The notes: generated by a model from the letters alone, not told the origin. Positions 1 through 64,000 are shown, counted from the stretch's first letter. The stretch is 64,000 nt of DNA from an uncultured virus (IMG/VR IMGVR_UViG_3300031420_000005) (IMGVR_UViG_3300031420_000005); one strand, 5' to 3'. Numbers and translations are program-made.

Positions 1-587
1 GGTTCGAGCTCTCCGGCGGCTGTCCAGAGCTCTTCGGGTTCGGTGTGGGAGAGGAAGACTTCCTGGAAGTGCTGATCTTCGCTCTGGAACCGCTGAAGGA
101 GCCCGGTTGGGATCGCGACCATGGTGAGGCTGTCGGCATCTGAGATCTGCTCCTGTGGGCTCTCCGTGGTGAGCCCGATGGAGACCTCGGTGCTTCGCTC
201 GTCGAGGTAGGGGGTCTCGCCTTCGAGGCCGGGGTGGAGCACGGTGAGGGGGTAGCGCAGGCCTGCGAGCCCGGGGTACTGTTTCTCTCCGCTGATCCCG
301 TAGAGCCGGAGCGCGTCGGTGTCCCAGCGGCCCTCGTTCTCGAGCTCTTCCTCGAGGCCGGTGGGCTGCTCGAGGCCGCGGGGCTGGTTCTCGGTGGCGT
401 AGGGGTGGCTGGTGAAGGCGTCCCAGCGGGATTCGCCGGCGAGCTCACAGGCTGCCAGGAGGTAGGGCGTGGTGCCGTCGAAGGCTGCTGCCTCTCCGTA
501 GCCTCGATCTTCGAGTTCGAGGAGGAGTCCGTCGAGCTGGTCCCGATTCCGGACGATGGTGGTCCTGGTGGCTGCGGCTTCGGCCAT
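1..587 (-). CDS. hypothetical protein, 3'-truncated by window edge (MAEAAATRTTIVRNRDQL...)
   Basis: Open frame from ATG at 587 to position 1 with host-like GC3 codons; follows the 596-964 gene. Confidence 0.7.
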   Translation of the reverse strand, partial: MAEAAATRTTIVRNRDQLDGLLLELEDRGYGEAAAFDGTTPYLLAACELAGESRWDAFTSHPYATENQPRGLEQPTGLEEELENEGRWDTDALRLYGISGEKQYPGLAGLRYPLTVLHPGLEGETPYLDERSTEVSIGLTTESPQEQISDADSLTMVAIPTGLLQRFQSEDQHFQEVFLSHTEPEELWTAAGELE

Positions 588-595
588 GGGTTCTC

Positions 596-964
596 TCACT
601 TCCAGAGCGGGTTGTCGATGGCCACGAGCTCCTCGTAGCTCTTCTTGAAGATGTGGCGGTTCATGTCGATGAGGCTGCTCAGGGAGTCCTCGAAGTGGCC
701 GAGGCTACCCCGGCAGAGGGTGAGGAACTCGATGTGGTCCTCCAGGGAGATCTTTCCCTCGAGGACTTGAACTGCGATGCTGTTGTAGATCGGGAGGTTG
801 TGGCTGTCGTGGATCTTGAGGAGCTCGCCGACGATGTAGTCTACGACTCCGTTGCCCACGAAGCGCTGCACGCCGTCGTAGAGTGCCGTGGGATAGACCT
901 TCCCGTTGATGGTGACTGGGATGAGCTCGAGACTTTCGGCCTGTGCGATGTTGTTGGTGCTCAT
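596..964 (-). CDS. hypothetical protein
   Basis: ORF with typical codon usage, coupled to 961-1221. Confidence 0.75.
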   Translation of the reverse strand: MSTNNIAQAESLELIPVTINGKVYPTALYDGVQRFVGNGVVDYIVGELLKIHDSHNLPIYNSIAVQVLEGKISLEDHIEFLTLCRGSLGHFEDSLSSLIDMNRHIFKKSYEELVAIDNPLWK

Positions 965-1221
965 CGGAGCGCCTCCTGTCGGAGTTCGGCCGGGGTCTTC
1001 AGCTGGTCACTGGCTTCCTTTGCTGCCCTGGCTGCCGTCGCACTGTGGGGGAACTGCCGGGCGGTGATGGCCCGGAGCCTGGCGAAGTCCTCATCGATTC
1101 CCCGGTTGATCTTCCGGGTCGTGCGAACCCAGATCGCGGCCAGGATGGTGAAGCCCGTTCCCAGGAAGGCCAGCACTGCGGGAAAGGCCCAGCCGGGGTC
1201 GGTGACTGAGAGGAGGTCCAT
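961..1221 (-). CDS. small membrane protein
   Basis: One N-terminal hydrophobic helix; ATGA overlap with next gene. Confidence 0.7.
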   Translation of the reverse strand: MDLLSVTDPGWAFPAVLAFLGTGFTILAAIWVRTTRKINRGIDEDFARLRAITARQFPHSATAARAAKEASDQLKTPAELRQEALR

Positions 1222-1258
1222 GGGTGGCTACTGCTTTCTGCGAAGTTGGAGCTGCGGT

Positions 1259-1438
1259 CTAGAGGTCGACGCCCCGGCTGCGGGCCTCGTCCTGGAGTGC
1301 TCGGAGGCGGACTGCGGTCCCTGCTGAGACCATGGCAGCGCCGGGGCCAGCCTTGGTGAGTCCCTGGAGCTTCCGCTCGAAGAGAGTGATCTTGCCGAGG
1401 AGCTCGGCCTCGGTGAGGGATTCGGTGGAAGTTGCCAT
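1259..1438 (-). CDS. hypothetical protein (MATSTESLTEAELL...)
   Basis: Internal ATG preceded by AGGA; protein-like composition from there. Confidence 0.6.
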   Translation of the reverse strand: MATSTESLTEAELLGKITLFERKLQGLTKAGPGAAMVSAGTAVRLRALQDEARSRGVDL

Positions 1439-1472
1439 CGGTCTGTTTCCTGTCGGTGAGGTCGCTGCGATC

Positions 1473-1796
1473 TCAGGGGAGCCGGGCGAGGAGCCGAGCG
1501 TCCTGGAGGGCGATCTCGAGGCCGGACTTCTCGTCGGAGGGAACCAGGGGAAGGAGCTCAGCCATCTCCATGGCGGCGGTGGTGGGCGAGATGGCCGTCT
1601 TGGCGAGGTTGAGCCCTGCCTCGATGCCCCGGATCTTGGCCTTGAGCCGGTCCTGCTCCGTGGTGGAGCGCTCGGGGAACTCGATGAGCGTGCCGAGGAT
1701 CCCGATCTTCCCCTCCAGGGTGTCGATGAGGTCCTGGAGGTTCTCCTGGGCTCGCGCTGCGAGGGCGTCCCGGTGGGCATGGATGTCTGTGGTCAT
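1473..1796 (-). CDS. hypothetical coiled-coil protein
   Basis: Start fixed by TTGTGG-17-TAGGAT leaderless promoter. Confidence 0.7.
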   Translation of the reverse strand: MTTDIHAHRDALAARAQENLQDLIDTLEGKIGILGTLIEFPERSTTEQDRLKAKIRGIEAGLNLAKTAISPTTAAMEMAELLPLVPSDEKSGLEIALQDARLLARLP

Positions 1797-1838
1797 GGTG
1801 CTCATCCTATACCATGATCCTGGAATCCACAACGGCAA

Positions 1839-1871
1839 AGCCGGGAGTCTCCACTGAGGAAGACTCCCGGC
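1839..1871. terminator. GC-rich hairpin, probable intrinsic terminator
   Basis: GCCGGGAGTCT...AGACTCCCGGC inverted repeat downstream of 1902-2240. Confidence 0.55.
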
Positions 1872-1901
1872 TCTGCTAGGGTCGAGGGAAGCTGCTACCG
1901 G

Positions 1902-2240
1902 TCAGCCGAGTTCGATCTCGTAGCTGTCGATGAGCTCCCGGGCCTGGTCCTCGTCTCCGCCGCAGTAGGCGGTGCAGAACTCGAGGACCTCCGCGGTCTC
2001 CAGGGAGATCGTGGCGAGGATCGGAGCACCGTACATGCTGCCACGGTTGTTCCGTTCTGCCTTCAGGAGCTCGGTGGACTTCGGGTAGGCGCCCTCCTCG
2101 ATGCACTCTCGGATGGAGCTGCGGATGCCCTCTTCGAGCTCCTCGATGGTGTCGGCATAGGCGAGTTCGCCCTCGAAGTCGGGCCAGTCGAGCTTCTCGA
2201 GGGTGGTGCGGCCTTCGGTGGTCTCTGCGGGAGCGTTCAT
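1902..2240 (-). CDS. hypothetical acidic protein
   Basis: ORF with own leaderless promoter. Confidence 0.8.
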   Translation of the reverse strand: MNAPAETTEGRTTLEKLDWPDFEGELAYADTIEELEEGIRSSIRECIEEGAYPKSTELLKAERNNRGSMYGAPILATISLETAEVLEFCTAYCGGDEDQARELIDSYEIELG

Positions 2241-2275
2241 GGTTCTATTCTATGTGGTGAGCGCAGTCCTGTCAA
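2241..2275 (-). promoter_or_regulatory. sigmaA-type leaderless promoter
   Basis: TTGACA-17-TAGAAT-6nt-ATG. Confidence 0.8.
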
Positions 2276-2354
2276 TGGGCTCGACGAATCTCGACGCCTT
2301 CCGAAGGCTGCGGGAAGCGATCCTTCGAGCCATCCGGAGGGCCTCGGCTGAAGC

Positions 2355-3107
2355 TCAGTGGTGGTAGTCGAAGGCCACGAGGTAGCCGTGGACCTTGGCG
2401 TTGGCCTTGGGCTTCTCGGTGGTGACCTTGAAGGAGGCGGTGGCGCTCTCGGGCTCGGGTCGGCTGATGGTGACCAGGGCGGTGCTGCCGGTGTCCCGCT
2501 GGATGAAGGCCTCCACCGCGAGGCTGGAGACCTGAGGGTTGTTGTTCATGTGCTCCACGGCTGCAGCCCGGGCTGCTGCCTGGCTGGGGTAGGGCATGCT
2601 CAGGGTGCTGTGCTCCTCCTGACCCCAGGGCTTCTCGAAGGGCCGGCCCCGGTGATCGGTGATTCGGTAGCTCGTCACTGCCTTGCCGGGGGTGGCTTCG
2701 GCCCGGGGTGCTCGCAGCTTGGGGAGGCTGTCGATCTCGATCTTCACGGCATCCTCGCCGAAGCGGCCCGCGTCGAGGAGCTCCCAGATGGAGTTCCGGC
2801 GGAGCTCCTTGAGCTCCTTGGCCGTGACCTGGAGCCGGAGGGTGGTGGTCTTCTCGGCGTAGTCGTCGGTGAGGGGGATGATCTTGGAGACACCGTCGCT
2901 GATGGTGCCGGCCTTGTAGATGGCGCGTTCTGCCGTCTCCCGGCTCATCAGGGGACTGAAGCCCGGGGAGCCTGCCCGGGCGTCGGACCAGCGCTCGGCC
3001 TCCTCATCATGCCACTTGGAGATCGCCGCGCCCATGACGCTGGAGGCGGTGACCTTCTCGGGGAGTTCGTCGAGGCTGAGGTGGATGATTGCGGTTGCGT
3101 GGCCCAT
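2355..3107 (-). CDS. hypothetical protein
   Basis: 250-aa ORF with own leaderless promoter. Confidence 0.85.
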   Translation of the reverse strand: MGHATAIIHLSLDELPEKVTASSVMGAAISKWHDEEAERWSDARAGSPGFSPLMSRETAERAIYKAGTISDGVSKIIPLTDDYAEKTTTLRLQVTAKELKELRRNSIWELLDAGRFGEDAVKIEIDSLPKLRAPRAEATPGKAVTSYRITDHRGRPFEKPWGQEEHSTLSMPYPSQAAARAAAVEHMNNNPQVSSLAVEAFIQRDTGSTALVTISRPEPESATASFKVTTEKPKANAKVHGYLVAFDYHH

Positions 3108-3142
3108 GGAATGATCCTATGTGGCTAGGGCTTTCCTGTCAA
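3108..3142 (-). promoter_or_regulatory. sigmaA-type leaderless promoter
   Basis: TTGACA-17-TAGGAT-6nt-ATG. Confidence 0.8.
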
Positions 3143-3297
3143 CAGCTGTCGCCGGTTGTCGAAAGAGGGAGGCTCCGGAGGAACGCTGTGAATCCTCCAA
3201 GGCCTCCCTGAGGCCGATCTTTCCGGGATGGCGCAACCCGACGGGAGAGCCGCAAGCGGCGCTCTCGCGGGCTCCCAGGGCCTTCCCGAGGGAACTC

Positions 3298-3627
3298 TCA
3301 GCCGGCGATGGTGACGCGCTTCACGAAGAGGGCGCTCTCGTCGAGGTAGTCCTCTCCGTAAGCGTTGGTCCGGTACCTGAAGTAGCCCTGAACCTCAACG
3401 GGGACGGCGACTCCCGCGATCTGAGCACCGATGAAGCTCTTCAGCTCGTCCTCCTCGGTTTGCTCTCCGAAGAAGAGACGGCGGGGGCCGTCGGCATCCG
3501 GGTCGGCGTAGCGAAGGCCGCCCTGGTACTGGGTCTCCGGGGTGATGATGCTGCAGCGCATCATGGAACGCATGGTGCCCCGGTAGACCTCGGAGGGGAC
3601 GGTAGCGGTGTTCTCGGACTCGGCCAT
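3298..3627 (-). CDS. hypothetical protein (MAESENTATV...)
   Basis: CCCATG start, typical codon usage. Confidence 0.7.
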   Translation of the reverse strand: MAESENTATVPSEVYRGTMRSMMRCSIITPETQYQGGLRYADPDADGPRRLFFGEQTEEDELKSFIGAQIAGVAVPVEVQGYFRYRTNAYGEDYLDESALFVKRVTIAG

Positions 3628-3695
3628 GGGATACTCGATTCTGAAGGAATGAAATGTGGAAAGGACTGGAGGACTGCTGCGGTGACTCTCTGCGG

Positions 3696-4553
3696 TCAGC
3701 GGGCGGACTTGAGCCCGCGGAGCTCCTCGATCCAGAGGAAGCCCTCGCCGGTGCACTGGACACGACCCTTGGCGAAGCGTTCGCCGCAGTCGTAGCTGAA
3801 CTCCTGAGCGATCCCCTCGATGAACCCTGGAATGTGGAGCTTCTTGCCCCCGGTGAAGATCGTGGCGAGGAGGTCGCCGAAGTCCCGGCGCAGGGTGCGC
3901 TCGTCGAGGCCCTGGGGGCTGAATTCCCGGCGGATGGTGGCTGCTGCGACGCGGCCTCGCTGCTCGGAGTTCAAGGCGCTCCAGAGGAAGCCCGGGATCG
4001 AGTAGAAGTGGTCATAGCCCCGGCTGGAGACCTCGTAGCCCTCGGCGAGGAAGCGCTGGCACACGGAGTCGAAGAAGTCCTTGGGCTGTCGGTGCGGGTT
4101 GAAGTTGAAGGCCAGGGAAGCGTTCTGCTGCACCGTGGTGTTGCCGAGGGCCACCGTGAAGTCGGCGATCTGCTCGGGGGCGAGCTCTCCGTGTTCGAGG
4201 ATCTCCATGAGCCCGAAGAGCGCGACGGTCTGGAGCTCGTAGTGGAGCCGAGCCACCCAGGTGTAGGTCGAGCTGAGGTAGGCGCCGCCGTCGGAGCCCT
4301 CGTAGCTGTACTCGACGGGCTTCTCGTTCATCTGCTCGTAGTCGATGAAGTGCTCGAGCTTGGAGCGGATGGCGGTCGCGAGCACGGGGTTGTGGACCTC
4401 GATGCTCTCCATGGCGCCTTCGATGAGCCCCAGGTTCTTCAGGGCGGAGACCTGCTCCTTGATGATCTGCGGGTCGCTGTAGTGCATCATCATGCCGTCG
4501 GTAGCGATCTCTCGGACCGAGGGACGCTTCGAGGCAGTGGCGAGCTGTTCCAT
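3696..4553 (-). CDS. hypothetical protein (MEQLATASKR...)
   Basis: GGAG RBS; CACCAC-rich leader behind a TTGCGA promoter. Confidence 0.8.
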   Translation of the reverse strand: MEQLATASKRPSVREIATDGMMMHYSDPQIIKEQVSALKNLGLIEGAMESIEVHNPVLATAIRSKLEHFIDYEQMNEKPVEYSYEGSDGGAYLSSTYTWVARLHYELQTVALFGLMEILEHGELAPEQIADFTVALGNTTVQQNASLAFNFNPHRQPKDFFDSVCQRFLAEGYEVSSRGYDHFYSIPGFLWSALNSEQRGRVAAATIRREFSPQGLDERTLRRDFGDLLATIFTGGKKLHIPGFIEGIAQEFSYDCGERFAKGRVQCTGEGFLWIEELRGLKSAR

Positions 4554-4725
4554 GGGAGCTACTCCAGAAGAATGGGTGGTGCGTGGTGTGGTGTGCGAGT
4601 TCAACTATACACGGATGAAGCGGATTCGCAACGGCCAATCGTAGTCAGTGGAGCTCCTAAAATGGGCAACGCCCCCGCCGGCAGTGGCCACGGCGGGGGC
4701 GAAGCGATCTGGGGAGGAGCGGTGC

Positions 4726-4974
4726 TCAGCTCCGGTGCTGGACCAGGGCGGGGTTGGCGAAGGCCCGCCGGGTGGTCCGGTGCTTGGTGGTCTCACCGTT
4801 GGCCTGGAGGATGCTGTACCAGACGGTGCTCCCGGTGAAGCCGTCCACGATGGCCTCTCGACCGGCGATGGTGTAGAGGCCGTCGACCTCGGGGAGGGTG
4901 ATGCCGTCGGTGGAGCCCACGGGAGTCGGCACGGTGGAGACGGGGGCGGTGGTCTCGAGCTGCGTGGTGGTCAT
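4726..4974 (-). CDS. hypothetical protein
   Basis: Own promoter TTGACA(5004-5009)-17-TAGGAT; downstream hairpin 4671-4700. Confidence 0.75.
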   Translation of the reverse strand: MTTTQLETTAPVSTVPTPVGSTDGITLPEVDGLYTIAGREAIVDGFTGSTVWYSILQANGETTKHRTTRRAFANPALVQHRS

Positions 4975-5034
4975 GGAAGAATCCTATGCTCGGTGAGGTA
5001 GCCTGTCAACGGTCAGTTTCCGACAGTCTGGATC

Positions 5035-5400
5035 TCAGTCCTCGTCCTCGCTCAGGGTGAGGTAGTCCTGGAGCCGACCGATGTGGTAGGGGTGGGGACG
5101 GCCCGAGGGATCCTTCTCGTAGCTGGCCACGACCTCGGAGAGCTGAGCGTGGAGCTCGCCGTTCTCCTCTGCGACGATGGCGGGGAGCTCGTCGGCCTCG
5201 GGCTCGTAGCTCGTCCGGGAGTCCCGCACGGACTGCTCGTGGGCCTCGATGGCGGAGAGGATCTCGTCGCTGAGCGGGTGGAACTTGTCGCCCTGGTTCT
5301 CAGCGTAGAGCCGCACGGCTGTGAGCGACTCCTCGGTGCGCTCAGCCTGGGCGAGCTCCTGGGCGAGGATCCGGTCGATGGTCTGGTCGCTGGTGTCCAT
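5035..5400 (-). CDS. hypothetical protein
   Basis: TTGTGA-17-TAGCGT leaderless promoter. Confidence 0.75.
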   Translation of the reverse strand: MDTSDQTIDRILAQELAQAERTEESLTAVRLYAENQGDKFHPLSDEILSAIEAHEQSVRDSRTSYEPEADELPAIVAEENGELHAQLSEVVASYEKDPSGRPHPYHIGRLQDYLTLSEDED

Positions 5401-5530
5401 GGAGCCAACGCTACACCGAAGTGCTTCCGATCACAACCCTCGGAAGGGAATTGTGGCTTCAGCCACGCGAAGAGCCGGACCGCCACGAATGGATCGGTCC
5501 GGCCCTTCGGCGCTCGGCTAGGCCTTGGGT

Positions 5531-6433
5531 TCAGGCTGCAACCAGCTCCGACTCGGACTCCTTGACGATCTCGGAGATCCCACCGAGCACGGCGATGGGG
5601 CCCAGGACGACCCGGTAGGCGATGAGCCTGGGGCCGTAGAAGTTGCGCTGGGTAGTGCGCTGGAGGATTCCCCAGGTCGTGAGCTTGGTGGCGATGTCGG
5701 TGGCGCTGGAGATCGAGCAGCCGAACTTCTCGGCGATGTCGGATCGGGTCCAGGTACGATCGGGTCCCCAGGTTCCGTCGATGAGCTCTTGGATCTGGCC
5801 GGGGAGCTTGCCCCCGGCGCGCTTCTGAAGCTCGCTCCGGTGGTCGACGAGGCGAGCGAGGTCCTCGGTGAAGTTCTCCACTGCGCTGCCATCTGTCTCC
5901 AGGGATGCGATCAGATCATCTCCCCCGAGAGCCTCCATGGCCTGTTCTCGGAGTCCGTCGAAGATCCTGTCGCCGAGGTCGGTGAGCTCCAGGGAGCTGT
6001 GCAGGGAGACATTCTTGCGGCCACCCCAGGTCGTCGTCTCGACCTTCCAGAGGATGCCCGAAGTGTGGATCTTCTCGACGCCATCCACGAACTGCACATC
6101 GGTGCGGTGGGTGGCGTTGAGCACGCCGTGGCGAGCAAGGAGCTGAAGGATCCTCTGGATCTCTTCCTCGCTGTACTTGCCTTCGAGCTTCGTGGTGGGA
6201 TCGGGACCCCAGATGCTCGGGGACTTGGCCTCCAGGATGGCGCTCAGGAAGAACTCGAGATCCTCACCGCTCACGCCGGTGACCGGAGAGGAGAAGCTCT
6301 GGTTGCTGATGCGCTGAGCCTTTTCCAGGGTGGAGGTAGCCTCTCGCTCGCTGTCGAAGTGACTCTTGGCAGGGCAGTGATCCCCGAAGCCGCAGGGTTC
6401 GAGCTTGAGCTCGGGGCCGAAGTGGTAGCGCAT
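5531..6433 (-). CDS. protein with N-terminal YH-x9-C-x5-CP-x3-HF metal-binding motif and C-terminal winged-HTH-like segment
   Basis: MRYHFGPELKLEPCGFGDHCPAKSHF; WTRSDIAEKFGCSISSATDIATKLTTWGIL resembles an HTH. Confidence 0.65.
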   Translation of the reverse strand: MRYHFGPELKLEPCGFGDHCPAKSHFDSEREATSTLEKAQRISNQSFSSPVTGVSGEDLEFFLSAILEAKSPSIWGPDPTTKLEGKYSEEEIQRILQLLARHGVLNATHRTDVQFVDGVEKIHTSGILWKVETTTWGGRKNVSLHSSLELTDLGDRIFDGLREQAMEALGGDDLIASLETDGSAVENFTEDLARLVDHRSELQKRAGGKLPGQIQELIDGTWGPDRTWTRSDIAEKFGCSISSATDIATKLTTWGILQRTTQRNFYGPRLIAYRVVLGPIAVLGGISEIVKESESELVAA

Positions 6434-6523
6434 GGGAAGTTCCCTCCGTAGCTGGACACTGTGCTTCTCCAACGCTACACGGAGGGAACTTCCCTGTCAA
6501 CCCCGTCAACCTTGCCGACCGGC

Positions 6524-6886
6524 TCAGTTCCCGTGGAGGAGGTCCAGCACATCCCTGTAGAGCGCCCAGAGCTCGTCCTGAAGCCTCTTGCTGTCCGCCG
6601 TGGGGGTCGCCGGGCAGCAGTTGTAGCCGGGCGCCCAGCCCTCGACGGGCTCGGGGCGCATGACCCGGTAGGCGAAGCAGCTGTCTCCAGCGATGCTTGC
6701 CCGGACCTGGAGCCGGTGGAGGCCCCGGTGGAGCATCTGACTGGCCTGGACTCGCGTCTCGGTGGGGCCTGTGAAGAGGGCTCCGCAGGCGCACTTCCAG
6801 GAGTACTCGGCCGAGCGGGTCAGGGTGATGGAGTCGCTGGGAGAGGTCGGAGGTGCGTCAGCCGGAGCGAGCGGGAGAGCGATCAT
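6524..6886 (-). CDS. hypothetical Cys/His-containing protein
   Basis: WKCACG...H motif; own TTGCGC promoter. Confidence 0.7.
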   Translation of the reverse strand: MIALPLAPADAPPTSPSDSITLTRSAEYSWKCACGALFTGPTETRVQASQMLHRGLHRLQVRASIAGDSCFAYRVMRPEPVEGWAPGYNCCPATPTADSKRLQDELWALYRDVLDLLHGN

Positions 6887-6924
6887 GGGGCAATCATATG
6901 CCTCCAGGGAAGCCCGCGCAACGG
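6883..6924 (-). promoter_or_regulatory. leaderless promoter, TTGCGC class; near-identical copy at 7258-7299
   Basis: TTGCGC-17-TATGAT-tgcccc-ATG. Confidence 0.75.
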
Positions 6925-6928
6925 CCTT

Positions 6929-7261
6929 CTAGCGCTGACCCGGAGCGTACTTCTTGCCGAGGCTGGGGAGCCCCGCGGAGCGAGCGTAGGTCAGCCGGCT
7001 GTTATCGAAGGTACTGTAGCCGCTCTCGCTGCGGGGAGCGACTTCCCACTGCGCCTTGGATCCATCCTGAGCGTAGCCGGAGACCGGACGACGGTGCTTC
7101 ACGCTGCGTCCTCGGTCATCTTTGAGGTAGCGGTACTCGTAGACCGGCTCGCTCAGAGCCTGCGCCTTGACGGCAAGCATCGAAGCTCGGTGCTCCCGCC
7201 GGCGAGCCCTCCACTCCACTGGGATGTAGCTGGGAGTCGAAGTGCTTTCAGCGGTGGTCAT
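6929..7261 (-). CDS. hypothetical basic protein
   Basis: Own TTGCGC promoter. Confidence 0.7.
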   Translation of the reverse strand: MTTAESTSTPSYIPVEWRARRREHRASMLAVKAQALSEPVYEYRYLKDDRGRSVKHRRPVSGYAQDGSKAQWEVAPRSESGYSTFDNSRLTYARSAGLPSLGKKYAPGQR

Positions 7262-7299
7262 GGGGCAATCATATGCCCCTATGGGAGCCCGCGCAACGG
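7258..7299 (-). promoter_or_regulatory. leaderless promoter, TTGCGC class; duplicate of 6883-6924
   Basis: TTGCGC-17-TATGAT-tgcccc-ATG. Confidence 0.75.
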
Positions 7300-7326
7300 T
7301 CAGGCGGCTTCCGTAGAGGAGCCTGA

Positions 7327-7638
7327 TCAGTGCCCCTCGAAGATCTCCACGGAGTGAGTGACTCGGACTCCCAGGGCGTGGGCGTAGCGGCGCACAGTGG
7401 CGAGCGTGACACCGCGCTGCTGGTTGCCCTCGAAGGCTCGGACGAAGTCCACGGAGATCCCCAGCCTCTGGGCAAGCTCTTCCTCGGTGATCCCCTGCTG
7501 GATGCGGGCACCCTTGAGGCTGCGGATGAGGTCGGTGTCGGCCAGGGCGAGCTCGTAGGCGAGGATCTCAGCCGGTGTGATCCCCTCGAGGAAGTTCTCC
7601 TCGGAGCTCCCGGCGGGGCTGTCTGCAGCTGTGCTCAT
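7327..7638 (-). CDS. XRE-family helix-turn-helix regulator
   Basis: LKGARIQQGITEEELAQRLGISVDFVRAFEGN...TLATVRRYAHALG. Confidence 0.85.
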   Translation of the reverse strand: MSTAADSPAGSSEENFLEGITPAEILAYELALADTDLIRSLKGARIQQGITEEELAQRLGISVDFVRAFEGNQQRGVTLATVRRYAHALGVRVTHSVEIFEGH

Positions 7639-7868
7639 GCGTCCAGGGCTTCCTCGATGTCGGCAGGGTAGAGGTGGGGAGCGTTCTCTCGCTCGGCGCG
7701 GGCGAGGGCCTCTCGGACGGCCTCTTCCCGGGCAGCTGCCCTGTCGAGTGCGTTGGCTGCCTTGTAGGTGAGCTCCCGGAGTTCGATGGGGTCGATGTCT
7801 ACGAGCTCGTCGGCTTCGGCCCAGATCTTCTTGGAGAGGGCGCGGAGCTCTTCTGTGTGGTTGGCCAT
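7635..7868 (-). CDS. hypothetical protein (MANHTEEL...)
   Basis: TTGCAG-17-TATCAT leaderless promoter; coupled to XRE gene. Confidence 0.7.
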   Translation of the reverse strand: MANHTEELRALSKKIWAEADELVDIDPIELRELTYKAANALDRAAAREEAVREALARAERENAPHLYPADIEEALDA

Positions 7869-8002
7869 CCGTCGATGATACATGATGGAGCCGATTCCTG
7901 CAACTGCGTCGGCATCCCTCAATGGAAAGAGGAGAGGCCCTCCCGATTGGGAAGACCTCTCTGTGGATTGAATGGCGGTGCTTCAGTGCACCTGTTCTTA
8001 GC

Positions 8003-8230
8003 TCAGGCGAAGACCGGTCGGATCGCGGCGTCCTCGTTCTCGATGAGCACGGCGAGGTCGGCCCGGGCCTGATCGGTGAGCTCGTGGACGGCGGCGTTGG
8101 TGTGGAGCTCCCGGAGGGTGGGGATCGCGGCGTCGGTGGGGTAGGCGGCGATCATCTTCCGGCGGAGGAGGAAGTGGATGCCCGTGGAGTTGCGGAGGTA
8201 GTTCTCGAGGTTGCTCATGTTCTCGGCCAT
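8003..8230 (-). CDS. hypothetical protein (MAENMSNLENYL...)
   Basis: AGGAG RBS; ACACCAC leader behind a TTGCGC promoter. Confidence 0.7.
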   Translation of the reverse strand: MAENMSNLENYLRNSTGIHFLLRRKMIAAYPTDAAIPTLRELHTNAAVHELTDQARADLAVLIENEDAAIRPVFA

Positions 8231-8540
8231 GGGATACTCCTGAAAGTTCTCGGCGATGCCTGTGGTGGAGGCGTCGTGTGGTGTTGGTTCCAACATATGC
8301 GGTCAGTGAGCGCAGCGCAACCCCTCTTCCGAGGGCTAAGAGCATCTTCTAGCCCTCACACGCTTTCATTGGGCTAAGGCTTCCGGTCAACCAGTTGACT
8401 CGGGCTTAGGAGTGTGCGACCATTGGGACTGTAGATCTGTGCTCAACTGGGTACTCACTCCGATTCCATCCGGACGGGTACCTCCGCTTGAGCCCCTCAA
8501 AGCTCCAGAGCGCTGCCTTCAATCAGAACAGGAACTCCCC

Positions 8541-9158
8541 ATGGACTTCATACCAGTCACCTACACCAAGGAACAGAAGCGTCGAGATCGAAGGGTCATG
8601 TCCGGCTTCATCGGAGGTGGCGCTGTGGGCATTGCTCAGCTTCCCGCACTCCTGGGGACGGGAGCTCTGTCCGTCAGCACGGGAGGTGGCCTTCCTTTCC
8701 TCCTATCTGTGGGAGTGACCATGTTCGGACTTGTGTCCATCATGCCTTTTTCCCTCATTCTTCAGGACGATTGGGCAGCCACGAGAGCGAAGGCTCGCAG
8801 TGAGCAGATTCGATCAGCGCTCAACGGGCACTACGGGCTGAGCCTCACTGAAGGCCAGTTCGAATCCCTCGGCTACCCAATGGATCATCCCGGTCCTGGC
8901 TTCCAGACCTTCGGCTCCATCAAGATCCAGGATCAGGTCGAGGGAGGCAACTTCCTGGAGCGTACGCTCTACCTCAACTCCACCGACGGCGATCTGGTTC
9001 TCTCCGAGTCCCGGGATGGAAAGCGCTTCAAGGAGCTCAAGCCCGCCCGACCAGCCCTCGAGGCTCCCAAGATCTCCTCCCGGGAGGTCCTGGAGGCTCC
9101 TGCCGCCACCGAGAGCCTCTCTTCGGCTCCCAGTGTGGCCCAGGGCGTCTCCGCCTAG
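8541..9158 (+). CDS. 2-TM membrane protein, paralog family A
   Basis: Two hydrophobic segments plus YGL...YP...F..FGS...RT.YL...LSES.DG..F C-domain shared with 12206, 30808, 31361, 31874. Confidence 0.8.
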   Translation: MDFIPVTYTKEQKRRDRRVMSGFIGGGAVGIAQLPALLGTGALSVSTGGGLPFLLSVGVTMFGLVSIMPFSLILQDDWAATRAKARSEQIRSALNGHYGLSLTEGQFESLGYPMDHPGPGFQTFGSIKIQDQVEGGNFLERTLYLNSTDGDLVLSESRDGKRFKELKPARPALEAPKISSREVLEAPAATESLSSAPSVAQGVSA

Positions 9159-9229
9159 AAGTCCACTCGGTATCGTAGCACAGCTCACAGCAGCGCTGCA
9201 CATCCCACAGATGAGGAAAGAGAAGTAGC

Positions 9230-9811
9230 ATGGACAGCATCACCCTGCCCAGGGGTATTGGAGCCGAGCGCTTCGTGGCCAAAGCGCTGAGAGCAGCGAT
9301 TCCCCTGGCGAGCCTGGGAGTGCTCGGCTTCCTGATCCTCGGAGCCTCCCACCCCGGAAGCTCAGCAATCGCTGTCCTGGTGCTCTTCGCCTTCGCCTTG
9401 CTCTTGGCCACAGGGAGCGTGTTCTTCTGGAAGTCCATGGTGGAGAGTAAGCTGATCCTGGGGGATGCGCTCGTTTCCCTGAAGCTGGCCCTGGCGCTCA
9501 CGACGACGACGATGGTCTTCGTTCGCAGTGCTCCCCAGGGCATGGTCTACGGAGCGCTCCTACTCCTGCTCTTCATGGCGTCAGTTGGGCTCAAATCCCA
9601 CGCGGACCGCCGGGAGGAGCGAGCGAACCAAAGCTCCTCAAAGACAGCTACGGCAGTTGAGGCTGAGCCAGTCGTCGGAGCCGATGATGAGCCAACAGCG
9701 GCGTCGAAGTCGGAACTCACCGGCAAGGCCGAATCGCCCACAGTCCCCGTGCGCCCTAACTTCAAGGCGAGGCTGGAAAGCTCCCTCACCCTACTGAAGC
9801 GAAACTCCTGA
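9230..9811 (+). CDS. multi-pass membrane protein
   Basis: About four hydrophobic helices. Confidence 0.75.
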   Translation: MDSITLPRGIGAERFVAKALRAAIPLASLGVLGFLILGASHPGSSAIAVLVLFAFALLLATGSVFFWKSMVESKLILGDALVSLKLALALTTTTMVFVRSAPQGMVYGALLLLLFMASVGLKSHADRREERANQSSSKTATAVEAEPVVGADDEPTAASKSELTGKAESPTVPVRPNFKARLESSLTLLKRNS

Positions 9812-9824
9812 GAGGATAGCCCCC

Positions 9825-10262
9825 ATGGCAACAGCAGACGACATCAGCACTCCCACAGAGGTTGAGCGCACGGCCCACCACCTGTCCTTCGACATCACTG
9901 GAGCGCCCCTGCGGGTTGCTCTGGCGGTGCCCTTCGAGACTCCTGTCTTCGGCCATCGGAAGGTCGAAGCCTGGTCTGTGGATCGAGATGGAAAGCGGCT
10001 CGTGCTCCACTGGACAGACGGCCACGGGGAGAGCAGCTCCGGGATCCCGGTCTATCCCTTGCCGGCACCCCTGGAGCTCGACCAGGTGGTGAGCCTCGTC
10101 GAGACCTGGCTGGAGTCGGTGGACTACGGTCCAGCGCCCTCCACCGACGGAAGCACCCGGAAGGGTTCCCGAGTCTACTGCCAGAGCTGGGGAAAGATCG
10201 AAGGCCACGGCTGGGAGAGCTTCGTGGCCATCGAGCCCGAGTGGATCGTCTACGGAAAGTAG
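9825..10262 (+). CDS. hypothetical protein
   Basis: GAGG RBS, typical codons. Confidence 0.8.
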   Translation: MATADDISTPTEVERTAHHLSFDITGAPLRVALAVPFETPVFGHRKVEAWSVDRDGKRLVLHWTDGHGESSSGIPVYPLPAPLELDQVVSLVETWLESVDYGPAPSTDGSTRKGSRVYCQSWGKIEGHGWESFVAIEPEWIVYGK

Positions 10263-10269
10263 GAAGCCC

Positions 10270-10575
10270 ATGGCCGAAGCAACTGCGAACAGCCTGAAGG
10301 CGATCTTGGGTCGCAAGCTCTGGAAGCTCCGCAATCGTCGGGCTCTCCGAGCAGCCCACCTCGTGGCTCTCCGGGAGGCCCAGAAGGTCTACGACAGCCT
10401 TCGGGGCCAGGAAGTCGTGCTGAGCAGAGGTGGAGGTCCTGGCTACACCTTCGTGTCAGCAGCCAGCCCGGGTCGAGAGGCCTGGGATCGCTACTTCGAC
10501 AGCATGGAGGAGCAGGGCCAGAGCGCCTGGGATACTCAGTCCTGGTTCGACCGGGGCCTGGAGCGTTCGAGCTAG
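10270..10575 (+). CDS. hypothetical protein
   Basis: Operon-like spacing after 10262. Confidence 0.7.
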   Translation: MAEATANSLKAILGRKLWKLRNRRALRAAHLVALREAQKVYDSLRGQEVVLSRGGGPGYTFVSAASPGREAWDRYFDSMEEQGQSAWDTQSWFDRGLERSS

Positions 10576-10697
10576 TCTCACTTCGTAGAAGTAGCCTCCT
10601 GGAGGCTCCCGTCGGTATGATGAGCCGGCGGTAGCTCTAGCCGGAGCTCCTGCCATGAACTGTGCACAACTGATCACCCGAAGGAGTCGAGGGGTAG

Positions 10698-12089
10698 ATG
10701 GCAACTGGTGAGGTAGCCCGGGGCGATCAGCTCTGGCCCTTCGGCAAGTACCAGGGGCAGCCCATCGACCGGGTGATGGCCGATCACAGCTACCTGGAGT
10801 GGGTGCTCAACCAGCCCTGGTTCGCCGAGGACTACGGCCGGCTCCACGGGCTCATCGTCAACTTCGGCAACGAGGCTCAGGACTCCCCGGAGCACAACGC
10901 CTTCCAGATCCGCTTCCTCGAGGAAGAGATGCGGCTCGCAGTTGCCCGGCGGCTGGGCTTCGAGGAGCTCGACGGAGCCGTCTGCGGTAAGCAGAAGGCC
11001 ATCGCCCGGCGCATCGGCCGGGAGCTCGGCTGCCGGGTCCACGAGAAGGAATCGCCCCTCCGGGTCTCCGCGGTGAAGTTCGAGGAGTCGGGCTGGGATG
11101 TGGCCTTCGACATCCTGCCAGCATCCTATGTGGCCTTCATCGACGCCAAGGACGGGCAGGCCTATGTGGACTTCCTCGACTCCGTGAAGAAGCACAAGCT
11201 CGCCGAGCTCAACCGCAACCGGCTCAAGGCCCACCACGGCACCCTGGATGTGGCCGTCTACGAGCCCAACAAGGCGAAGCGCCCTCGGGTCCTCGTGGAG
11301 CTCAAGCCCGACCTCGGAGACGACTACCCGAGCGTGCTCCGGCAGATCCAGCGCTATCCCGGCGGGGAGAACGAGTCCTTCGCTGAGACCGGCCGGGTAA
11401 GGGGTAGATCGAGGAGGCCTCTCCAGTTCAAGGGTGGTAGGGAGGTGGCTCCCAGCCGGGACCGGAAGATCCTCATCGCCCGCCGGGCTCGTTTCACCAC
11501 GGTGACCCTGGAGCAGGTCCGGGCGTTCTTCGCATCGGCCTCCGTGGAGCTCATCCTCGAGCACGAGCTCGACCTGAGGGATCCCGCCCTGGATGCTGTG
11601 GTGGACGCTGAGATCGTGGACGACGGGGATCTACGGGAGCTCACCGAGGGATCCTCCTCGAGGCGAGTCCCGTCGGACCATCGGGGCAGCCTTCGGGCTG
11701 AGCCCCTGGTGGACCCCGGCGTGCCCTCGGGGGATCCCGACTCAGAGCGCTTCGACCGGGCCTCTGAGCCCGACGAGGACGATGAGCTCTTCGACAGTGA
11801 GTTCCTCGAGGCGGAGCGGGAGCTCGACGCCCTGGAGAAGATCCCTGCGGGCAGGGCTGCGGTCAAGGCTTCGGACAGGCTCTCTGGGTCCCGTCGGACT
11901 GACCCTGGGAACAGACCTGCGGGAGCTTCAGCGGTTGCGCCCGTGGTTGTCCCGGAGGCTGTGAGCGAGCCTGAGCCTGTCGCAGGTAGCCCCGTTCCGA
12001 GCTTCGGCCGGAGTCCTGCCCTGGACCTGGATCTTCCCACGGATCAGGAGGTCGAAGACTTCTTCGATGACGATGAGCTCTTCGACTGA
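10698..12089 (+). CDS. PFGKY-motif (DUF3820-like) domain fused to putative PD-(D/E)xK nuclease-like domain and acidic disordered tail
   Basis: WPFGKYQGQPIDRVMADHSYLEWV; WDV...VELKPDLGDDYPSVLRQIQRY. Confidence 0.6.
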   Translation: MATGEVARGDQLWPFGKYQGQPIDRVMADHSYLEWVLNQPWFAEDYGRLHGLIVNFGNEAQDSPEHNAFQIRFLEEEMRLAVARRLGFEELDGAVCGKQKAIARRIGRELGCRVHEKESPLRVSAVKFEESGWDVAFDILPASYVAFIDAKDGQAYVDFLDSVKKHKLAELNRNRLKAHHGTLDVAVYEPNKAKRPRVLVELKPDLGDDYPSVLRQIQRYPGGENESFAETGRVRGRSRRPLQFKGGREVAPSRDRKILIARRARFTTVTLEQVRAFFASASVELILEHELDLRDPALDAVVDAEIVDDGDLRELTEGSSSRRVPSDHRGSLRAEPLVDPGVPSGDPDSERFDRASEPDEDDELFDSEFLEAERELDALEKIPAGRAAVKASDRLSGSRRTDPGNRPAGASAVAPVVVPEAVSEPEPVAGSPVPSFGRSPALDLDLPTDQEVEDFFDDDELFD

Positions 12090-12205
12090 AGCCCGATCCT
12101 AGGGCCACTTCCTGAAACCGGGCTCTGAGCGACATCCTGGGATCAGCCTTTTTGGTACGGTGACCTGGAAATGGACAGCTCATCGCCTAGAACGGAACTC
12201 CTTCC

Positions 12206-12715
12206 ATGCAGCCCATTCCCTACCCAGCGGTCGAGAACAGCGATCCCGCGACGGTCATCACCACACTCACCCTCGGGGCAGTCGTCATTGCTGCCGGACT
12301 CGTCTTCGTCGCCCTCAGCAAGAAGATGCGCGGGGGAAAGTCCTCAGCTGTGGATGAGCTCCTCGGTATTTTCGCCGTGCTCCTCGGGGGAATCACCATT
12401 GCGGTCGGGCTCGGTCCCACCATGCATATTAGCCCGACCTACGATCAGTCCTACAGGCAGGTCGAGTCCGTGCAGAGGGAGATCCAGAAGTCCTACGGGA
12501 TCAAGCTCTCCCAGGAGGAGGCAGAGGCACTGAAGTACCCGGCGGAAGATCCGAAGACGAAGTTCAAGGTCTTCGGCTCCTTCGAGGAGCAGAAGCAGGT
12601 CGAGGGCAAGGCCTTCGTCTCCAGGACTGTCTACCTCGTCTGGTCGGACGATTCCCTGGGGCTCTCTGAGTCCAGCGATGGGAAGTCCTTCACTCCCCTG
12701 GAGCCGAAGGCGTAG
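12206..12715 (+). CDS. 2-TM membrane protein, paralog family A
   Basis: Shared C-domain FKVFGSF...RTVYLVWSD..LGLSESSDGKSFTPL. Confidence 0.85.
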   Translation: MQPIPYPAVENSDPATVITTLTLGAVVIAAGLVFVALSKKMRGGKSSAVDELLGIFAVLLGGITIAVGLGPTMHISPTYDQSYRQVESVQREIQKSYGIKLSQEEAEALKYPAEDPKTKFKVFGSFEEQKQVEGKAFVSRTVYLVWSDDSLGLSESSDGKSFTPLEPKA

Positions 12716-12795
12716 GTTGCCTCCTGAGCGATTGAGCGCCATCGGCACCGACAACGATGCGCTCGGACGCTCCGACTCGCCGAGAGCGACAGCTG

Positions 12796-12838
12796 TGGCC
12801 AGTGGATAGCAACTCCTGTTGACAGTCCACTGGCCACG
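12796..12838. terminator. hairpin between convergent genes
   Basis: GTGGCCAGTGGA...TCCACTGGCCAC. Confidence 0.5.
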
Positions 12839-12887
12839 GTGCTGTTGAGGCTAGGTTGAGCCGAAGGCTACTCCGGAAGGGGTCTTC

Positions 12888-13523
12888 CTACTCGGGGATG
12901 TTGGAGGGGATGTAGCCCTCGGGACGGAAGAGGAGCTGGAGCTCATCCAGGGTGATCTTCCGCATCCAGGCTGAGCGCTGCTGGCGGGAAGTCATCTGAT
13001 GGCCATGTTCCTCAGCGATCTTCTTGTACTCATCCTGGAGCACGGCCACGGGGATGATGCCCACCGCGGGCCCGTTCCAGTCCCGGAGGAGATTCTGGGC
13101 TTCCTTGAACTTCTGGTAGTAGTCGGGCACGGGCTCAAGGTTGAGTTCGGTGAGCCCGGCCCGGTGGAGCGCTCGGTGCTCCCAGATGTCCTGAGAGCCG
13201 GAGTCGAGGAGGAGCCGGGTGCGCCGGCCGAGTTCCAGGAGGAGCATGGTGTCTCGCTTGGGATAGCTGAAAGCTGGCCGGTAGTCGACACCGCGGATCT
13301 TGCGCCGCATCCGACCCAGGGGATCATCGCTGTCAGCAGGCTCGAGGAGCTCATCCTCGGGGTCCGTGACGGTGAAGCCCGTGGGCACAGCACGATGCAT
13401 GGTGGCGAGCTCGAACTTGAGCCGGTGGAGAGGCTCATCCACCGCTGCGAGCGCACGGGTGTAGGATACTCCGTGCTCTTCTGCGAAGCGGCGTGCCTGG
13501 CGCTTGAGGCTGATCTCGGTCAT
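12888..13523 (-). CDS. hypothetical protein with N-terminal K.QARRFAE.HG.SYTRAL helical motif (paralog pair B)
   Basis: Clear paralog of 13840-14475 over full length. Confidence 0.85.
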   Translation of the reverse strand: MTEISLKRQARRFAEEHGVSYTRALAAVDEPLHRLKFELATMHRAVPTGFTVTDPEDELLEPADSDDPLGRMRRKIRGVDYRPAFSYPKRDTMLLLELGRRTRLLLDSGSQDIWEHRALHRAGLTELNLEPVPDYYQKFKEAQNLLRDWNGPAVGIIPVAVLQDEYKKIAEEHGHQMTSRQQRSAWMRKITLDELQLLFRPEGYIPSNIPE

Positions 13524-13706
13524 GGGATTGCTCCTTCTCGCAGTGGGTGTCCTGCCTGCGCTGACGAGTACTGCGATTCTGAGGAGGAGTGGGACTTCTG
13601 TCCCGGTTCCATTTCGAGAGTTGCAGTGAGCTTCTACCTCGTAGATTCCCGTGCGATGGAGCCGGGCGCAGGCCGGTTCCGGACGGGCGCCGAGTGCTCT
13701 GGCGCA
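13524..13706 (-). ncRNA. candidate structured 5' leader RNA, copy 1
   Basis: Homologous to 14476-14645 with compensatory stem changes; begins at predicted +1 of TTGACG-17-TAGAGT promoter. Confidence 0.65.
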
Positions 13707-13839
13707 GGACCGACTCTATCATGGAGTCAGCCTGCCGTCAACTGGATGCTGAGATCTCGAGACCGCCTGAAACGACGATCGGCCGTCAGCTTCTCCGGGT
13801 GGGGGAGAAGCTGACGGCCGATGGAGGTAAAGTGAGCTG

Positions 13840-14475
13840 TTAGGCCGAAGGCTGTGCAGGCTGAAGCAACGCCTGGAAGTCATCGAGGCTGATCTTCCTC
13901 ATGGTGAAGGCTCCCATCTGCAGCTCGCTGAACTTGTGACCTTTCTCGAGCATTGCCTCGCGCCAGTCCTGATCCACCGCTGCATCGATGATCCCTAGAT
14001 TAGTTCCAGTCCAGTGATCGAGAAGCTTTGCTGTTTTCGTGTCTCCCAAGTAGTAGTGAGCCAGCGGTTCTAGTGTCTCGCTAGCGATTCCCGCTCTGTA
14101 GAGCTGACGCTGTTCCCAGAAGTTGCGAGCGCCTGAATCTCGAAGGACCTGAGTTCGTCGGGCAACTTCGAGGAGCCAGTCCTGCTGCTCTCGCTGCCAG
14201 TCCCATCTCATGGGATCGCTACCTTCGGGGCGGAGGAGGTAGATTGAAGTACCTCGGATCTTCATGCCTGTCTTCAGGCTTCCCTCGAGGAATGTCTCTC
14301 GATCCTCGGTGATCCGAAAACCTTGGCGTCCCTCGGGATGATCTGCTTGCGACTGGAGGAGCTCAACCCTGAGCCTATAGAGGGGTTCGGTTACGCCTGC
14401 GAGGGCTCGAGTGTAGCTGATGCCGTGCTTCTCAGCGAAGCGGCGAGCCTGCTGCTTGATACTGTTCTCGGTCAT
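13840..14475 (-). CDS. hypothetical protein, paralog pair B
   Basis: MTENSIKQQARRFAEKHGISYTRAL; paralog of 12888-13523. Confidence 0.85.
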   Translation of the reverse strand: MTENSIKQQARRFAEKHGISYTRALAGVTEPLYRLRVELLQSQADHPEGRQGFRITEDRETFLEGSLKTGMKIRGTSIYLLRPEGSDPMRWDWQREQQDWLLEVARRTQVLRDSGARNFWEQRQLYRAGIASETLEPLAHYYLGDTKTAKLLDHWTGTNLGIIDAAVDQDWREAMLEKGHKFSELQMGAFTMRKISLDDFQALLQPAQPSA

Positions 14476-14645
14476 GGGAAACTGCTCCTTCTGCTAGTGC
14501 CCTTCCTGCGCTGGTCAACTGCGAATCTGGAGTCAGGGAAAGTCCCCGGTACATCGAGAGTGCAGTGAGCTTCCACTTGGTGGATTCCCACACGATGGAG
14601 CCGGGCGCAGGCCGATTCCGGGTGGGCGCCGAATGCTCTGGCGCG
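14476..14645 (-). ncRNA. candidate structured 5' leader RNA, copy 2
   Basis: See copy 1; -10 TAGGGT at 14652-14657. Confidence 0.65.
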
Positions 14646-14781
14646 AAGGCTACCCTATCATGGAGCGAGAGGCCTCGCACGCTCTAGCTACAGCTCGAAG
14701 CTCGCCTAAAATGACGAACGACCGCCGGCGCCTCCGAGGAGGAAACCGACAGCCGAAGAGATGTCGAGAGGAAGGTGTTGA

Positions 14782-14967
14782 TCAGGAGTTGATGCGAGCC
14801 TGGAGCTTGGCCACATCCTGAGCGAGACCCGAGCGACCAGCCTTGAAGTTGGCGATGGCACGGGCGACGGCGGGGATCCGGGGGAGGTAGATCGAGGCGA
14901 CGATGAGCACGGCGATGACGGCAGCGAAGGAGAAGCCGAAGATCAGGAGCCACTGGAAGTCGTTCAT
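14782..14967 (-). CDS. small membrane protein
   Basis: One TM helix; TTGACA-18-TAGGAT leaderless promoter. Confidence 0.75.
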   Translation of the reverse strand: MNDFQWLLIFGFSFAAVIAVLIVASIYLPRIPAVARAIANFKAGRSGLAQDVAKLQARINS

Positions 14968-15193
14968 GGGTTCATCCTATGCCATCCTCGAAGGCCCTGT
15001 CAACACCCAGCCGAATCTGTTCCCGGGCGCAGGGGCGCTCGCCCACGGTGAGCCGCGGAGGGGAGCTCCGAAGAGAGGTCTCATCGCCGTCGATAGCTCC
15101 TACCCCATTGTGGATCCGTCGGGAATCGTGTAGGATAAATCCGCAGTAGCTTTCAGCATCTTCCATCCATCCGCCGAACAGAGGAACGGAACC

Positions 15194-15856
15194 ATGGCCA
15201 AGTCGCCTCAGGCCCGCGAGCAGAAGAAGCCCGCGCAGCCCGTTCCTGAGCTCCCCCACTCCCTGGGTCGGCTCCGGATGCCCCGGAAGACTAACCGGAA
15301 GGCAGCCAAGCTCATCGAGGGCGGCGTGAAGCTCTGGGATCGCCGGGCCGTCAATCGCCGAGCGCTGCGCGAGGGGATCAAGAACGCCGAGGGCCGAGAG
15401 GCGAACCGGATCTACTACCGGACGGTGAACAGCTACCTCCGGAACCTCGTCAACGCGGCTCCGGGCTGGCGGATCGGCGAAGATGGCCAGGGCATCATCG
15501 AGCCGGATCCCAAGGTCACCCTCTCCTTCGAGGAGCGCTTCGCCAACCTCCTGGCGGCTGCCAGGATCATCCCCCTGGACAGCTCCGGGAGTGATCGGCA
15601 CCTCTTCTTCCGGGTTGCCGAGCTGACCCACCCCGAGCATGTGGATCTTCGAGCAGTACTCCCCGAGGGTATCTTCTCCACCTACAGCTACAGTGACCGA
15701 AGCATGGAGCTCGAGGACGGGAAGTACTTCCTGCGGCTCACTCGCTACGACCCCCGGGTGGACGGTCCCTTCACGGATGACGAGGGGGTAGTTCGCGGCA
15801 AGGGTACCCACGACTCCTCCAACCGGGACTCCAAAGGTCGGCTGGTCGAGGGGTAA
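15194..15856 (+). CDS. hypothetical basic protein
   Basis: GAGG RBS, typical codons. Confidence 0.8.
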   Translation: MAKSPQAREQKKPAQPVPELPHSLGRLRMPRKTNRKAAKLIEGGVKLWDRRAVNRRALREGIKNAEGREANRIYYRTVNSYLRNLVNAAPGWRIGEDGQGIIEPDPKVTLSFEERFANLLAAARIIPLDSSGSDRHLFFRVAELTHPEHVDLRAVLPEGIFSTYSYSDRSMELEDGKYFLRLTRYDPRVDGPFTDDEGVVRGKGTHDSSNRDSKGRLVEG

Positions 15857-15973
15857 CACTCTGAGCAAACGGTTCCTACTGACCGTTGCCAGATAGCTCT
15901 CAACGGCGTATGGTGAATCGATGAAGGAGAGCGAACAGCTCTCGACTCGATCCTAGAGACGGGGAACAGAACG

Positions 15974-16204
15974 ATGGCTGAAGCAACAGTCGAACTGCAA
16001 GATGGCATGCGGGTCCGCGTCAAGGACTCCATGCTCTACACGGGTCGAGTAGGAACGCTGTCTCCAGGTTCCTACAGCGACGAGGGCGGCTGGGACTTCA
16101 GCGTTGAGCTCGATCCCACGGATGATCCCGAAGTCGACTCGCTCATCAGAGGAAGTCGCACCATCGGTGTCTTCGACTTCCAGGTCGAGCCCATCGAGGG
16201 TTGA
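15974..16204 (+). CDS. small SH3/KOW-like beta-barrel protein
   Basis: GMRVRV....Y.GRVGTL...V.LD pattern. Confidence 0.6.
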   Translation: MAEATVELQDGMRVRVKDSMLYTGRVGTLSPGSYSDEGGWDFSVELDPTDDPEVDSLIRGSRTIGVFDFQVEPIEG

Positions 16205-16354
16205 ACTCTCTGTCTTAGCACTCCCTGCGGACAGCTGAATGCTTCCTGCAGGTGGTTCTTCGACGAGTTCGGAAACCGACTGTTGCGCGGACGATCCTGG
16301 GATGTATGATGGTGCTACACCACTCCGCTACACCACAGGATCGGATCTCCGCTC

Positions 16355-16657
16355 ATGGCCAAGAAGACCTGCCACAACTGCAAGGACCGCTTCGACGAGG
16401 ACGACCTCACCCTGGCCCGCCGCAAGGTCGGCGGCTCCTACCGCCGGGCCGCTTCCTTCAAGCCCTGCCTGATCTGCGAGGACTGCGCCCGCTCTCTGGT
16501 CGCCCGCATCCAGCCTGGCTACCTCACCGTCTCCCAGTGGTCCAAGGGCAGCCTCGAGAGCGCCGTCCGCAGCTTCGACCTCTGGGCTGCCCGGAAGCTC
16601 GAGCTCCAGGCGGAGCCCGAGGCCTCGAAGCCCCTCGTCGGCGCTGGAAAGCGCTGA
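16355..16657 (+). CDS. zinc-finger protein
   Basis: CHNC...CLICEDC; TTGCGC promoter with ACACCAC leader. Confidence 0.75.
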   Translation: MAKKTCHNCKDRFDEDDLTLARRKVGGSYRRAASFKPCLICEDCARSLVARIQPGYLTVSQWSKGSLESAVRSFDLWAARKLELQAEPEASKPLVGAGKR

Positions 16658-16747
16658 GAGATCTCCCTTCCCCTCGCCTCCCTCAGATCTCACTTTCAGA
16701 CCCTCGGATCGGCACTTTCTGACGGCATCCTGTATGTCAGATTCGAC

Positions 16748-16858
16748 ATCCTGAGCGCGCAGCCTAGAGCATCGGCCACATCGATGCTCTAGGCTGCCTC
16801 TCTGTGGGCTCCAGCCATGCTTCGGCGAGAACCACTGCTTTCGAATCACGATGCGCTA
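16748..16858 (+). repeat. 111-bp intergenic element, copy 1
   Basis: Homologous to reverse complement of 61424-61534; perfect 16-bp hairpin GCAGCCTAGAGCATCG/CGATGCTCTAGGCTGC. Confidence 0.75.
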
Positions 16859-16946
16859 CCACAGCCTTCCTGCAGATTGTTAGCCGGCTGAGCCATCGAG
16901 CAGATTCCCTCTGAACGGTGGTCCATTCCGTGGTTACGATCCACCC

Positions 16947-17558
16947 ATGGACTCAGACTACAGCACTGCCTTCGCACAGCACTTCCAGGATGCAGTCACA
17001 GCACTTCGCCCGCACTGGGACTACGCTAAGACGGCGGATCTCTCCTTGAGCTTCCGACCTGAGATCGGAAAGCTCACCCTGAGCCTCTGGGATGGCCAGT
17101 TCCAGGATCGCAACAGCCACTTTGTGTCCTCCGACCCGAGGGAAGTTGCGAACTTCATCCGGGATGTGGAGTCCCGCTACGAGACTCGGATCGAGTCCAA
17201 ATTCCGTACCCTGTCCGAGCAGTACCTCTACCAGATCGAGGACTCCCTGGGCTTCTCGGGTCAGCTTCGAGCACCGTCTGAGTGCGAGACCTGTGGCTCC
17301 AACGATGATGAGCTCGAGGCCTTCTACTATCCTGCATTCGAGTTCGGAGGCTCGCCCTCCCTAGCGGTTTCCAATCGCTACGGCTGCTACGGCGGCGCTG
17401 CGATCTACGGTGATCCCCGGGATCTCGAAGTGCGGACAGAGGCGTTGCGCATTCTGCGATCAGGACTGGAGACTGCGGAGGGCGAGCGAGTTCGTGGGGA
17501 GCTCGCGGGCTTCATCGAGGCCGTCGAGACGATCATCGAGGGGCACTCAGCAGCTTAG
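16947..17558 (+). CDS. CETCG-motif protein (paralog pair C)
   Basis: Aligns with 17923-18543 (DSLGFSG...CETCG...AF..PAFE.GG...GCY). Confidence 0.85.
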   Translation: MDSDYSTAFAQHFQDAVTALRPHWDYAKTADLSLSFRPEIGKLTLSLWDGQFQDRNSHFVSSDPREVANFIRDVESRYETRIESKFRTLSEQYLYQIEDSLGFSGQLRAPSECETCGSNDDELEAFYYPAFEFGGSPSLAVSNRYGCYGGAAIYGDPRDLEVRTEALRILRSGLETAEGERVRGELAGFIEAVETIIEGHSAA

Positions 17559-17614
17559 AAGCTCTCTGAGCAGCCCCCTCCACGACATCGAGCGACTATC
17601 CGAGGATCATCCCA

Positions 17615-17649
17615 TTGACAGCCGACAGCTGTCCACATAGAATGATCCC
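17615..17649 (+). promoter_or_regulatory. sigmaA-type leaderless promoter
   Basis: TTGACA-17-TAGAAT-6nt-ATG. Confidence 0.8.
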
Positions 17650-17871
17650 ATGGACACCACGAAGACGATCTCCTCGAAGTTCGCTCAGCTCCGTAGCGAG
17701 CGACTCCAGCGCAGGCTCGCAGCTGCCCGCCGGGTTGAAGCAGCTGCCTCCGCGAAGACCGAATCCGCTCGGTTCGATGGTCGGATCTACAAGGTTCGTC
17801 GCCTCGAGCGCCGCTGGTTCCGCAAGAGCCTGAAGACCCAGAAGTTCCGGGACCTCTGCGCGACCAACTAA
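17650..17871 (+). CDS. small basic protein
   Basis: Own promoter; MDTT start. Confidence 0.7.
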   Translation: MDTTKTISSKFAQLRSERLQRRLAAARRVEAAASAKTESARFDGRIYKVRRLERRWFRKSLKTQKFRDLCATN

Positions 17872-17922
17872 CCCTCCACTCCAAGCAGTCTACAACAGCC
17901 TCTCACCACATAGGACAACTTC

Positions 17923-18543
17923 ATGGACGCAGACACCGCAACGCCCTTCGCGGGCCACTTCGAGGACACGAGCTTCACCCTGCGCAGCAACGGGGACCGT
18001 CAGGAGGACGCCATCCTCTGGCTGAGCTTCTTCCCGGAGTTCGGCACGGTGAGCCTCGGCGCCTACGACGGTGCCCTCAAGGGCTACAGCCACGAGTTCA
18101 GCTCCCGGAGCCCTCGGGATGTGGCCTCCTTCATCCGAGCGGTGGAGAAGGACTACGGCGTGAAGGTCCCCAAGGCCATCCGTATCCAGACCGAGGAGTA
18201 CCTCACGGGCGTTGGTGACTCCCTGGGCTTCTCCGGCGAGGTCGGCGAGGGCGGCGACTGCGAGACCTGCGGTCCCCACCGGGATCAGCTCGACGCCTTC
18301 TACTTCCCCGCCTTCGAGGAGGGTGGAGCCACATCGGTGGCGGTCGCCAACAGCTTCGGCTGCTACTCCTCGGTGGAGCACATGGGCACCCTGGAGACCG
18401 CCGGTGAGGAGGCTCTGGGCTTCCTGAAGCAGATCCTCGCGAGCATGGACGCCGACCTGGACCGAGGCCGCGAGGCTCCCAACCGGGATGAGCTCGCTGA
18501 GTTCATCGAGGGGCTCGAGGGCAAGCTGGCGGCAGTCAGCTAG
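17923..18543 (+). CDS. CETCG-motif protein (paralog pair C)
   Basis: Paralog of 16947-17558. Confidence 0.85.
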   Translation: MDADTATPFAGHFEDTSFTLRSNGDRQEDAILWLSFFPEFGTVSLGAYDGALKGYSHEFSSRSPRDVASFIRAVEKDYGVKVPKAIRIQTEEYLTGVGDSLGFSGEVGEGGDCETCGPHRDQLDAFYFPAFEEGGATSVAVANSFGCYSSVEHMGTLETAGEEALGFLKQILASMDADLDRGREAPNRDELAEFIEGLEGKLAAVS

Positions 18544-18670
18544 TCACTTCTCTTTTCGCTCCGGGGATCATCGCTTTTCCTAGGTTCTCCTCGCACCGCC
18601 TCCTTCCGGTTTTTCAACTGATCGGAGGAGGCGGTTGCGCGTGGGAAGCCTCCGGCGTACGATTGTTCCC

Positions 18671-18946
18671 ATGGACACCACAGCTAATGCTTTCTCCGAG
18701 CTCTCCGACAACAGCCGCACGGCCCGGGACATCTGGAACACCCATCTCGTGGTGACCACTTCCCTTGGTATTGCCGAGGAACTTCGCAAACAGGTCGTTG
18801 ACCGTCCGGAGATCCACTCCGAGGCCCATCTCCTGGAGATCGAGGAACTCATTGCAGATTGCAAAAAGAATGACGAGGAGCTCCTTGCTCGCTGGGAGAC
18901 CTTCACGAAGGCTGAGCGCGAGTCAGCGCTAGCATCCATCCGCTAG
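18671..18946 (+). CDS. hypothetical protein (MDTTANAF...)
   Basis: TTGCGC(18635-18640)-17-TACGAT leaderless promoter. Confidence 0.75.
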   Translation: MDTTANAFSELSDNSRTARDIWNTHLVVTTSLGIAEELRKQVVDRPEIHSEAHLLEIEELIADCKKNDEELLARWETFTKAERESALASIR

Positions 18947-19003
18947 AGACTGGTCACAAACTGACTGTTGCATTGGAAGATCAATCGTCGTATGATCGAT
19001 CCC

Positions 19004-19648
19004 ATGGACACCACCATCGCTTCCAGCCAGACGCTCTACATCGGTGAGCTCAGCTTCCTCGACGCCGAGGGCCTTCGGCTCCCCCAGGGTATCGCGGTGA
19101 GCTTCAACGAGGACATCGCCGCGCGCTTCGCCAACGCCTCCACCCTGGAGGTGCGCGGTGAGCTCAACCATACCTACCGGACCCGGGGTCACCGGGCGCT
19201 CACTGAGCTGGCAGCTCAGGTCGTGAAGCTCACCCGGCTCGCCTGGGACGAGTTCGCCGTGGATCTCCGAGCCTACCTCGACCTGAGCATCGCCGTGCTG
19301 CCTCAGGTGGTGTTCACCGCCGGTGCCGACAAGCTCAAGGTACAGATCACCAAGGCCGGTGGATCGCTCAAGCGCTACGCTGGGATCCTCGACCTTCCCC
19401 GCATCACCACCGCTCACCTCCTGGACTTCGAGGACGCCCTGGAGGAGGCCCAGGCCTGGGAGAACGCCCGGCTCGACGCTCTGGCTGCCGATCCGGAGCG
19501 CAAGGACGACTGGCTCCCGAAGGTTCGCACGGAGCAGGCCTTCACTGATCGTCAGACCCTGGGTTGGATGAACGACTCCGGCTTCTGGGGCGTCTCCTAC
19601 CCGATCAGCGGTGACACCCTCGCCGCGCTCAAGGCTGCTGCAGCCTAG
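19004..19648 (+). CDS. hypothetical protein (MDTTIASS...)
   Basis: TTGCAT-17-TATGAT leaderless promoter. Confidence 0.8.
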   Translation: MDTTIASSQTLYIGELSFLDAEGLRLPQGIAVSFNEDIAARFANASTLEVRGELNHTYRTRGHRALTELAAQVVKLTRLAWDEFAVDLRAYLDLSIAVLPQVVFTAGADKLKVQITKAGGSLKRYAGILDLPRITTAHLLDFEDALEEAQAWENARLDALAADPERKDDWLPKVRTEQAFTDRQTLGWMNDSGFWGVSYPISGDTLAALKAAAA

Positions 19649-19762
19649 AGCCACTCCTAGAAGCACTCCACGCCGTCGAAGCCTAGGGCTGAGGGACTTT
19701 TCCTTCAGCTGACCACAGCCCCATCCTCATCCTCTCTCGAATCCAAAGGAAACACCACTCCC

Positions 19763-20218
19763 ATGAGCGCAACAGCCACCGAAGCCAAGTCCACGCCCAC
19801 CGAGCTCTTCGCCGTCGATCTCAGCGATCTCAACATGGGTCCCATCGTCACCTTCGACGCTGAGCACGCAGCCGACTTCGGCAACGCCCGGCGCCTGCCG
19901 ATCCAGGGGCTCGTCGATCAGGAGCTCTTCCGCCACAGCTTCATCCTTCCGCAGCTGGCCTCCTCTGCCATCGAGCTCGCTGAGCTCTCCCAGAAGGAGT
20001 TCGGCGTGGAGCTCCAGTTCCACCTGAACCTCTCCGTGGACTACCGACCCACCATGGTCATCGACTCGGGTGCTGAGGAGCTCCTGGCAGCCGCTCGCAA
20101 GCGAGTCGGCAAGGAGCCCATTGGCTACGCGCGCTTCATCACCGACGCTGAGCTCCCCTGGGGCTACATCGCCGACATCAAGATCTCCCTGAACCGCATC
20201 CTTCGCGAGAACAAGTAG
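19763..20218 (+). CDS. hypothetical protein
   Basis: AAGGA RBS; weakly similar to modules of 20230-21225. Confidence 0.75.
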   Translation: MSATATEAKSTPTELFAVDLSDLNMGPIVTFDAEHAADFGNARRLPIQGLVDQELFRHSFILPQLASSAIELAELSQKEFGVELQFHLNLSVDYRPTMVIDSGAEELLAAARKRVGKEPIGYARFITDAELPWGYIADIKISLNRILRENK

Positions 20219-20229
20219 GAGCCACTCCC

Positions 20230-21225
20230 ATGAGCGCAACCGCAATGAGCGAGAGCTCCGCTCCCAAGCAGGCCCAGGATTCCAGGATCTTCGTCCACGG
20301 TGCCGGCAAGATGCTCAACACCAATGTCTTCTTCGACTGGGCTGCCGCAGAGCGCTTCGGAGAGCCCGCGGAGGTTCGAGTGGTGGGCGAGATCCAGGAG
20401 GGCTACCGCACCCAACGGGAAGAGGACGGCTTCGATCTCTACAGCTACATGCAGATGATCGAGCTCGCCGAGATGGCGGTCATCCTCCAGGAAGGCTCTC
20501 GCTCCATCGGAGTCGAGCTCGACCTCGCCCTGGACCTCTCCAGCCGTCACAGCGCCAAGATCTCGATCTTCGGCGGTGAGGCAGGGCTCTGGCAGCGCAT
20601 CGAGGAGATCCTCCCCGGGAGTGGAGGCCAGATCACCTTCTTGCTTCGAGACCAGAACCTCCACAAGCCCGACTTCGACATCCTCGCTGAGCTCATCGGG
20701 GAGGCATCGGCGGTGGTTCGGCTCCAGAGCTCGAAGGCTCTCTACATCGCTGATCGGAGCGCGCTTGCCGCAAGCCCCATCCTCCTGGAGTCTGTGGAGG
20801 TGGCAGATGCGCTCAGGAGCTCCTTCCCGATCTTCGAGGTTCGCTTCATCGGAGAACTTCCCGGCCACGAGGCTTTGGTCCACGGACACACCCTCCTCGC
20901 TGCCCATGGGCTCATGCACTTCCTGAGGCTCGCTCAGTTCATCGAGGCACCCCTCCAGGTCCTCTTCGACCTTCGGGATGGCGCCAATCCCACCCTGGAG
21001 CTCCTGGGTGGCAGCAGCGACTTCATCATCGCCCTGGAGGATCGGGTCCTCAACTACAGCCTGGAGCCCGTCGATGGCTGGGAGTATCCGAAGCTCAGCG
21101 GCCTCTTCGATCTTCTCTGTGCCCAGCAGGAGATCGGCTACGATGGAGTCAGCTACGGAGTGCTCAGCTACGGGACGCTCCTGGAGATCGGCCCCGCCCA
21201 CTGGGAGCGCCAGGGACTGAGTTAA
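20230..21225 (+). CDS. hypothetical protein
   Basis: AGGAG RBS, 331 aa. Confidence 0.8.
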   Translation: MSATAMSESSAPKQAQDSRIFVHGAGKMLNTNVFFDWAAAERFGEPAEVRVVGEIQEGYRTQREEDGFDLYSYMQMIELAEMAVILQEGSRSIGVELDLALDLSSRHSAKISIFGGEAGLWQRIEEILPGSGGQITFLLRDQNLHKPDFDILAELIGEASAVVRLQSSKALYIADRSALAASPILLESVEVADALRSSFPIFEVRFIGELPGHEALVHGHTLLAAHGLMHFLRLAQFIEAPLQVLFDLRDGANPTLELLGGSSDFIIALEDRVLNYSLEPVDGWEYPKLSGLFDLLCAQQEIGYDGVSYGVLSYGTLLEIGPAHWERQGLS

Positions 21226-21362
21226 GCCGCAGACAGCCGCCCTCGGGGAGATTCGATTCCTCGAGGGTGGTTGCACTTCGGTCAAGGACCGTGTACGGTG
21301 GGATCTACCGCATCCCGCCGGGACAGCTTCCGGCATCTCAGTCCTCCCGAAAGGCCCCTCCC

Positions 21363-21566
21363 ATGGCGAACTCCAAGCCCCGGATCCTCCAGGAATCCGT
21401 CTTCGAGAACAGCTCCAACGAGGACATCGAGTTCCTCATCCCCGTCAACGAGAAGGTCCGGGTCAGCTACGACCAGAAGCGCTTCTCCTACGAGGTCTTC
21501 TCCTCGGAGCGCGAGCAGCAGTCGGTGGTGCTGACTCCCGGGGACTCCCTGGAGCTGATCTCCTAG
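21363..21566 (+). CDS. small hypothetical protein (MANSKPRIL...)
   Basis: GAAAGG RBS; downstream hairpin 21596-21634. Confidence 0.65.
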   Translation: MANSKPRILQESVFENSSNEDIEFLIPVNEKVRVSYDQKRFSYEVFSSEREQQSVVLTPGDSLELIS

Positions 21567-21673
21567 GGAACTCGCTCCTCCAACAGCCCCGCTCCAGCAG
21601 GGGTCTCGCCAGCACCATTCGGCGGGACCCCTGCTGCTGTTCCCGGCAGCTTCGAGCTCGATAGGATGGATCC

Positions 21674-21859
21674 ATGGCAAGGAACACAGGTAGGGGATCC
21701 CGGGCAGCACTGACTCAGCCCGGAGCGCTTCGAGCATCCATGTGGACAGCTACTAGCGGCACCACTGGACGCTTCCAGCGAGCCAAGAGCGCCGGTGGAG
21801 CCTTCGGTGCTCGGCCTGGACTCCTGGAGAGTCTGCGGAGAGTCTGGAGAGGCAGATGA
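21674..21859 (+). CDS. small basic protein resembling an uncharacterised MATNTG.G.R...W...TGRF...K..G..F mini-protein family
   Basis: TAGGAT-6nt-ATG; motif recognised from memory only. Confidence 0.5.
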   Translation: MARNTGRGSRAALTQPGALRASMWTATSGTTGRFQRAKSAGGAFGARPGLLESLRRVWRGR

Positions 21860-22260
21860 CGACATCACAGGAATCTTCAGAATCGGCGAACAACCGTTCA
21901 CCGATCTTCTTCTCGGGCGAGAGGCCCGTTCCCGAATGGGAGCTCCGAGACCGGGAGCTCAGCGAGTGGCGAGAGGACCGGTCCAAGTACTACTTCCGGG
22001 ACATCGGCTACCTCCTTCAGCATGTTGTTCGCAGCCATCGCTTTCAGCCTCAGACTCGAGGCACTCAGCGGCTCAACGATCCGGGCTGGCGAACCTGCAG
22101 CTGCGGCTGGGAGGGCTACTGGCATGGCTTCGAGCCCCATCTGGCCGACGAGCTTCGTGCGCTGGTGACGAGCGAGGATCCCGTGGCCTACTGGAAGGCC
22201 ATCCAGGACGCCCGGCTCGCTGCGATCCCGGACGATGGCTGGGACGAGCCCGAGGACTGA
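21856..22260 (+). CDS. hypothetical protein with CSCGW...H motif
   Basis: ATGA-coupled to previous gene. Confidence 0.7.
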   Translation: MTTSQESSESANNRSPIFFSGERPVPEWELRDRELSEWREDRSKYYFRDIGYLLQHVVRSHRFQPQTRGTQRLNDPGWRTCSCGWEGYWHGFEPHLADELRALVTSEDPVAYWKAIQDARLAAIPDDGWDEPED

Positions 22261-22309
22261 TCCTCTAGCCCGGTTGACAGGCCATCAGCTGTGGGCATAG
22301 GATCTACCC

Positions 22310-22492
22310 ATGTCGAACTTCAGCTCGCAGAGCTCCGTCTCCGAAGAGAACCTCTCCCCGATCCCGGAGCCGATCCCCTCCCCGGAGATGACCCCCGAAG
22401 AGGCCCGGGCCTGGCTCGACGCCAACCTCGAGTGGGCCATGCAGAGCGACGATGACGATGAGATCGAGGACGAGGAGTACGACGACGAGTGA
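22310..22492 (+). CDS. small very acidic protein
   Basis: TTGACA(22274-22279)-18-TAGGAT leaderless promoter. Confidence 0.7.
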   Translation: MSNFSSQSSVSEENLSPIPEPIPSPEMTPEEARAWLDANLEWAMQSDDDDEIEDEEYDDE

Positions 22493-22672
22493 TCCCTCGC
22501 TCCGGCGAAAGACTCCAATCCCCTTCCGGCATCTCCTAGCCCGTTCTAGGTCCGCCGGGAGGGGATTGCTCTTGGGCCAGACTCAGCGAGCTCCTAGGCC
22601 ATCACCATGGATCTCTTGAGCCTTCAGGGAGACAGGGTTGCGGCATCTTCCTCCGTGGTGTAGGATTATGCC

Positions 22673-24079
22673 ATGACCACAGACTCGAATCAGTCCCCAT
22701 CAGATCTCCCCGAGCTCCCCGAGAGCCTCAAGCGCTTCGGCGAGGGTCCCCTCGGTGACAGCTTCCGTGCGCTCTACGCTGAAATGGTGAAGGAGTTCAC
22801 CCCGGAGGACATCGGTCAGATCGTCTCCGGGAACTTCACCACTCCCGAGGGCCAGGATTCGACGAGCTGGAAGGCAAAGCTGGAGGCAGAGGGCTGGACG
22901 GTGCTGACCAGCTCGATCTCTCCCTTGGAGCTCATCCGCAGCGCCCGTTCGGCCGACGAGGATCTCGTTGTCTTCCTGGATCGTCCGGAGGAGCTCTCAG
23001 AGAACGAGAATCTGCAGGCAGCTGCTCGACCGACTCGCTACTGCGGGCTCCCCGACGACTTCATCCTCCTCCGACCCGATGCAAAGACCATCGATCAGCG
23101 AGTGAAGGATCTCCTGAGCTCCCGGCTCGTCTCCATCCCCAAATCGGAGGACAGCACTCAGAGGACCATCGACCCCGAGCTGTTCCGAACCGTCGAGGTT
23201 CTCCTTCCCGACGAGGAGGCAGCAGCTGCCCCCAGGAAGGCCCGGAAGGCCGAGGACACCGTGACCGTTCCCGTCGAGCTCTGGCACGCTCTGCGAGGCG
23301 TACTCAACACCCCCGGGCTTCGTGATGCTCTGGTGGAGCTCGCAGAGAAGGATGGCTACCGTTCCGACTGGTACGCCGACGATCTCGATGTTGCTCTGGC
23401 AGAGCTCTCAGCCTTCGAGGCCGAGCAAGCCACCGATGATCAGTTCGAGCAGGAAGCCAACGACCGCGATCCCTTCCGGGCCCGGGAGATCAGCGCCAAG
23501 ATTCGAAGCTTCGTGGAGAGCCAGGTGAAACCCTCCCTAGACGCCGCCACTGAGGGGCTCAAGGCTAGGGGTACTCAAACCCACGAGTTCCTTGATAAGT
23601 TCTACCTCGATCAGCTCCGCAGCCACTCCATCAGCAATGTAGAGCTTCTGGTGGGTATCCTCGCTAAGCTCGGTGCCAAGCCGAAGGTAGAGTCCGAAGA
23701 TGACAGGCCGGAGACTCCAGAGGTTCCCGAAGAGGTCTTCGTGGACTACCTCCGGCTCATCGAATCCACCGGAGACTCGAAGTCCGATGAGCCCCGCACG
23801 GGCAAGAGTCTCTCGGCCGATTTCACCGTGCAGGATCTCGTGGCTAGCTACGACGAGACGAAGATCTCTGATGTACTGGACTACATCACCCTGCGGGCCA
23901 ACCGCTTCCCGGTGCTCTACGCTCAGCTCGTGGAGCTCCTCTCCAGCGAGGGCTTCAGTGACCGGGATCGGCTCGTCATGGTCCTCGGAGCGCTCGATGG
24001 CTACGAGGCCTCCGACGACTACGGCATCGGTGACGCCTACCACATCAGCCAGATCCGGCAGCTCCTGAAGCGCCGCTGA
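22673..24079 (+). CDS. large acidic hypothetical protein
   Basis: TTGCGG-17-TAGGAT leaderless promoter; 468-aa ORF. Confidence 0.85.
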   Translation: MTTDSNQSPSDLPELPESLKRFGEGPLGDSFRALYAEMVKEFTPEDIGQIVSGNFTTPEGQDSTSWKAKLEAEGWTVLTSSISPLELIRSARSADEDLVVFLDRPEELSENENLQAAARPTRYCGLPDDFILLRPDAKTIDQRVKDLLSSRLVSIPKSEDSTQRTIDPELFRTVEVLLPDEEAAAAPRKARKAEDTVTVPVELWHALRGVLNTPGLRDALVELAEKDGYRSDWYADDLDVALAELSAFEAEQATDDQFEQEANDRDPFRAREISAKIRSFVESQVKPSLDAATEGLKARGTQTHEFLDKFYLDQLRSHSISNVELLVGILAKLGAKPKVESEDDRPETPEVPEEVFVDYLRLIESTGDSKSDEPRTGKSLSADFTVQDLVASYDETKISDVLDYITLRANRFPVLYAQLVELLSSEGFSDRDRLVMVLGALDGYEASDDYGIGDAYHISQIRQLLKRR

Positions 24080-24162
24080 CAGGTCAGATCGGCTACAGCT
24101 CCTATGCATAGCCCTGTGTAGGAATGCGTAGGCTATCCACAATCTGAAAGAAGGAGCCATTC

Positions 24163-24423
24163 ATGGCACAGCTCACAGCAACCGGCGAGTCCCGGGTGAT
24201 CTCGGAGGGCTTCATCGCCCTGGGTGACCGGGATCAGAACGAGGGTAGACTCGGTCTCTTCGAGATCGGTCGCTACACCACCGAGGCGGAGGCCCGGGAG
24301 GCCTCCAGGACCGCAGGTGTCTTCGGAAGCCCCGGCGAGGTCGAGTCCTTCGAGACGCGGCTCTACGCGGGTGGAGCTATCCTGGAGGAGAAGACCCGCC
24401 TCGAGAGGAGCCGTCGCTCGTGA
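24163..24423 (+). CDS. hypothetical protein
   Basis: AAGGAG RBS. Confidence 0.75.
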   Translation: MAQLTATGESRVISEGFIALGDRDQNEGRLGLFEIGRYTTEAEAREASRTAGVFGSPGEVESFETRLYAGGAILEEKTRLERSRRS

Positions 24424-24896
24424 TCGTGGTCAATGAGAGTCAAGAGCTCGAAGTCGCAGAGGCCCAGGAGGCCGAAGGCACTGGGATCGACTACAGCGTG
24501 CTGGGCGGATTCGGGCCTATCGACCAGAGCAGGCCGAGAGCTAAGGCTCGCACTGAGTTCGAAGCTGAAAATCGCTGGAAGTTCTCAGTGATCTCCACGG
24601 CTCAGGACGAGTGGAAGATCACGGTGGTCAACAATAGCGGGCACTTCGCCACCTTCGCTCCAGCCTATGTGAAGGCTAGCCATGAGCTGAAGGGCCTGGA
24701 CATTCCGGTCTTCTCGCTGAAGGCTCTCGGTTCGACCACCCTCAATCCTGATGAACCCCTAGAGCTGGCCCTCCATGCTGTATTCGAGGACAGGGAAACC
24801 GGAGAGCGAGTCGAATCTTCAGGGCAGGCTACGCTCACCATCGGCTACTTTGCCTGGGCTGACTACGCGACCTATAAGCAGGAGTTCAAGCTCTAG
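24420..24896 (+). CDS. beta-sandwich-like protein, paralog family D (divergent)
   Basis: WKF...WKITVVNNSG...F.P...LNPDE.L matches 28006/28438/34626. Confidence 0.6.
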   Translation: MIVVNESQELEVAEAQEAEGTGIDYSVLGGFGPIDQSRPRAKARTEFEAENRWKFSVISTAQDEWKITVVNNSGHFATFAPAYVKASHELKGLDIPVFSLKALGSTTLNPDEPLELALHAVFEDRETGERVESSGQATLTIGYFAWADYATYKQEFKL

Positions 24897-24951
24897 GCAG
24901 AGATTCCAGCAATCGGTTGACAACCGTTCACCGGAAGCGTAGGTTGTTCCC

Positions 24952-25158
24952 ATGACCGCCACGCAGACCGCACCGCTCGTCTCGACCTCCAACCCCGTGC
25001 TCGTGAAGTTCCGCTCCATCCCGACTGATTCCCGTTCGGCCTGGGCGCTGGGCTTCCTGGAGCGCTTCGGCGAGGTCTACTTCGCCAACTGGTCGGATGC
25101 CGAGGCCAACCCGGCCGCCACCGTCGTTCGCCGCTGGCTCCGGGTCTACGGTCGCTGA
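24952..25158 (+). CDS. small hypothetical protein
   Basis: TTGACA-17-TAGGTT leaderless promoter. Confidence 0.75.
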   Translation: MTATQTAPLVSTSNPVLVKFRSIPTDSRSAWALGFLERFGEVYFANWSDAEANPAATVVRRWLRVYGR

Positions 25159-25332
25159 TCGCTTCTCTCCTCTCAGCCTCTTCAAAGGGCTCCGCGCACA
25201 TTCACCGTGCTCGGAGCCCTTCCTCATTCTCCAGGCAGTCCAGGACCTTCCAGCGATGCTCCTGCGTTCACATCGAGGAAGATATCTCCGTTGCCGGTTG
25301 CGCTGAGCGCCTGTACCGCATAGGATCATCCC

Positions 25333-25695
25333 ATGAACATCTTCGGCAGCCTCCAGAAGGACCCCTCCAAGCCCAGCGGCTTCCCGGGTGCATCCTTCGC
25401 CAGCGAGTTCGAGAAGGCGAAGCTCCCCAAGCTCAACCAGACGATCAGCGAGAGCATGAGAACGGCTCTGCAGCTCCACATCGAGGAGACCTACGAGAGG
25501 AAGATCCGAAAGGTCGTGGGCTTCGAGGAGCTCACCAAGTTCGGTGGCGGCTGCAACACCTGTGTCTACGACTACACCGAGGTGGATGTGTACTTCAAGG
25601 ACTGGGGTGGCAGGCTCCTCAAGATCTCCATCGGAGACAACTTCGACAGCCTGGTGCTCAACCTGTCCAGGAAGCTCGGCGGTCTCATCGACTGA
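25333..25695 (+). CDS. hypothetical protein with GGC.TC motif
   Basis: TTGCGC(25298-25303)-17-TAGGAT leaderless promoter. Confidence 0.8.
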   Translation: MNIFGSLQKDPSKPSGFPGASFASEFEKAKLPKLNQTISESMRTALQLHIEETYERKIRKVVGFEELTKFGGGCNTCVYDYTEVDVYFKDWGGRLLKISIGDNFDSLVLNLSRKLGGLID

Positions 25696-25945
25696 GAGTT
25701 GACCAGAGAGCGGCCCAGTGGAACTCACCCTCCACTGGGCCGCTCCTCGTTTCCGGGAGCTGCTCTCTGAGACCCCGCTGGGAGGAGCCACGCACAATGA
25801 CCGTCCAGGATGGCCTTCGGCGCTCAGGGAGGCGCCTACTGCCAGCGGATCGGTGGCCAGCGCCGCTCTCCATCGATACTCTAGCTCCATAGCCGGCAGA
25901 CCGACCGCAGCTGCAAGCAGTAGCGTTCCCAACTCAGGAGTTTCC

Positions 25946-26293
25946 ATGGCAGAGTCTAGCGCATCCACCGTCCGTGCCTTCCACCTGGTCATGCGCGACA
26001 ACGAGGAGGGTGGGCTCCACTACGCCTACGAGACGGAGCCCTACTTCGCCCTGCCCAGTGAGCTGGTCGAAGCCCTGGGGGCTCCCGTCGGTGACTTCGC
26101 CCACGACTTCGTGAGCGGCGCCTACCAGAACGATCTGCTCTCCAATCCGGATGATGTGGGCATGGCTCCCTGGTTCGAGGTCGAGGAGCTTCCCAGCGGA
26201 AGCACCGTCCCTCAGCTCATCGAGAGCAAGAGCGACTTCGAGGACTACCTCCTCAAGGGCTACAGGCACGCTTGCTGCATCGGCTGGGAATAG
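25946..26293 (+). CDS. hypothetical protein (MAESSASTV...)
   Basis: AGGAG RBS. Confidence 0.7.
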   Translation: MAESSASTVRAFHLVMRDNEEGGLHYAYETEPYFALPSELVEALGAPVGDFAHDFVSGAYQNDLLSNPDDVGMAPWFEVEELPSGSTVPQLIESKSDFEDYLLKGYRHACCIGWE

Positions 26294-26385
26294 GGCCCTA
26301 GGCTCGACCTTCCCTAGTTCCCTGTAGCCTCTACCTCTACCAGTAATCTCTGTCCACAGCCTTTCTTCAATTTCAAGGACTTCCC

Positions 26386-26934
26386 ATGAACACCTGGATC
26401 GTTGCCTACCTTCCTGTTCCCCTAGAGAACTTCGACCCCAGCACCTACTTGAGCGAGGTCCTCGAGGCGGAGCTTCCCTCCATGGCCTTCTATGAGACCT
26501 ACGAGCGCTTCATCGCTGTCTTCAAGGGCGAGCTCGAGGCGGAGATCGACCGCACGGAGGTCAACCACGACGAGCCCACCGTGGAGTTCCACTTCGACAC
26601 GAACCTGCGGGCGGAGGAGGTCCGGCGCCGCATCGAGGAGGTTCCGGCCCTGGCTGAGTTCGCCTCCACAGTGGCCATGGTGGAGGACATGTCCCCGGAA
26701 TACGAGCACGCCCTGGAGCTGGAGCAGATCGAGCTGGAGATCGCTCAGGCTCAGGCGGAGATGGAGGAGCGTGCCGCTCGCTGGAGCGCAGAGGATGCTG
26801 AGGTAGCAGCTCGCATCGGCCAGCGGGAACCCGATCTCATGGTGGATGAGGCTACGCAGTACCTGAAGGCCCAGAAACCAGCCCGTCGAAAGCCCAGCGG
26901 TCCATCGAAGCCCGGCAGCTCCTTCGGACTCTGA
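26386..26934 (+). CDS. hypothetical protein
   Basis: AAGGA RBS; downstream hairpin about 26957-26994. Confidence 0.8.
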   Translation: MNTWIVAYLPVPLENFDPSTYLSEVLEAELPSMAFYETYERFIAVFKGELEAEIDRTEVNHDEPTVEFHFDTNLRAEEVRRRIEEVPALAEFASTVAMVEDMSPEYEHALELEQIELEIAQAQAEMEERAARWSAEDAEVAARIGQREPDLMVDEATQYLKAQKPARRKPSGPSKPGSSFGL

Positions 26935-27075
26935 GTTCCTCGAACCCTTCCCGGCTGAGCCCGGCGGATCTTCATAGCGAAGATCCGCCGGGCTCTTCCT
27001 GTTGACAGCTGGTCTCGACTGTGCGATGGTTAATCCTGAATAGTGGCCGCAGCCGACAGTAGGAAAAGAGTTCCC

Positions 27076-27900
27076 ATGGGCAATCCCTCCATCGAGATCA
27101 AGCGCACGGACTACCAGTCCATGGGTCCGGACACTCTCACCGCCTGGGTTGAGGAGCTCTCGGCTGCGAGCAACAACAGCTCCATGCTCTGGGACTACTG
27201 GCACGCCAAGAGCTTCGAGGAGAAGCTCCTCGCCTCCATCGTCACCGACATCCGTCAGCGCAACCAGGATCAGTTCCCTCGGCTCGCGTCCAAGATCGTC
27301 TTCAATGACTCCAGGAAGGGCCTCGTCCTCAGGGATCGGCGCTGGAACGACATCCGCGTCTCACGCCACGGCATGGGAGCCTGGGATGCCGTACTGACAG
27401 CAGTTCTGCAGGAAGTTGCCGTGGACCTCTCCCAGGATGCGAAAAGAGGCCAGGCCTGGGCCGACCACGCTCGAGCTCTGGGCGTGTCCCTGGCCCCCGT
27501 GGAGTTCACCTTCCGGGAACCCTTCGGATCCCGGGGCACGGTGAAGACGCCCTACGGTCCCCTGGATGTCACCTTCGGTCAGGACTCGATCACCGCCCCC
27601 GACGGAAGCTGGACTGGAGTCCCCATCGCCGTTGTCAAGGACTTCGTGGACATCGAAGACAGCACAGGTCAGGTCCATCGCGTGCGCGGCGAGGAGATCC
27701 ATCCTCACAGCGGAGATCTCGCCAAGGTACTTCCCCTCGAGCAGCGGATCTCCTACGCTACCGTGCGCTTCGGAAAGCACTTCGTGGACGAGGGCGGAAA
27801 GCGCTTCTACGCGCTCTACCGGATCTCCGGAAGCCGGGTCGCTACCCTCTCGGCCGACGGGCTTAGGAGCGTGGCACGAGTCACAGATCTCAAGGCCTAG
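27076..27900 (+). CDS. hypothetical protein (MGNPSIEIK...)
   Basis: AGGA RBS, upstream TTGACA. Confidence 0.8.
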   Translation: MGNPSIEIKRTDYQSMGPDTLTAWVEELSAASNNSSMLWDYWHAKSFEEKLLASIVTDIRQRNQDQFPRLASKIVFNDSRKGLVLRDRRWNDIRVSRHGMGAWDAVLTAVLQEVAVDLSQDAKRGQAWADHARALGVSLAPVEFTFREPFGSRGTVKTPYGPLDVTFGQDSITAPDGSWTGVPIAVVKDFVDIEDSTGQVHRVRGEEIHPHSGDLAKVLPLEQRISYATVRFGKHFVDEGGKRFYALYRISGSRVATLSADGLRSVARVTDLKA

Positions 27901-28005
27901 GCCCAGCCGGCCATTGACAGATGGCTTCATCTATACAAGAATCGAATGTACAGTGGTGCGAGCCACCTCTAGAGACTTCAACACAGCACCGAGAGAAGAG
28001 AATCC

Positions 28006-28434
28006 ATGAGCTCCAGCGACCTTCAGCCTCCGCAGCGGATCAGCCCTAGCTGGTCCATCGACCTGCAGCCCCTGGATCCCGAGGACGCGCACTCCTACCG
28101 GCTCCAGGTCCTCAACGGTGGCGCGATGGTGGGATCCTTCACGCCTCTGGCGCTCCAGTCCAACGGCAACCCCGACCAGGACTTCGCTCGGCTGAAGCTC
28201 CGGGCGCTTCCGGGCTCCGACGGCTCGAACCTCGTCAACCCGGGTGAGTCGCTGTTCTTCGAGCTCATCGCCGAGCCCGGTAGGCCCCTTCCGGAGGGCG
28301 GGTCCATCGTTCTGGATCTCCTCTACGCTGCCATCAGCCCGCAGACGGGTGACTGGTACTCCAGGGACAAGGACGCTGCCGTGCTCTCGCTCCCCATCGT
28401 CATCGGCTCGACCGCCGACAGAGAGGATCGCTGA
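28006..28434 (+). CDS. beta-sandwich-like protein, paralog family D
   Basis: WSIDLQP...L.V.NGG...SF.PL...NPGESL. Confidence 0.8.
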   Translation: MSSSDLQPPQRISPSWSIDLQPLDPEDAHSYRLQVLNGGAMVGSFTPLALQSNGNPDQDFARLKLRALPGSDGSNLVNPGESLFFELIAEPGRPLPEGGSIVLDLLYAAISPQTGDWYSRDKDAAVLSLPIVIGSTADREDR

Positions 28435-28437
28435 ACC

Positions 28438-28860
28438 ATGGCCTTCGACACCACTCACTTCGGCCCGAACTGGGCCATCGATGTGCAGCCCCGGAGCAGC
28501 CGGACCTGGATCGTTCGGGCCACCAACCAGGGGAGCGTTGCCTCGAGCTTCCTCCCCCTGGGGCTCACCCTGGCTGCTGACTCCGAGCTCACCACTGTCA
28601 AGACTCTCCAGCTCCGAGTTCCCAGCAAGGTCCTCGGTAGGGCTCCCGCGGGTGCCGTGCTCAACCCCGGAGAGTCCCTGGACTACGAGCTCTGGGTGAA
28701 GCTCGAGGACGAGGATGAGCCCGGCGAGGGTGAGTCGGTAGAGCTCGCTCTGGTGCTGAGCTACCTGGAGCTCCAGTCGCTCGTGGATCCCCTGACGCCC
28801 ACTCGGCTCAAGATCAGGCTCCCCCTCGAGGGTGGCTTCTGGTCCCCGAAGAAGGGCTGA
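28438..28860 (+). CDS. beta-sandwich-like protein, paralog family D
   Basis: WAIDVQP...TNQG...SFLPL...LNPGESLDYEL. Confidence 0.8.
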   Translation: MAFDTTHFGPNWAIDVQPRSSRTWIVRATNQGSVASSFLPLGLTLAADSELTTVKTLQLRVPSKVLGRAPAGAVLNPGESLDYELWVKLEDEDEPGEGESVELALVLSYLELQSLVDPLTPTRLKIRLPLEGGFWSPKKG

Positions 28861-28864
28861 ATCC

Positions 28865-29422
28865 ATGGCCGAGTACGAACCCCGAGGCTACTTGCAGCTC
28901 ACCCGCCGGGAGGACGCCAAACTCTCCGAGGAGTCGGAAGACTACGCCAACCTCTACATCGTGAGCTCTCGCTGGGGCTACAAGCTCGTGCGGAGGACGA
29001 TCCAGGAAGACTCCATGGGACCCCTCATGCTGGGATCCCTGGGGCTCACCTACGCTGAGTTTGAGCCCGGTGACCCGGACAAGGCCGACCTCGTGTTCCC
29101 GCTCCCCACGGTCACCCTCGAGGACATCAACCATCTTGAGCAGGCCCTCCCGGAGTTCTTCGAGGAGATTCGCAGCTACGGCATCGACGGACAGATGGAC
29201 TTCAACTTCATCCCCGATGACCCTACTGCTGACACCGTGGGCCTCGTCTGGACACCCAGTAGCGAGGTCGTTCTTCGGGTCGATCTTTCCGACGCCTTCC
29301 GCCCGAGCGACCCGATCCATCCCGATCAGGCAAACGAGGCCGTCTTCGAGGGGCTCGCGGCGCCGGAGGAACCCAGTGCGAACAGCCCCGAGGGCGAAGA
29401 TCCCGACTGGATGAAGTTCTAG
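28865..29422 (+). CDS. hypothetical protein, paralog pair E
   Basis: YEP.G..QLT and LP.F..E...GID shared with 29481-30017. Confidence 0.75.
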   Translation: MAEYEPRGYLQLTRREDAKLSEESEDYANLYIVSSRWGYKLVRRTIQEDSMGPLMLGSLGLTYAEFEPGDPDKADLVFPLPTVTLEDINHLEQALPEFFEEIRSYGIDGQMDFNFIPDDPTADTVGLVWTPSSEVVLRVDLSDAFRPSDPIHPDQANEAVFEGLAAPEEPSANSPEGEDPDWMKF

Positions 29423-29480
29423 GCGGTACCACAGTCCTAGGCCATCCACAAGCTGACAGCACCACCAACAGGAGATCCCC

Positions 29481-30017
29481 ATGACCACAATCTATGAGCC
29501 CTCGGGCCTCTTCCAGCTCACCCACCCCGCCGAAAGCCTTCCGGAGGTCGACCAGGAGCGCCTGAAGGAGCTCAAGGCCGAGGCCCTGAGCCTGGGCTAC
29601 GAGCTCAAGCGCATCCACAGGCGCTACAAGCTCTGGGAGTACATCGAGCCCATCCTGGAGTCGGAGGCCCACGACGAGCTCCTCCGGGTCATCAACATCG
29701 AGAACGATGGGAAGTCCTACCGGGACTTCCAGAATGTGTTCTTCAACAGTTTCTCCCTGGTCTCCGAGTCCATCGACATCCTCAAGCGTCGCCTTCCGGG
29801 CTTCCTTCGGGAGCTCAAGGAGAAGGAGGGCATCGACGCCGAGCTGGAGCTCAAGTTCGCCGACCAGGCTGCGAAGGAGAACACGGTCCACCTCTACTGG
29901 GTGGACGGAGAGCTCGAGCGCGCCATCACGGGCCCCGAGGCGGTGGAGCGCATCACTGAGGCTGAGCTCCACCGCAGACAGCAGGCTGGCGAGCTCGGTG
30001 AGGCTCCCGGCGTCTAA
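29481..30017 (+). CDS. hypothetical protein, paralog pair E
   Basis: AGGAG RBS; paralog of 28865-29422. Confidence 0.8.
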   Translation: MTTIYEPSGLFQLTHPAESLPEVDQERLKELKAEALSLGYELKRIHRRYKLWEYIEPILESEAHDELLRVINIENDGKSYRDFQNVFFNSFSLVSESIDILKRRLPGFLRELKEKEGIDAELELKFADQAAKENTVHLYWVDGELERAITGPEAVERITEAELHRRQQAGELGEAPGV

Positions 30018-30072
30018 GCAGACCGTCCAGCAACCGACCGAAGATCGCTCAGTAGGGCAGAGAGAAGACATC

Positions 30073-30468
30073 ATGGCAGAGCGGGTAGCAGCTGAGGACA
30101 TCGTGCTCTACAGGGGCGAGGAAGATTGGTCAGCGCTCTATGTGAAGGGCAAGCTCGAGGAAGTGGGAGACCACTACTGGGTGGAGGAGAAGCTCCGTCA
30201 GCTCCTCGGCATCGAGGAGATCAGCTCCGATGACTTCCTTCGGGGAGGCAGCCAGCGGGAGGAGGTGGCTCAGACCCTGGAGGAGATCGAGGTCTACCGC
30301 AGCGCTCGAGCCACTGAGGAGGCCCGGAAGCGCCATGGCGTGCAGGCGCTCTTCGATCAGCTTGCTGACATGGAGCCCGACGAGGATCTCCAGGAGATCA
30401 TGGCCAAGGTGGGCGAGAAGTACGGCGTCTCCCTGGGGGAGCCGGAAGCGAGGAGGTCCGACCGATGA
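30073..30468 (+). CDS. hypothetical protein (MAERVAAEDIV...)
   Basis: Typical codons from internal ATG. Confidence 0.7.
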   Translation: MAERVAAEDIVLYRGEEDWSALYVKGKLEEVGDHYWVEEKLRQLLGIEEISSDDFLRGGSQREEVAQTLEEIEVYRSARATEEARKRHGVQALFDQLADMEPDEDLQEIMAKVGEKYGVSLGEPEARRSDR

Positions 30469-30807
30469 GCGACCACAGTGAGGACGGACTGAAGGACTAC
30501 AGGGACGGCTAGCCATGGATCTCGCTTCGCTTCTGACCCTGCTCTTCCTCTGCGTGCCGGGTGCAGCAGTCGCGTTTGCGGCATTCTCGCCTCCGATCCA
30601 GAGGCGGCAGATGGTGGGCAAGACCTACGCCCTGGGCATGCTGATCCTCCTCGCAGGCGTTGGCGTCCTCTACCTCCTTTAGGCACGCTGTTCGGCGTGT
30701 CAACTTTGTTTGACCAATGGTCGCCTTCGGTAAGATCCCTTAAGATCCCTCTAGCAGGCCTCGGGCCGTCCACCATCGACAGCTTCCCACAGATAGAAAG
30801 CACTCCC

Positions 30808-31311
30808 ATGGACTACATCCCCCTCGATCTCAATGCAGATCCCATCAACCACTTCTTCTCCGTGGCGATACCCTTCATCTTCGTCTTCCTCGGGTTGGGC
30901 TTCGTTGCTGGAGCTGTCCTTATTCTCAAGTGGAAGAACAACTTCGGCTGGTTCCTCATCGTTGCCGGCGCACTCTGCTTGGCCCTCCTCCTGCCAACAA
31001 CCATCAGCGAACCAAGCCCTACTTCAATCGCTGCCGTGAATGCTAGATGGCACCAGGCGCCTGAAATTCAGGAGTCAGTTCAGAAAACCTACGGTCTCAA
31101 GATCACTCGCGGCCAGGCTCAAGCGCTGAAATACCCCGGCGCTAAGCCCACCAAGGACTTCGAGATTTTCGGCTCCTTCAAGGACCGCAAGCAGGTCGAG
31201 GGTACCCAGTTCGAGCAGCGCACGATCTACTTGGTCTGGGCAGATGGCAAGTTCGGGCTCTCCCAGTCCTCCGATGGAGAGTCTTTCACGCCACTGAAGG
31301 CTCAGGGCTGA
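30808..31311 (+). CDS. 2-TM membrane protein, paralog family A
   Basis: Shared C-domain; leader nearly identical to that of 31361. Confidence 0.85.
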   Translation: MDYIPLDLNADPINHFFSVAIPFIFVFLGLGFVAGAVLILKWKNNFGWFLIVAGALCLALLLPTTISEPSPTSIAAVNARWHQAPEIQESVQKTYGLKITRGQAQALKYPGAKPTKDFEIFGSFKDRKQVEGTQFEQRTIYLVWADGKFGLSQSSDGESFTPLKAQG

Positions 31312-31360
31312 GCTCCAACCTCAGTCGCTCAACCTCTTCCCACAGACAGAAAGCACTCCC

Positions 31361-31867
31361 ATGAAGTACCTTCCGGTTGACTATACTCTAAGCGGCTTCC
31401 ACACTGTTGGTCTTTGGATTGCCGCCATCGGAAGCATCGTAGGGCTCATAATCCTCGGCTACAGCATCTACAGCTCAAGGAAGAACCGTAGACCTGGAGC
31501 TGCAGTTGGCTTTGGCATCGGAGGGCTTGCTCTCGTTGCTCTCTCGCTCTACGCCGGAGTCGCACAGCCCAACCCCTACAGCCAGCCTGCCTACTCTGCT
31601 CGCCTTGCTCAGGTTCCGGAGATCCAGAGAATCATCGAGGACACCTACGATCTCAAGCCCACGGAGAAGGAAGTTCGCTCCCTGAGCTACCCGATGGTGA
31701 AGCCCACCAAGGACTTCGAGGTCTTTGGCTCCTTCACGGAGCGGAAGCAGACGGAGGGTGCCAACTTCGATACCCGGAAGGTCTACTTGGTCTGGGCCGA
31801 CGGCAAGCTCAACCTCTCCCAGTCCACCGACGGGGAGTCATTCACCGAACTGAAGTCGAAGGACTGA
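31361..31867 (+). CDS. 2-TM membrane protein, paralog family A
   Basis: PTKDFEVFGSF...YLVWADGKLNLSQSTDGESF. Confidence 0.85.
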   Translation: MKYLPVDYTLSGFHTVGLWIAAIGSIVGLIILGYSIYSSRKNRRPGAAVGFGIGGLALVALSLYAGVAQPNPYSQPAYSARLAQVPEIQRIIEDTYDLKPTEKEVRSLSYPMVKPTKDFEVFGSFTERKQTEGANFDTRKVYLVWADGKLNLSQSTDGESFTELKSKD

Positions 31868-31873
31868 TTCACC

Positions 31874-32404
31874 ATGCAGCCAATTCCAATCACTCCAGCT
31901 CCCGTTGGCGCCGGCGCTGGAATGACCTTCGCAACTGTGGCTCTCGTAGCAGCCGGTGTCTTCGCTGTTGTAGCCCTCGTGCTGTTCTTCCTCAACCGCG
32001 GCAAGGAGAGTCGAGATCGTCACTTCTTCACCTACCTCGCCACCATCGCAGCTGGCCTACTCACTGTGGCGGGTCTCATGGGCGTTGTTACCCTGGGTAC
32101 GGCTGAGGCAAGCGGCAAGATTCAGTCCGTCATCGACGCAGCCAAGGTGCAGACAGCCTCTGTGCAGACTGAGATCCAGAAGGACTACGGGCTGAAGCTC
32201 AACTCCGAGGAGGCGGCGGCCCTCGAGTACCCAGAGAAGGCGCCCAAGGAGGACTTCAAGATCTACGGCCAGCTTCAGAAGGTCGGCAAGGGATCCAAGC
32301 TCTCGGTTCCCAGCGACTCGGTCTACCTGATCTGGAAGGACGCGTCCCTGCAGCTCGCAGAGGGTAGCGGCCAGGACTTCACCGAGCTCAAGCCGAAGGA
32401 CTGA
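31874..32404 (+). CDS. 2-TM membrane protein, paralog family A
   Basis: YGLKL...ALEYP...DFKIYG...VYLIWKD. Confidence 0.85.
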   Translation: MQPIPITPAPVGAGAGMTFATVALVAAGVFAVVALVLFFLNRGKESRDRHFFTYLATIAAGLLTVAGLMGVVTLGTAEASGKIQSVIDAAKVQTASVQTEIQKDYGLKLNSEEAAALEYPEKAPKEDFKIYGQLQKVGKGSKLSVPSDSVYLIWKDASLQLAEGSGQDFTELKPKD

Positions 32405-32409
32405 TTCCC

Positions 32410-32616
32410 GTGAGCCTACTCTCAGCCCTGTCCCTGGCCTGCATCTTCCTGGGAGCCATCGCCACGGGAAGCTACATCGTGCTTCTCCTTCTTTCCCGGC
32501 CCAAGGGTGCAGCCTGGACCGATGTGCAGCAGCCTTCGGGGAAGCTCAAGGCGCTCTCCTTCGCTGGGCTCCTCCTGATCTTCGCGAGCATCGTGCTCAA
32601 CTTCTTCGGATCCTGA
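32410..32616 (+). CDS. small 2-TM membrane protein
   Basis: Two hydrophobic helices. Confidence 0.65.
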   Translation: MSLLSALSLACIFLGAIATGSYIVLLLLSRPKGAAWTDVQQPSGKLKALSFAGLLLIFASIVLNFFGS

Positions 32617-32785
32617 AGTCAGGCTGATTTTGCTAGCTGCCCGCCTAAGCCCTCGAGGATAGCTCGACGCACAACGACTGTGCTTCGGGCTCCCCATCGC
32701 TCAGGCGACAGCCTACGAACGACTAGGGGCAACTCCTATCCGCAGTTGCCAGCACAAGCACGCTCACTCAGGTTAGGATGACCCC

Positions 32786-33481
32786 ATGGCTGAACAGAAC
32801 CGCGACTACGACTGGACCCTGGGACTGAGCTTCGGAGGACACGAGCTCGAGTTCCGCTGGAGGGAGCTCCACAGCGCCCAGGGAAAGCCCATGGGCCACT
32901 ACGGCTTCCTCCACGCTGCCGGCAGCCCCGACTCCCAGGAGACTCCCGAGTACTCCTTCGAGGGAGATGAGCAGTGGCTCAAGGATGCCCTCCGGAAGAC
33001 TGCGGCCACCCTCCGCCGGAGCGAGATCCGCAAGGACATCGACACCAACGGCTTCGAGTGGTACTCCAGCGAGGAACCCAAGAAGGCTAAGATCCTCGAG
33101 CTGTTCCACCGCTCAGAGGCTGGAGAGTACCTCGGGCAGATCTCCTCCAACCAGAACCTCTATGTGCAGGATCTCGCAGCCATCCTTGACATCGGCTTCG
33201 GCCGGACCCGGGATCTCGTAGATGAGCTCGTGGCCGAGGGCAAGGTCGGCCTCGACGGTATGATCCTGGTCTCCAACGAGCACTACGAGGACAGCTTCCG
33301 CTACTGGGAGGAGAAGACCGGCCATCGCCGGCTCACTGTAGGCGACTGGGGACCCTGGGGTTGTCAGGCCTGCGGACAGTCTGGAGACGAGTACGAGGAT
33401 CCCTCCGAGTACCCCTGCGTGACTCCAGCTGAGCGCGAGCAGGCCGAGGAATCTCCCGTAGTCGATAGCCCAGTCCAGTAG
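32786..33481 (+). CDS. hypothetical protein with winged-HTH-like segment and C-terminal CxxC
   Basis: VQDLAAILDIGFGRTRDLVDELVAEGKV; GCQACG. Confidence 0.7.
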   Translation: MAEQNRDYDWTLGLSFGGHELEFRWRELHSAQGKPMGHYGFLHAAGSPDSQETPEYSFEGDEQWLKDALRKTAATLRRSEIRKDIDTNGFEWYSSEEPKKAKILELFHRSEAGEYLGQISSNQNLYVQDLAAILDIGFGRTRDLVDELVAEGKVGLDGMILVSNEHYEDSFRYWEEKTGHRRLTVGDWGPWGCQACGQSGDEYEDPSEYPCVTPAEREQAEESPVVDSPVQ

Positions 33482-33522
33482 TACCGATCACCGACCCATA
33501 AGCTCAAAGAAAGTAGCAACCC

Positions 33523-33939
33523 ATGACTCAGAGTCCAGCGCTCACCAGTGAGCCCACGGTTCATCTCCTCGAGATCACCGATCCCGGTCAGCTCGAAGGT
33601 CTCAGGGAGAGCGGAAGCTTCGCAGAGGGTACTGAGCTCCGTGCTTTCACCGTTGTCTACACTTTCCTCAGCAAGGACGGTGTGCTCAGCCTCGTAGCAC
33701 CGCCTGCAGGCTACGGCCTCTGGGTGAACACGGTCGAAGGTATGGCGGCACTCTTCGAGCAGGAGGGCGAGCTCAGCTTCCCGTCCTCCATGCCCTGGAG
33801 TGAGGCACCCGACTGGATCATCGGTGAGTTTGCGGAGGATGACGAATGGACTGCGGGTCGACTAGAGGAGTCCTTCCACTTCGCCAACAGGGACGATGAC
33901 AGGCCTACGGCGGTCCACCTCGACTGGCAGCAGTCCTAA
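33523..33939 (+). CDS. hypothetical protein
   Basis: ORF with typical codons. Confidence 0.75.
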   Translation: MTQSPALTSEPTVHLLEITDPGQLEGLRESGSFAEGTELRAFTVVYTFLSKDGVLSLVAPPAGYGLWVNTVEGMAALFEQEGELSFPSSMPWSEAPDWIIGEFAEDDEWTAGRLEESFHFANRDDDRPTAVHLDWQQS

Positions 33940-33961
33940 GGAAGGCGCTGCTGAGCTGAGC

Positions 33962-34441
33962 TCAGAGCACTCGCGTGTGGAGGATCTCGGCTCCGAGGAA
34001 CTCGTAGTAGTCGTTGAAGCGTGATTCGACCACCGAAAGGTTGGTGAGCTCGAAGGAGTCGAGCTTCCTCATGCGCTTGAGCTCCGGATCCATGCTCACA
34101 TGGGGCCGGTACTGGTCCTCGTAGAAGAAGGGCTTCGCGCAGTAGTAGCCGTCCGCGATGAGCGCCCCGTAGAGCTCATCCTTGGCAGCATTGAGCTCAC
34201 CCTGCTCGTCGTCGAGGTGGGTCACCATGGCCCGGCCGAGCTTCTTCAGCTTCTTGCCCGGAAGGCTCATCCGGCGGATCGAGATAGAGTCGAGGTGTTC
34301 CGCGATGGTCTTCCCGTGGACGGTGCCCTCAGGGGAGCTGAAGTAGCCGATCATGGAGAGGTGAGCCTGGTAACCAGCACGCTGTTCGCCGAGGGGCTGG
34401 GCCTCATCGAAGGCGAGAACGAAGTACTGGCGGATCTCCAT
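33962..34441 (-). CDS. 2H phosphoesterase (LigT/2'-5' RNA ligase superfamily)
   Basis: Two HxS motifs (AHLSM, YRPHVSM) about 80 aa apart; start fixed by TTGCGC-17-TAATGT promoter. Confidence 0.75.
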   Translation of the reverse strand: MEIRQYFVLAFDEAQPLGEQRAGYQAHLSMIGYFSSPEGTVHGKTIAEHLDSISIRRMSLPGKKLKKLGRAMVTHLDDEQGELNAAKDELYGALIADGYYCAKPFFYEDQYRPHVSMDPELKRMRKLDSFELTNLSVVESRFNDYYEFLGAEILHTRVL

Positions 34442-34625
34442 GGACGCCACATTACGCGGCGGATCGACTTCGCGCAATGGCCGATCGACGGGAACCTCTA
34501 GGCGCACTCCAGCATCGAGCCGAACAGCTGTCGATAGCATGCTCCTGACGGCGAGATCCCTGCCGCCTCTTCGCATTTTCAGACAGGTTTCGGCACGGTG
34601 GCCGGAAGGAAGCACAGGTAGCGCC

Positions 34626-35042
34626 ATGAAAGAGACTCTGGCAGTCGCCACGCCCAATTGGGACTTCGATCTCCAGGCCCTAGGAGCAGACTCCTGGCGG
34701 CTTCGCGTCACCAACGGTGGCACCCTGAGCTCCACCTTTGTTCCCGTGCGAGCTGGAATCTCAGGTGACTCCTCAGCCTCCGTGGAAGAATTCAGCTTTA
34801 CCACGGATGGGAAGACTCAGCTCCATCCCGGAGACTCCCTGGACTACGAGATCCACGCGCTGATCGAACAGAAAGCCAAGCGCACCTGGCAGAAGGATCG
34901 GTTCTGTCTGGAGCTCGGCTACCTCGCCATCTACGGCATCGGCACGGACGACATCGCGCTCCCCCTCCCCGAGTGGTTCGAGGAGCACCCGGTAACCGAT
35001 GAGGATGTGCTCGAGTTCAGTGACAGCGGAGATCTCGACTGA
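34626..35042 (+). CDS. beta-sandwich-like protein, paralog family D
   Basis: PNWDFDLQ...WRLRVTNGG...F.P...LHPGDSLDYEI. Confidence 0.75.
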   Translation: MKETLAVATPNWDFDLQALGADSWRLRVTNGGTLSSTFVPVRAGISGDSSASVEEFSFTTDGKTQLHPGDSLDYEIHALIEQKAKRTWQKDRFCLELGYLAIYGIGTDDIALPLPEWFEEHPVTDEDVLEFSDSGDLD

Positions 35043-35132
35043 TCAGCCCTGAGTCTGGAGTCTACAGCACGGGAGCCCGGCTTCCATCGTTCCTTCTGGA
35101 AATGGAAGCCGGGCTCTCTGTGAGCTCAGCGC

Positions 35133-35474
35133 TCAGTACCAGACGCCGGCGCGGGAGTCGTCCACGATGGAGTAGAAGAGCTCCTCGGTGATGTGCTCCT
35201 TGACTCGCCATCCGAGGCGGCCCTCGAGGGGGTTCTCGTCCTCCGTGGAGTCGGTGCCGAGGTAGACGGTCTCGGCGAAGATGAGCTCGATGTCGAAGTC
35301 CTCTTCGACTTCCTCCGCCGTCCGGCCGAAGTGATCGGCGATGGGAGCGATGACGAAGGTCTGCATGGCGAGCTCGGGGTCGAAGATCACCCGGGCGGTG
35401 GTTCCGTTGGACTCGACGGCGAAGCCCGGGAGTTCGATCTCGTTGGTGGCGGTGGTCTCGTTGGTGGTGGTCAT
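35133..35474 (-). CDS. acidic hypothetical protein
   Basis: TTGCGC(35504-35509)-17-TAGGAT leaderless promoter. Confidence 0.8.
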   Translation of the reverse strand: MTTTNETTATNEIELPGFAVESNGTTARVIFDPELAMQTFVIAPIADHFGRTAEEVEEDFDIELIFAETVYLGTDSTEDENPLEGRLGWRVKEHITEELFYSIVDDSRAGVWY

Positions 35475-35628
35475 GGGTCCATCCTACGCCACGGGCTCGA
35501 TCCGCGCAACATCTCATCGGGAGCTCTTCAGCCGCGAGCTCAAGACCTTTGCGCTAGACAGCAGAAGGGGACAGCTGCAGGAACCTGTCTGCAGCTGTCC
35601 CCTCGGAGACTAAGAATGGGCCGGTAGC

Positions 35629-36030
35629 TCAGCGAACCTCGAGCTTGCGGGCCCGGCGGATGACCTGAGCGATGAACTTCTCGGGCTCCTCAGCGTAGAT
35701 GCTGATGAACTCGGTGCCCTCGAGGCCGTAGGTGAGGAACTCGCCCTGCTCGGTGAAGAAGCCCGGGCTGACGGCAACTGCCTGGCCGTGGCCCTGGACG
35801 CCGATGCCCTTGAGCGCACCGTCCTTGCCATCGGCGAGCTTGAACCAGACGACCCGGATGTCCTCGTTGGTGGCCTCGGAGATCCAGTGGAGCTCACGGA
35901 CGAGCTCGTTGTAGATCTCGCCGGCCTGGTTCTTGATGGTCTCCGTAGCGTCGATCTCGTGGATCGCAGCGGTGAAGCCTTCCTTGATCTGGCGAGTGGC
36001 GGTCGGAGCGGTGGTGGTTGCGGTGGTCAT
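35629..36030 (-). CDS. hypothetical protein
   Basis: TTGCGC-17-TATGAT leaderless promoter. Confidence 0.8.
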   Translation of the reverse strand: MTTATTTAPTATRQIKEGFTAAIHEIDATETIKNQAGEIYNELVRELHWISEATNEDIRVVWFKLADGKDGALKGIGVQGHGQAVAVSPGFFTEQGEFLTYGLEGTEFISIYAEEPEKFIAQVIRRARKLEVR

Positions 36031-36188
36031 GGGTCAATCATACTCCCCCAGAGCGCTCCGCGCAACATCCTGCCCGATCTTTCTGAGAACTCGCTCAGAC
36101 CGTGAAGAAGGGCGGCCTCGGAGACCGAAGTTCCGGAGCCGCCCTAGTGAGAGGTCGAAGTCAGCCTGCCGACGGCAGTGCTGTTGGG

Positions 36189-36491
36189 TCAAGCCTTCTC
36201 GAAGATGCGCTCCATGGCCTGGTAGGCGGAGTAGGTCCCGCGCACCCATTCCTCCTCATAGCGGAGGTCGTAGATGTCCATGTAGTCGTAGATGGCCTGG
36301 ATCTCACCGATGGTGGAGGCGCCGTCCTCGAGCTTCTTGCTGATCTCCAGGCAGGCGGAGCGGAAGCCCTGCTCCTGGTCGTCGAGGTAGCGACCGTCGG
36401 TGAGGTCCATGCCGGCCCAGGTACCCCGGATCGAGGAGATGAGCTCGGGGGTCAGGGGCTTCGAAGCGATGCTCTTGGCTGCGGCGTTCAT
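36189..36491 (-). CDS. hypothetical protein
   Basis: TTGCCA-18-TAGGAT leaderless promoter. Confidence 0.8.
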   Translation of the reverse strand: MNAAAKSIASKPLTPELISSIRGTWAGMDLTDGRYLDDQEQGFRSACLEISKKLEDGASTIGEIQAIYDYMDIYDLRYEEEWVRGTYSAYQAMERIFEKA

Positions 36492-36544
36492 GGGGCCATC
36501 CTATGACCGCAGACTGCCGATTGGCAACCCCTGAGCGAAACTCC

Positions 36545-36877
36545 CTAGGACTTGCCGCCGAGCCGCAGGACCTTGATTGTCATCTGCTCCCGGCCGCGGC
36601 GGGCTGAAGCCGAAGCGTAGCTCAGGATCTGCGAGGGAGCGACCTCCTGGTGGCCTGCGTAGTCGTCCTCGTCGTAGGGCTGGTCGATGGCCTGCAGGTC
36701 CACCCAGAAGATGCCGAAGCCCTTCTGGTAGATGTCCTCGATGCCTCCACCCAGGGAGATCAGCGTGTCCGCGGGAGCTGTCTTGAGGAACTCCTCCCAG
36801 CGGTCCTGGGGGATCTCGAGCAGGGTGGGCGCGAAGGCAGCCCAGGGGCTCTCGGAGGCTGTCTCTGCGATGGTCAT
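36545..36877 (-). CDS. paralog family F protein
   Basis: W.A..P...W.EF...AP.DT.I...W..LQ.IDQ; own promoter. Confidence 0.8.
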   Translation of the reverse strand: MTIAETASESPWAAFAPTLLEIPQDRWEEFLKTAPADTLISLGGGIEDIYQKGFGIFWVDLQAIDQPYDEDDYAGHQEVAPSQILSYASASARRGREQMTIKVLRLGGKS

Positions 36878-36934
36878 GGGATCATCTTATGCCATCGCCT
36901 CAGTCCGCGCAACCGGCAGATTGAAGAACGGTGC

Positions 36935-37231
36935 TCAGTCGCCGAGCTTGACGATGCGGAGATCGAATCGGAAGCGATCCGCCCGGGCGATGAGCTCGGA
37001 GCTGCTCGCCGTGGAGAAGGTGGCAGCGTAGGAGTAGCCGTCCGCCTGGTCGATGGACTGGAGGTTCTTCCAGTTGCCATTCTCGTCCTTGCGGTGGAGC
37101 TCGCCTCCGAGGTCGATCACCGTGTCCTCCTCAGCGAAGCCGAAGAAAGCATCCCAGTCGGAGCGGGGAACGGCCGGCACGACGGGAACGAAGGCGATCC
37201 AGCGGCCGGCGTCGGTGTTCGAGGAGGTCAT
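36935..37231 (-). CDS. paralog family F protein
   Basis: Same motif; own TTGCGG promoter. Confidence 0.8.
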   Translation of the reverse strand: MTSSNTDAGRWIAFVPVVPAVPRSDWDAFFGFAEEDTVIDLGGELHRKDENGNWKNLQSIDQADGYSYAATFSTASSSELIARADRFRFDLRIVKLGD

Positions 37232-37350
37232 GGTTCAATCATACTCCCTGAGCTTGGGCTCCGCAACCCTCTCAGCGTGCTCCACCAACGGGAAGCGGCC
37301 CGACCGAATTTTCGATGGCCGGTCGGGCCGCTTCCTCTGCTCAGCTGCTC

Positions 37351-37677
37351 TCAGTCGCGGCCGATCTTGAAGATGCTGATCGACTCGTCGTGCTCGACGG
37401 CCATCCTGGCGAGGACATCGGCTCGAGTCTCAGCGTGCTCCGAACCCACGAACTCGTTGCCCTGAAGGATCGTCTCCAGCTCGGCCCAGGATCCATCGGA
37501 GCGGCGCTTGTAGAGCTCATCCCAGAACTCGATGATGGTACCCACGGGCGCGGTAACGAGGAACTCACGGGCGTCGGCGGGAGCAACGAGCGGGGTCTTG
37601 AGCTCAGCAGCCCAGCGGAAGGAGAAGCCGTCGGCCTCGGCGGCGGGGACGATGGTGAGGTTCGCGGTGGTGTTCAT
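37351..37677 (-). CDS. paralog family F protein
   Basis: WAA...EFL.TAP.GTIIE...LYKR...G.W..L; own promoter. Confidence 0.75.
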   Translation of the reverse strand: MNTTANLTIVPAAEADGFSFRWAAELKTPLVAPADAREFLVTAPVGTIIEFWDELYKRRSDGSWAELETILQGNEFVGSEHAETRADVLARMAVEHDESISIFKIGRD

Positions 37678-37822
37678 GGGGATTACATTACACCCCTCCC
37701 CAGCCCGCGCAACCGCTCGAAGGAACTTCTTTCTACGAAGTTGCTGAGGGTAGGGCAAAGCAAAAAGGGTGATCTGAGAATCACTTCCCAAACCGCCCTT
37801 CGCCGATGGCTGAATGCCATAC

Positions 37823-38170
37823 TTAGACCCAGAGCGGTCGCTTTCCCAGCAGGAGCACGCGAACCGGCTGAGAATCCCGGGAGAGTCCGTCGCTGATCCG
37901 GCGAGCCAGGTCTGCGTGGTGGAAGCTCACGAGCTCGGCATCATCGTCAGCGCTGTAGCCCTGGTCGATGTCGTCCAGGGACTGCCAGCCACCGTTGGGG
38001 AGTCGACGGTAGAGGTCACTGTAGTGCTCGATCACGGTGTCGGCAGGGACGGTGGCGAAGAACTCCGCGTAGTCCTCCGGAGCGACGATCGGGAGTGCGG
38101 GTGCAAGAGCGTTCCAGCGGCCGGCGACGGCGTTGGTAGCGGTGGAGTACTGGTCGATGGTGGTGTCCAT
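37823..38170 (-). CDS. paralog family F protein
   Basis: WNALAP...EFF.TVPADTVIE...LYRR...GGWQSL..IDQ; own promoter. Confidence 0.8.
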   Translation of the reverse strand: MDTTIDQYSTATNAVAGRWNALAPALPIVAPEDYAEFFATVPADTVIEHYSDLYRRLPNGGWQSLDDIDQGYSADDDAELVSFHHADLARRISDGLSRDSQPVRVLLLGKRPLWV

Positions 38171-38290
38171 GGAGTCAACTGTACACCCTCCTCCTGCCCG
38201 CGCAACCCGCAGTCGGTACTCTAGCCGAGGAACACTCTGAAGGCTCCTGCCTCCAGCTGAACAGGCCGTCGACTCCGCAAAGGAATCCCC

Positions 38291-38635
38291 ATGAGCAGCG
38301 ACAACTACTACACCGTTCGCGAGAACCCCGAGGACGGGCTCTGGTATGTCTACCACGGCTTCGCCAGCAATCTCGAGGATGGCTTCCCCGCCACGAGCGT
38401 GCGCTCGGAGGGCTTCGAGACCGCTGAGGAGGCCGTGGACTTCTACGACCGTCAGCCCCAGGGCTTCATGGAGTCCTACTACTCTGAGTACGGACTCATG
38501 GCTGAGCCTGCCGACGATGAGCTCCGGGATCTTCGCATCGGCAACTTCAGGCGCTGGCCCGAGGATCTCGACGAGGACTGGGCAGCTCCCTACCGGGAAG
38601 AGACCTACGCCCTGGCTCCCGAGCTTCGGCGCTGA
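38291..38635 (+). CDS. hypothetical acidic protein
   Basis: AAGGA RBS. Confidence 0.75.
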   Translation: MSSDNYYTVRENPEDGLWYVYHGFASNLEDGFPATSVRSEGFETAEEAVDFYDRQPQGFMESYYSEYGLMAEPADDELRDLRIGNFRRWPEDLDEDWAAPYREETYALAPELRR

Positions 38636-38675
38636 ACAGCCCCGGCAGAGCACAGATCCGAGAGCGCAGCGACAG

Positions 38676-39245
38676 ATGACCACAGAGCCCTGGAAGACAG
38701 AGACCCGGCGAGAGATTCCCGAGGGGACCTACTCGATCTCCCTGACGGGCCACCGGCCTGCAGCCCTCGACGGCTACGATCTGTCGACCCCTTTCTACAG
38801 GAAGCTCGAGGCTGGACTCCATCGCATCGTCGAGCGTGCCCTGGAGCGCTATGGGGCAGTACAGCTCCACTCGGGTATGGCTCTGGGAGCCGACACCGTC
38901 TGGTCTAAGGCTGCCCTACGGCTTCGCGATGAGCACCCCGATGAGGTCTTCTTCGTCGCGGAGGTGCCAGTCCTGACGCAGCCCGACCGCTGGGTGGGCA
39001 CGAAGGACAAGAAACTCTGGCAGGACCATGTGGACAGTGCGGACATGCTGCGAGTCTACGGAGAGTCCTACTCGGTGGGCTTCCTCCATGCTCGGAACCA
39101 AGGCATGATCGAGGCGGCGGATCTCCTCCTCGCCGTCTGGAACGGATCCAATAGCGGTGGCACCGCGGGCGCCGTGCGCTACGCTGAGAAGATCGGAAAG
39201 CGAACCCATCGCATCGATCCCGACGAACTCAAAGCTAGGGTCTGA
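38676..39245 (+). CDS. YspA/DUF1273-like SLOG-superfamily nucleotide-binding protein
   Basis: TGHRP...SGMALGAD...ARNQGMIE.AD.LLAVWNG...GGT...VRYA. Confidence 0.85.
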   Translation: MTTEPWKTETRREIPEGTYSISLTGHRPAALDGYDLSTPFYRKLEAGLHRIVERALERYGAVQLHSGMALGADTVWSKAALRLRDEHPDEVFFVAEVPVLTQPDRWVGTKDKKLWQDHVDSADMLRVYGESYSVGFLHARNQGMIEAADLLLAVWNGSNSGGTAGAVRYAEKIGKRTHRIDPDELKARV

Positions 39246-39254
39246 GAACAGCTC

Positions 39255-39674
39255 CTAGCGCCGCTGAGTGGCAACTCCGCTGTCCTCTTCGACCTCATCC
39301 CAGCCGAAGATCTTGCCGATACCGAGGATGAAGACTGCACCCGTGGGGATGAGGAGCCAGGCCAGTCCCGGAAAGAACAGTGACCCACCGATGAGCAGCG
39401 CGACGATGGCCGCAGCCGACTGAATCGAAGCCACGACGACACTGGCGAACTCCAGGTGGGGCTCGACGGACTTCCGCTTAGAGTTGGATCGGGGGAATCC
39501 CAAAACGAGCAACAGCAGCGATCCAGCGAACATCCCTAGGCCGATGAGCACAAGGATGCCCGGCCGGCCGTCGTAGATGTCATAGGTCTCACGGACCGAA
39601 GCGTGGTAGATCGAGAACAGGATCAGCATGATCCCGAGTGTCGTGCCGGAGAAGCCGTAGATGGTGCTACGCAT
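39255..39674 (-). CDS. multi-pass membrane protein
   Basis: Four hydrophobic segments; TTGCGC promoter with ACACCAC leader. Confidence 0.75.
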   Translation of the reverse strand: MRSTIYGFSGTTLGIMLILFSIYHASVRETYDIYDGRPGILVLIGLGMFAGSLLLLVLGFPRSNSKRKSVEPHLEFASVVVASIQSAAAIVALLIGGSLFFPGLAWLLIPTGAVFILGIGKIFGWDEVEEDSGVATQRR

Positions 39675-39756
39675 GGGGGCGTACTCCTAAGTTTCAAGCA
39701 GTAGTGTGGTGTGGAACCAACCTACACCGGAAACCCAATCAGCGCAACGGGTAGCG

Positions 39757-39975
39757 CTAGCGATCTTCACGAAGGCTGCTGCGGAGACTCCTACCGGCTG
39801 CCTCCACCGCTGCGCCGATGCCGAGAACGATGAGAGCCATGGCGATGAGCACGAAGGCTGAGGCTACGGCAGTCAGGGCGAGGAAGATTCCGTAGATCAG
39901 GAGAGCTGCTCCCAGGATGAGCACAGTTGTGGCCGTTCCCGTGAGGCGCCACTTGGGCTGTCGGTTACTAGCCAT
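39757..39975 (-). CDS. small 2-TM membrane protein
   Basis: AGGAG RBS; hydrophobic. Confidence 0.7.
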   Translation of the reverse strand: MASNRQPKWRLTGTATTVLILGAALLIYGIFLALTAVASAFVLIAMALIVLGIGAAVEAAGRSLRSSLREDR

Positions 39976-40002
39976 GGGAATCTCCTGAATCCTTGAAGTG
40001 TG

Positions 40003-40110
40003 ACCGATCCGGCGACGAGGCTGAGTCCAAACATCCCAGCTGGGGAGGCGCGCCCGACGCAGCCAGCGCGCTCAGCCTCGTTCCTACCTGCCGCTTCGGG
40101 CCGGATCGGT
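40003..40110 (-). ncRNA. structured 3'-flank element, copy 1
   Basis: Homologous to 41304-41398 and 45972-46064; covarying stems. Confidence 0.6.
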
Positions 40111-40141
40111 GGTCTCTGTGTAGTTGATCGTACCGCAGTCC

Positions 40142-40834
40142 CTAGACCTGCGCCGGAGCGAACTGAGTCCAGAACTTCGGCACGAAGATCGGGGTCGCGG
40201 CTCCCATCCGGCGGCCGATCCCCGGAGCGGTGTTGGTGGAGACCTGCTCCCACTCGACGATGGAGGTCCAGTCGCCGTTGACCTCACCCACGGTCCAGAT
40301 CGCTCCACCGAGCCGATCACCGTCGAGGCGGATCTGGACCTGCAGTCCCTCGGTCACCCGCGGATAGGCCGGCACGAAGTGGTTCCAGAAGTCGCTGAGG
40401 AAGATCGGGGTCACGCCGTACATGCGCTGGCGGATCCGCTCGTTCTCCCACTCTGCGATGAGTGCCCAGCCCTCCTGGCGCTTGGTGCTGGGAATGGCGT
40501 CCTTCACCGTGAGAAGCTCATCCTGGATCTTCCCATCGATGATCCGGTAGACCTTGAGCCCTTCGCTGATCTCCGGCGCGGGCTCGAAGTCGTTCCAGAG
40601 GTCCTTGAGATGGATCACGGATCGGAGGTGCTTCGGGTTGAGCTCCAGCTCTTCCTCGACGATGATCGTCCAAGGGCCGCTGAGCTTGCCGCCGGGGAGG
40701 GTCTTTCCCAGGGTGACGACAGGTGAGACGCCGTCTGCGTTGGAGGTGATCCTGCGGACCTTGAGGCCCTCGATGATCTCTGGGTAGCCCGGCTGGGAGA
40801 TCTCCGGAGCGCTGATGGTCTGTGTGGTGTCCAT
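40142..40834 (-). CDS. protein of three tandem ~70-aa SH3/Tudor-like repeats
   Basis: P.I.EGL.V...W..I.E.E...I.L...W..F.PA repeated three times. Confidence 0.8.
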   Translation of the reverse strand: MDTTQTISAPEISQPGYPEIIEGLKVRRITSNADGVSPVVTLGKTLPGGKLSGPWTIIVEEELELNPKHLRSVIHLKDLWNDFEPAPEISEGLKVYRIIDGKIQDELLTVKDAIPSTKRQEGWALIAEWENERIRQRMYGVTPIFLSDFWNHFVPAYPRVTEGLQVQIRLDGDRLGGAIWTVGEVNGDWTSIVEWEQVSTNTAPGIGRRMGAATPIFVPKFWTQFAPAQV

Positions 40835-40863
40835 GGGGCAATCGTACATCATGGACTACGAGG

Positions 40864-41235
40864 TCACAACCGCCTGCGACGCTCCTCGTCCCTGTTCGCT
40901 GAGTTGATGATGTAGATGGCTCCGATCACCGCAAGCGTGAGAAGAGATCCGCCGATCAGGAACACGAGAGCAAGGCCCCGATCAAGGAACATGAGGACGC
41001 CACCCAGGACTAGGAGCGAAATCCCCGAGGAGAGGAAAACCTGAGCGAAGGTTCCGTAGCGCTCCCGGAACCCCTGCCGACGCTTAGGGCTAGTCGCCGG
41101 TTCATCGGCGGCCAGCTCAAGGGCTCGCCTACGAAGCCAGGCCTTGCGCTCGTCGGAAACGGGTCTGGAGTTGGCTCCCAGGGAAATCGCCTGTGAACGG
41201 AGCCACTCACGGCGTCGAGGATCGGTAGCGTGCAT
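40864..41235 (-). CDS. membrane protein with duplicated R.WLR..A..L N-terminal motif
   Basis: TTGTGG-17-TACGAT promoter; two C-terminal TM helices. Confidence 0.75.
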   Translation of the reverse strand: MHATDPRRREWLRSQAISLGANSRPVSDERKAWLRRRALELAADEPATSPKRRQGFRERYGTFAQVFLSSGISLLVLGGVLMFLDRGLALVFLIGGSLLTLAVIGAIYIINSANRDEERRRRL

Positions 41236-41303
41236 GGGTCAATCGTACACCCTAGACCTCATTGCCACAACACTACGGCCCTCGAGATCAGCACCTTCGT
41301 AGG

Positions 41304-41398
41304 ACCGATCCGGCGACTGGGTCGAGGCAAACACGGTGCGCCCAGCCAGGCCAGCGCAATCGACTCAGTTCTCACCTGCCTGTTCAGGCCGGATCGGT
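41304..41398 (-). ncRNA. structured 3'-flank element, copy 2
   Basis: See copy 1. Confidence 0.6.
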
Positions 41399-41414
41399 GG
41401 TCTTGGGCTGGAGC

Positions 41415-41804
41415 TCAGCCCAGCATCACCAGGGGAAGGAGCTTCTCGGTGAGCTCCAGGGTGCGTTCCGGAGCGAGGCCGATGAGGTCCCAGTAGAAGC
41501 TCACCGGGAGCTCCGGGTGGTTGCCGCTCCAGGCCACCAGGGTCTCGACGAGCTCATCCACGATCTCGTTGGTGATCCCGTCGATGTCCTCGATGACCAC
41601 GACGGTGGGGCGCCGCACGGCATCGATGTTGAACTCGAGGCTGCCATTCTCGATGAAGTCGAAGCTGCTGGACTTGCCGGTGAGCTCGAGCGCATCCGAA
41701 GCGAAGCGTGCGATGAGCCGGGAGTCCTTGGCGAGGGCTCCCTCCTGGATGTCGTTGAGGAGACCTTGTCCCCGGGCGCCGATGATCAGTGCGTGAGTGG
41801 TCAT
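41415..41804 (-). CDS. hypothetical protein
   Basis: TTGCGG-17-TAGGAT leaderless promoter. Confidence 0.8.
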   Translation of the reverse strand: MTTHALIIGARGQGLLNDIQEGALAKDSRLIARFASDALELTGKSSSFDFIENGSLEFNIDAVRRPTVVVIEDIDGITNEIVDELVETLVAWSGNHPELPVSFYWDLIGLAPERTLELTEKLLPLVMLG

Positions 41805-41842
41805 GGGAGGATCCTATCCTACTCGCAGAGATTCCGCAACGC

Positions 41843-42109
41843 TCAGAGAGCGAAGGCCTCGATGCGCTCCAGCGCCGCTCGGCCTCGCTCACCCTGGGTG
41901 ACCTCAGCGCGAACCTCGGCGTAGGCCTCCTCCACGGAGAGGCCTCGCTTCGTGCCCTTGCTGGTGCCCTCGAGGATCGAGTTGCAGGTCACGATGGTCA
42001 CATAGGCCTCGCCGAGCTCGTCCGGGTTCATCTGCTTCCGGGGCTTCGGGAACTTCGTGGCCTTCTTGGTCATGGCGACGATCTCTGCGGCGGTCTGCGG
42101 CTTGAACAT
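41843..42109 (-). CDS. hypothetical protein (MFKPQTAAE...)
   Basis: TTGCGC promoter, ACACCAC leader, AGGA RBS. Confidence 0.75.
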   Translation of the reverse strand: MFKPQTAAEIVAMTKKATKFPKPRKQMNPDELGEAYVTIVTCNSILEGTSKGTKRGLSVEEAYAEVRAEVTQGERGRAALERIEAFAL

Positions 42110-42208
42110 GGGAAGCTCTTTCCTGCTCAGCGCTCCCATCGGATGAGGAGGGAGCGAAGTTCGTGGTGTGAGATTCACTGTACACGGCCGAGCGCAGCCG
42201 CGCAACGG

Positions 42209-42523
42209 TCAGCCGATGCGACCTTCAGCGACCATGAGCTCCTCGAGCTCACCATTGATGGCGATGCACTCCTCGATGGAGACGATCTCGTGGCCTTCCC
42301 GGATGCCCAGCATGGCCCGGCTCACCGGTTCGCCGCTGTGATCTCGACGGAGGTAGAGGCTGACCTCATTGTGAAGGTCGAGGTAGCGAGCCAGCGTGGG
42401 ACCGCTAAACACCGGATCTTCGAGTCCGTCTCGGAAGAGATCCCGGCGCTGGAGGACCTCGAGGACCTGAGGAACGATGGAGTCTTCGGCCATGGGCTTC
42501 GCTACCTGGGAATCTGCACTCAT
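42209..42523 (-). CDS. hypothetical protein (MSADSQV...)
   Basis: TTGCGG-17-TAGCAT leaderless promoter. Confidence 0.7.
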   Translation of the reverse strand: MSADSQVAKPMAEDSIVPQVLEVLQRRDLFRDGLEDPVFSGPTLARYLDLHNEVSLYLRRDHSGEPVSRAMLGIREGHEIVSIEECIAINGELEELMVAEGRIG

Positions 42524-42625
42524 AGGTCCAATGCTACATGGATCGACGGGTCCCCGCAACCGTGTTAGGATCGGAACTGACGGTCTTCCGAGCGGAGGGC
42601 CCAACCTACAGAAAGTGAGAGAGCC

Positions 42626-43471
42626 ATGGGCTCAGTTTCAGACAGTTTCAGCAGCCTTCCAGGGGCTCCGGCCGGTGCCGATTCGCAGGCCGAAGGTCGC
42701 CCGGACTTCCTCAGCGGCGAGAAGTTCAAGGAGGCCGAAGAGGCGCTCCAGGGAAGCCTCTCGGGCGCTCCCTTCGCCGCACTCCGAGTCGACGGCAAGG
42801 GCTTCTCTCGGTTCACCCGGCAGATGGGCTACGCCTTTCCCTACGACGAGGGCTTCATGGGCTCCATGGACGCCATTGCCGTGGCGCTACTCAACAGCGT
42901 AGACGGAGCCTACTTCGCCTACTCCCAGTCCGACGAGGTCTCCCTGGTCTTCGGTCCCACTGGCTCCCAGGAGGACCCCCACTGGTGGTTCGGTGGCAAG
43001 ACCTCCAAGGTGATCTCCCTGTCGGCAGCGGTTGCGAGCATGGCCTTCTTCCGGGCAGAGGCAGCTCGAGGTGTGAAGCTCGTCTCAGACGCGCTCTTCG
43101 ACTCCCGGGTGATCTCACTGCAGTCAACGCAGGAGGCTGAGGAGTACCTCCGCTGGAGGCGCTTCGACGCCCAGAAGAACAGCGTCACCATGGCCGCAAG
43201 CTCCCGCCACAGCCACTCTGAGCTCATGGGTGTGAGCAGCCGCCAGCGAGCTGAGCTCCTCGAGGGTAGCGAGCTCGAACGGCTCCCCGAGGGCTTCTAC
43301 AACGGCCGGCTCACCTTCAAGGCTGCCTACCAGGATCTCGTCTGGGACAGCTGGGCTCAGAAAGACAGCCCGGTGGAGCGCAAGCGCCCCGTCACCGTCC
43401 CCGCAACCCGGGATGTCATGGAAACCGTGCTTCCTGTGGTGCTCCGGGATCGGATCTACCGGGAACAGTGA
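42626..43471 (+). CDS. thg1: tRNA(His) guanylyltransferase Thg1-like protein (3'-5' polymerase)
   Basis: RVDGKGFSRFT...PYD...AYSQSDEVSL...FGGK..K...FDSR...YLRWR..DA.KNS. Confidence 0.92.
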   Translation: MGSVSDSFSSLPGAPAGADSQAEGRPDFLSGEKFKEAEEALQGSLSGAPFAALRVDGKGFSRFTRQMGYAFPYDEGFMGSMDAIAVALLNSVDGAYFAYSQSDEVSLVFGPTGSQEDPHWWFGGKTSKVISLSAAVASMAFFRAEAARGVKLVSDALFDSRVISLQSTQEAEEYLRWRRFDAQKNSVTMAASSRHSHSELMGVSSRQRAELLEGSELERLPEGFYNGRLTFKAAYQDLVWDSWAQKDSPVERKRPVTVPATRDVMETVLPVVLRDRIYREQ

Positions 43472-43920
43472 GGCGCTCGATATGTTCGTTAGCTTCTGCT
43501 TCGAGAGCAGAACACGACGGAAGAGAACATAGATGTCCAATCCAAACTTTCATTATGTCCGACAGCAAAAAGGACACAGTATCATTCTACATTCCTGCCT
43601 AGTCTTCGTGGTAATCGGAATGTTCACCATTCCCTACTACTCGCTTAGCAAGGCTCACTACTGGCACGCTTGAATCGGTGCAAAGCATAAGGATCTCGGT
43701 CAATCAGATCGAGATCCTTATGCTTTGTAAGGGGTCTAATAGCTTCATCGAATCTGTGAAATCGCTTCCAGCAGAGTGGTTGAACTCACATGGAGAACGC
43801 GATACTCTAGCCATAGCGCTTCTCGGAGCGCCAGGATCGAGATCCGCGGGGATCTCACCGTCGATCCCCTGGGCCTCCACCGATAGTAGGCCCAAGGACA
43901 CCACCAGGAGGAATCTTCCC

Positions 43921-45249
43921 ATGGCACAGACAAACAGGAACAGGCGCAGGCTCACGGTCGCCCTCGTGGCCACGCCCCTGATCCTCGGTGCGGTCGGCCT
44001 CACGGCCCTGCGAGCACCCGGAGCAACGGTGGAGGGCTACGGCTCGACCCCGGGGATCTCCGGAGAGGCTCCAGGCCAGGACTTCGCCGCCGCGCTCAAG
44101 GGCTTCCCCGTGAAGATCGGCGGGGAGTCCTTCACCGCCAGTGAGCTCGGCGTCAGGGCCGAGAAGATCCCCACGGTGCCCCGGGCCTGGTCCTTCGGAG
44201 ACTGGAACAGGGACTACGATGTGGTCCTCAAGGGCAGCAGCGACCGCCAGGACGCAGCGCTGTCGAAGATCAAGGGTCACAACGCTCCCGTGGATGCAAC
44301 TGTCTCCTACGACGGATCCTGGAAGGCCGTTCCCAGCCAGGCCGGCGTGAGGCTGGCTGCCGATCTTACCGCAGAGCTCACCAAGGCCATCGACAGCGGC
44401 AAGAAGTCCCTGGAGCTCTCCCTGGAGGACACGGAGCCGAAGCTCTCCACCGAGGTCGCCCAGCAGGCTGCTGACAAGCTCAACGGAGCCTCCGTGGGAG
44501 TCTACGGTGGCTCCACTGAGCTCGCTCGCCTCGACAGCGCTGAGGTTGCTCAGCTCATCACCGTGGAGGCCGACGGGGATCACTTCGTGGCCAAGCCCAA
44601 GGCCGATGCCGTGAAGGAAGTCGCTGCTGGCTACGCCACGAGCCTCAAGAAGGACCGGGTGGACGGCGATGAGATCACCGATGACAGCGGCAAGGCGCTG
44701 AAGATCATCACCCCATCCCAGAGCGGATTCACTCCGGGCTCTGCCGACGAGATCGCCTCGAAGCTCTCCGAGAGCCTCTCGGGTGTCCTCGACAGCCCTG
44801 AGATCAAGCTGGAGGTTCCCGGCAAGGCAGACGCTGCGAAGCCCAAGACCATGAACCGCACGGCGGTGGTGGACAAGTCGGACCACTACAGCTACTTCTA
44901 CGAGAACGGCAAGGAAGTCAAGCGCATTCCCTCGGCCATCGGTAAGGCCGGCCACGACACGAAGAACGGCACCTTCAAGGTCTACGCTCAGCTCGCGAGC
45001 CAGAACATGGGATCCTGTACGCCGTCGGGTGCCTTCCGGCCGGGTGGATCCTTCGACTACTGCACTGCCAATGTGCCCTATGTGTCCTACTTCAACGGGG
45101 ACCAGGGCTTCCACGGAGCCTACTGGCACAACAACTTCGGCAACCCGACCTCCAACATGAGTCACGGCTGCGTGAACCTGCCTGTGGCCGATTCCCAGTG
45201 GGTCTACAGCTTCCTCCAGGTCGGTAGCACCGTCACCGTCCGGGACTGA
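43921..45249 (+). CDS. exported L,D-transpeptidase (YkuD domain) with N-terminal peptidoglycan-binding-like region
   Basis: Signal/TM segment; GFHGAYWHNNFG...SHGCVNL catalytic motif. Confidence 0.92.
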   Translation: MAQTNRNRRRLTVALVATPLILGAVGLTALRAPGATVEGYGSTPGISGEAPGQDFAAALKGFPVKIGGESFTASELGVRAEKIPTVPRAWSFGDWNRDYDVVLKGSSDRQDAALSKIKGHNAPVDATVSYDGSWKAVPSQAGVRLAADLTAELTKAIDSGKKSLELSLEDTEPKLSTEVAQQAADKLNGASVGVYGGSTELARLDSAEVAQLITVEADGDHFVAKPKADAVKEVAAGYATSLKKDRVDGDEITDDSGKALKIITPSQSGFTPGSADEIASKLSESLSGVLDSPEIKLEVPGKADAAKPKTMNRTAVVDKSDHYSYFYENGKEVKRIPSAIGKAGHDTKNGTFKVYAQLASQNMGSCTPSGAFRPGGSFDYCTANVPYVSYFNGDQGFHGAYWHNNFGNPTSNMSHGCVNLPVADSQWVYSFLQVGSTVTVRD

Positions 45250-45267
45250 TCCACTAGCCCCAACGAA

Positions 45268-45302
45268 AGAGGGAGAGCGGCCGAATGGCTACTCTCCCTC
45301 TT
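45268..45302. terminator. hairpin terminator after L,D-transpeptidase
   Basis: AGAGGGAGAG...CTCTCCCTCTT. Confidence 0.55.
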
Positions 45303-45347
45303 GTCGTGGGGTCGATCTCTGGTTCGGGCTGATCAGCCCGGTGGGCA

Positions 45348-45542
45348 TCAGTCCTTGATCTTCTCGATGATGACTCGGTCGTTCTCGCTGTCGATGAGCT
45401 GGACGACCTCGCCGGACTCAGCGAAAGCGTAGCTCTGCTCGAACCAGTCGAAGCGCGCGTCCTCTGCGAAGTCGCTGTCCTCGCCCACGAAGATGCCGTC
45501 GGTGGTGAAGACGCGGATGAGGAAGTTGTGATCGCTGTGCAT
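45348..45542 (-). CDS. small acidic protein (MHSDHNFL...)
   Basis: TTGCAC-17-TACAGT leaderless promoter. Confidence 0.7.
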   Translation of the reverse strand: MHSDHNFLIRVFTTDGIFVGEDSDFAEDARFDWFEQSYAFAESGEVVQLIDSENDRVIIEKIKD

Positions 45543-45649
45543 GGGGCCGACTGTACACGGTACTCTAGGCTCGTGCAACCCTAGGAGCCAACCGATAGTG
45601 ACTCGTGAGCTGGATCCCATCTCACAGCGAAGTGAAAGGTGGAACGACC

Positions 45650-45937
45650 ATGACAGAAGCACAGGTGATCTACGGCCGGGAGCAGGATGAGCCTGAGGAG
45701 TACCCCTACGCCCTGGTGCTGATCTCCCGGAAGGTCTGGGAGGCCAAGTCCGAATGGTTCGACAGCTACGCGGACAGCCACTTCGTGGGGATCTACGATG
45801 AGCTCATCGGTAAGTACGAGCTCGATCCGCTCATGGAGAACACGCTCTCTGCGGACAGTGAGGAGCACTTCGAGCAGGTGCTCAAGGCCTTCGAGGCTGA
45901 TCCTCGGCTCCAGTTCGTGGAGAACATCTACGGCTGA
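45650..45937 (+). CDS. hypothetical protein (MTEAQVIY...)
   Basis: GAAAGGTG RBS. Confidence 0.75.
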   Translation: MTEAQVIYGREQDEPEEYPYALVLISRKVWEAKSEWFDSYADSHFVGIYDELIGKYELDPLMENTLSADSEEHFEQVLKAFEADPRLQFVENIYG

Positions 45938-45971
45938 GCGTAGAGACTGCTCGATGCTCTAGGATCGGGTG

Positions 45972-46064
45972 AGTTCGGGGCCTGAACAGGCAGAGAAGAA
46001 CCGAGGCGAGAGCGCTGGCCTGGCTGGGCGCTCCAGATCCCCCTCGCTTTGGTCGCCCCGGACC
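45972..46064 (+). ncRNA. structured 3'-flank element, copy 3
   Basis: GGCCTGAACAGGCAG...GAAC...GCGCTGGCCTGGCTGGGCGC...GTCGCC, same core as copy 2. Confidence 0.6.
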
Positions 46065-46190
46065 TCCTTCACCGATGAGAGCAGGAGACGCTAGAGGCTG
46101 TTCTAAGATCACAGCAAGGGAGCCCGGAGGCATGATGCGTCTCCGGGCTCCTTCGTCGTCTACGGACAGTCTGTGGTCAGTGGACGGCGA

Positions 46191-46484
46191 TCAGGCAGCG
46201 ACCTCCGAGAGGATGTGCTTCTCGTAGAGCTTTGCGGCGACGAAGCCCGCGGCCAGCATGCCATTGAGGTCCACGGCCGGTGTGTGGCTCCACTCCTTGT
46301 AGAACTTGTCGAGCTCCCGGTCGAAGGTCTTGCGCGGGAGCTTGGAGAGCTCCGGGAACTCGCCGTCGAGGGCGTCGTAGACCGTGGCGGTGGTCTGAGG
46401 GTCGAAGGTCTTCTCGTCGTAGAAAGCGTCGATCTTGTCGGCTAGGCGGTTGATGCGAGCGTAGGTCTCGAAGAGCGAAGCCAT
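46191..46484 (-). CDS. hypothetical protein
   Basis: TTGCAT-17-TATGAT promoter, ACACCAC leader, AGGAG RBS. Confidence 0.8.
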   Translation of the reverse strand: MASLFETYARINRLADKIDAFYDEKTFDPQTTATVYDALDGEFPELSKLPRKTFDRELDKFYKEWSHTPAVDLNGMLAAGFVAAKLYEKHILSEVAA

Positions 46485-46630
46485 GGGGTTCTCCTGGAAG
46501 TTCGTGGTGTGGTGGAGCGTGGTGTGGCACGATCATATGCCTCCAGCTGGCCTTATGCAACCATCTGACAGAAAGAGGTCGAGCCCGGACTTCATGGATA
46601 GAAGTCCGGGCTCGAAGCTCACAGTTGAAC

Positions 46631-47098
46631 TCAGGTGTCGAGGAAGGTCACCAGGGTGGCCTCCCGGCCGTAGAGCGCCTCGAGACCCTCGAGGATGGCG
46701 AGGCCCTTCTCGGTGAGCTCATCCCGGGTGACCTGGAAGTAGCTGTCGAGGCGCTCCGAGTAGAGCGAAGCCTCCGTGGAGCCGAGGAGCACCACCGCGG
46801 AGTAGAGCTCCGGGAAGGGCTCTTCCTTGCCGCTGTTGCGGGCACGCTGATTCTCGATCTCGCTCTTGGTGATGCGCTCTGCCTCGGGGCCGTGGGCGGA
46901 GACCAGAACCTCCTTCATGTCGAGGGAGACCTCGGAGAGGAAGGAGGGTGCGCCCTGGCCGTAGTAGCCCCAGACAGCGTAGACCATGAGGCCGCCTTCG
47001 CCGGTACCCCGGTAGTCCGTGGCGTAGGAGTTGTCGTCCTCATCGTAGTAGGCAGGAGCGGGCCACTGAACGGTGGAGTCAAGGGTGTTGGTGTCCAT
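46631..47098 (-). CDS. hypothetical protein (MDTNTLDS...)
   Basis: TTGCGC-17-TACGGT leaderless promoter. Confidence 0.8.
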   Translation of the reverse strand: MDTNTLDSTVQWPAPAYYDEDDNSYATDYRGTGEGGLMVYAVWGYYGQGAPSFLSEVSLDMKEVLVSAHGPEAERITKSEIENQRARNSGKEEPFPELYSAVVLLGSTEASLYSERLDSYFQVTRDELTEKGLAILEGLEALYGREATLVTFLDT

Positions 47099-47140
47099 GG
47101 AGAAAACCGTACACCACGGAAGATCAGCGCGCAACCGATC

Positions 47141-47587
47141 CTACTTGCGGTCCTCTCGGGTGGCTTCTCGGAGGTAGTAGGCCTCGTGACCCTCGAGGAC
47201 GAGCATGGGATCGTAGCCATCGCTCAGTCTCTTGACCACCCGGAAGCGAGCGCTCCAGAGACTCTTCTCGAGGAGCACTTCGTCGCCCTCGGAAAGGCCG
47301 AAGCCCACATCGTAGGCAATGACAGCGATCCACTGTCCTTGCTGTGTGCGTTCGAACCTGTTCTGATGGGGATTGGATCCACGCTTCCCGTTGAAAAAGA
47401 CCGTGGTTCTGAGCTTACCGGAGGGCAGCACGCAGAACTCTCCAGGAGCTGCTCCACAGTGAGTACAGCTGAAGAGCCAGTAGGGACGATAGGCCCGTTC
47501 CCAGTGGGAATGGTCAAGGTCGTTGGGCAGCTCAGATCGAGGCCGCAGAAGCGGTTCGGGCTTAGACTTGATGATTACAGACTCCAT
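47141..47587 (-). CDS. zinc-finger protein (C..C.A.PG..C...H..R type)
   Basis: CTHCGAAPGEFC...PHQNR; TTGCGC-17-TAGGAT promoter. Confidence 0.75.
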   Translation of the reverse strand: MESVIIKSKPEPLLRPRSELPNDLDHSHWERAYRPYWLFSCTHCGAAPGEFCVLPSGKLRTTVFFNGKRGSNPHQNRFERTQQGQWIAVIAYDVGFGLSEGDEVLLEKSLWSARFRVVKRLSDGYDPMLVLEGHEAYYLREATREDRK

Positions 47588-47718
47588 AGATGAAATCCTA
47601 CATCACTTGAGGTTCACGCGCAACCATGATACAAAAGTGGTGCCGAAGTTACTGAATCTGTAACTTCGGCACCCTATTTGCACCGGACCTCTTCCGAGAT
47701 TCCGAAGCTGCTGTGAAT

Positions 47719-48015
47719 CTAGATCAGCGGAACCGGGTGGAGCACGAAGGCGTTGAAGGTGCTGTCCGAGGTGACATCGGCGTACTTCTCGTCATAGATC
47801 AGGCCGATGTTCGCTTCCAGGGCCGCCTCGACGATGGAGTCCACCTCGTTCTCATCGAAGCCAGCGTTGTGCACCGGGAAGTAGCCATCCACGAGCTCGT
47901 TGCTGGTCTGAGCGTAGATCAGCACCACACCGTCGTCAGAGACGATCTGCGGCTCTCCGTACTTGGCGGCGAGGGTGATAGCGCTGTGCATGAGGTCTGC
48001 GAGGCTGATGGCCAT
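47719..48015 (-). CDS. hypothetical acidic protein
   Basis: TTGCGC promoter, ACACCAC leader, GGAG RBS. Confidence 0.75.
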   Translation of the reverse strand: MAISLADLMHSAITLAAKYGEPQIVSDDGVVLIYAQTSNELVDGYFPVHNAGFDENEVDSIVEAALEANIGLIYDEKYADVTSDSTFNAFVLHPVPLI

Positions 48016-48110
48016 GGGGTTTCTCCCGAGATGTTTCGTGCGGTGATCGTGGTGTGAGATCGACCATACACGGCCGAAAGCGTTCGCGCAACGATCAGAC
48101 CGAACTGCGA

Positions 48111-48431
48111 TCAGCCGATGGACAGCCCCTGGGCCTTCAGGTGCTCAGTGAGCTCCGAGTTGAGGCCGTCGATGGAATCGGCAGCGAAGTGGTCGCCGAA
48201 GAGCATGGTGAAGAAGATCCGGGTGAAGGGACCGTTGGCCTCGTCGCTGATGAAGACGAGGTCCACGCCGGCGAAGGGATCCGCGTAGCGCAGCTTGGTG
48301 GAGGAGACGAAGACGGGCTCGAGCTTCTCGCCGCTGAAGAGGTTCTTGGAGTGAGCGAAGGCCTCCACGGCCTCGATGGCGCTCTGGCGAGCGTTGCGGT
48401 TCTTCTTGGCGAGCTTCTGCTGTGCGGACAC
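48111..48431 (-). CDS. hypothetical protein (GTG start)
   Basis: AGGAG RBS; TTGCGC-17-TAGCAT promoter. Confidence 0.75.
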   Translation of the reverse strand: MSAQQKLAKKNRNARQSAIEAVEAFAHSKNLFSGEKLEPVFVSSTKLRYADPFAGVDLVFISDEANGPFTRIFFTMLFGDHFAADSIDGLNSELTEHLKAQGLSIG

Positions 48432-48540
48432 GGTGACTTCTCCTGCTGAAAGTGGTGAACAGTCAATCGACAGACTGAGTGGTGGTCGAGTTCGATGCTA
48501 CGCGGGAAAGTCGATCCGCGCAACCCTCTCAGAGGACGAA

Positions 48541-48876
48541 TCAGCCGAAGAGAGCAGAGAGCTGCTGGTTGATGGTCTCAGCTGTTTCCCTGCTGATCCT
48601 TGAACCATCTTCCGTGAGCACCACTACTCCAGAGATAGAGCTCAACGCCGAGGCCCTCACGACAATCAGGGTGAGCTTGAGCTTCTGATCCGTGTAGCTC
48701 AGCTGGTGGACCCTGTGTCCGCCGAAATCCGTAGGACTGTAGAGCCACGGTGATTCGATGTAGTCTCCCAGGAGTAGAGCTCCCGTGTGATTGCCCAGGA
48801 GGAATCCGTGCTCTCGGACCACAGCCACTATCCGATCACCGAGAGAGGCTACCTTCTGTCGAGACCAGCGGCTCAC
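48541..48876 (-). CDS. hypothetical protein
   Basis: Coupled to 48873-49229, weakly similar to it. Confidence 0.6.
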   Translation of the reverse strand: MSRWSRQKVASLGDRIVAVVREHGFLLGNHTGALLLGDYIESPWLYSPTDFGGHRVHQLSYTDQKLKLTLIVVRASALSSISGVVVLTEDGSRISRETAETINQQLSALFG

Positions 48877-49229
48877 GGAATCAGCTCCATGAGCCGACTG
48901 TTGAGCTCAGCGATCTGAGCTTCGGACAGGGCGCAGGCGAACTCAGGCGTCACCACGAACCGGGTCACCTGCCAGGTCCTACCGCTCCGGATCACCACAA
49001 GGGTTGCTCGAACCTTCGAGCTCTCATAGGCGTAGCGATCCACGACCTTGCCACGGCTCAGGATCAGCGGCGCGTACTTATCCCGGTCGATGATCTCGTT
49101 GTGGACAGCCACGGGATGGAGCCTATTCTCCGGGAAGAAGCCGAACTCGCTGAGGACCTCTATGGCCTTCCAGGGCACCGCTGTTCGCAGCTCCGCCTGG
49201 CTGATCTTGCGCTTGGGCTGTTCAGCCAT
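48873..49229 (-). CDS. hypothetical protein
   Basis: Overlaps exonuclease stop. Confidence 0.7.
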   Translation of the reverse strand: MAEQPKRKISQAELRTAVPWKAIEVLSEFGFFPENRLHPVAVHNEIIDRDKYAPLILSRGKVVDRYAYESSKVRATLVVIRSGRTWQVTRFVVTPEFACALSEAQIAELNSRLMELIP

Positions 49230-49803
49230 GGCTACGGACTTCCTTCACTCGCTGGGCGGGGTCACTGTCCCGGACGATGTTCTTGCTGAGGGGGTTACGG
49301 AGCACGACCTGCAGGGCGATGAGCGCGTCATCTGCGGGGTTATGGTGGTCGATGGGGATGCCGTAGCGCTCGGCCATGGTCGCCACGCCCGCCTTGCCCT
49401 GGCCTCGGCTCAGGCCGAGCTCAGCGCGAGCGATGGGCAGGGAGTTGAGCCAGGAGAGGTGGAGTGCCTCGAGCCCGTGGATGAGCTGAGCGGCCTGCCA
49501 GGATCGGCGATCCGAGGTGGTGTCGTGGGCGACGAGGATGAGCTCGACCCCATCAGCCTGGGCATCGGCGAGGAGTCCAGCGATGCGAGCGTAGAGCTGC
49601 GAGAACTCCATGCCTCCATCTGCCTGCTCCTGAGTGATCCCGTGGAAGCGCGTGTGCTCCTGACGGGGAGCGATGGCGGGGAGCTGGACGAAGCCGTGCT
49701 CCTTCGTGCCGTCCTCGAAGGCGAGACCGTAGGCGCAGATGGTGCCCTTGGTGTTGTTGCCGTACTCGAAGTCGATGCCGAGATAGCGGCGAGGAGTGGT
49801 CAT
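49222..49803 (-). CDS. DEDDh 3'-5' exonuclease (DnaQ/epsilon-like)
   Basis: GIDFE...FHGIT...LVAHD...D...HHNPADDA; TTGACA(49834-49839) promoter. Confidence 0.85.
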   Translation of the reverse strand: MTTPRRYLGIDFEYGNNTKGTICAYGLAFEDGTKEHGFVQLPAIAPRQEHTRFHGITQEQADGGMEFSQLYARIAGLLADAQADGVELILVAHDTTSDRRSWQAAQLIHGLEALHLSWLNSLPIARAELGLSRGQGKAGVATMAERYGIPIDHHNPADDALIALQVVLRNPLSKNIVRDSDPAQRVKEVRSHG

Positions 49804-49841
49804 GGGTTGATCCTATGCCCTCACGAACAGGACTGTCAACC

Positions 49842-50285
49842 CTAGCTCAAACCTGGCTCGATAGCTTCTACCTCGGCGGTCTCGCTCCGAACCTCGCCTC
49901 TCTTCAATCGGTAGAGGTAGGTGCTCTTGTCGAAGTAGAGTGCGGTGTGAGACGCCATGAGAAGCGGAGGTGTCATCGCAATAGAAAAGAGCAATGCATG
50001 ACCGATAGGATCGAACATGAGAACAATGACAGCAGGCAGGAAAGTGGCGCCCACGCTTCCCCATCGGCCAGCTTTCTCGGCGGCGTAGTAGTCCCGTGCG
50101 TTGGATCGATCCTTCGCTACTCGAGCTTTCAGCTCTGCCCTGACAGCTTGACGATGGGCCCTGCGCCCCTGTCGGGCAATCTTGCCCGTGTTCTGCAGCT
50201 TCTCGATGCTCACGAGCGCTTTCCTCCGACGAGCTCCTCCCGGGTTGCGCCACAGCGCGTGCAGAAGATCACCACGGGACCCCAC
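49842..50285 (-). CDS. 2-TM membrane protein, paralog family G
   Basis: Basic N-terminus, two TM helices, YLYRLKRG motif as in 61976-63818 genes; start uncertain. Confidence 0.6.
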   Translation of the reverse strand: MGSRGDLLHALWRNPGGARRRKALVSIEKLQNTGKIARQGRRAHRQAVRAELKARVAKDRSNARDYYAAEKAGRWGSVGATFLPAVIVLMFDPIGHALLFSIAMTPPLLMASHTALYFDKSTYLYRLKRGEVRSETAEVEAIEPGLS

Positions 50286-50430
50286 TGACCGGGCTCCGGG
50301 TTGCTCACAGCAAAGCCGTGGCCCTGAGCGTCCACGCAGGGAGCCAGCCGCTGGTAGGTGATCTCGTTGGCGCCCATGGAGGCTCCCTTCCTTCAGTCTG
50401 TCTCCATCCTACCGATGGATGGCCCTCTCG

Positions 50431-51003
50431 TCAAACCGCCAGGGCCGGAAGCTCCACCTTGTACTCCTTCACAACGAGTTCAGCGAAGTGGCGGAGGAGG
50501 CGCAGCTCCAGCTCATCGAGCTCCGAGTAGGGGTTGGAGCCATCTGCGAACATGAGCTCAGCGTAGGCTGCGGGCTCCGGGAATGTGGGCTCGACGGGCT
50601 CCTTGAAGCGGTAGCGCGAGTTGATCTCACCGGCGCTCACGATGCCCTCGATGTCGAGGAACTGACCGTCGGGGAGCTGCACCGCAGCGTGGCCCTGCCA
50701 GCCCGTCTCGTTCTCGCCGCTGGGCTTCGTGAAGAGCGCGAGCTGGAAGCCCGTGAGCTCGTGGAGCACCTGGGCGAGGTAGCCGCAGTAGCCCCAGGAG
50801 AAGAGCTGAACGGCCTCGGAGTCGATGAAGTCCAGCGTCAGGGAGGACATGCGAGATCCGTAGACGACCTCCAGGGCGGCGGGCGACTTCTCGAGGTCCT
50901 CATACTCGTCAGCGTAGTAGGTCGCTGCGCGCCAGTAGCAGAGGTCGTAGAACTCCCGGTCGGAGTAGTAGAGCGACTTCCAGTGGGTGCCTCGGTTGAA
51001 CAT
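50431..51003 (-). CDS. putative Cys-His-Asp (papain/transglutaminase-like) enzyme, pair H
   Basis: GYCGYLAQVLHELTG...HAAV...FLDIEG. Confidence 0.65.
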   Translation of the reverse strand: MFNRGTHWKSLYYSDREFYDLCYWRAATYYADEYEDLEKSPAALEVVYGSRMSSLTLDFIDSEAVQLFSWGYCGYLAQVLHELTGFQLALFTKPSGENETGWQGHAAVQLPDGQFLDIEGIVSAGEINSRYRFKEPVEPTFPEPAAYAELMFADGSNPYSELDELELRLLRHFAELVVKEYKVELPALAV

Positions 51004-51075
51004 GGGTCCAACCTATGACCCCAGGAGGTACCTGTCAACCGGAGGCTCGACGAAGTTTACTCCTGCGAGGCCGCT

Positions 51076-51105
51076 TTAACAGATCTCGATAAAGCGGCAT
51101 AAAGT
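51076..51105 (+). promoter_or_regulatory. putative promoter overlapped by 9-bp inverted repeat
   Basis: TTAACA-18-TAAAGT; GCCGCTTTA/TAAAGCGGC palindrome. Confidence 0.45.
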
Positions 51106-51111
51106 TCGCAA

Positions 51112-51260
51112 ACCTCGAGCGTCGAGTCCCCGCGGAAAGCGCGGGTCTTCGGTGGAGCGGCGTAGGATATCCGCCTGACTGTGCTCAGCTGCCATCAGGA
51201 GGCGCCGGGGACGAGCCACCGCACACGCACATGGCCTAGGATGCCCCGAGGGCTTAGGCT
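51112..51260 (+). ncRNA. candidate small structured RNA
   Basis: Region without a credible ORF after the promoter; nested stems CCCGCG/CGCGGG, GGTGG/CCACC, CGGCGT/GCGCCG, CCTGA/TCAGG. Confidence 0.4.
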
Positions 51261-51273
51261 GGCAGGTAGCGCC

Positions 51274-51390
51274 CTAGGCCTCGAGGGCGTCGGCGTCTCG
51301 GGCTGCCTCGAGTTCAGCAGCGATGGCATCAGCCGCCTCTTCAGCCGTGGCGCTGCGCTCGATGATGGAGAGGATCTCATCCCGGTCCAT
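51274..51390 (-). CDS. small acidic peptide (MDRDEILSIIERS...)
   Basis: GAAAGAG then CCCCATG; typical codons. Confidence 0.5.
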   Translation of the reverse strand: MDRDEILSIIERSATAEEAADAIAAELEAARDADALEA

Positions 51391-51561
51391 GGGGCTACTC
51401 TTTCTGTGAGCCTTCGGGTGAAAGGTGCCAACAATGGCCCAAAGGTACCAATGGGATGACTCCTCTGGCACGATTGGCACCTTCTTGGCACCTTTGGGCG
51501 TCTTTGAGCGGTCAACCGGGTGGCTGTGGTAACTTTACCACGGCCACTGAGTGCGGCAGGC

Positions 51562-51954
51562 TCAGCGGGCCTTCGGGTAGACCTTCAGGATGCAGCCAGC
51601 GAAGGAGATCTCGCCGAGATCAACGAGCCCGTCGAGCTCGAAATAGGGCGAGAGGAGCTGGCGAACGAGGAGTCGCACCGGGCCGCCGGCGATGCGAAGA
51701 TCTGCCACCAGAGCCTTCTGAACGCCCGTGAGCTCCGTCAGGGAGCGGAGCGGCCGGGAGGAGCGCCAGAGCTCGAAGCCGTTGACCCACAGGGTGATGA
51801 CACCGGCCGTGGAGGTTACCTTGTAGCTTCCGTCGATGGAGTCCATGAGGCGAGCGGTGAGCTCCCGGATGGAGACGATGCCGTTGAGCTCAGCTCCGAA
51901 GTCGGAGATCGCGAGCGAAGGAGCGGCGGGAGCGGTGGAGAGTGCGGCGGTCAT
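51562..51954 (-). CDS. hypothetical protein
   Basis: TTGACA-17-TAGGTT leaderless promoter. Confidence 0.8.
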   Translation of the reverse strand: MTAALSTAPAAPSLAISDFGAELNGIVSIRELTARLMDSIDGSYKVTSTAGVITLWVNGFELWRSSRPLRSLTELTGVQKALVADLRIAGGPVRLLVRQLLSPYFELDGLVDLGEISFAGCILKVYPKAR

Positions 51955-51963
51955 GGAAGAAAC

Positions 51964-52218
51964 CTATACCCTGTCCGCAGTCCTGTCAACCGACCGAGAG
52001 AAACCTCGCTCGCGGCGGCCGCCCGGCCGGTCCACGACGATGCCCCAGACCTTGCCCCTGCCCCGGCAGTCGCCGCAGGGGAGCTTCGTGGGATCGCCGC
52101 CGCGAGCGAGGTGGGTGATGGTGAGGCTGTTGCCCCTGAACCAGCGCGTGGAGCCCGATCCTCCACAGGAGTCGCAGGGCACCCAGTCCATCTTCTCGCC
52201 GTCAGTGTTCCTGTGCAT
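51964..52218 (-). CDS. small DnaJ-type CxxCxGxG zinc-finger protein
   Basis: CDSCGGSG and CGDCRGRG; TTGACA promoter. Confidence 0.65.
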   Translation of the reverse strand: MHRNTDGEKMDWVPCDSCGGSGSTRWFRGNSLTITHLARGGDPTKLPCGDCRGRGKVWGIVVDRPGGRRERGFSRSVDRTADRV

Positions 52219-52261
52219 AGAGCAACCCTACACCCTGGCTCCAGAGTCTGTCAACAGCCCT

Positions 52262-52684
52262 TCAGTCGAGGAAGCCCGTCACGCCCTCGAGGATGACCTC
52301 CAGCCAGCTGAGCTCATCGGGGTCCCGTCTTCTGTCCCGGCTTCCGGTGGCCTTGCTTTTCCGATTGCCCCGCCAGTTGAAGGGGCCTCGCTCGAGGAGG
52401 ATGGTGGAGAGCGGTCGACCGTTGCGCTCCAGGAAGGCCACACGACGCCGGTCCTCCTCCGTGGGTTCGCGCTTGGGGAGGATCTTCCGGTGCTCGGCGC
52501 TCTTGTAGAGAGCTCGGAGGGCCTTGGCGAGCTTCAGGCTCTCCCGGTCGCTACCCCTGTGGGAGGAGAGGTAGCTGTCGAGCTCCTCCTCTCGCTCAGC
52601 GATGCGCTCGAGGACTTCCTCATCCGAGAGCTCGAAGTGGGGATCCTCCCGGCGCTGAAGCCAGTCCACTGCCAGTTCGATCAC
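52262..52684 (-). CDS. hypothetical protein (GTG start, MIELAVDWLQ...)
   Basis: GTGA overlap with DUF4031 stop; AAGGAG RBS. Confidence 0.65.
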   Translation of the reverse strand: MIELAVDWLQRREDPHFELSDEEVLERIAEREEELDSYLSSHRGSDRESLKLAKALRALYKSAEHRKILPKREPTEEDRRRVAFLERNGRPLSTILLERGPFNWRGNRKSKATGSRDRRRDPDELSWLEVILEGVTGFLD

Positions 52685-53019
52685 TCGTCGGTCTCCTTCT
52701 CTGAGTTCTTGAGCTCTAGCTCTTGCTGCGCTTCGAGCTCTCGCCGCCAGCCGTTCCTCATGCGAGCGAGGTCCAGCATGCCGATCTCGATGGCGCCCGC
52801 AGCGACGGCGGCTGCTCTTCGAGTCTCGGTCACATCGTAGTGGCGCTTCCAGGGGATGTCGGGGTACTGAATCCAGGACCGGCGGAGCCCGATCCGGTCG
52901 GCCATGGCGTCGAGCTCCTCCCGGCTGTCTGCCTGCATGTGGCACCACCTGGAGCGCACCGAGCGATTCCCGTTCTTGACCTTCGCTGGCACGAAGTAGT
53001 CGTCCACATAGACAGCCAC
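52681..53019 (-). CDS. DUF4031 family protein
   Basis: MAVYVDD...WCHMQADS.EEL.AMA.RIGL.RSW.Q...HYDVT...R..AVAAGA. Confidence 0.88.
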   Translation of the reverse strand: MAVYVDDYFVPAKVKNGNRSVRSRWCHMQADSREELDAMADRIGLRRSWIQYPDIPWKRHYDVTETRRAAAVAAGAIEIGMLDLARMRNGWRRELEAQQELELKNSEKETDE

Positions 53020-53028
53020 GGGGAGCTC

Positions 53029-53589
53029 TTAGCGACCGTCGGAGGGATTGGCGGCAGCGATGATCTTCGTCCCCGCGGGAAGGCTGGAGTCCAGCAGAGC
53101 TGCACGGCCCTGCACCATCTTCAGCATGGAGGACTGATTTTCGAGATCCCTTGCCGTCCACTGAAGAAAGTCTTGTTCCTCGGAGACTGCGCTGACCAGG
53201 GGATCCCGGAAGGGCGACTTGCTCAGCTCGTCCCAGCTGTCGGGAGTCCCGCTGAACTCGTTGCCACTGTGGAAGTAGTCCCCCATGATGTGAGCTTGGG
53301 CTCCCACGAGGCTGCCTCGCGAGCCGGTGATTCCGAGGAGGTCCAGGGCCTCCTGACGGCTGTAGATCTCGTAGAGCTCCTCGGGGGTCTGTGCGAAGAT
53401 CGCCTCCCGGTTCTTGAGCTCAGATGCCGCCTCTCGCTGAAGCTCGCCGATGCCCAGGGAGATGGCTCCCATGTTGGGATCCAGGCGCACCGGCTCCATG
53501 AGCCAGGCTGGGCTGTAGACATGGTTCAGGATGTCCTGGACCGAGGTCTTCTCTGCGAGCATGGCATGCTCGATGGGCTGTGCTTCCAC
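53029..53589 (-). CDS. hypothetical protein
   Basis: GAGGAGG RBS, GTG start. Confidence 0.7.
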   Translation of the reverse strand: MEAQPIEHAMLAEKTSVQDILNHVYSPAWLMEPVRLDPNMGAISLGIGELQREAASELKNREAIFAQTPEELYEIYSRQEALDLLGITGSRGSLVGAQAHIMGDYFHSGNEFSGTPDSWDELSKSPFRDPLVSAVSEEQDFLQWTARDLENQSSMLKMVQGRAALLDSSLPAGTKIIAAANPSDGR

Positions 53590-53652
53590 GGGTTCCTCCT
53601 CGGAGCGTGATCGATGGCTAGAGGGCCGGTAACCTGCTAGAGAGGTTACGAC

Positions 53653-54045
53653 TCAGTAGCGATTGGCGACGATGGAGCTCATCCGGCGGATTCGCTTGCT
53701 CAGCTTGCCATCCAGGGGAAGGATGTCCACATAGCGGAACTGAGCGATGGTGCGCAGCTCGCCGTCGATAGCCGGGTTGTGGCCTGCGGCGATGGCATCC
53801 TCGTCGCTGCCCGTGAAGATCGCCTCCTCGACGAGCTCAGCCGGAGTCGAGGGGTTCATCAGGGCTGCGCTTCGCAGGTGCTGGTCCTTGCCCTCGCTGA
53901 AGGCCTTGAGGATCAGCGGATCGGTCTCCGCGGCCCGGGCCATGATGATGTCGGCTCGAGCGTCGAGCTTTGCGCGCTGGGCCTCTGCCTCGGCGTCCAT
54001 GCGCTCCTTGACAGAGCCGAATCGATCCTGAAAGCTGTTGCTCAT
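53653..54045 (-). CDS. protein with LRV/HEAT-like helical repeats
   Basis: AALMNPSTPAELV and AAGHNPAI; AGGAG RBS. Confidence 0.65.
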   Translation of the reverse strand: MSNSFQDRFGSVKERMDAEAEAQRAKLDARADIIMARAAETDPLILKAFSEGKDQHLRSAALMNPSTPAELVEEAIFTGSDEDAIAAGHNPAIDGELRTIAQFRYVDILPLDGKLSKRIRRMSSIVANRY

Positions 54046-54112
54046 GGTGCTACTCCTACTGGTTGCGGTGAGAATCTGGAGATCTGTGTTGGAAGCTGTG
54101 AGAGGTCGAAGG

Positions 54113-54406
54113 TTAGCGAACCGTGAGGAAGATCGGCTCACCCGTGAGGGCAGAGGGAACGCTCCGGGGAGCACGCCTCTCAGCGTCGATCTTCTTGAGC
54201 TCGTTGAACAACGCACAGACCTCATCGTGGGCGCTCTGAGCGTCAGCTACTGCGTCACAGAGGGCCTTCCGAACCGCCCGGGAGGGGTTCTCTGCCCGGG
54301 AAAGCTCTGCGACTGCTCTGCGGACCCGGTTGTTGGAACGAGCCTTCTCCCGGGATGCTTCCTGGAGCTCGGGGGAGCGAGGATCGATGAGTGCTGCAGC
54401 TTCCAT
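54113..54406 (-). CDS. hypothetical protein (MEAAALID...)
   Basis: TGATG coupling. Confidence 0.6.
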   Translation of the reverse strand: MEAAALIDPRSPELQEASREKARSNNRVRRAVAELSRAENPSRAVRKALCDAVADAQSAHDEVCALFNELKKIDAERRAPRSVPSALTGEPIFLTVR

Positions 54407-54762
54407 CAGCGGCCGAACTCCTCGGTGCGGAGCTCGATGATGTGCTCGGCCTCTGCCCACTCCTCTTCGGTGAGGTCCGGGTGGTCGAGGTCGAAGAGCA
54501 CCACGATGAGCGCCTTGACGATGACCTGGGAGCTGATGCTCTTGCCGTAGTTGTTCGGAGCATCGCCGCGGGTGCAGCCCGTGAGGGAGGAAACGATCTC
54601 CTCGGCGGCCTCGGTCTCAGCATCGCCCCAGCTGTAGACGCCGCCAGCGTGCATGTCGTCCACCTGCGCCAGGAGCGCCGAGTGGATCACCCAGCGGTCG
54701 GTGGCGTCCGGCTCGAAGCCATCGATGGAGAGCGGAACGAGGGGCGTGGAGGTCGCGGTCAT
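54406..54762 (-). CDS. hypothetical protein
   Basis: TTGACA-17-TACGAT leaderless promoter. Confidence 0.8.
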   Translation of the reverse strand: MTATSTPLVPLSIDGFEPDATDRWVIHSALLAQVDDMHAGGVYSWGDAETEAAEEIVSSLTGCTRGDAPNNYGKSISSQVIVKALIVVLFDLDHPDLTEEEWAEAEHIIELRTEEFGR

Positions 54763-54840
54763 GGGTCCATCGTATGCTCCTGGGCAGCGCCTGTCAACAG
54801 CTGACGGGAACCTGATGATCGGAAGGTGAGCCAGTGGAGC

Positions 54841-55167
54841 TCAGCTGTGACGCCAGGGCCTGAAGAACTTGACGATGGGGTGGCGAGGATCGAGCTCTCG
54901 GCTCCTCAGGATTCGCGCTTCGTCCGCACTGGGTCGAGCCAGGTAGTGGGCCGTGGCTCCGGGGCTAGAGTCCACCCAGGCGAGGCTCGTCCCTCCGGCT
55001 TCCTTCCGGTCGCTCATGTGGAGGTCGTTGTGGTCCTCGAAGCGAGCGCAGCGGAGTCCTCGATCCTCGTACTCGTCGCAGTAGATGCCTGCCTGGCAGC
55101 GCTCGGACTCCTCCGAGGCAAAGATCCTCGACTTCGGTGCCTGAGCCGTTGCAGCGATGAGAAACAT
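54841..55167 (-). CDS. hypothetical Cys/His protein
   Basis: C...C...RC....H...H; GAAAGG RBS. Confidence 0.65.
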   Translation of the reverse strand: MFLIAATAQAPKSRIFASEESERCQAGIYCDEYEDRGLRCARFEDHNDLHMSDRKEAGGTSLAWVDSSPGATAHYLARPSADEARILRSRELDPRHPIVKFFRPWRHS

Positions 55168-55197
55168 GGGGTTGCGCCCCTTTCCGTGGTTGGGGGT

Positions 55198-55671
55198 TTA
55201 GGCGGCCAGCGTGAGGTCGAGGGCGGGGAGCCCGGGGATGGAGCCGAACAGAGCCTGGAGCTTCTCGGCGACCTCGAGCACATCGCCGTCGGTCCAGATG
55301 GTCTGGGCCTGGCCCTGGATGAGGTACTCGTAGTCGCCGAGGCTCAGGGGCTGGATGGTGCCGCCGTTGGCGTACTCCCAGCCGTAGTTGGAGAGGGTGA
55401 TCGAGGGGTCGTTGAGCCCGTCCACATCGAGGATGTAGCCCTCGGCCGTGCGGACAGCCATGTGGGTCCAGCCCGTGCGACCGTCGAGGACGGGGCTGCC
55501 GTCGGTGACTGCGATGAGCTCTCCGAGGCCGAGCCGGTGGAGCGCCAGAGCGAGGATGTGGCAGTCGCCCTGGGTGTAGGTGTCAATGGTGTACTCGTCG
55601 AAGTCGCTGGCGATGGAGAGCTTGCCTTCCCAGAAGGTGATCTCCGGTGCAGTTGCGGTCGCGGTTGCCAT
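55198..55671 (-). CDS. putative Cys-His-Asp enzyme, pair H
   Basis: YTQGDCHILALALH...HMAV...ILDVDG; TTGACA promoter. Confidence 0.7.
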   Translation of the reverse strand: MATATATAPEITFWEGKLSIASDFDEYTIDTYTQGDCHILALALHRLGLGELIAVTDGSPVLDGRTGWTHMAVRTAEGYILDVDGLNDPSITLSNYGWEYANGGTIQPLSLGDYEYLIQGQAQTIWTDGDVLEVAEKLQALFGSIPGLPALDLTLAA

Positions 55672-55772
55672 GGAAGAAACCTACACGGGTAGGCCGTCCC
55701 TGTCAACAGTTCTTCTCAACTGAAGTCAGGGACGGCCTGAGGAAGGATGCGCAGCGAACGGGCTGCGAGCGC

Positions 55773-56036
55773 CTAGCCGATCTCGATCTCGATGGTGATG
55801 ACGCCGAACTTGTAGAGGCTCTTGAACTGCTTCGAGGTGCCGGCGAGGAGGTTCTCCTCCGACTCCAGGTGCCAGGCCGTCGGCTGCTTCGCGAAGAACT
55901 TGACGACCTCTTCGGAGAGCGTGGGGTAGTCGACCTTGCCGAGCTCCATGCGCTGACCGATGGTCAGCTCCTTCATGGCGAGCTTCAGAGCTTCCGAGGC
56001 GATCTCGATGTCCTGGGCGGTGTAGGTGGCGTTCAT
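55773..56036 (-). CDS. hypothetical protein
   Basis: TTGACA-18-TAGGAT leaderless promoter. Confidence 0.8.
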   Translation of the reverse strand: MNATYTAQDIEIASEALKLAMKELTIGQRMELGKVDYPTLSEEVVKFFAKQPTAWHLESEENLLAGTSKQFKSLYKFGVITIEIEIG

Positions 56037-56122
56037 GGGTTCATCCTACGACTCTGGATTCTGCCCTGTCAACCAACTGCCGGAAGTTCTTTCGAGCAGC
56101 CCTACTCCGCCTCCGCTTGAGC

Positions 56123-56740
56123 CTAGAGGCTCTCGATGCCGCCGATCTCCCGGACCTTGGCGAGGTGCTCGTCCACGGGACCGAAGGGGCGGTCCGAGTA
56201 GACAGTGACGATGGGGCCGACGCCGGCCGATGCTGCAGCGTCCATCTTCGAGCTGAAGTCGGCCGCGAGCTTGGCCATGAGCTCCTCCCGGAGCTTCTCG
56301 ATGAGTTCGGCGTCGTGCTTGGCGAGCCAGGACTTGAACTCCTCGTGGAAGGGTGAGAGCTGGTGGGTGTTGAAGACCTCACCCCGGTGGACCGCCCAGG
56401 CGTTGGAGAACTCAGCCGAGGTGAAGCCGATGGTGCGGAGATCCCGGGAGTCGCTCACCGTGCCGTCGTAGAGCCGCTTGAGGTAGGGCTCGTTTGCCGG
56501 TAGGTACTGCATGAGGAGCGCCTCGAGCTGCTCGTTGCGGCCCGGGTAGCTCGAGTTGGCGAGGTGGAGAGCCGCCTCCAGGGTGGACCAGGGCACGGCC
56601 ACCGTCTCGGGTTCGCCCTGCTCCACGATGAGGTCCACGATCCTGTTTCGAACTTCGGAGTGGCCGGGAAGCGTGTCCCTGGCGAGGATGCGGATGAGGT
56701 AGAGCGGTACGGGGACCGTGGTCTCGCTGTGCTGAGTCAT
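56123..56740 (-). CDS. hypothetical protein with duplicated ETV.VP N-terminal module
   Basis: TTGACT-17-TAAGGT promoter. Confidence 0.8.
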   Translation of the reverse strand: MTQHSETTVPVPLYLIRILARDTLPGHSEVRNRIVDLIVEQGEPETVAVPWSTLEAALHLANSSYPGRNEQLEALLMQYLPANEPYLKRLYDGTVSDSRDLRTIGFTSAEFSNAWAVHRGEVFNTHQLSPFHEEFKSWLAKHDAELIEKLREELMAKLAADFSSKMDAAASAGVGPIVTVYSDRPFGPVDEHLAKVREIGGIESL

Positions 56741-56822
56741 GGGGCAACCTTACATGGTTAGGAAGAGACAGTCAATGGGTCTGCGGGTAAGTGCTTTCGG
56801 CGGCCGTACTCTAGGAGGAGTC

Positions 56823-57131
56823 TCAGCGACCAGAGTGAAGCCGGATGATCTCAGCGGAGGCCTTCCGCAGGGAGCTCACGGAGAGATTGGGAGTAGCCTC
56901 GACAACGGCGAGGAGCTTGCCGGCCTGGGAGAAGCCCTGCACGACCACGGTGGGCGCCTTGCGCTGCGCCTGGGAGAGGATCGCGCTACGCTCCTTGCGG
57001 GAGGCGATCTTACCGCCCTTGGAGTCCTCGACGAGCCCGGAGACGAAGTGCTCCCGGTGGTTCTTCTCGACGATGGAGATCCGAGCGATGAGCGGAGCGA
57101 TCTTCTGGGCGGAGATGCGAGTGGCGGGCAT
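56823..57131 (-). CDS. hypothetical basic protein
   Basis: TTGACA-17-TAGCGT; second ATG is the leaderless position. Confidence 0.7.
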   Translation of the reverse strand: MPATRISAQKIAPLIARISIVEKNHREHFVSGLVEDSKGGKIASRKERSAILSQAQRKAPTVVVQGFSQAGKLLAVVEATPNLSVSSLRKASAEIIRLHSGR

Positions 57132-57186
57132 GGACATGACGCTACACTGCTGCGATCAGCCTGTCAATAACCCCGTGAGTAGCTAC

Positions 57187-57531
57187 TCAGCGATCCTGAC
57201 CGATGATCTTCAGGATGGTGGTTCGAGCGCTGAGTAGCGCGCGGTCGCTGAGCCAGTCGAAGCGAAGGCAGACGGCCTCGTGGAGGAGCTGAGCCTCCCG
57301 GAACCTATGACCTCGACCGTCGAGCTTTCCGGAGATGTCTAGGAATTCGCAGCGAGCCGCCAGAGAGCTTTTCTTATCTGGCTCCATGGACAGGAGTTCG
57401 TAGAGAACCTCCGTGCGCCGGTCGTCCATGCGCCGGTCGCGGATTCCTCGGAGGAGCTCTCCGAAGCGCTCGAGGGGAGTCAGACGGTAGCTCAGAGCGG
57501 AGCGGTAGAGCGAGAGATCGAGGTCGGTCAT
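57187..57531 (-). CDS. hypothetical protein
   Basis: TTGACA at promoter distance. Confidence 0.65.
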   Translation of the reverse strand: MTDLDLSLYRSALSYRLTPLERFGELLRGIRDRRMDDRRTEVLYELLSMEPDKKSSLAARCEFLDISGKLDGRGHRFREAQLLHEAVCLRFDWLSDRALLSARTTILKIIGQDR

Positions 57532-57581
57532 GGATCCAGTCCTGAGTGGCTAGAGTCAGCTTGTCAACGGGAGATCGAGAC

Positions 57582-57812
57582 TCAGTGGAAGGCCACGATG
57601 CGCTCGAGGACCTTCTCGGTGAGCTCGACCTGTGCCTCGCTGTAGCCCTGAGCATCCTGGAGCGCGTCGAGGAGGCTGTCAGCCTCTGCCTGGAAGTCGG
57701 CAGCGTCCCGGCCGATGAGGAAGGTCCGGAAGTAGCCCAGGGGCGAGTCGGGGTTGAGCGAGGACAGCGGGTTGGAGGAGACGGTGGTGGCGGAGAGCTC
57801 TGTGGTGGTCAT
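57582..57812 (-). CDS. hypothetical protein
   Basis: TTGACA-17-TAGGTT leaderless promoter. Confidence 0.75.
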   Translation of the reverse strand: MTTTELSATTVSSNPLSSLNPDSPLGYFRTFLIGRDAADFQAEADSLLDALQDAQGYSEAQVELTEKVLERIVAFH

Positions 57813-57941
57813 GGGTACAACCTACGCTCGATTCGGGTTCTTGTCAACGGACATATGCCATAAAACAAGATTCCTGTTATATGGAATAACTGAAGAAAGG
57901 AGTGTACCCTCCCAGCGGGGCAGTGAGGGCAGAGGGAACTG

Positions 57942-58181
57942 TCAGTGGATCGCTGCAGCGGGCACCAGGGGCTCTCCCGTGGGTTCCACCGAGTAGCTGA
58001 AGCGAGCCTTGTAGCTGCTCGAGACATCGTTCTTGAGGTAGCGAGCGCACTCGCGCTTGGAACCGGTTCGGAGGAGGATGCCGGTGACCGTGTTGAAGAC
58101 GGCATACTCCCGGCGGCTGTTGGCGAGGACAGCGGCGGTGGCGATGGCGAGGGCTCCGAGGAGCTGTGCGGTGGCGTTCAC
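57942..58181 (-). CDS. paralog family I protein (G[ST]..[EQ]C..[YF])
   Basis: GSKRECARYL...YSV.PTG; leaderless GTG. Confidence 0.7.
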   Translation of the reverse strand: MNATAQLLGALAIATAAVLANSRREYAVFNTVTGILLRTGSKRECARYLKNDVSSSYKARFSYSVEPTGEPLVPAAAIH

Positions 58182-58250
58182 GGATTCATCCTATGACGAA
58201 GCCGGCAGCCCTGTCAACGGACTGCCGGCGATTTGTGCTAGTACTGAGAT

Positions 58251-58661
58251 TCAGTCGAGCCCCGCGAAGGTACGCTCAGCGTCCCGGCGGATGCGCTTGA
58301 TGAAGGTGACCTGGCGGTAATAGGGGTCATCCCAGCCGAAAAGGGCGTCCTTGAGCCAGGCCTGGAGGAGCTGGAGATCATCGCCGTCGTGCTCCTTCTC
58401 AAAGATGCTCACAGCGTAGAGGGCGGGCTCGCCGTAGGGAAGAACCTCGTCCTCTGGGGCAGCCAGCACCTGGTCGAAGTAGTCGCTGATCAGCTGAGCG
58501 TCGAGATCTTCGATCTGCTGGAGCTCCAGATAGAGTGCCTTGGCCTCTCGCTGGGTGAGCACGACGCGCTTCTCATCGGGCATGGTGATGAAGAGCTTGT
58601 GACGCTTCGGGATGACCTTGATGGCCTCAGCGTTGTTCTTGGATGCGGTGGTGATCGTCAT
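58251..58661 (-). CDS. hypothetical protein (MTITTASK...)
   Basis: TTGAAA-17-TAGCGT leaderless promoter. Confidence 0.75.
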   Translation of the reverse strand: MTITTASKNNAEAIKVIPKRHKLFITMPDEKRVVLTQREAKALYLELQQIEDLDAQLISDYFDQVLAAPEDEVLPYGEPALYAVSIFEKEHDGDDLQLLQAWLKDALFGWDDPYYRQVTFIKRIRRDAERTFAGLD

Positions 58662-58783
58662 GGATGTAACGCTACACGGCACTCAGAGGGATTTCAACAA
58701 AATAGACTTTCGGTTTACTACTCGCTAAGTTGATCCTGAGCAATCATCGAAGCCAGTCCATAGGCATCGGTGTCTCGTAGGGA

Positions 58784-59269
58784 CTATCCTTGGGAGAGCT
58801 CGATCTGCAGTCCCTCGGGGTCGCCGGACTGCTCGATGTAGTGGCAGCCCCAGTCGTCGGTCGCGAGCTCGGCATCCGGAAGGATCTCGAGGTTGATGGA
58901 TCGAAGCATCACCGGATAGCTCGCATCCGGGTTGAGGTCGAAGCGCCGACGGCTCACCGAAACCTCGAAGTCGTAGCCCTTCTTCCGGGCTTCCCAGCGA
59001 TTCTCCTCGACGAACTGCTTGCACTGTTCCTTGGTACCGAGGAGCAGGGGGATGAGATTGTCCAGGGCGAAGGTCTTCCGGCGATTGTGGATGCTCACCA
59101 TCCACTCGTACTCTCGCTCATCGACGCTCGCCCAGAGCCTCTTGAGATGGTCACGGAGCTCTTCCGTAGAAACCTTGAGCTCAGGGATCTTGGCGGGTCC
59201 GGGGATCGACTCAGGACCGTTGGCGCCCGAGAGGACGAGCCGTCCATCGCTGTCTGCAGCTGTGGCCAT
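58784..59269 (-). CDS. paralog family I protein
   Basis: LLLGTKEQCKQFVEE. Confidence 0.7.
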   Translation of the reverse strand: MATAADSDGRLVLSGANGPESIPGPAKIPELKVSTEELRDHLKRLWASVDEREYEWMVSIHNRRKTFALDNLIPLLLGTKEQCKQFVEENRWEARKKGYDFEVSVSRRRFDLNPDASYPVMLRSINLEILPDAELATDDWGCHYIEQSGDPEGLQIELSQG

Positions 59270-59273
59270 GGGA

Positions 59274-59582
59274 TCAGCCCTTCGAGGTCTGGATGGCTGT
59301 CGGGCTCGGGGTAGGGTTGGAGCTCTCGGCTAGGATGAGCTGGCCTGTGGGTCGGATCCCGTAGCCGAAGAACACCTTGTGGTAGGCCCGGATCTCCTCG
59401 GCGATGTAGCGCCTGCACTCCGCTCGAGTGCCGCTGTAGAACCCAGCCCGGCGCTTCCGGATCGGACCGAAGCCTCCGCTCCGGCGCGGCCGGTCGTAGA
59501 CCTCGTACTCCAGGGTAGCGCCCGTGAGCACCGAGAGGACCCGGGCTGCGAGCACGGTAAAAGCATGGCTGAGAGCGCTCAT
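59274..59582 (-). CDS. paralog family I protein
   Basis: YEVY...GTRAECRRYI...YGIRPTG. Confidence 0.7.
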   Translation of the reverse strand: MSALSHAFTVLAARVLSVLTGATLEYEVYDRPRRSGGFGPIRKRRAGFYSGTRAECRRYIAEEIRAYHKVFFGYGIRPTGQLILAESSNPTPSPTAIQTSKG

Positions 59583-59917
59583 CGGTGAGCCTCCTTCTGA
59601 AGGGGAGGGAGCTCGCGGATGAGCTCCTCCAGGGATCGGACTTCCTGCGGGTAGACATCATCGGGATCAAGGAAGATGCTGGAGCCGCTGCTGGGTCGCA
59701 CGCGGATGCTCAGGCCCACGGCGGAGACGCTGCTCCTAGCCTCCAGGGCGTACTTCTGGCACTGCCCAATGGTGCCCACGAGGAGCCGCAGGGAGCGCAG
59801 CCCGTGGACAGGCTGAGGGAGCCCGAGGAGGTGGACCTCGTAGCGCAGCACCGATGGCTGAGCCAGGGAAGCCTGGAGAGGAGTCCAGAAGGGGATTCGC
59901 AGGGACGCTCTGGCCAT
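59579..59917 (-). CDS. paralog family I protein
   Basis: YEVH...LLVGTIGQCQKY. Confidence 0.65.
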   Translation of the reverse strand: MARASLRIPFWTPLQASLAQPSVLRYEVHLLGLPQPVHGLRSLRLLVGTIGQCQKYALEARSSVSAVGLSIRVRPSSGSSIFLDPDDVYPQEVRSLEELIRELPPLQKEAHR

Positions 59918-59920
59918 CGT

Positions 59921-60631
59921 TCAGCTCTTCGATCCGGGAAGGAGCTTCCCCATGAAGCGAACGGCTCGAGCGACCTCGTCCTCGCGCCCTGCGAGCTCGG
60001 GGAACTTTGCCATGATCCTGTCCGCAGCGAGCCACTCCTCTGCACTGATGTGCTCTGGGATGGACTCCCGGTCGATGAGCTTGAAGTAGATTCGCTGGTA
60101 GCGCCGAGACTCGAAGGTCCTCGCGGCGTGCTGCGCCATTTCCCGGTAGACCGCGCGCAGCGAAGAGCGCTCGGGGCTGTGGAAGTCCTCTTCCGAGTTC
60201 TCGTCGATGGAGATGAAGTGGAAGAGCCCTGTGGTCGCGTCCTTCTGGACGAGGTAGATCAGATCCTCGCAGATGAGCTCGTCTACGGTCGAGTGGAAGT
60301 GCTTGGCCGCCCGGTAGCCTACGGGGCTCCCCTCGAAGCGATCCTCTCGGACCGAATCTGACTGAAGGAGCTGAGACCAGCTCTTCCGAGGCAGGGCGCT
60401 CTGCATCCAGTCCGATCGTGCACTCGAGAGAGCATGGCCCAGGGTGGGGCCGAAGTTCCCCTGGATGGTCGCGGCGTTGCCCTCGATGCGGACGAAGCGG
60501 AAGCCCCTGCCCTCGAGGTATTCGATGAGGTAGCCCGTGCCCTCAGCGCTGTACTCCCGGATGGTGTTCATGCGCAGGAGCCTGGAGTCAGCTCCGGTGC
60601 CCACGGGGGAGCTGAGGTCGAGTTCGATCAT
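59921..60631 (-). CDS. hypothetical protein (MIELDLSS...)
   Basis: TTGACA-17-TAGGAT leaderless promoter embedded in upstream gene. Confidence 0.8.
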   Translation of the reverse strand: MIELDLSSPVGTGADSRLLRMNTIREYSAEGTGYLIEYLEGRGFRFVRIEGNAATIQGNFGPTLGHALSSARSDWMQSALPRKSWSQLLQSDSVREDRFEGSPVGYRAAKHFHSTVDELICEDLIYLVQKDATTGLFHFISIDENSEEDFHSPERSSLRAVYREMAQHAARTFESRRYQRIYFKLIDRESIPEHISAEEWLAADRIMAKFPELAGREDEVARAVRFMGKLLPGSKS

Positions 60632-60641
60632 GGTTCCGATC

Positions 60642-61037
60642 CTACGCGAAGTGGTTGAAGCTGTCAACGGGTGCCACCAGGCTGCTGATCGGCCACTCAT
60701 CGGCTCTCACTCGAGCCACTTCGATGACGGCCCGGAGCTCTCGAGCCGTGCTGCGAAGGCTGAGCTTCCAGGGCGTGGCCTCGGCCTGGGGCTCTGAGGC
60801 GTGGAGGGCGACGGCGAGGTCCAGGGCATCCTCGATGTTCTCCACGGCTCCGCTCTCTCGCTGGAATGCGTAGCAATCGAAGGAGCTCACGGTGTAGCCG
60901 CAGGCCGCGTTGAACTCGATGAGGCAGCCGCTGCCCTCTCCGTCGCTGAAGGAGAACATGGTCTCCTGCTCGCGCTCGGAGAAGGCCTTCCGGCGCACTT
61001 CCTGGAGCTCTGAGTAGCTCACCTCGAGAACGATCAT
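60642..61037 (-). CDS. hypothetical protein
   Basis: GAAAGGA RBS. Confidence 0.75.
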   Translation of the reverse strand: MIVLEVSYSELQEVRRKAFSEREQETMFSFSDGEGSGCLIEFNAACGYTVSSFDCYAFQRESGAVENIEDALDLAVALHASEPQAEATPWKLSLRSTARELRAVIEVARVRADEWPISSLVAPVDSFNHFA

Positions 61038-61048
61038 GGGGATTCCTT

Positions 61049-61360
61049 TCAGTCGGAGAGGCCGACGGCCTCGTCCATGAGCTTGTCGCAGTCGGAGCAG
61101 CTGATCTCACCGGTCATGGTGGTGCGCTCGCCGCGGACGCCGCAGTAGGCGAGGTCCCGGTCTCCGTTGCGGCCGACGGTGAAGTGGAGCCGGACGCTGC
61201 GCACGGGCCGGTCCGGGAAGAGCGGGTCGAAGTGGCACCAGGGGCAGGCGTTGAAGCCATCGTGCTTGCCCTGGCAGCCCTTGGGAGGCATGTTGCCGGG
61301 CTGCGGCATGAGCTCCGCGTCCTTGGGGCTGGCTGCCGGCTGCGAGTTCGTGGTGTCCAT
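61049..61360 (-). CDS. Cys-rich zinc-binding protein
   Basis: C...H...CPWC and H...CG...CSDC; TTGACA(61390-61395) promoter. Confidence 0.75.
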   Translation of the reverse strand: MDTTNSQPAASPKDAELMPQPGNMPPKGCQGKHDGFNACPWCHFDPLFPDRPVRSVRLHFTVGRNGDRDLAYCGVRGERTTMTGEISCSDCDKLMDEAVGLSD

Positions 61361-61423
61361 GGGAAGATCCTACGCCCGATGGAGGCAGCTGTCAACGGCC
61401 GACTTCTTCGCGGATTCGACCCC

Positions 61424-61534
61424 TAGCGCAACACGATGCGAAAGCGGTGGTTGCTTACCAAGTTCGGCTCAAAGTGCCCCAGAGGCAGCCTAGAGGCGCG
61501 CTGTGGTCGTTGCTCTAGCCTGCGCGCCCAGGAT
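61424..61534 (-). repeat. 111-bp intergenic element, copy 2
   Basis: Reverse complement aligns with 16748-16858. Confidence 0.75.
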
Positions 61535-61619
61535 CGCCAAAGCACCATCAGCCACCACGCAGAAAAGCCGCATCTTCAGCCCCAGCCTCGACGATCTGGA
61601 GCTCCCGGAAGTGAGCTAC

Positions 61620-61961
61620 TCAGGATCGGTTCTCTGGAGCCAAGATTGAGCGCCTGCGGTTCCGGTGGAGGATCAGCCCGAGGATGAGCCCACTGAGCAC
61701 TGCGAGCGCGACTCCACCGTGGGAGAGGAGAAGGAGCCAGTACCACTCCTGATTGTGGAAGCGCGTGGGAAGGAGCTGATCCCGGGCCAGAGCGCTCTCG
61801 CTGATGCCTCCGAGGAGCACGAAGGCCACTCCGCCCGCGAGGATGCTCAGGATCCCGAGGAAGACCGCACAGAGGAGGAACGCTCCGAGGATGCCGCCGG
61901 GCGCACTGTGAGCCTGCGCCACAGACTCCCCTAGTGCCGTCGGTCGGTCTCCCGTGGCCAT
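61620..61961 (-). CDS. 2-TM membrane protein
   Basis: Two hydrophobic helices. Confidence 0.7.
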   Translation of the reverse strand: MATGDRPTALGESVAQAHSAPGGILGAFLLCAVFLGILSILAGGVAFVLLGGISESALARDQLLPTRFHNQEWYWLLLLSHGGVALAVLSGLILGLILHRNRRRSILAPENRS

Positions 61962-61975
61962 GGTGCTCTCAGCTC

Positions 61976-62350
61976 TCAGTCCAGGGCAGCTCGGGCTTCA
62001 TTGGATCTTCCGTTCATGGCGAGGGCCTCCACCGCCGAACCCTGGGCAACACCCTTCTTGAGCCTTCGAAGGAAGAGCAGTTTCCGAGTGTTGAAGGCTA
62101 CTCCAGCTGCAGCGGCGGTGATCAGGAAAGGAAGGCCGTGTGTGGCTGGGATGCAACCAAGAAGAGTCGCCGGCGCTGAGATCGCCGTGAGTGGCGCGTA
62201 GAGCTTGGTCTCGAACATGGTGTAGGGGTAGGGGTCTGCATTCACATCTTCCTGAAGGGCCGCATTGATGGCTCGACTGCGAGCGCTACGCTGGAACTTC
62301 GGCAGCTTCAGCCAGGATGCGGGCTTGGAGATTCGCTCAAGTGCTCCCAT
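61976..62350 (-). CDS. 2-TM membrane protein, paralog family G
   Basis: D..AN..PY...2TM...LLFLRRLKKG. Confidence 0.75.
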   Translation of the reverse strand: MGALERISKPASWLKLPKFQRSARSRAINAALQEDVNADPYPYTMFETKLYAPLTAISAPATLLGCIPATHGLPFLITAAAAGVAFNTRKLLFLRRLKKGVAQGSAVEALAMNGRSNEARAALD

Positions 62351-62688
62351 CAGCGGAGCTCCTTTCGGGAACTGTCGAGGGGCTTGGGATGGCGCCTCAG
62401 GTAGGTGAGCCTGAAGCTCTGGCTAGCGGCGGCGGTTGCGAGGGCTGCAGGCATGAGGAAGAGTCCCCAGAGATCGGGCGCCAAGCTGTGAGCACTCAGG
62501 ATGCCAGCACCACCGAGCATGGCCGCCACGGTCACATGCCTTGCGGCGCTGTCGATGTAGGCAACGCTGTGGAGGTCTATGTCCTCCCGGATCGCAGCCT
62601 TGAGCTTCCAGCGCTGGAGCTTGCGGTGCTCCCGGCCGAGCTGACGCACATCCCGGCTGAAGCGAAGCCACTCCATGGTGCCCATCAT
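62350..62688 (-). CDS. 2-TM membrane protein, paralog family G
   Basis: AIREDIDL...2TM...LTYLRR; ATGA coupling. Confidence 0.7.
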   Translation of the reverse strand: MMGTMEWLRFSRDVRQLGREHRKLQRWKLKAAIREDIDLHSVAYIDSAARHVTVAAMLGGAGILSAHSLAPDLWGLFLMPAALATAAASQSFRLTYLRRHPKPLDSSRKELR

Positions 62689-63049
62689 CTCTCGATTTCC
62701 CTGCACTGCTGGCTCAGGAGTTCCAGTGTACCCTGGGGATCCTGCTGAAGCGCAGTGGCTCCATCCTCAACCCGGTAGAGGTAGACGAGCCGGTTGGCCT
62801 GGGTACCTATGGTGAGATGCACGGCTAGAGGCGCCACTCCGAGCCAGATGAAGTCGGGACCGAGCGTAAGGAGAGGGATGGTGGAGCCTAGTGCGCCGAC
62901 GAGGGGAGGGTGATGAGGAAGCGCTTCATCTGCGCCCTGTAGGGCTCAGGGTTCTCAGCCCTGTCGAACCTGAAGGCAGCTCGAGCGAGCTCACGGACCC
63001 GCTTTCTCTCCCTGTGGCGCTCTTTCAGTCGCTGGAGCGGGCCGGTCAT
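62685..63049 (-). pseudogene. frameshifted paralog family G gene (or sequencing error)
   Basis: MTGPLQRL...DRAENPEPY...; adding one C in the C-run near 62903-62906 restores ...RLVYLYRV...EIER* with ATGA coupling on both sides. Confidence 0.7.
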
Positions 63050-63420
63050 GCAAACTCATCCTCTGGGATCGGCTCTGCCCGGAGCTCTCCGAGGTCGGTC
63101 TGCTCCGTTGTTCGAGATGCTCGACCGAGCCTAAGTCGCCGAAGGAAGACCAACTTTTCACCTAAGAGTGCGGAGGCCGTTAGCGTCGTGACACCACTGA
63201 CGAACAGATAGTCGAGGTCGCCATTGAATGAACTGAGCAACTCAAGGCTCAGAAGTGCGGGCACTCCCAAAAGCATCAAGTACTTGTAACCTCTGTCGTA
63301 GCCTTCGGGGTTGGCGCTCTTGTCGAGTTCGAGCTGACGCTTGAGCTCCGCGCGGGCGCTCTGGCGCTTCGACTGCGGCTTCAGGGCCTGTCGCTCTCTC
63401 GGTCGTTCGAGAATGCTCAT
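63046..63420 (-). CDS. 2-TM membrane protein, paralog family G
   Basis: DKSANPEGY...LVFLRRLRLG...DLGELR. Confidence 0.75.
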   Translation of the reverse strand: MSILERPRERQALKPQSKRQSARAELKRQLELDKSANPEGYDRGYKYLMLLGVPALLSLELLSSFNGDLDYLFVSGVTTLTASALLGEKLVFLRRLRLGRASRTTEQTDLGELRAEPIPEDEFA

Positions 63421-63818
63421 GGGGTTGCCTCACTCTCTAGGGTCTCTACTCGAAGCTCTCCGAGGTCGGCGTACTCCTGGCTCCCGTTCTTCGAGACTGC
63501 TCCGATCCTACCCTTCTTGAGCCGGTGAAGGAAGATCAATCGAGGGCCCAGGATGCCTGAGATCATGGCCGCGATGGCGGGTGAGAAGGCAACCAGGAAT
63601 CCGTAGGGACCGGGATCGAAGCCCGGAATGAAGGGAGTACCGATGAGCGTGACCATTGTCAGTGGGAAGCCAAGGTACACCATAAGACTCGCCAGAATCC
63701 CGTAGGGTCGCCCGTTGAGCTCCTCGTCGGCCTTCATGGCTCGAAGAACCTTCACCCTCTCAGCCTTGTGGGCGGCCAGCTTAGGCTTGATCGATGAAAG
63801 CCGCTTCAGTGCTGCCAT
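63417..63818 (-). CDS. 2-TM membrane protein, paralog family G
   Basis: DEELNGRPY...LIFLHRLKKG...DLGELR. Confidence 0.75.
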   Translation of the reverse strand: MAALKRLSSIKPKLAAHKAERVKVLRAMKADEELNGRPYGILASLMVYLGFPLTMVTLIGTPFIPGFDPGPYGFLVAFSPAIAAMISGILGPRLIFLHRLKKGRIGAVSKNGSQEYADLGELRVETLESEATP

Positions 63819-64000
63819 CAGCTGTTCGCCAGGGCCACGATGCGAGTAGCCACAGCCTGGATCTGCGCCTCCGTGAGCGCACCGTTGGCCTCCTCGAAGA
63901 GCACCTGAACGACCGCCTCCGAGCTAAGCTTCGGCTCGGCCGCGAGCTTTGCATCCTTGGCGAGCTCCTTGCTCCAGCCATAGGCATCGTCGCCTCCAAC
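63818..64000 (-). CDS. hypothetical protein, 5'-truncated (...IQAVATRIVALANS*)
   Basis: Open frame to TGA that overlaps next ATG. Confidence 0.6.
   Translation of the reverse strand, partial: VGGDDAYGWSKELAKDAKLAAEPKLSSEAVVQVLFEEANGALTEAQIQAVATRIVALANS

Follow-up and report, generated by a model that had tools for sequence, protein, structure and literature searches.

Compact pseudoknotted RNAs similar in size to the element described here occur between phage genes, namely the twister, pistol and HDV-like or theta ribozymes. Protein-binding pseudoknot RNAs are represented by the type III antitoxins (ToxI, AbiQ, CptI), the pseudo-ToxI decoys of phages and RNA anti-CRISPRs, the phage decoy copies of type III antitoxin pseudoknots being amplified in tandem and stoichiometric. 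Y RNAs, which are the partners of Ro60, and 6S or Ms1 RNA are stable trans-acting RNAs with a terminal stem, patchily distributed in bacteria and sometimes found in phages. According to PMC6765202, bacterial hammerheads and twisters lie near phage genes and have been proposed to process mRNA. Hammerheads including non-circular permutations are covered in Eckert 2023 (PMC10085705), in which a size of 50-80 nt is expected. In Weinberg 2017 (PMC5737381) a downstream terminator is argued to conflict with self-cleavage, none having been found in three such motifs.

Compared with these systems, the element reported here is, as judged by sequence comparison, a member of an uncatalogued RNA family present in many unrelated viruses of actinobacteria and in some Arthrobacter-like chromosomes.

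Three copies in the window

The window, i.e. the whole stretch of 64,000 nt that was analysed, presumably belongs to a very large phage or to some giant element of another kind. It harbors three copies of the element, at 40003-40110 (copy A, minus strand), 41304-41398 (copy B, minus strand) and 45973-46063 (copy C, plus strand), which confirms the sites proposed in the initial annotation. A covariance model derived from these copies and three phage homologs, searched against the window with filters off, scores copies A-C at 88-96 bits; since the next match reaches 14.9 bits, there is no fourth copy in the window.

In copy A the terminal stem P1 (40110-40100/40013-40003) is followed by the junction J1 (40099-40095), the 5′ strand of the pseudoknot (40094-40090, with its loop partner at 40063-40059), J2 (40089-40082), P2 (40081-40071/40025-40015) and P3 (40070-40066/40053-40049) with the 12-nt loop (40065-40054). 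A 23-nt linker (40048-40026) contains the optional hairpin, and C40014 forms the extra pair with G40083. Copy B comprises P1 (41398-41388/41314-41304), J1 (41387-41383), the pseudoknot strand (41382-41378), J2 (41377-41370), P2 (41369-41359/41326-41316), P3 (41358-41354/41341-41337), the loop (41353-41342), a 10-nt linker (41336-41327) and the single base C41315. The corresponding parts of copy C are P1 (45973-45981/46055-46063), J1 (45982-45986), the pseudoknot strand (45987-45991), J2 (45992-45999), P2 (46000-46010/46043-46053), P3 (46011-46015/46028-46032), the loop (46016-46027), a linker of 10 nt and the single base C46054. The P1 sequence quoted at the outset applies to copies A and B but not to copy C, which has a different P1 of 9 bp, while P2 indeed varies among the copies and yet stays paired.

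All three copies lie behind hypothetical genes on the same strand whose products have no Pfam or PHROG match. The gene for a 236-aa protein (40142-40852, minus strand) stops 31 nt before copy A, that for a 129-aa protein (41415-41804, minus strand) 16 nt before copy B and that for a 95-aa protein (45650-45937, plus strand) 35 nt before copy C. These distances are measured to the first P1 base. A promoter-like TANNNT hexamer at 40127-40132 (minus strand), 16 nt upstream of copy A, is retained as TANNNT at the homologous locus L320 and is a possible internal promoter. Between copy C and a convergent gene ending at 46191 a strong hairpin can be read from the sequence at 46116-46153 (plus strand); it is a probable terminator, absent from the terminator-scan sites because it has no U-run.

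Fold and covariation of the family

Folding of single sequences gives a modest gain over shuffled controls for copies A, B and C (z of -2.2, -2.3 and -1.3, respectively), and the opposite strand of copies A and B folds better than the sense strand (z of -4.1 and -3.3). The evidence for fold and strand is the family alignment, not the energies of single sequences. The search with the covariance model suggested in the initial annotation did yield further homologs and covariation, and the family now holds 94 distinct core sequences, comparison of which establishes its fold, strand and fixed lengths. The fold of about 95 nt consists of P1, an extra G-C/C-G pair, an 11-bp P2, a 5-bp P3, the 12-nt loop and a 5-bp pseudoknot in which the loop pairs with the 5′ junction. 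P1 is free in length and without sequence conservation at its ends, and a P4 hairpin in the linker is an optional feature. Covariation is present in all helices, which strongly supports the proposal of a dispersed functional RNA fold beyond a simple terminator. The sense strand shows 293 G-U pairs as opposed to 21 A-C oppositions, and the element is oriented with its upstream gene and not with the replicon; both disfavor the alternative of a single-stranded DNA or priming signal.

The first two pseudoknot pairs show double changes in 26/49 and 19/49 sequences, whereas the outer junction-loop pairs show one-sided changes or mismatches only. In homolog L485 the closing pair of P3 is U-A, which would break an extended junction-loop pairing. 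Five of the 12 pairs suggested earlier between junction and loop thus hold as the pseudoknot, but the 12-bp alternative helix is rejected.

Eighteen positions are conserved to at least 97% in the 94 cores, seven of them outside the covarying helices. J1 reads C-N-G-A-A, with U (52 cores), G (32) or C (10) as second base, and is followed by the pseudoknot strand. The 3′ end of J2 is G-A or C-A, its G or C being paired to the 3′ single base. This extra pair, formed in the window by the C of GUC and a junction base, is G-C in 40 and C-G in 54 of the 94 cores. GUC is found in all three window copies as noted before, but it is not a family feature; it is replaced by GUG, GAG (as in Elesar) or others through compensatory change. 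A hammerhead-type site is thereby refuted, and the suggested cleavage after GUC finds no support, as these bases covary as base pairs.

Distribution of the family

Carriers of the element are ten IMG/VR phage contigs, the cultured Arthrobacter phage Elesar and prophage-like loci, so that lytic, temperate and very large phage-like replicons are represented beside a host clade. It was further detected at no fewer than 36 of 103 metagenome pattern loci and in the chromosomes of at least 59 of the 151 genomes that represent one genus of Micrococcaceae. Both counts are lower bounds because the scans demanded GAAC and passed over the C-G variant; the genome count is a lower bound also because, in the searches over 40 genomes, 28 candidates were scored for each genome. 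One copy is present in 57 of the 59 positive genomes and two copies in the other two, while tandem arrays of two or three copies occur at L370, L364 and L291. So far the family has turned up only in actinobacteria and in phages of these, together with related metagenome contigs.

Gordonia phage Figliar, a cultured relative of a clade of 46-60-kb phages, lacks a copy, and blastn of 39500-46500 against cultured phages gave no match. Searches of phages and plasmids with copy B, and of plasmids with a chromosomal copy, returned short chance matches or none. Two loose viral sequence patterns gave mostly noise among the matches listed, none of the seven new loci from the most relaxed pattern was scored by the covariance model, and no relative of the YkuD protein of the window was found in the viral contigs searched.

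Diversity is greater among the 43 cores from phages and prophages (mean identity 0.69) than among the 51 chromosomal cores (0.89), whose nearest relatives are the Elesar and prophage copies. The element has probably passed from phages to the host clade, with a weak indication of direction because the node uniting the chromosomal copies has a support of 0.0 (parent node 0.846). Among genomes with the clade-marker gene, 37 of 42 retain the RNA despite its shifting position. In two genomes (L590, L591) the same flanking genes enclose an empty spacer, from which it follows that the RNA is dispensable. A DNA search for empty sites in ten RNA-negative genomes found nothing, because the locus itself is missing there.

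Genomic context

A same-strand stop codon precedes 76 of 107 copies within 63 nt (median 13-14 nt), and the reading frames of these copies are unbiased (29/26/21), on which ground translational recoding was rejected. In related replicons the element keeps its position at the end of a unit while the preceding gene is swapped (L274 and L327 compared with the window and L333). Upstream and downstream genes are unrelated among the carrier phages; neither a protein common to all carrier phages compared nor a shared adjacent gene among the copies examined was found. A convergent gene comes next at 25 of the 36 loci that are chromosomal or in prophages. Few copies adjoin tRNA 3′ ends: L357 sits behind a tRNA array, and L519 and L527 lie directly 3′ of a decayed tRNA-Pro sequence.

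Promoter-like signals precede 15 of 107 copies; on the control side the figure is 6 of 108. Of the 31 copies for which no upstream stop was detected, 6 carry a TANNNT box that lies 6-9 nt ahead of P1. Strong hairpins within 60 nt are more frequent downstream (26/105) than upstream (10/105); four chromosomal copies (L534, L544, L563, L566) combine the box with such a downstream hairpin, and a terminator-like hairpin directly follows the element in Elesar, L331, L352 and L462. In the 46-60-kb phage clade the element precedes the gene encoding single-stranded DNA-binding protein, and in many phage copies a start codon follows after 33-50 nt.

Functional interpretation

The reading favored here, to which we give slightly less than an even chance, is a small RNA, stable and free-standing, with a length of about 90-110 nt; it would act in trans and present a fixed pseudoknotted surface to a conserved host protein of actinobacteria. 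Such an element would need transcription only, and could be placed behind any expressed gene or its own promoter. Nucleases would trim the transcript to the P1 stem and thereby free a decay-resistant RNA, in which P3 and the pseudoknot helix might pack alongside P1/P2 and bring the invariant bases of junction and loop together on a single binding face. More speculatively, the partner could be a host RNA-handling protein such as a defence RNase or toxin, a degradosome nuclease or RNA polymerase, which the RNA might titrate as a decoy; extra or tandem copies in very large replicons would then increase the dose, and the Arthrobacter-like clade may have retained a prophage-borne variant.

A free trans-acting RNA is favored because chromosomal copies exist, mostly one per genome and widely kept in the marker genomes. 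It is also supported by the irrelevance of the downstream context (convergent genes, unrelated phage neighbors, a tRNA array at L357), by copies resembling whole transcription units with box and hairpin, by the tandem arrays, by the want of a protein common to the carriers, and by the greater diversity of phage and prophage copies, with those of Elesar and prophages closest to the chromosomal group. The argument of Weinberg 2017 (PMC5737381) on downstream terminators and self-cleavage points the same way. Against it stand the weak overall promoter signal, with boxed copies that are related and not independent, the frequent position directly behind a stop codon, which equally suits a role in cis, the dispensability of the RNA and the negative outcome of the search for a partner. 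Of the 151 genomes, two have Ro60/TROVE but not the RNA, and 12 have DUF3800, four of these being RNA-positive (one by a doubtful weak match) with none at the contig position of the RNA.

The strongest rival, though unlikely, is a small self-cleaving ribozyme of a new class that would cut phage and host transcripts just 3′ of the stop codon and so separate cistrons or alter their stability. The invariant J1, J2 and loop bases joined by the pseudoknot would then constitute the active site, and the compact fold with fixed helix lengths, free-length terminal stem and optional peripheral hairpin, the 18 conserved positions, seven of them outside helices, and the sporadic, multi-copy and tandem occurrence amid unrelated phage genes would all be in keeping with it, as would the precedent of hammerheads and twisters near phage genes (PMC6765202). 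However, a known catalytic core is absent, GUC covaries as base pairs, units with box and downstream hairpin would gain nothing by self-cutting, and 90-110 nt exceeds the size expected in Eckert 2023 (PMC10085705). Neither the window nor the 406,577 bases of carrier phages that were scanned (tRNAs only) contain an Rfam ribozyme at gathering, which is weak evidence. Distinctly less probable is a module acting in cis at the 3′ end, where a roadblock to nucleases (or a structure facing the ribosome) would serve to protect or process the mRNA upstream of it. The short distance from stop codons, the downstream excess of hairpins and the constant unit-end position argue for it; copies that lack an upstream same-strand gene, stand behind tRNAs or are in tandem, the unbiased frames and the unrelated upstream genes argue against it, and a roadblock would not obviously require 18 invariant bases or a single chromosomal copy.

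The hairpins directly behind the element and its place before the gene of the single-stranded DNA-binding protein would suit a put-like antitermination RNA that rides RNA polymerase and allows read-through of downstream terminators. The fit is poor, since read-through into a convergent gene, as at most chromosomal and prophage loci and at copy C, yields antisense RNA only, and this explanation is very improbable. Slightly more remote still is a small mobile or single-stranded DNA element, be it REP/MITE-like or a priming signal: presence and absence at the same chromosomal site, the use of several sites and the location of L519 and L527, as near an integration site, speak for it, whereas the nearly always single chromosomal copy, the unconserved P1 ends, the predominance of G-U over A-C and the lack of a shared transposase or nuclease gene oppose it, and no target-site duplication was seen by eye at copies A and B or the empty sites. 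A riboswitch or other 5′ leader acting on the next gene is hardly credible. Its conservation resembles a ligand pocket and many phage copies stand shortly before a start codon, but the downstream genes are unrelated, absent or convergent and there is no expression platform; the context largely refutes this reading.

The family could represent a structurally new catalytic or decoy RNA class, a possibility that we take seriously without holding it probable: either a natural self-cleaving ribozyme whose topology departs from those of hammerhead, twister, pistol and HDV, or a pseudoknot RNA born in phages that neutralizes a conserved protein of actinobacterial defence or RNA processing and has been domesticated as a single chromosomal copy across a large part of one genus. 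It is rare for a new, well-supported class of structured RNA to be as complex as a ribozyme, and the present class is open to direct test in the cultured phage Elesar, whose laboratory host is harmless, and in many Arthrobacter-like genomes. Cleavage would add one more ribozyme class; a trans-acting decoy would be an RNA-only phage-host factor common to lytic, temperate and very large phage-like replicons and an example of a host retaining a phage RNA. Either outcome informs the role of small structured RNAs between phage genes.

Comparison with known RNA classes

Rfam 15 matched no family: the window gave no hit at gathering and 39900-41500 none at E≤10, while 15 homolog loci at E≤1 gave neighboring tRNAs and their antisense noise only. 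A description of the motif was not found in the literature, in which the supplements of PMC5737381 and PMC11109978 may list it; short motif strings are absent from the PMC10085705 supplement and from three of six PMC10690425 files. Neither ARAGORN nor Rfam detected tRNA-like arms, ARAGORN at low threshold giving noise. A REP/MITE-type repeat is a poor match, as there are not many copies per chromosome, no conserved ends and no target-site duplication seen.

The likeness to the hammerhead is superficial, consisting in the window copies of a CUGA-like stretch that follows the first stem and of GUC ahead of that stem's partner strand. The hammerhead has a CUGAnGA block between stems I and II and GAAA between stems II and III, whereas the family has C-N-G-A-A followed by the pseudoknot strand and a J2 ending in G-A or C-A with a paired G/C; the base at the hammerhead cleavage site is unpaired, and its counterpart here is paired. 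With these blocks absent and GUC base-paired, a hammerhead site after GUC was rejected. From twister, pistol and HDV-like or theta ribozymes the family differs by having no Rfam match and another strand order, the pseudoknot partner lying on the 5′ side of the P1/P2 junction with a P2 of 11 bp, and by the few copies next to tRNA 3′ ends.

FuFi-1, drum, skipping-rope and DUF3800-I, as presented in PMC5737381, are likewise small, of riboswitch- or ribozyme-like complexity and open in function, and the orphan motifs there are also rarely in 5′ UTRs and often followed by a terminator. Unlike them, the present family has no tie to DUF3800 or a neighboring protein and lies mostly 3′ of stop codons; with DUF3800 not beside the RNA and shared by four RNA-positive genomes only, membership in the DUF3800, drum or skipping-rope groups was dismissed. 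Identity with Y RNA was discarded on the lack of co-occurrence with Ro60, and the element is much shorter than Ms1. Compared with type III antitoxins it is two to three times longer and multi-helical, in tandem at few loci and with no toxin gene evident beside it, where type III antitoxins stand as arrays just upstream of the toxin gene they belong to, and its copies diverge with covariation, unlike antitoxin and pseudo-ToxI arrays; by analogy, the RNA may nevertheless work like these antitoxins or the pseudo-ToxI decoys.

Fold and conservation of the RNA element

The element is present three times in the window, with copies A (40003-40110, minus strand), B (41304-41398, minus strand) and C (45973-46063, plus strand) starting 31, 16 and 35 nt, respectively, behind a same-strand stop codon, as the initial annotation had described. 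In a covariance-model search of the window with filters off these are the only copies, scoring 88-96 bits against 14.9 bits for the next-best position, and a fourth was not found. The objection that the element might belong to a known Rfam family finds no footing in the window, for which Rfam 15 returned no match.

The fold consists of a closing stem P1, junctions J1 and J2, stems P2 and P3, a 12-nt loop and a pseudoknot between the 5′ junction and this loop. Anchored parsing of 109 copies with flanks retained yielded 94 distinct cores; it presets the lengths of P2 (11 bp), P3 (5 bp) and the loop (12 nt) and is blind to length variants, while J2, which was free to vary, comprises 8 nt in all 109 copies. 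In the model alignment J2 is 2 nt longer in locus L474, J1 carries insertions of 2-4 nt in L292, L331 and L486, and P2 is 1 nt shorter in L573. The linker between P3 and P2 spans 10-46 nt (minimum of 10 in the parsed set) and harbors an extra hairpin in the chromosomal subfamily and in copy A.

The covarying stems proposed earlier are borne out by a 49-sequence alignment (fitted to a model lacking the pseudoknot) in which 96.7% of cells pair, 21 of 30 pairs show double changes and the covariation score of 0.570 versus 0.178 is reached by none of 500 shuffles, which ignore kinship; slid controls drop to 0.04-0.09. A MAFFT alignment of 36 sequences gives the same picture. All of the top 13 corrected mutual-information pairs, at an effective sequence number of 28.5, coincide with predicted ones, among them the junction pair and two of the pseudoknot. 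Conservation reaches at least 97% at eighteen positions, which cluster in J1, the pseudoknot, the loop and the junction-proximal helix ends. The excess of G-U pairs over A-C oppositions on the sense strand (293 versus 21, a count mildly biased because G-U was accepted as a pair in placing the P2 3′ strand) indicates that the sense strand is what folds. This is less clear from single-sequence energies than from the family alignment, with z-scores of -2.2, -2.3 and -1.3 for copies A, B and C in sense and -4.1, -3.3 and 0.0 on the opposite strand.

Of the suggested pairing between junction and loop, a 5-bp pseudoknot holds, whereas the outer pairs of the longer helix vary without compensation. 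The GUC after which self-cleavage was to be looked for is itself paired: its C pairs with the penultimate J2 base as G-C in 40 and C-G in 54 of the 94 cores, and the preceding pair is A-U but U-A in Elesar. As these bases change in compensatory pairs, a hammerhead-type site was rejected; the sequence blocks by which PMC10085705 defines the hammerhead are likewise missing from this RNA.

Distribution of the family

Pattern scans found true copies in at least ten IMG/VR contigs (L003, L004, L005, L250, L256, L259, L260, L456, L462 and L474). At least 36 of 103 metagenome pattern loci are true copies, three of them the window's own sequence, as is at least one of 71 genome loci, in a Geodermatophilus isolate; the remaining loci were dismissed as chance matches within genes. 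By blastn, the cultured temperate Arthrobacter phage Elesar (MK392368) carries a copy at 27630-27721 on the minus strand (68.9 bits). Model searches detected the element in 2 of 151 genomes of a class sample, 3 of 151 of an order sample, 3 of 151 of the Geodermatophilus family and, in both samples drawn from the family of an Arthrobacter MAG, 4 of 151. To the latter family, which we take to be the Micrococcaceae, belong also genomes G010 and G270, whose genera contain the element in at least 59 of 151 (counting G718, a weak and probably false match) and 6 of 35 genomes, respectively. Carrier phage records range from 27-kb fragments up to 133 kb. Named hosts are actinobacteria without exception, several contigs having no assigned host; other phyla were covered by one strict pattern scan.

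The window (GC content 62.5%) is a series of small hypothetical genes without a tRNA, and Pfam matches were obtained for 5 of the 34 proteins tested. A Thg1-like tRNA-His guanylyltransferase (42626-43471, plus strand) sits between copies B and C; contigs bearing its relatives reach 856 kb, which points to giant actinobacterial elements that form a family and carry tRNA repair genes. Related copies of the RNA lie on metagenome contigs of 674 and 727 kb (L327, L370, L352), and we infer that the window derives from an actinobacterial phage-like replicon of very large size. An L,D-transpeptidase (YkuD) gene of this phage-like replicon (43921-45249, plus strand) has a predicted N-terminal membrane anchor, and in L274 and L327 the RNA stands directly 3′ of such a gene. 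The sole other matches are a SLOG-family protein (38517-39245, plus strand), a DEDDh-type exonuclease (49222-49803, minus strand) and an HTH protein (7327-7638, minus strand).

Genomic context

Among 37 mostly phage and metagenome copies, a simple ORF caller found an upstream gene for 35, always on the same strand, and none for two. In 76 of 107 copies with enough flank the start is no more than 63 nt from a preceding same-strand stop codon (median distance 13-14 nt), the other 31 including some missed by the stop-codon filter; the frame relative to the stop is unbiased (29/26/21). At chromosomal or prophage loci, 36 in all, the following gene is convergent 25 times and co-directional 10 times, and one locus has none. 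Neighbours show no relation to one another; they comprise an ssDNA-binding protein, HTH, integrase, aldo-keto reductase, flavin monooxygenase and glycoside hydrolase as well as tRNAs. An all-against-all blastp comparison that took in the window, seven carrier phage records and six chromosomal regions revealed no protein shared by every one of them, and the occurrence of Ro60 and DUF3800 genes does not follow that of the RNA.

Downstream of 26 of 105 copies a strong hairpin lies within 60 nt, compared with 10 of 105 on the upstream side. The interval 3-12 nt before P1 holds a TANNNT box in 15 of 107 copies, versus 6 of 108 for the control side. In the six boxed copies that lack an upstream stop the distance to P1 is 6-9 nt, as expected for a start at P1, and L534, L544, L563 and L566 combine box and downstream hairpin. 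In L370, L364 and L291 the RNA stands in tandem, as two or three copies.

Several loci show individual features. The annotated stop codon of Elesar gene 32 (locus L444, 3764-4009, plus strand) lies inside J1, so that the CDS overlaps P1. In L003, L004, L005, L259 and related loci, the Shine-Dalgarno sequence of the ssDNA-binding-protein gene is buried in a conserved small hairpin 20-45 nt downstream of the RNA. Directly 3′ of the RNA in L474 (~2585-2720, plus strand), a 140-nt stretch shows a tRNA-like 5′ end, a T-arm and a long insert, and was called by neither ARAGORN (default) nor Rfam. In L482, L545 and L546 the RNA is 3′ of a CsrA-like gene, identified by eye in translation, and faces tRNA-Thr. 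In the window (40003-41398, minus strand), copies A and B share the outer P1 and flank a two-gene cassette, which is different in L320, with three genes there, and absent from L334; they may be recombination points for gene gain and loss. A TACGAT-containing promoter-like motif recurs at ~41235-41250 and 40840-40860 (minus strand), 6-7 nt before ATG codons, which suggests leaderless transcription of accessory genes.

Chromosomal copies

In the positive genus the RNA is present in 37 of 42 genomes carrying a clade-marker gene, which it frequently adjoins or accompanies within ~10 kb; chromosomal sites are thus not all independent. The other five have no copy, and in two of these the same flanking genes bound a short empty spacer. 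Mean core identity is 0.89 for chromosomal and 0.69 for phage and prophage copies. In a midpoint-rooted FastTree phylogeny of the 94 cores the chromosomal ones cluster with Elesar and two prophage-type copies at an unsupported node. The commonest chromosomal site is flanked by two proteins without a Pfam match: an acidic one of 82 aa (L521, 1644-1892, minus strand), present in 42 of the 151 genomes sampled from the genus, and a convergent one of 54 aa (1317-1481, plus strand). Decayed tRNA-Pro sequence upstream of the RNA adjoins P1 in L519 (1427-1500) and in L527, with shorter pieces left in L518 and L522; an element that carried in the RNA may once have integrated there.

Possible role

What the family appears to conserve is a compact three-dimensional surface and the fact of its transcription, while preceding gene, following gene, reading frame, P1 sequence and linker are free to vary. 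This combination leads us to propose, tentatively, that the RNA may act away from its own locus by binding something conserved in actinobacteria: the transcript would be trimmed back to P1, releasing the RNA, whose helices would pack together and which would work as a decoy. Anatomy and phage context would also suit a new class of self-cleaving RNA, and a review (PMC6765202) places bacterial hammerheads and twisters near phage genes, with proposed roles in mRNA processing. However, such a class is hard to reconcile with the chromosomal units that look self-contained, and scans of the window and of carrier phage sequence (406,577 bases) found no known ribozyme alongside the RNA. We regard it as rather unlikely.

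To a cis-acting 3′-end module, located behind the stop codons of genes that differ between loci, we give a small chance. An antitermination RNA appears very improbable, a mobile or ssDNA element marginally more so, and a riboswitch is hardly to be expected.

Comparison with known RNAs

None of 4227 Rfam families matches the phage or chromosomal copies; beyond that scan, twister, pistol, HDV-like, type III antitoxin and Y RNAs are, to our knowledge, set apart by their descriptions. Full-text literature searches turned up no description of the motif, but supplements of earlier surveys may list it as an unnamed candidate. We rate the RNA as a new fold within a general kind already described, and there is a real chance that it represents a new functional class. 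The nearest described kind are the orphan complex structured motifs reported in Weinberg 2017 (PMC5737381) with terminators behind them.
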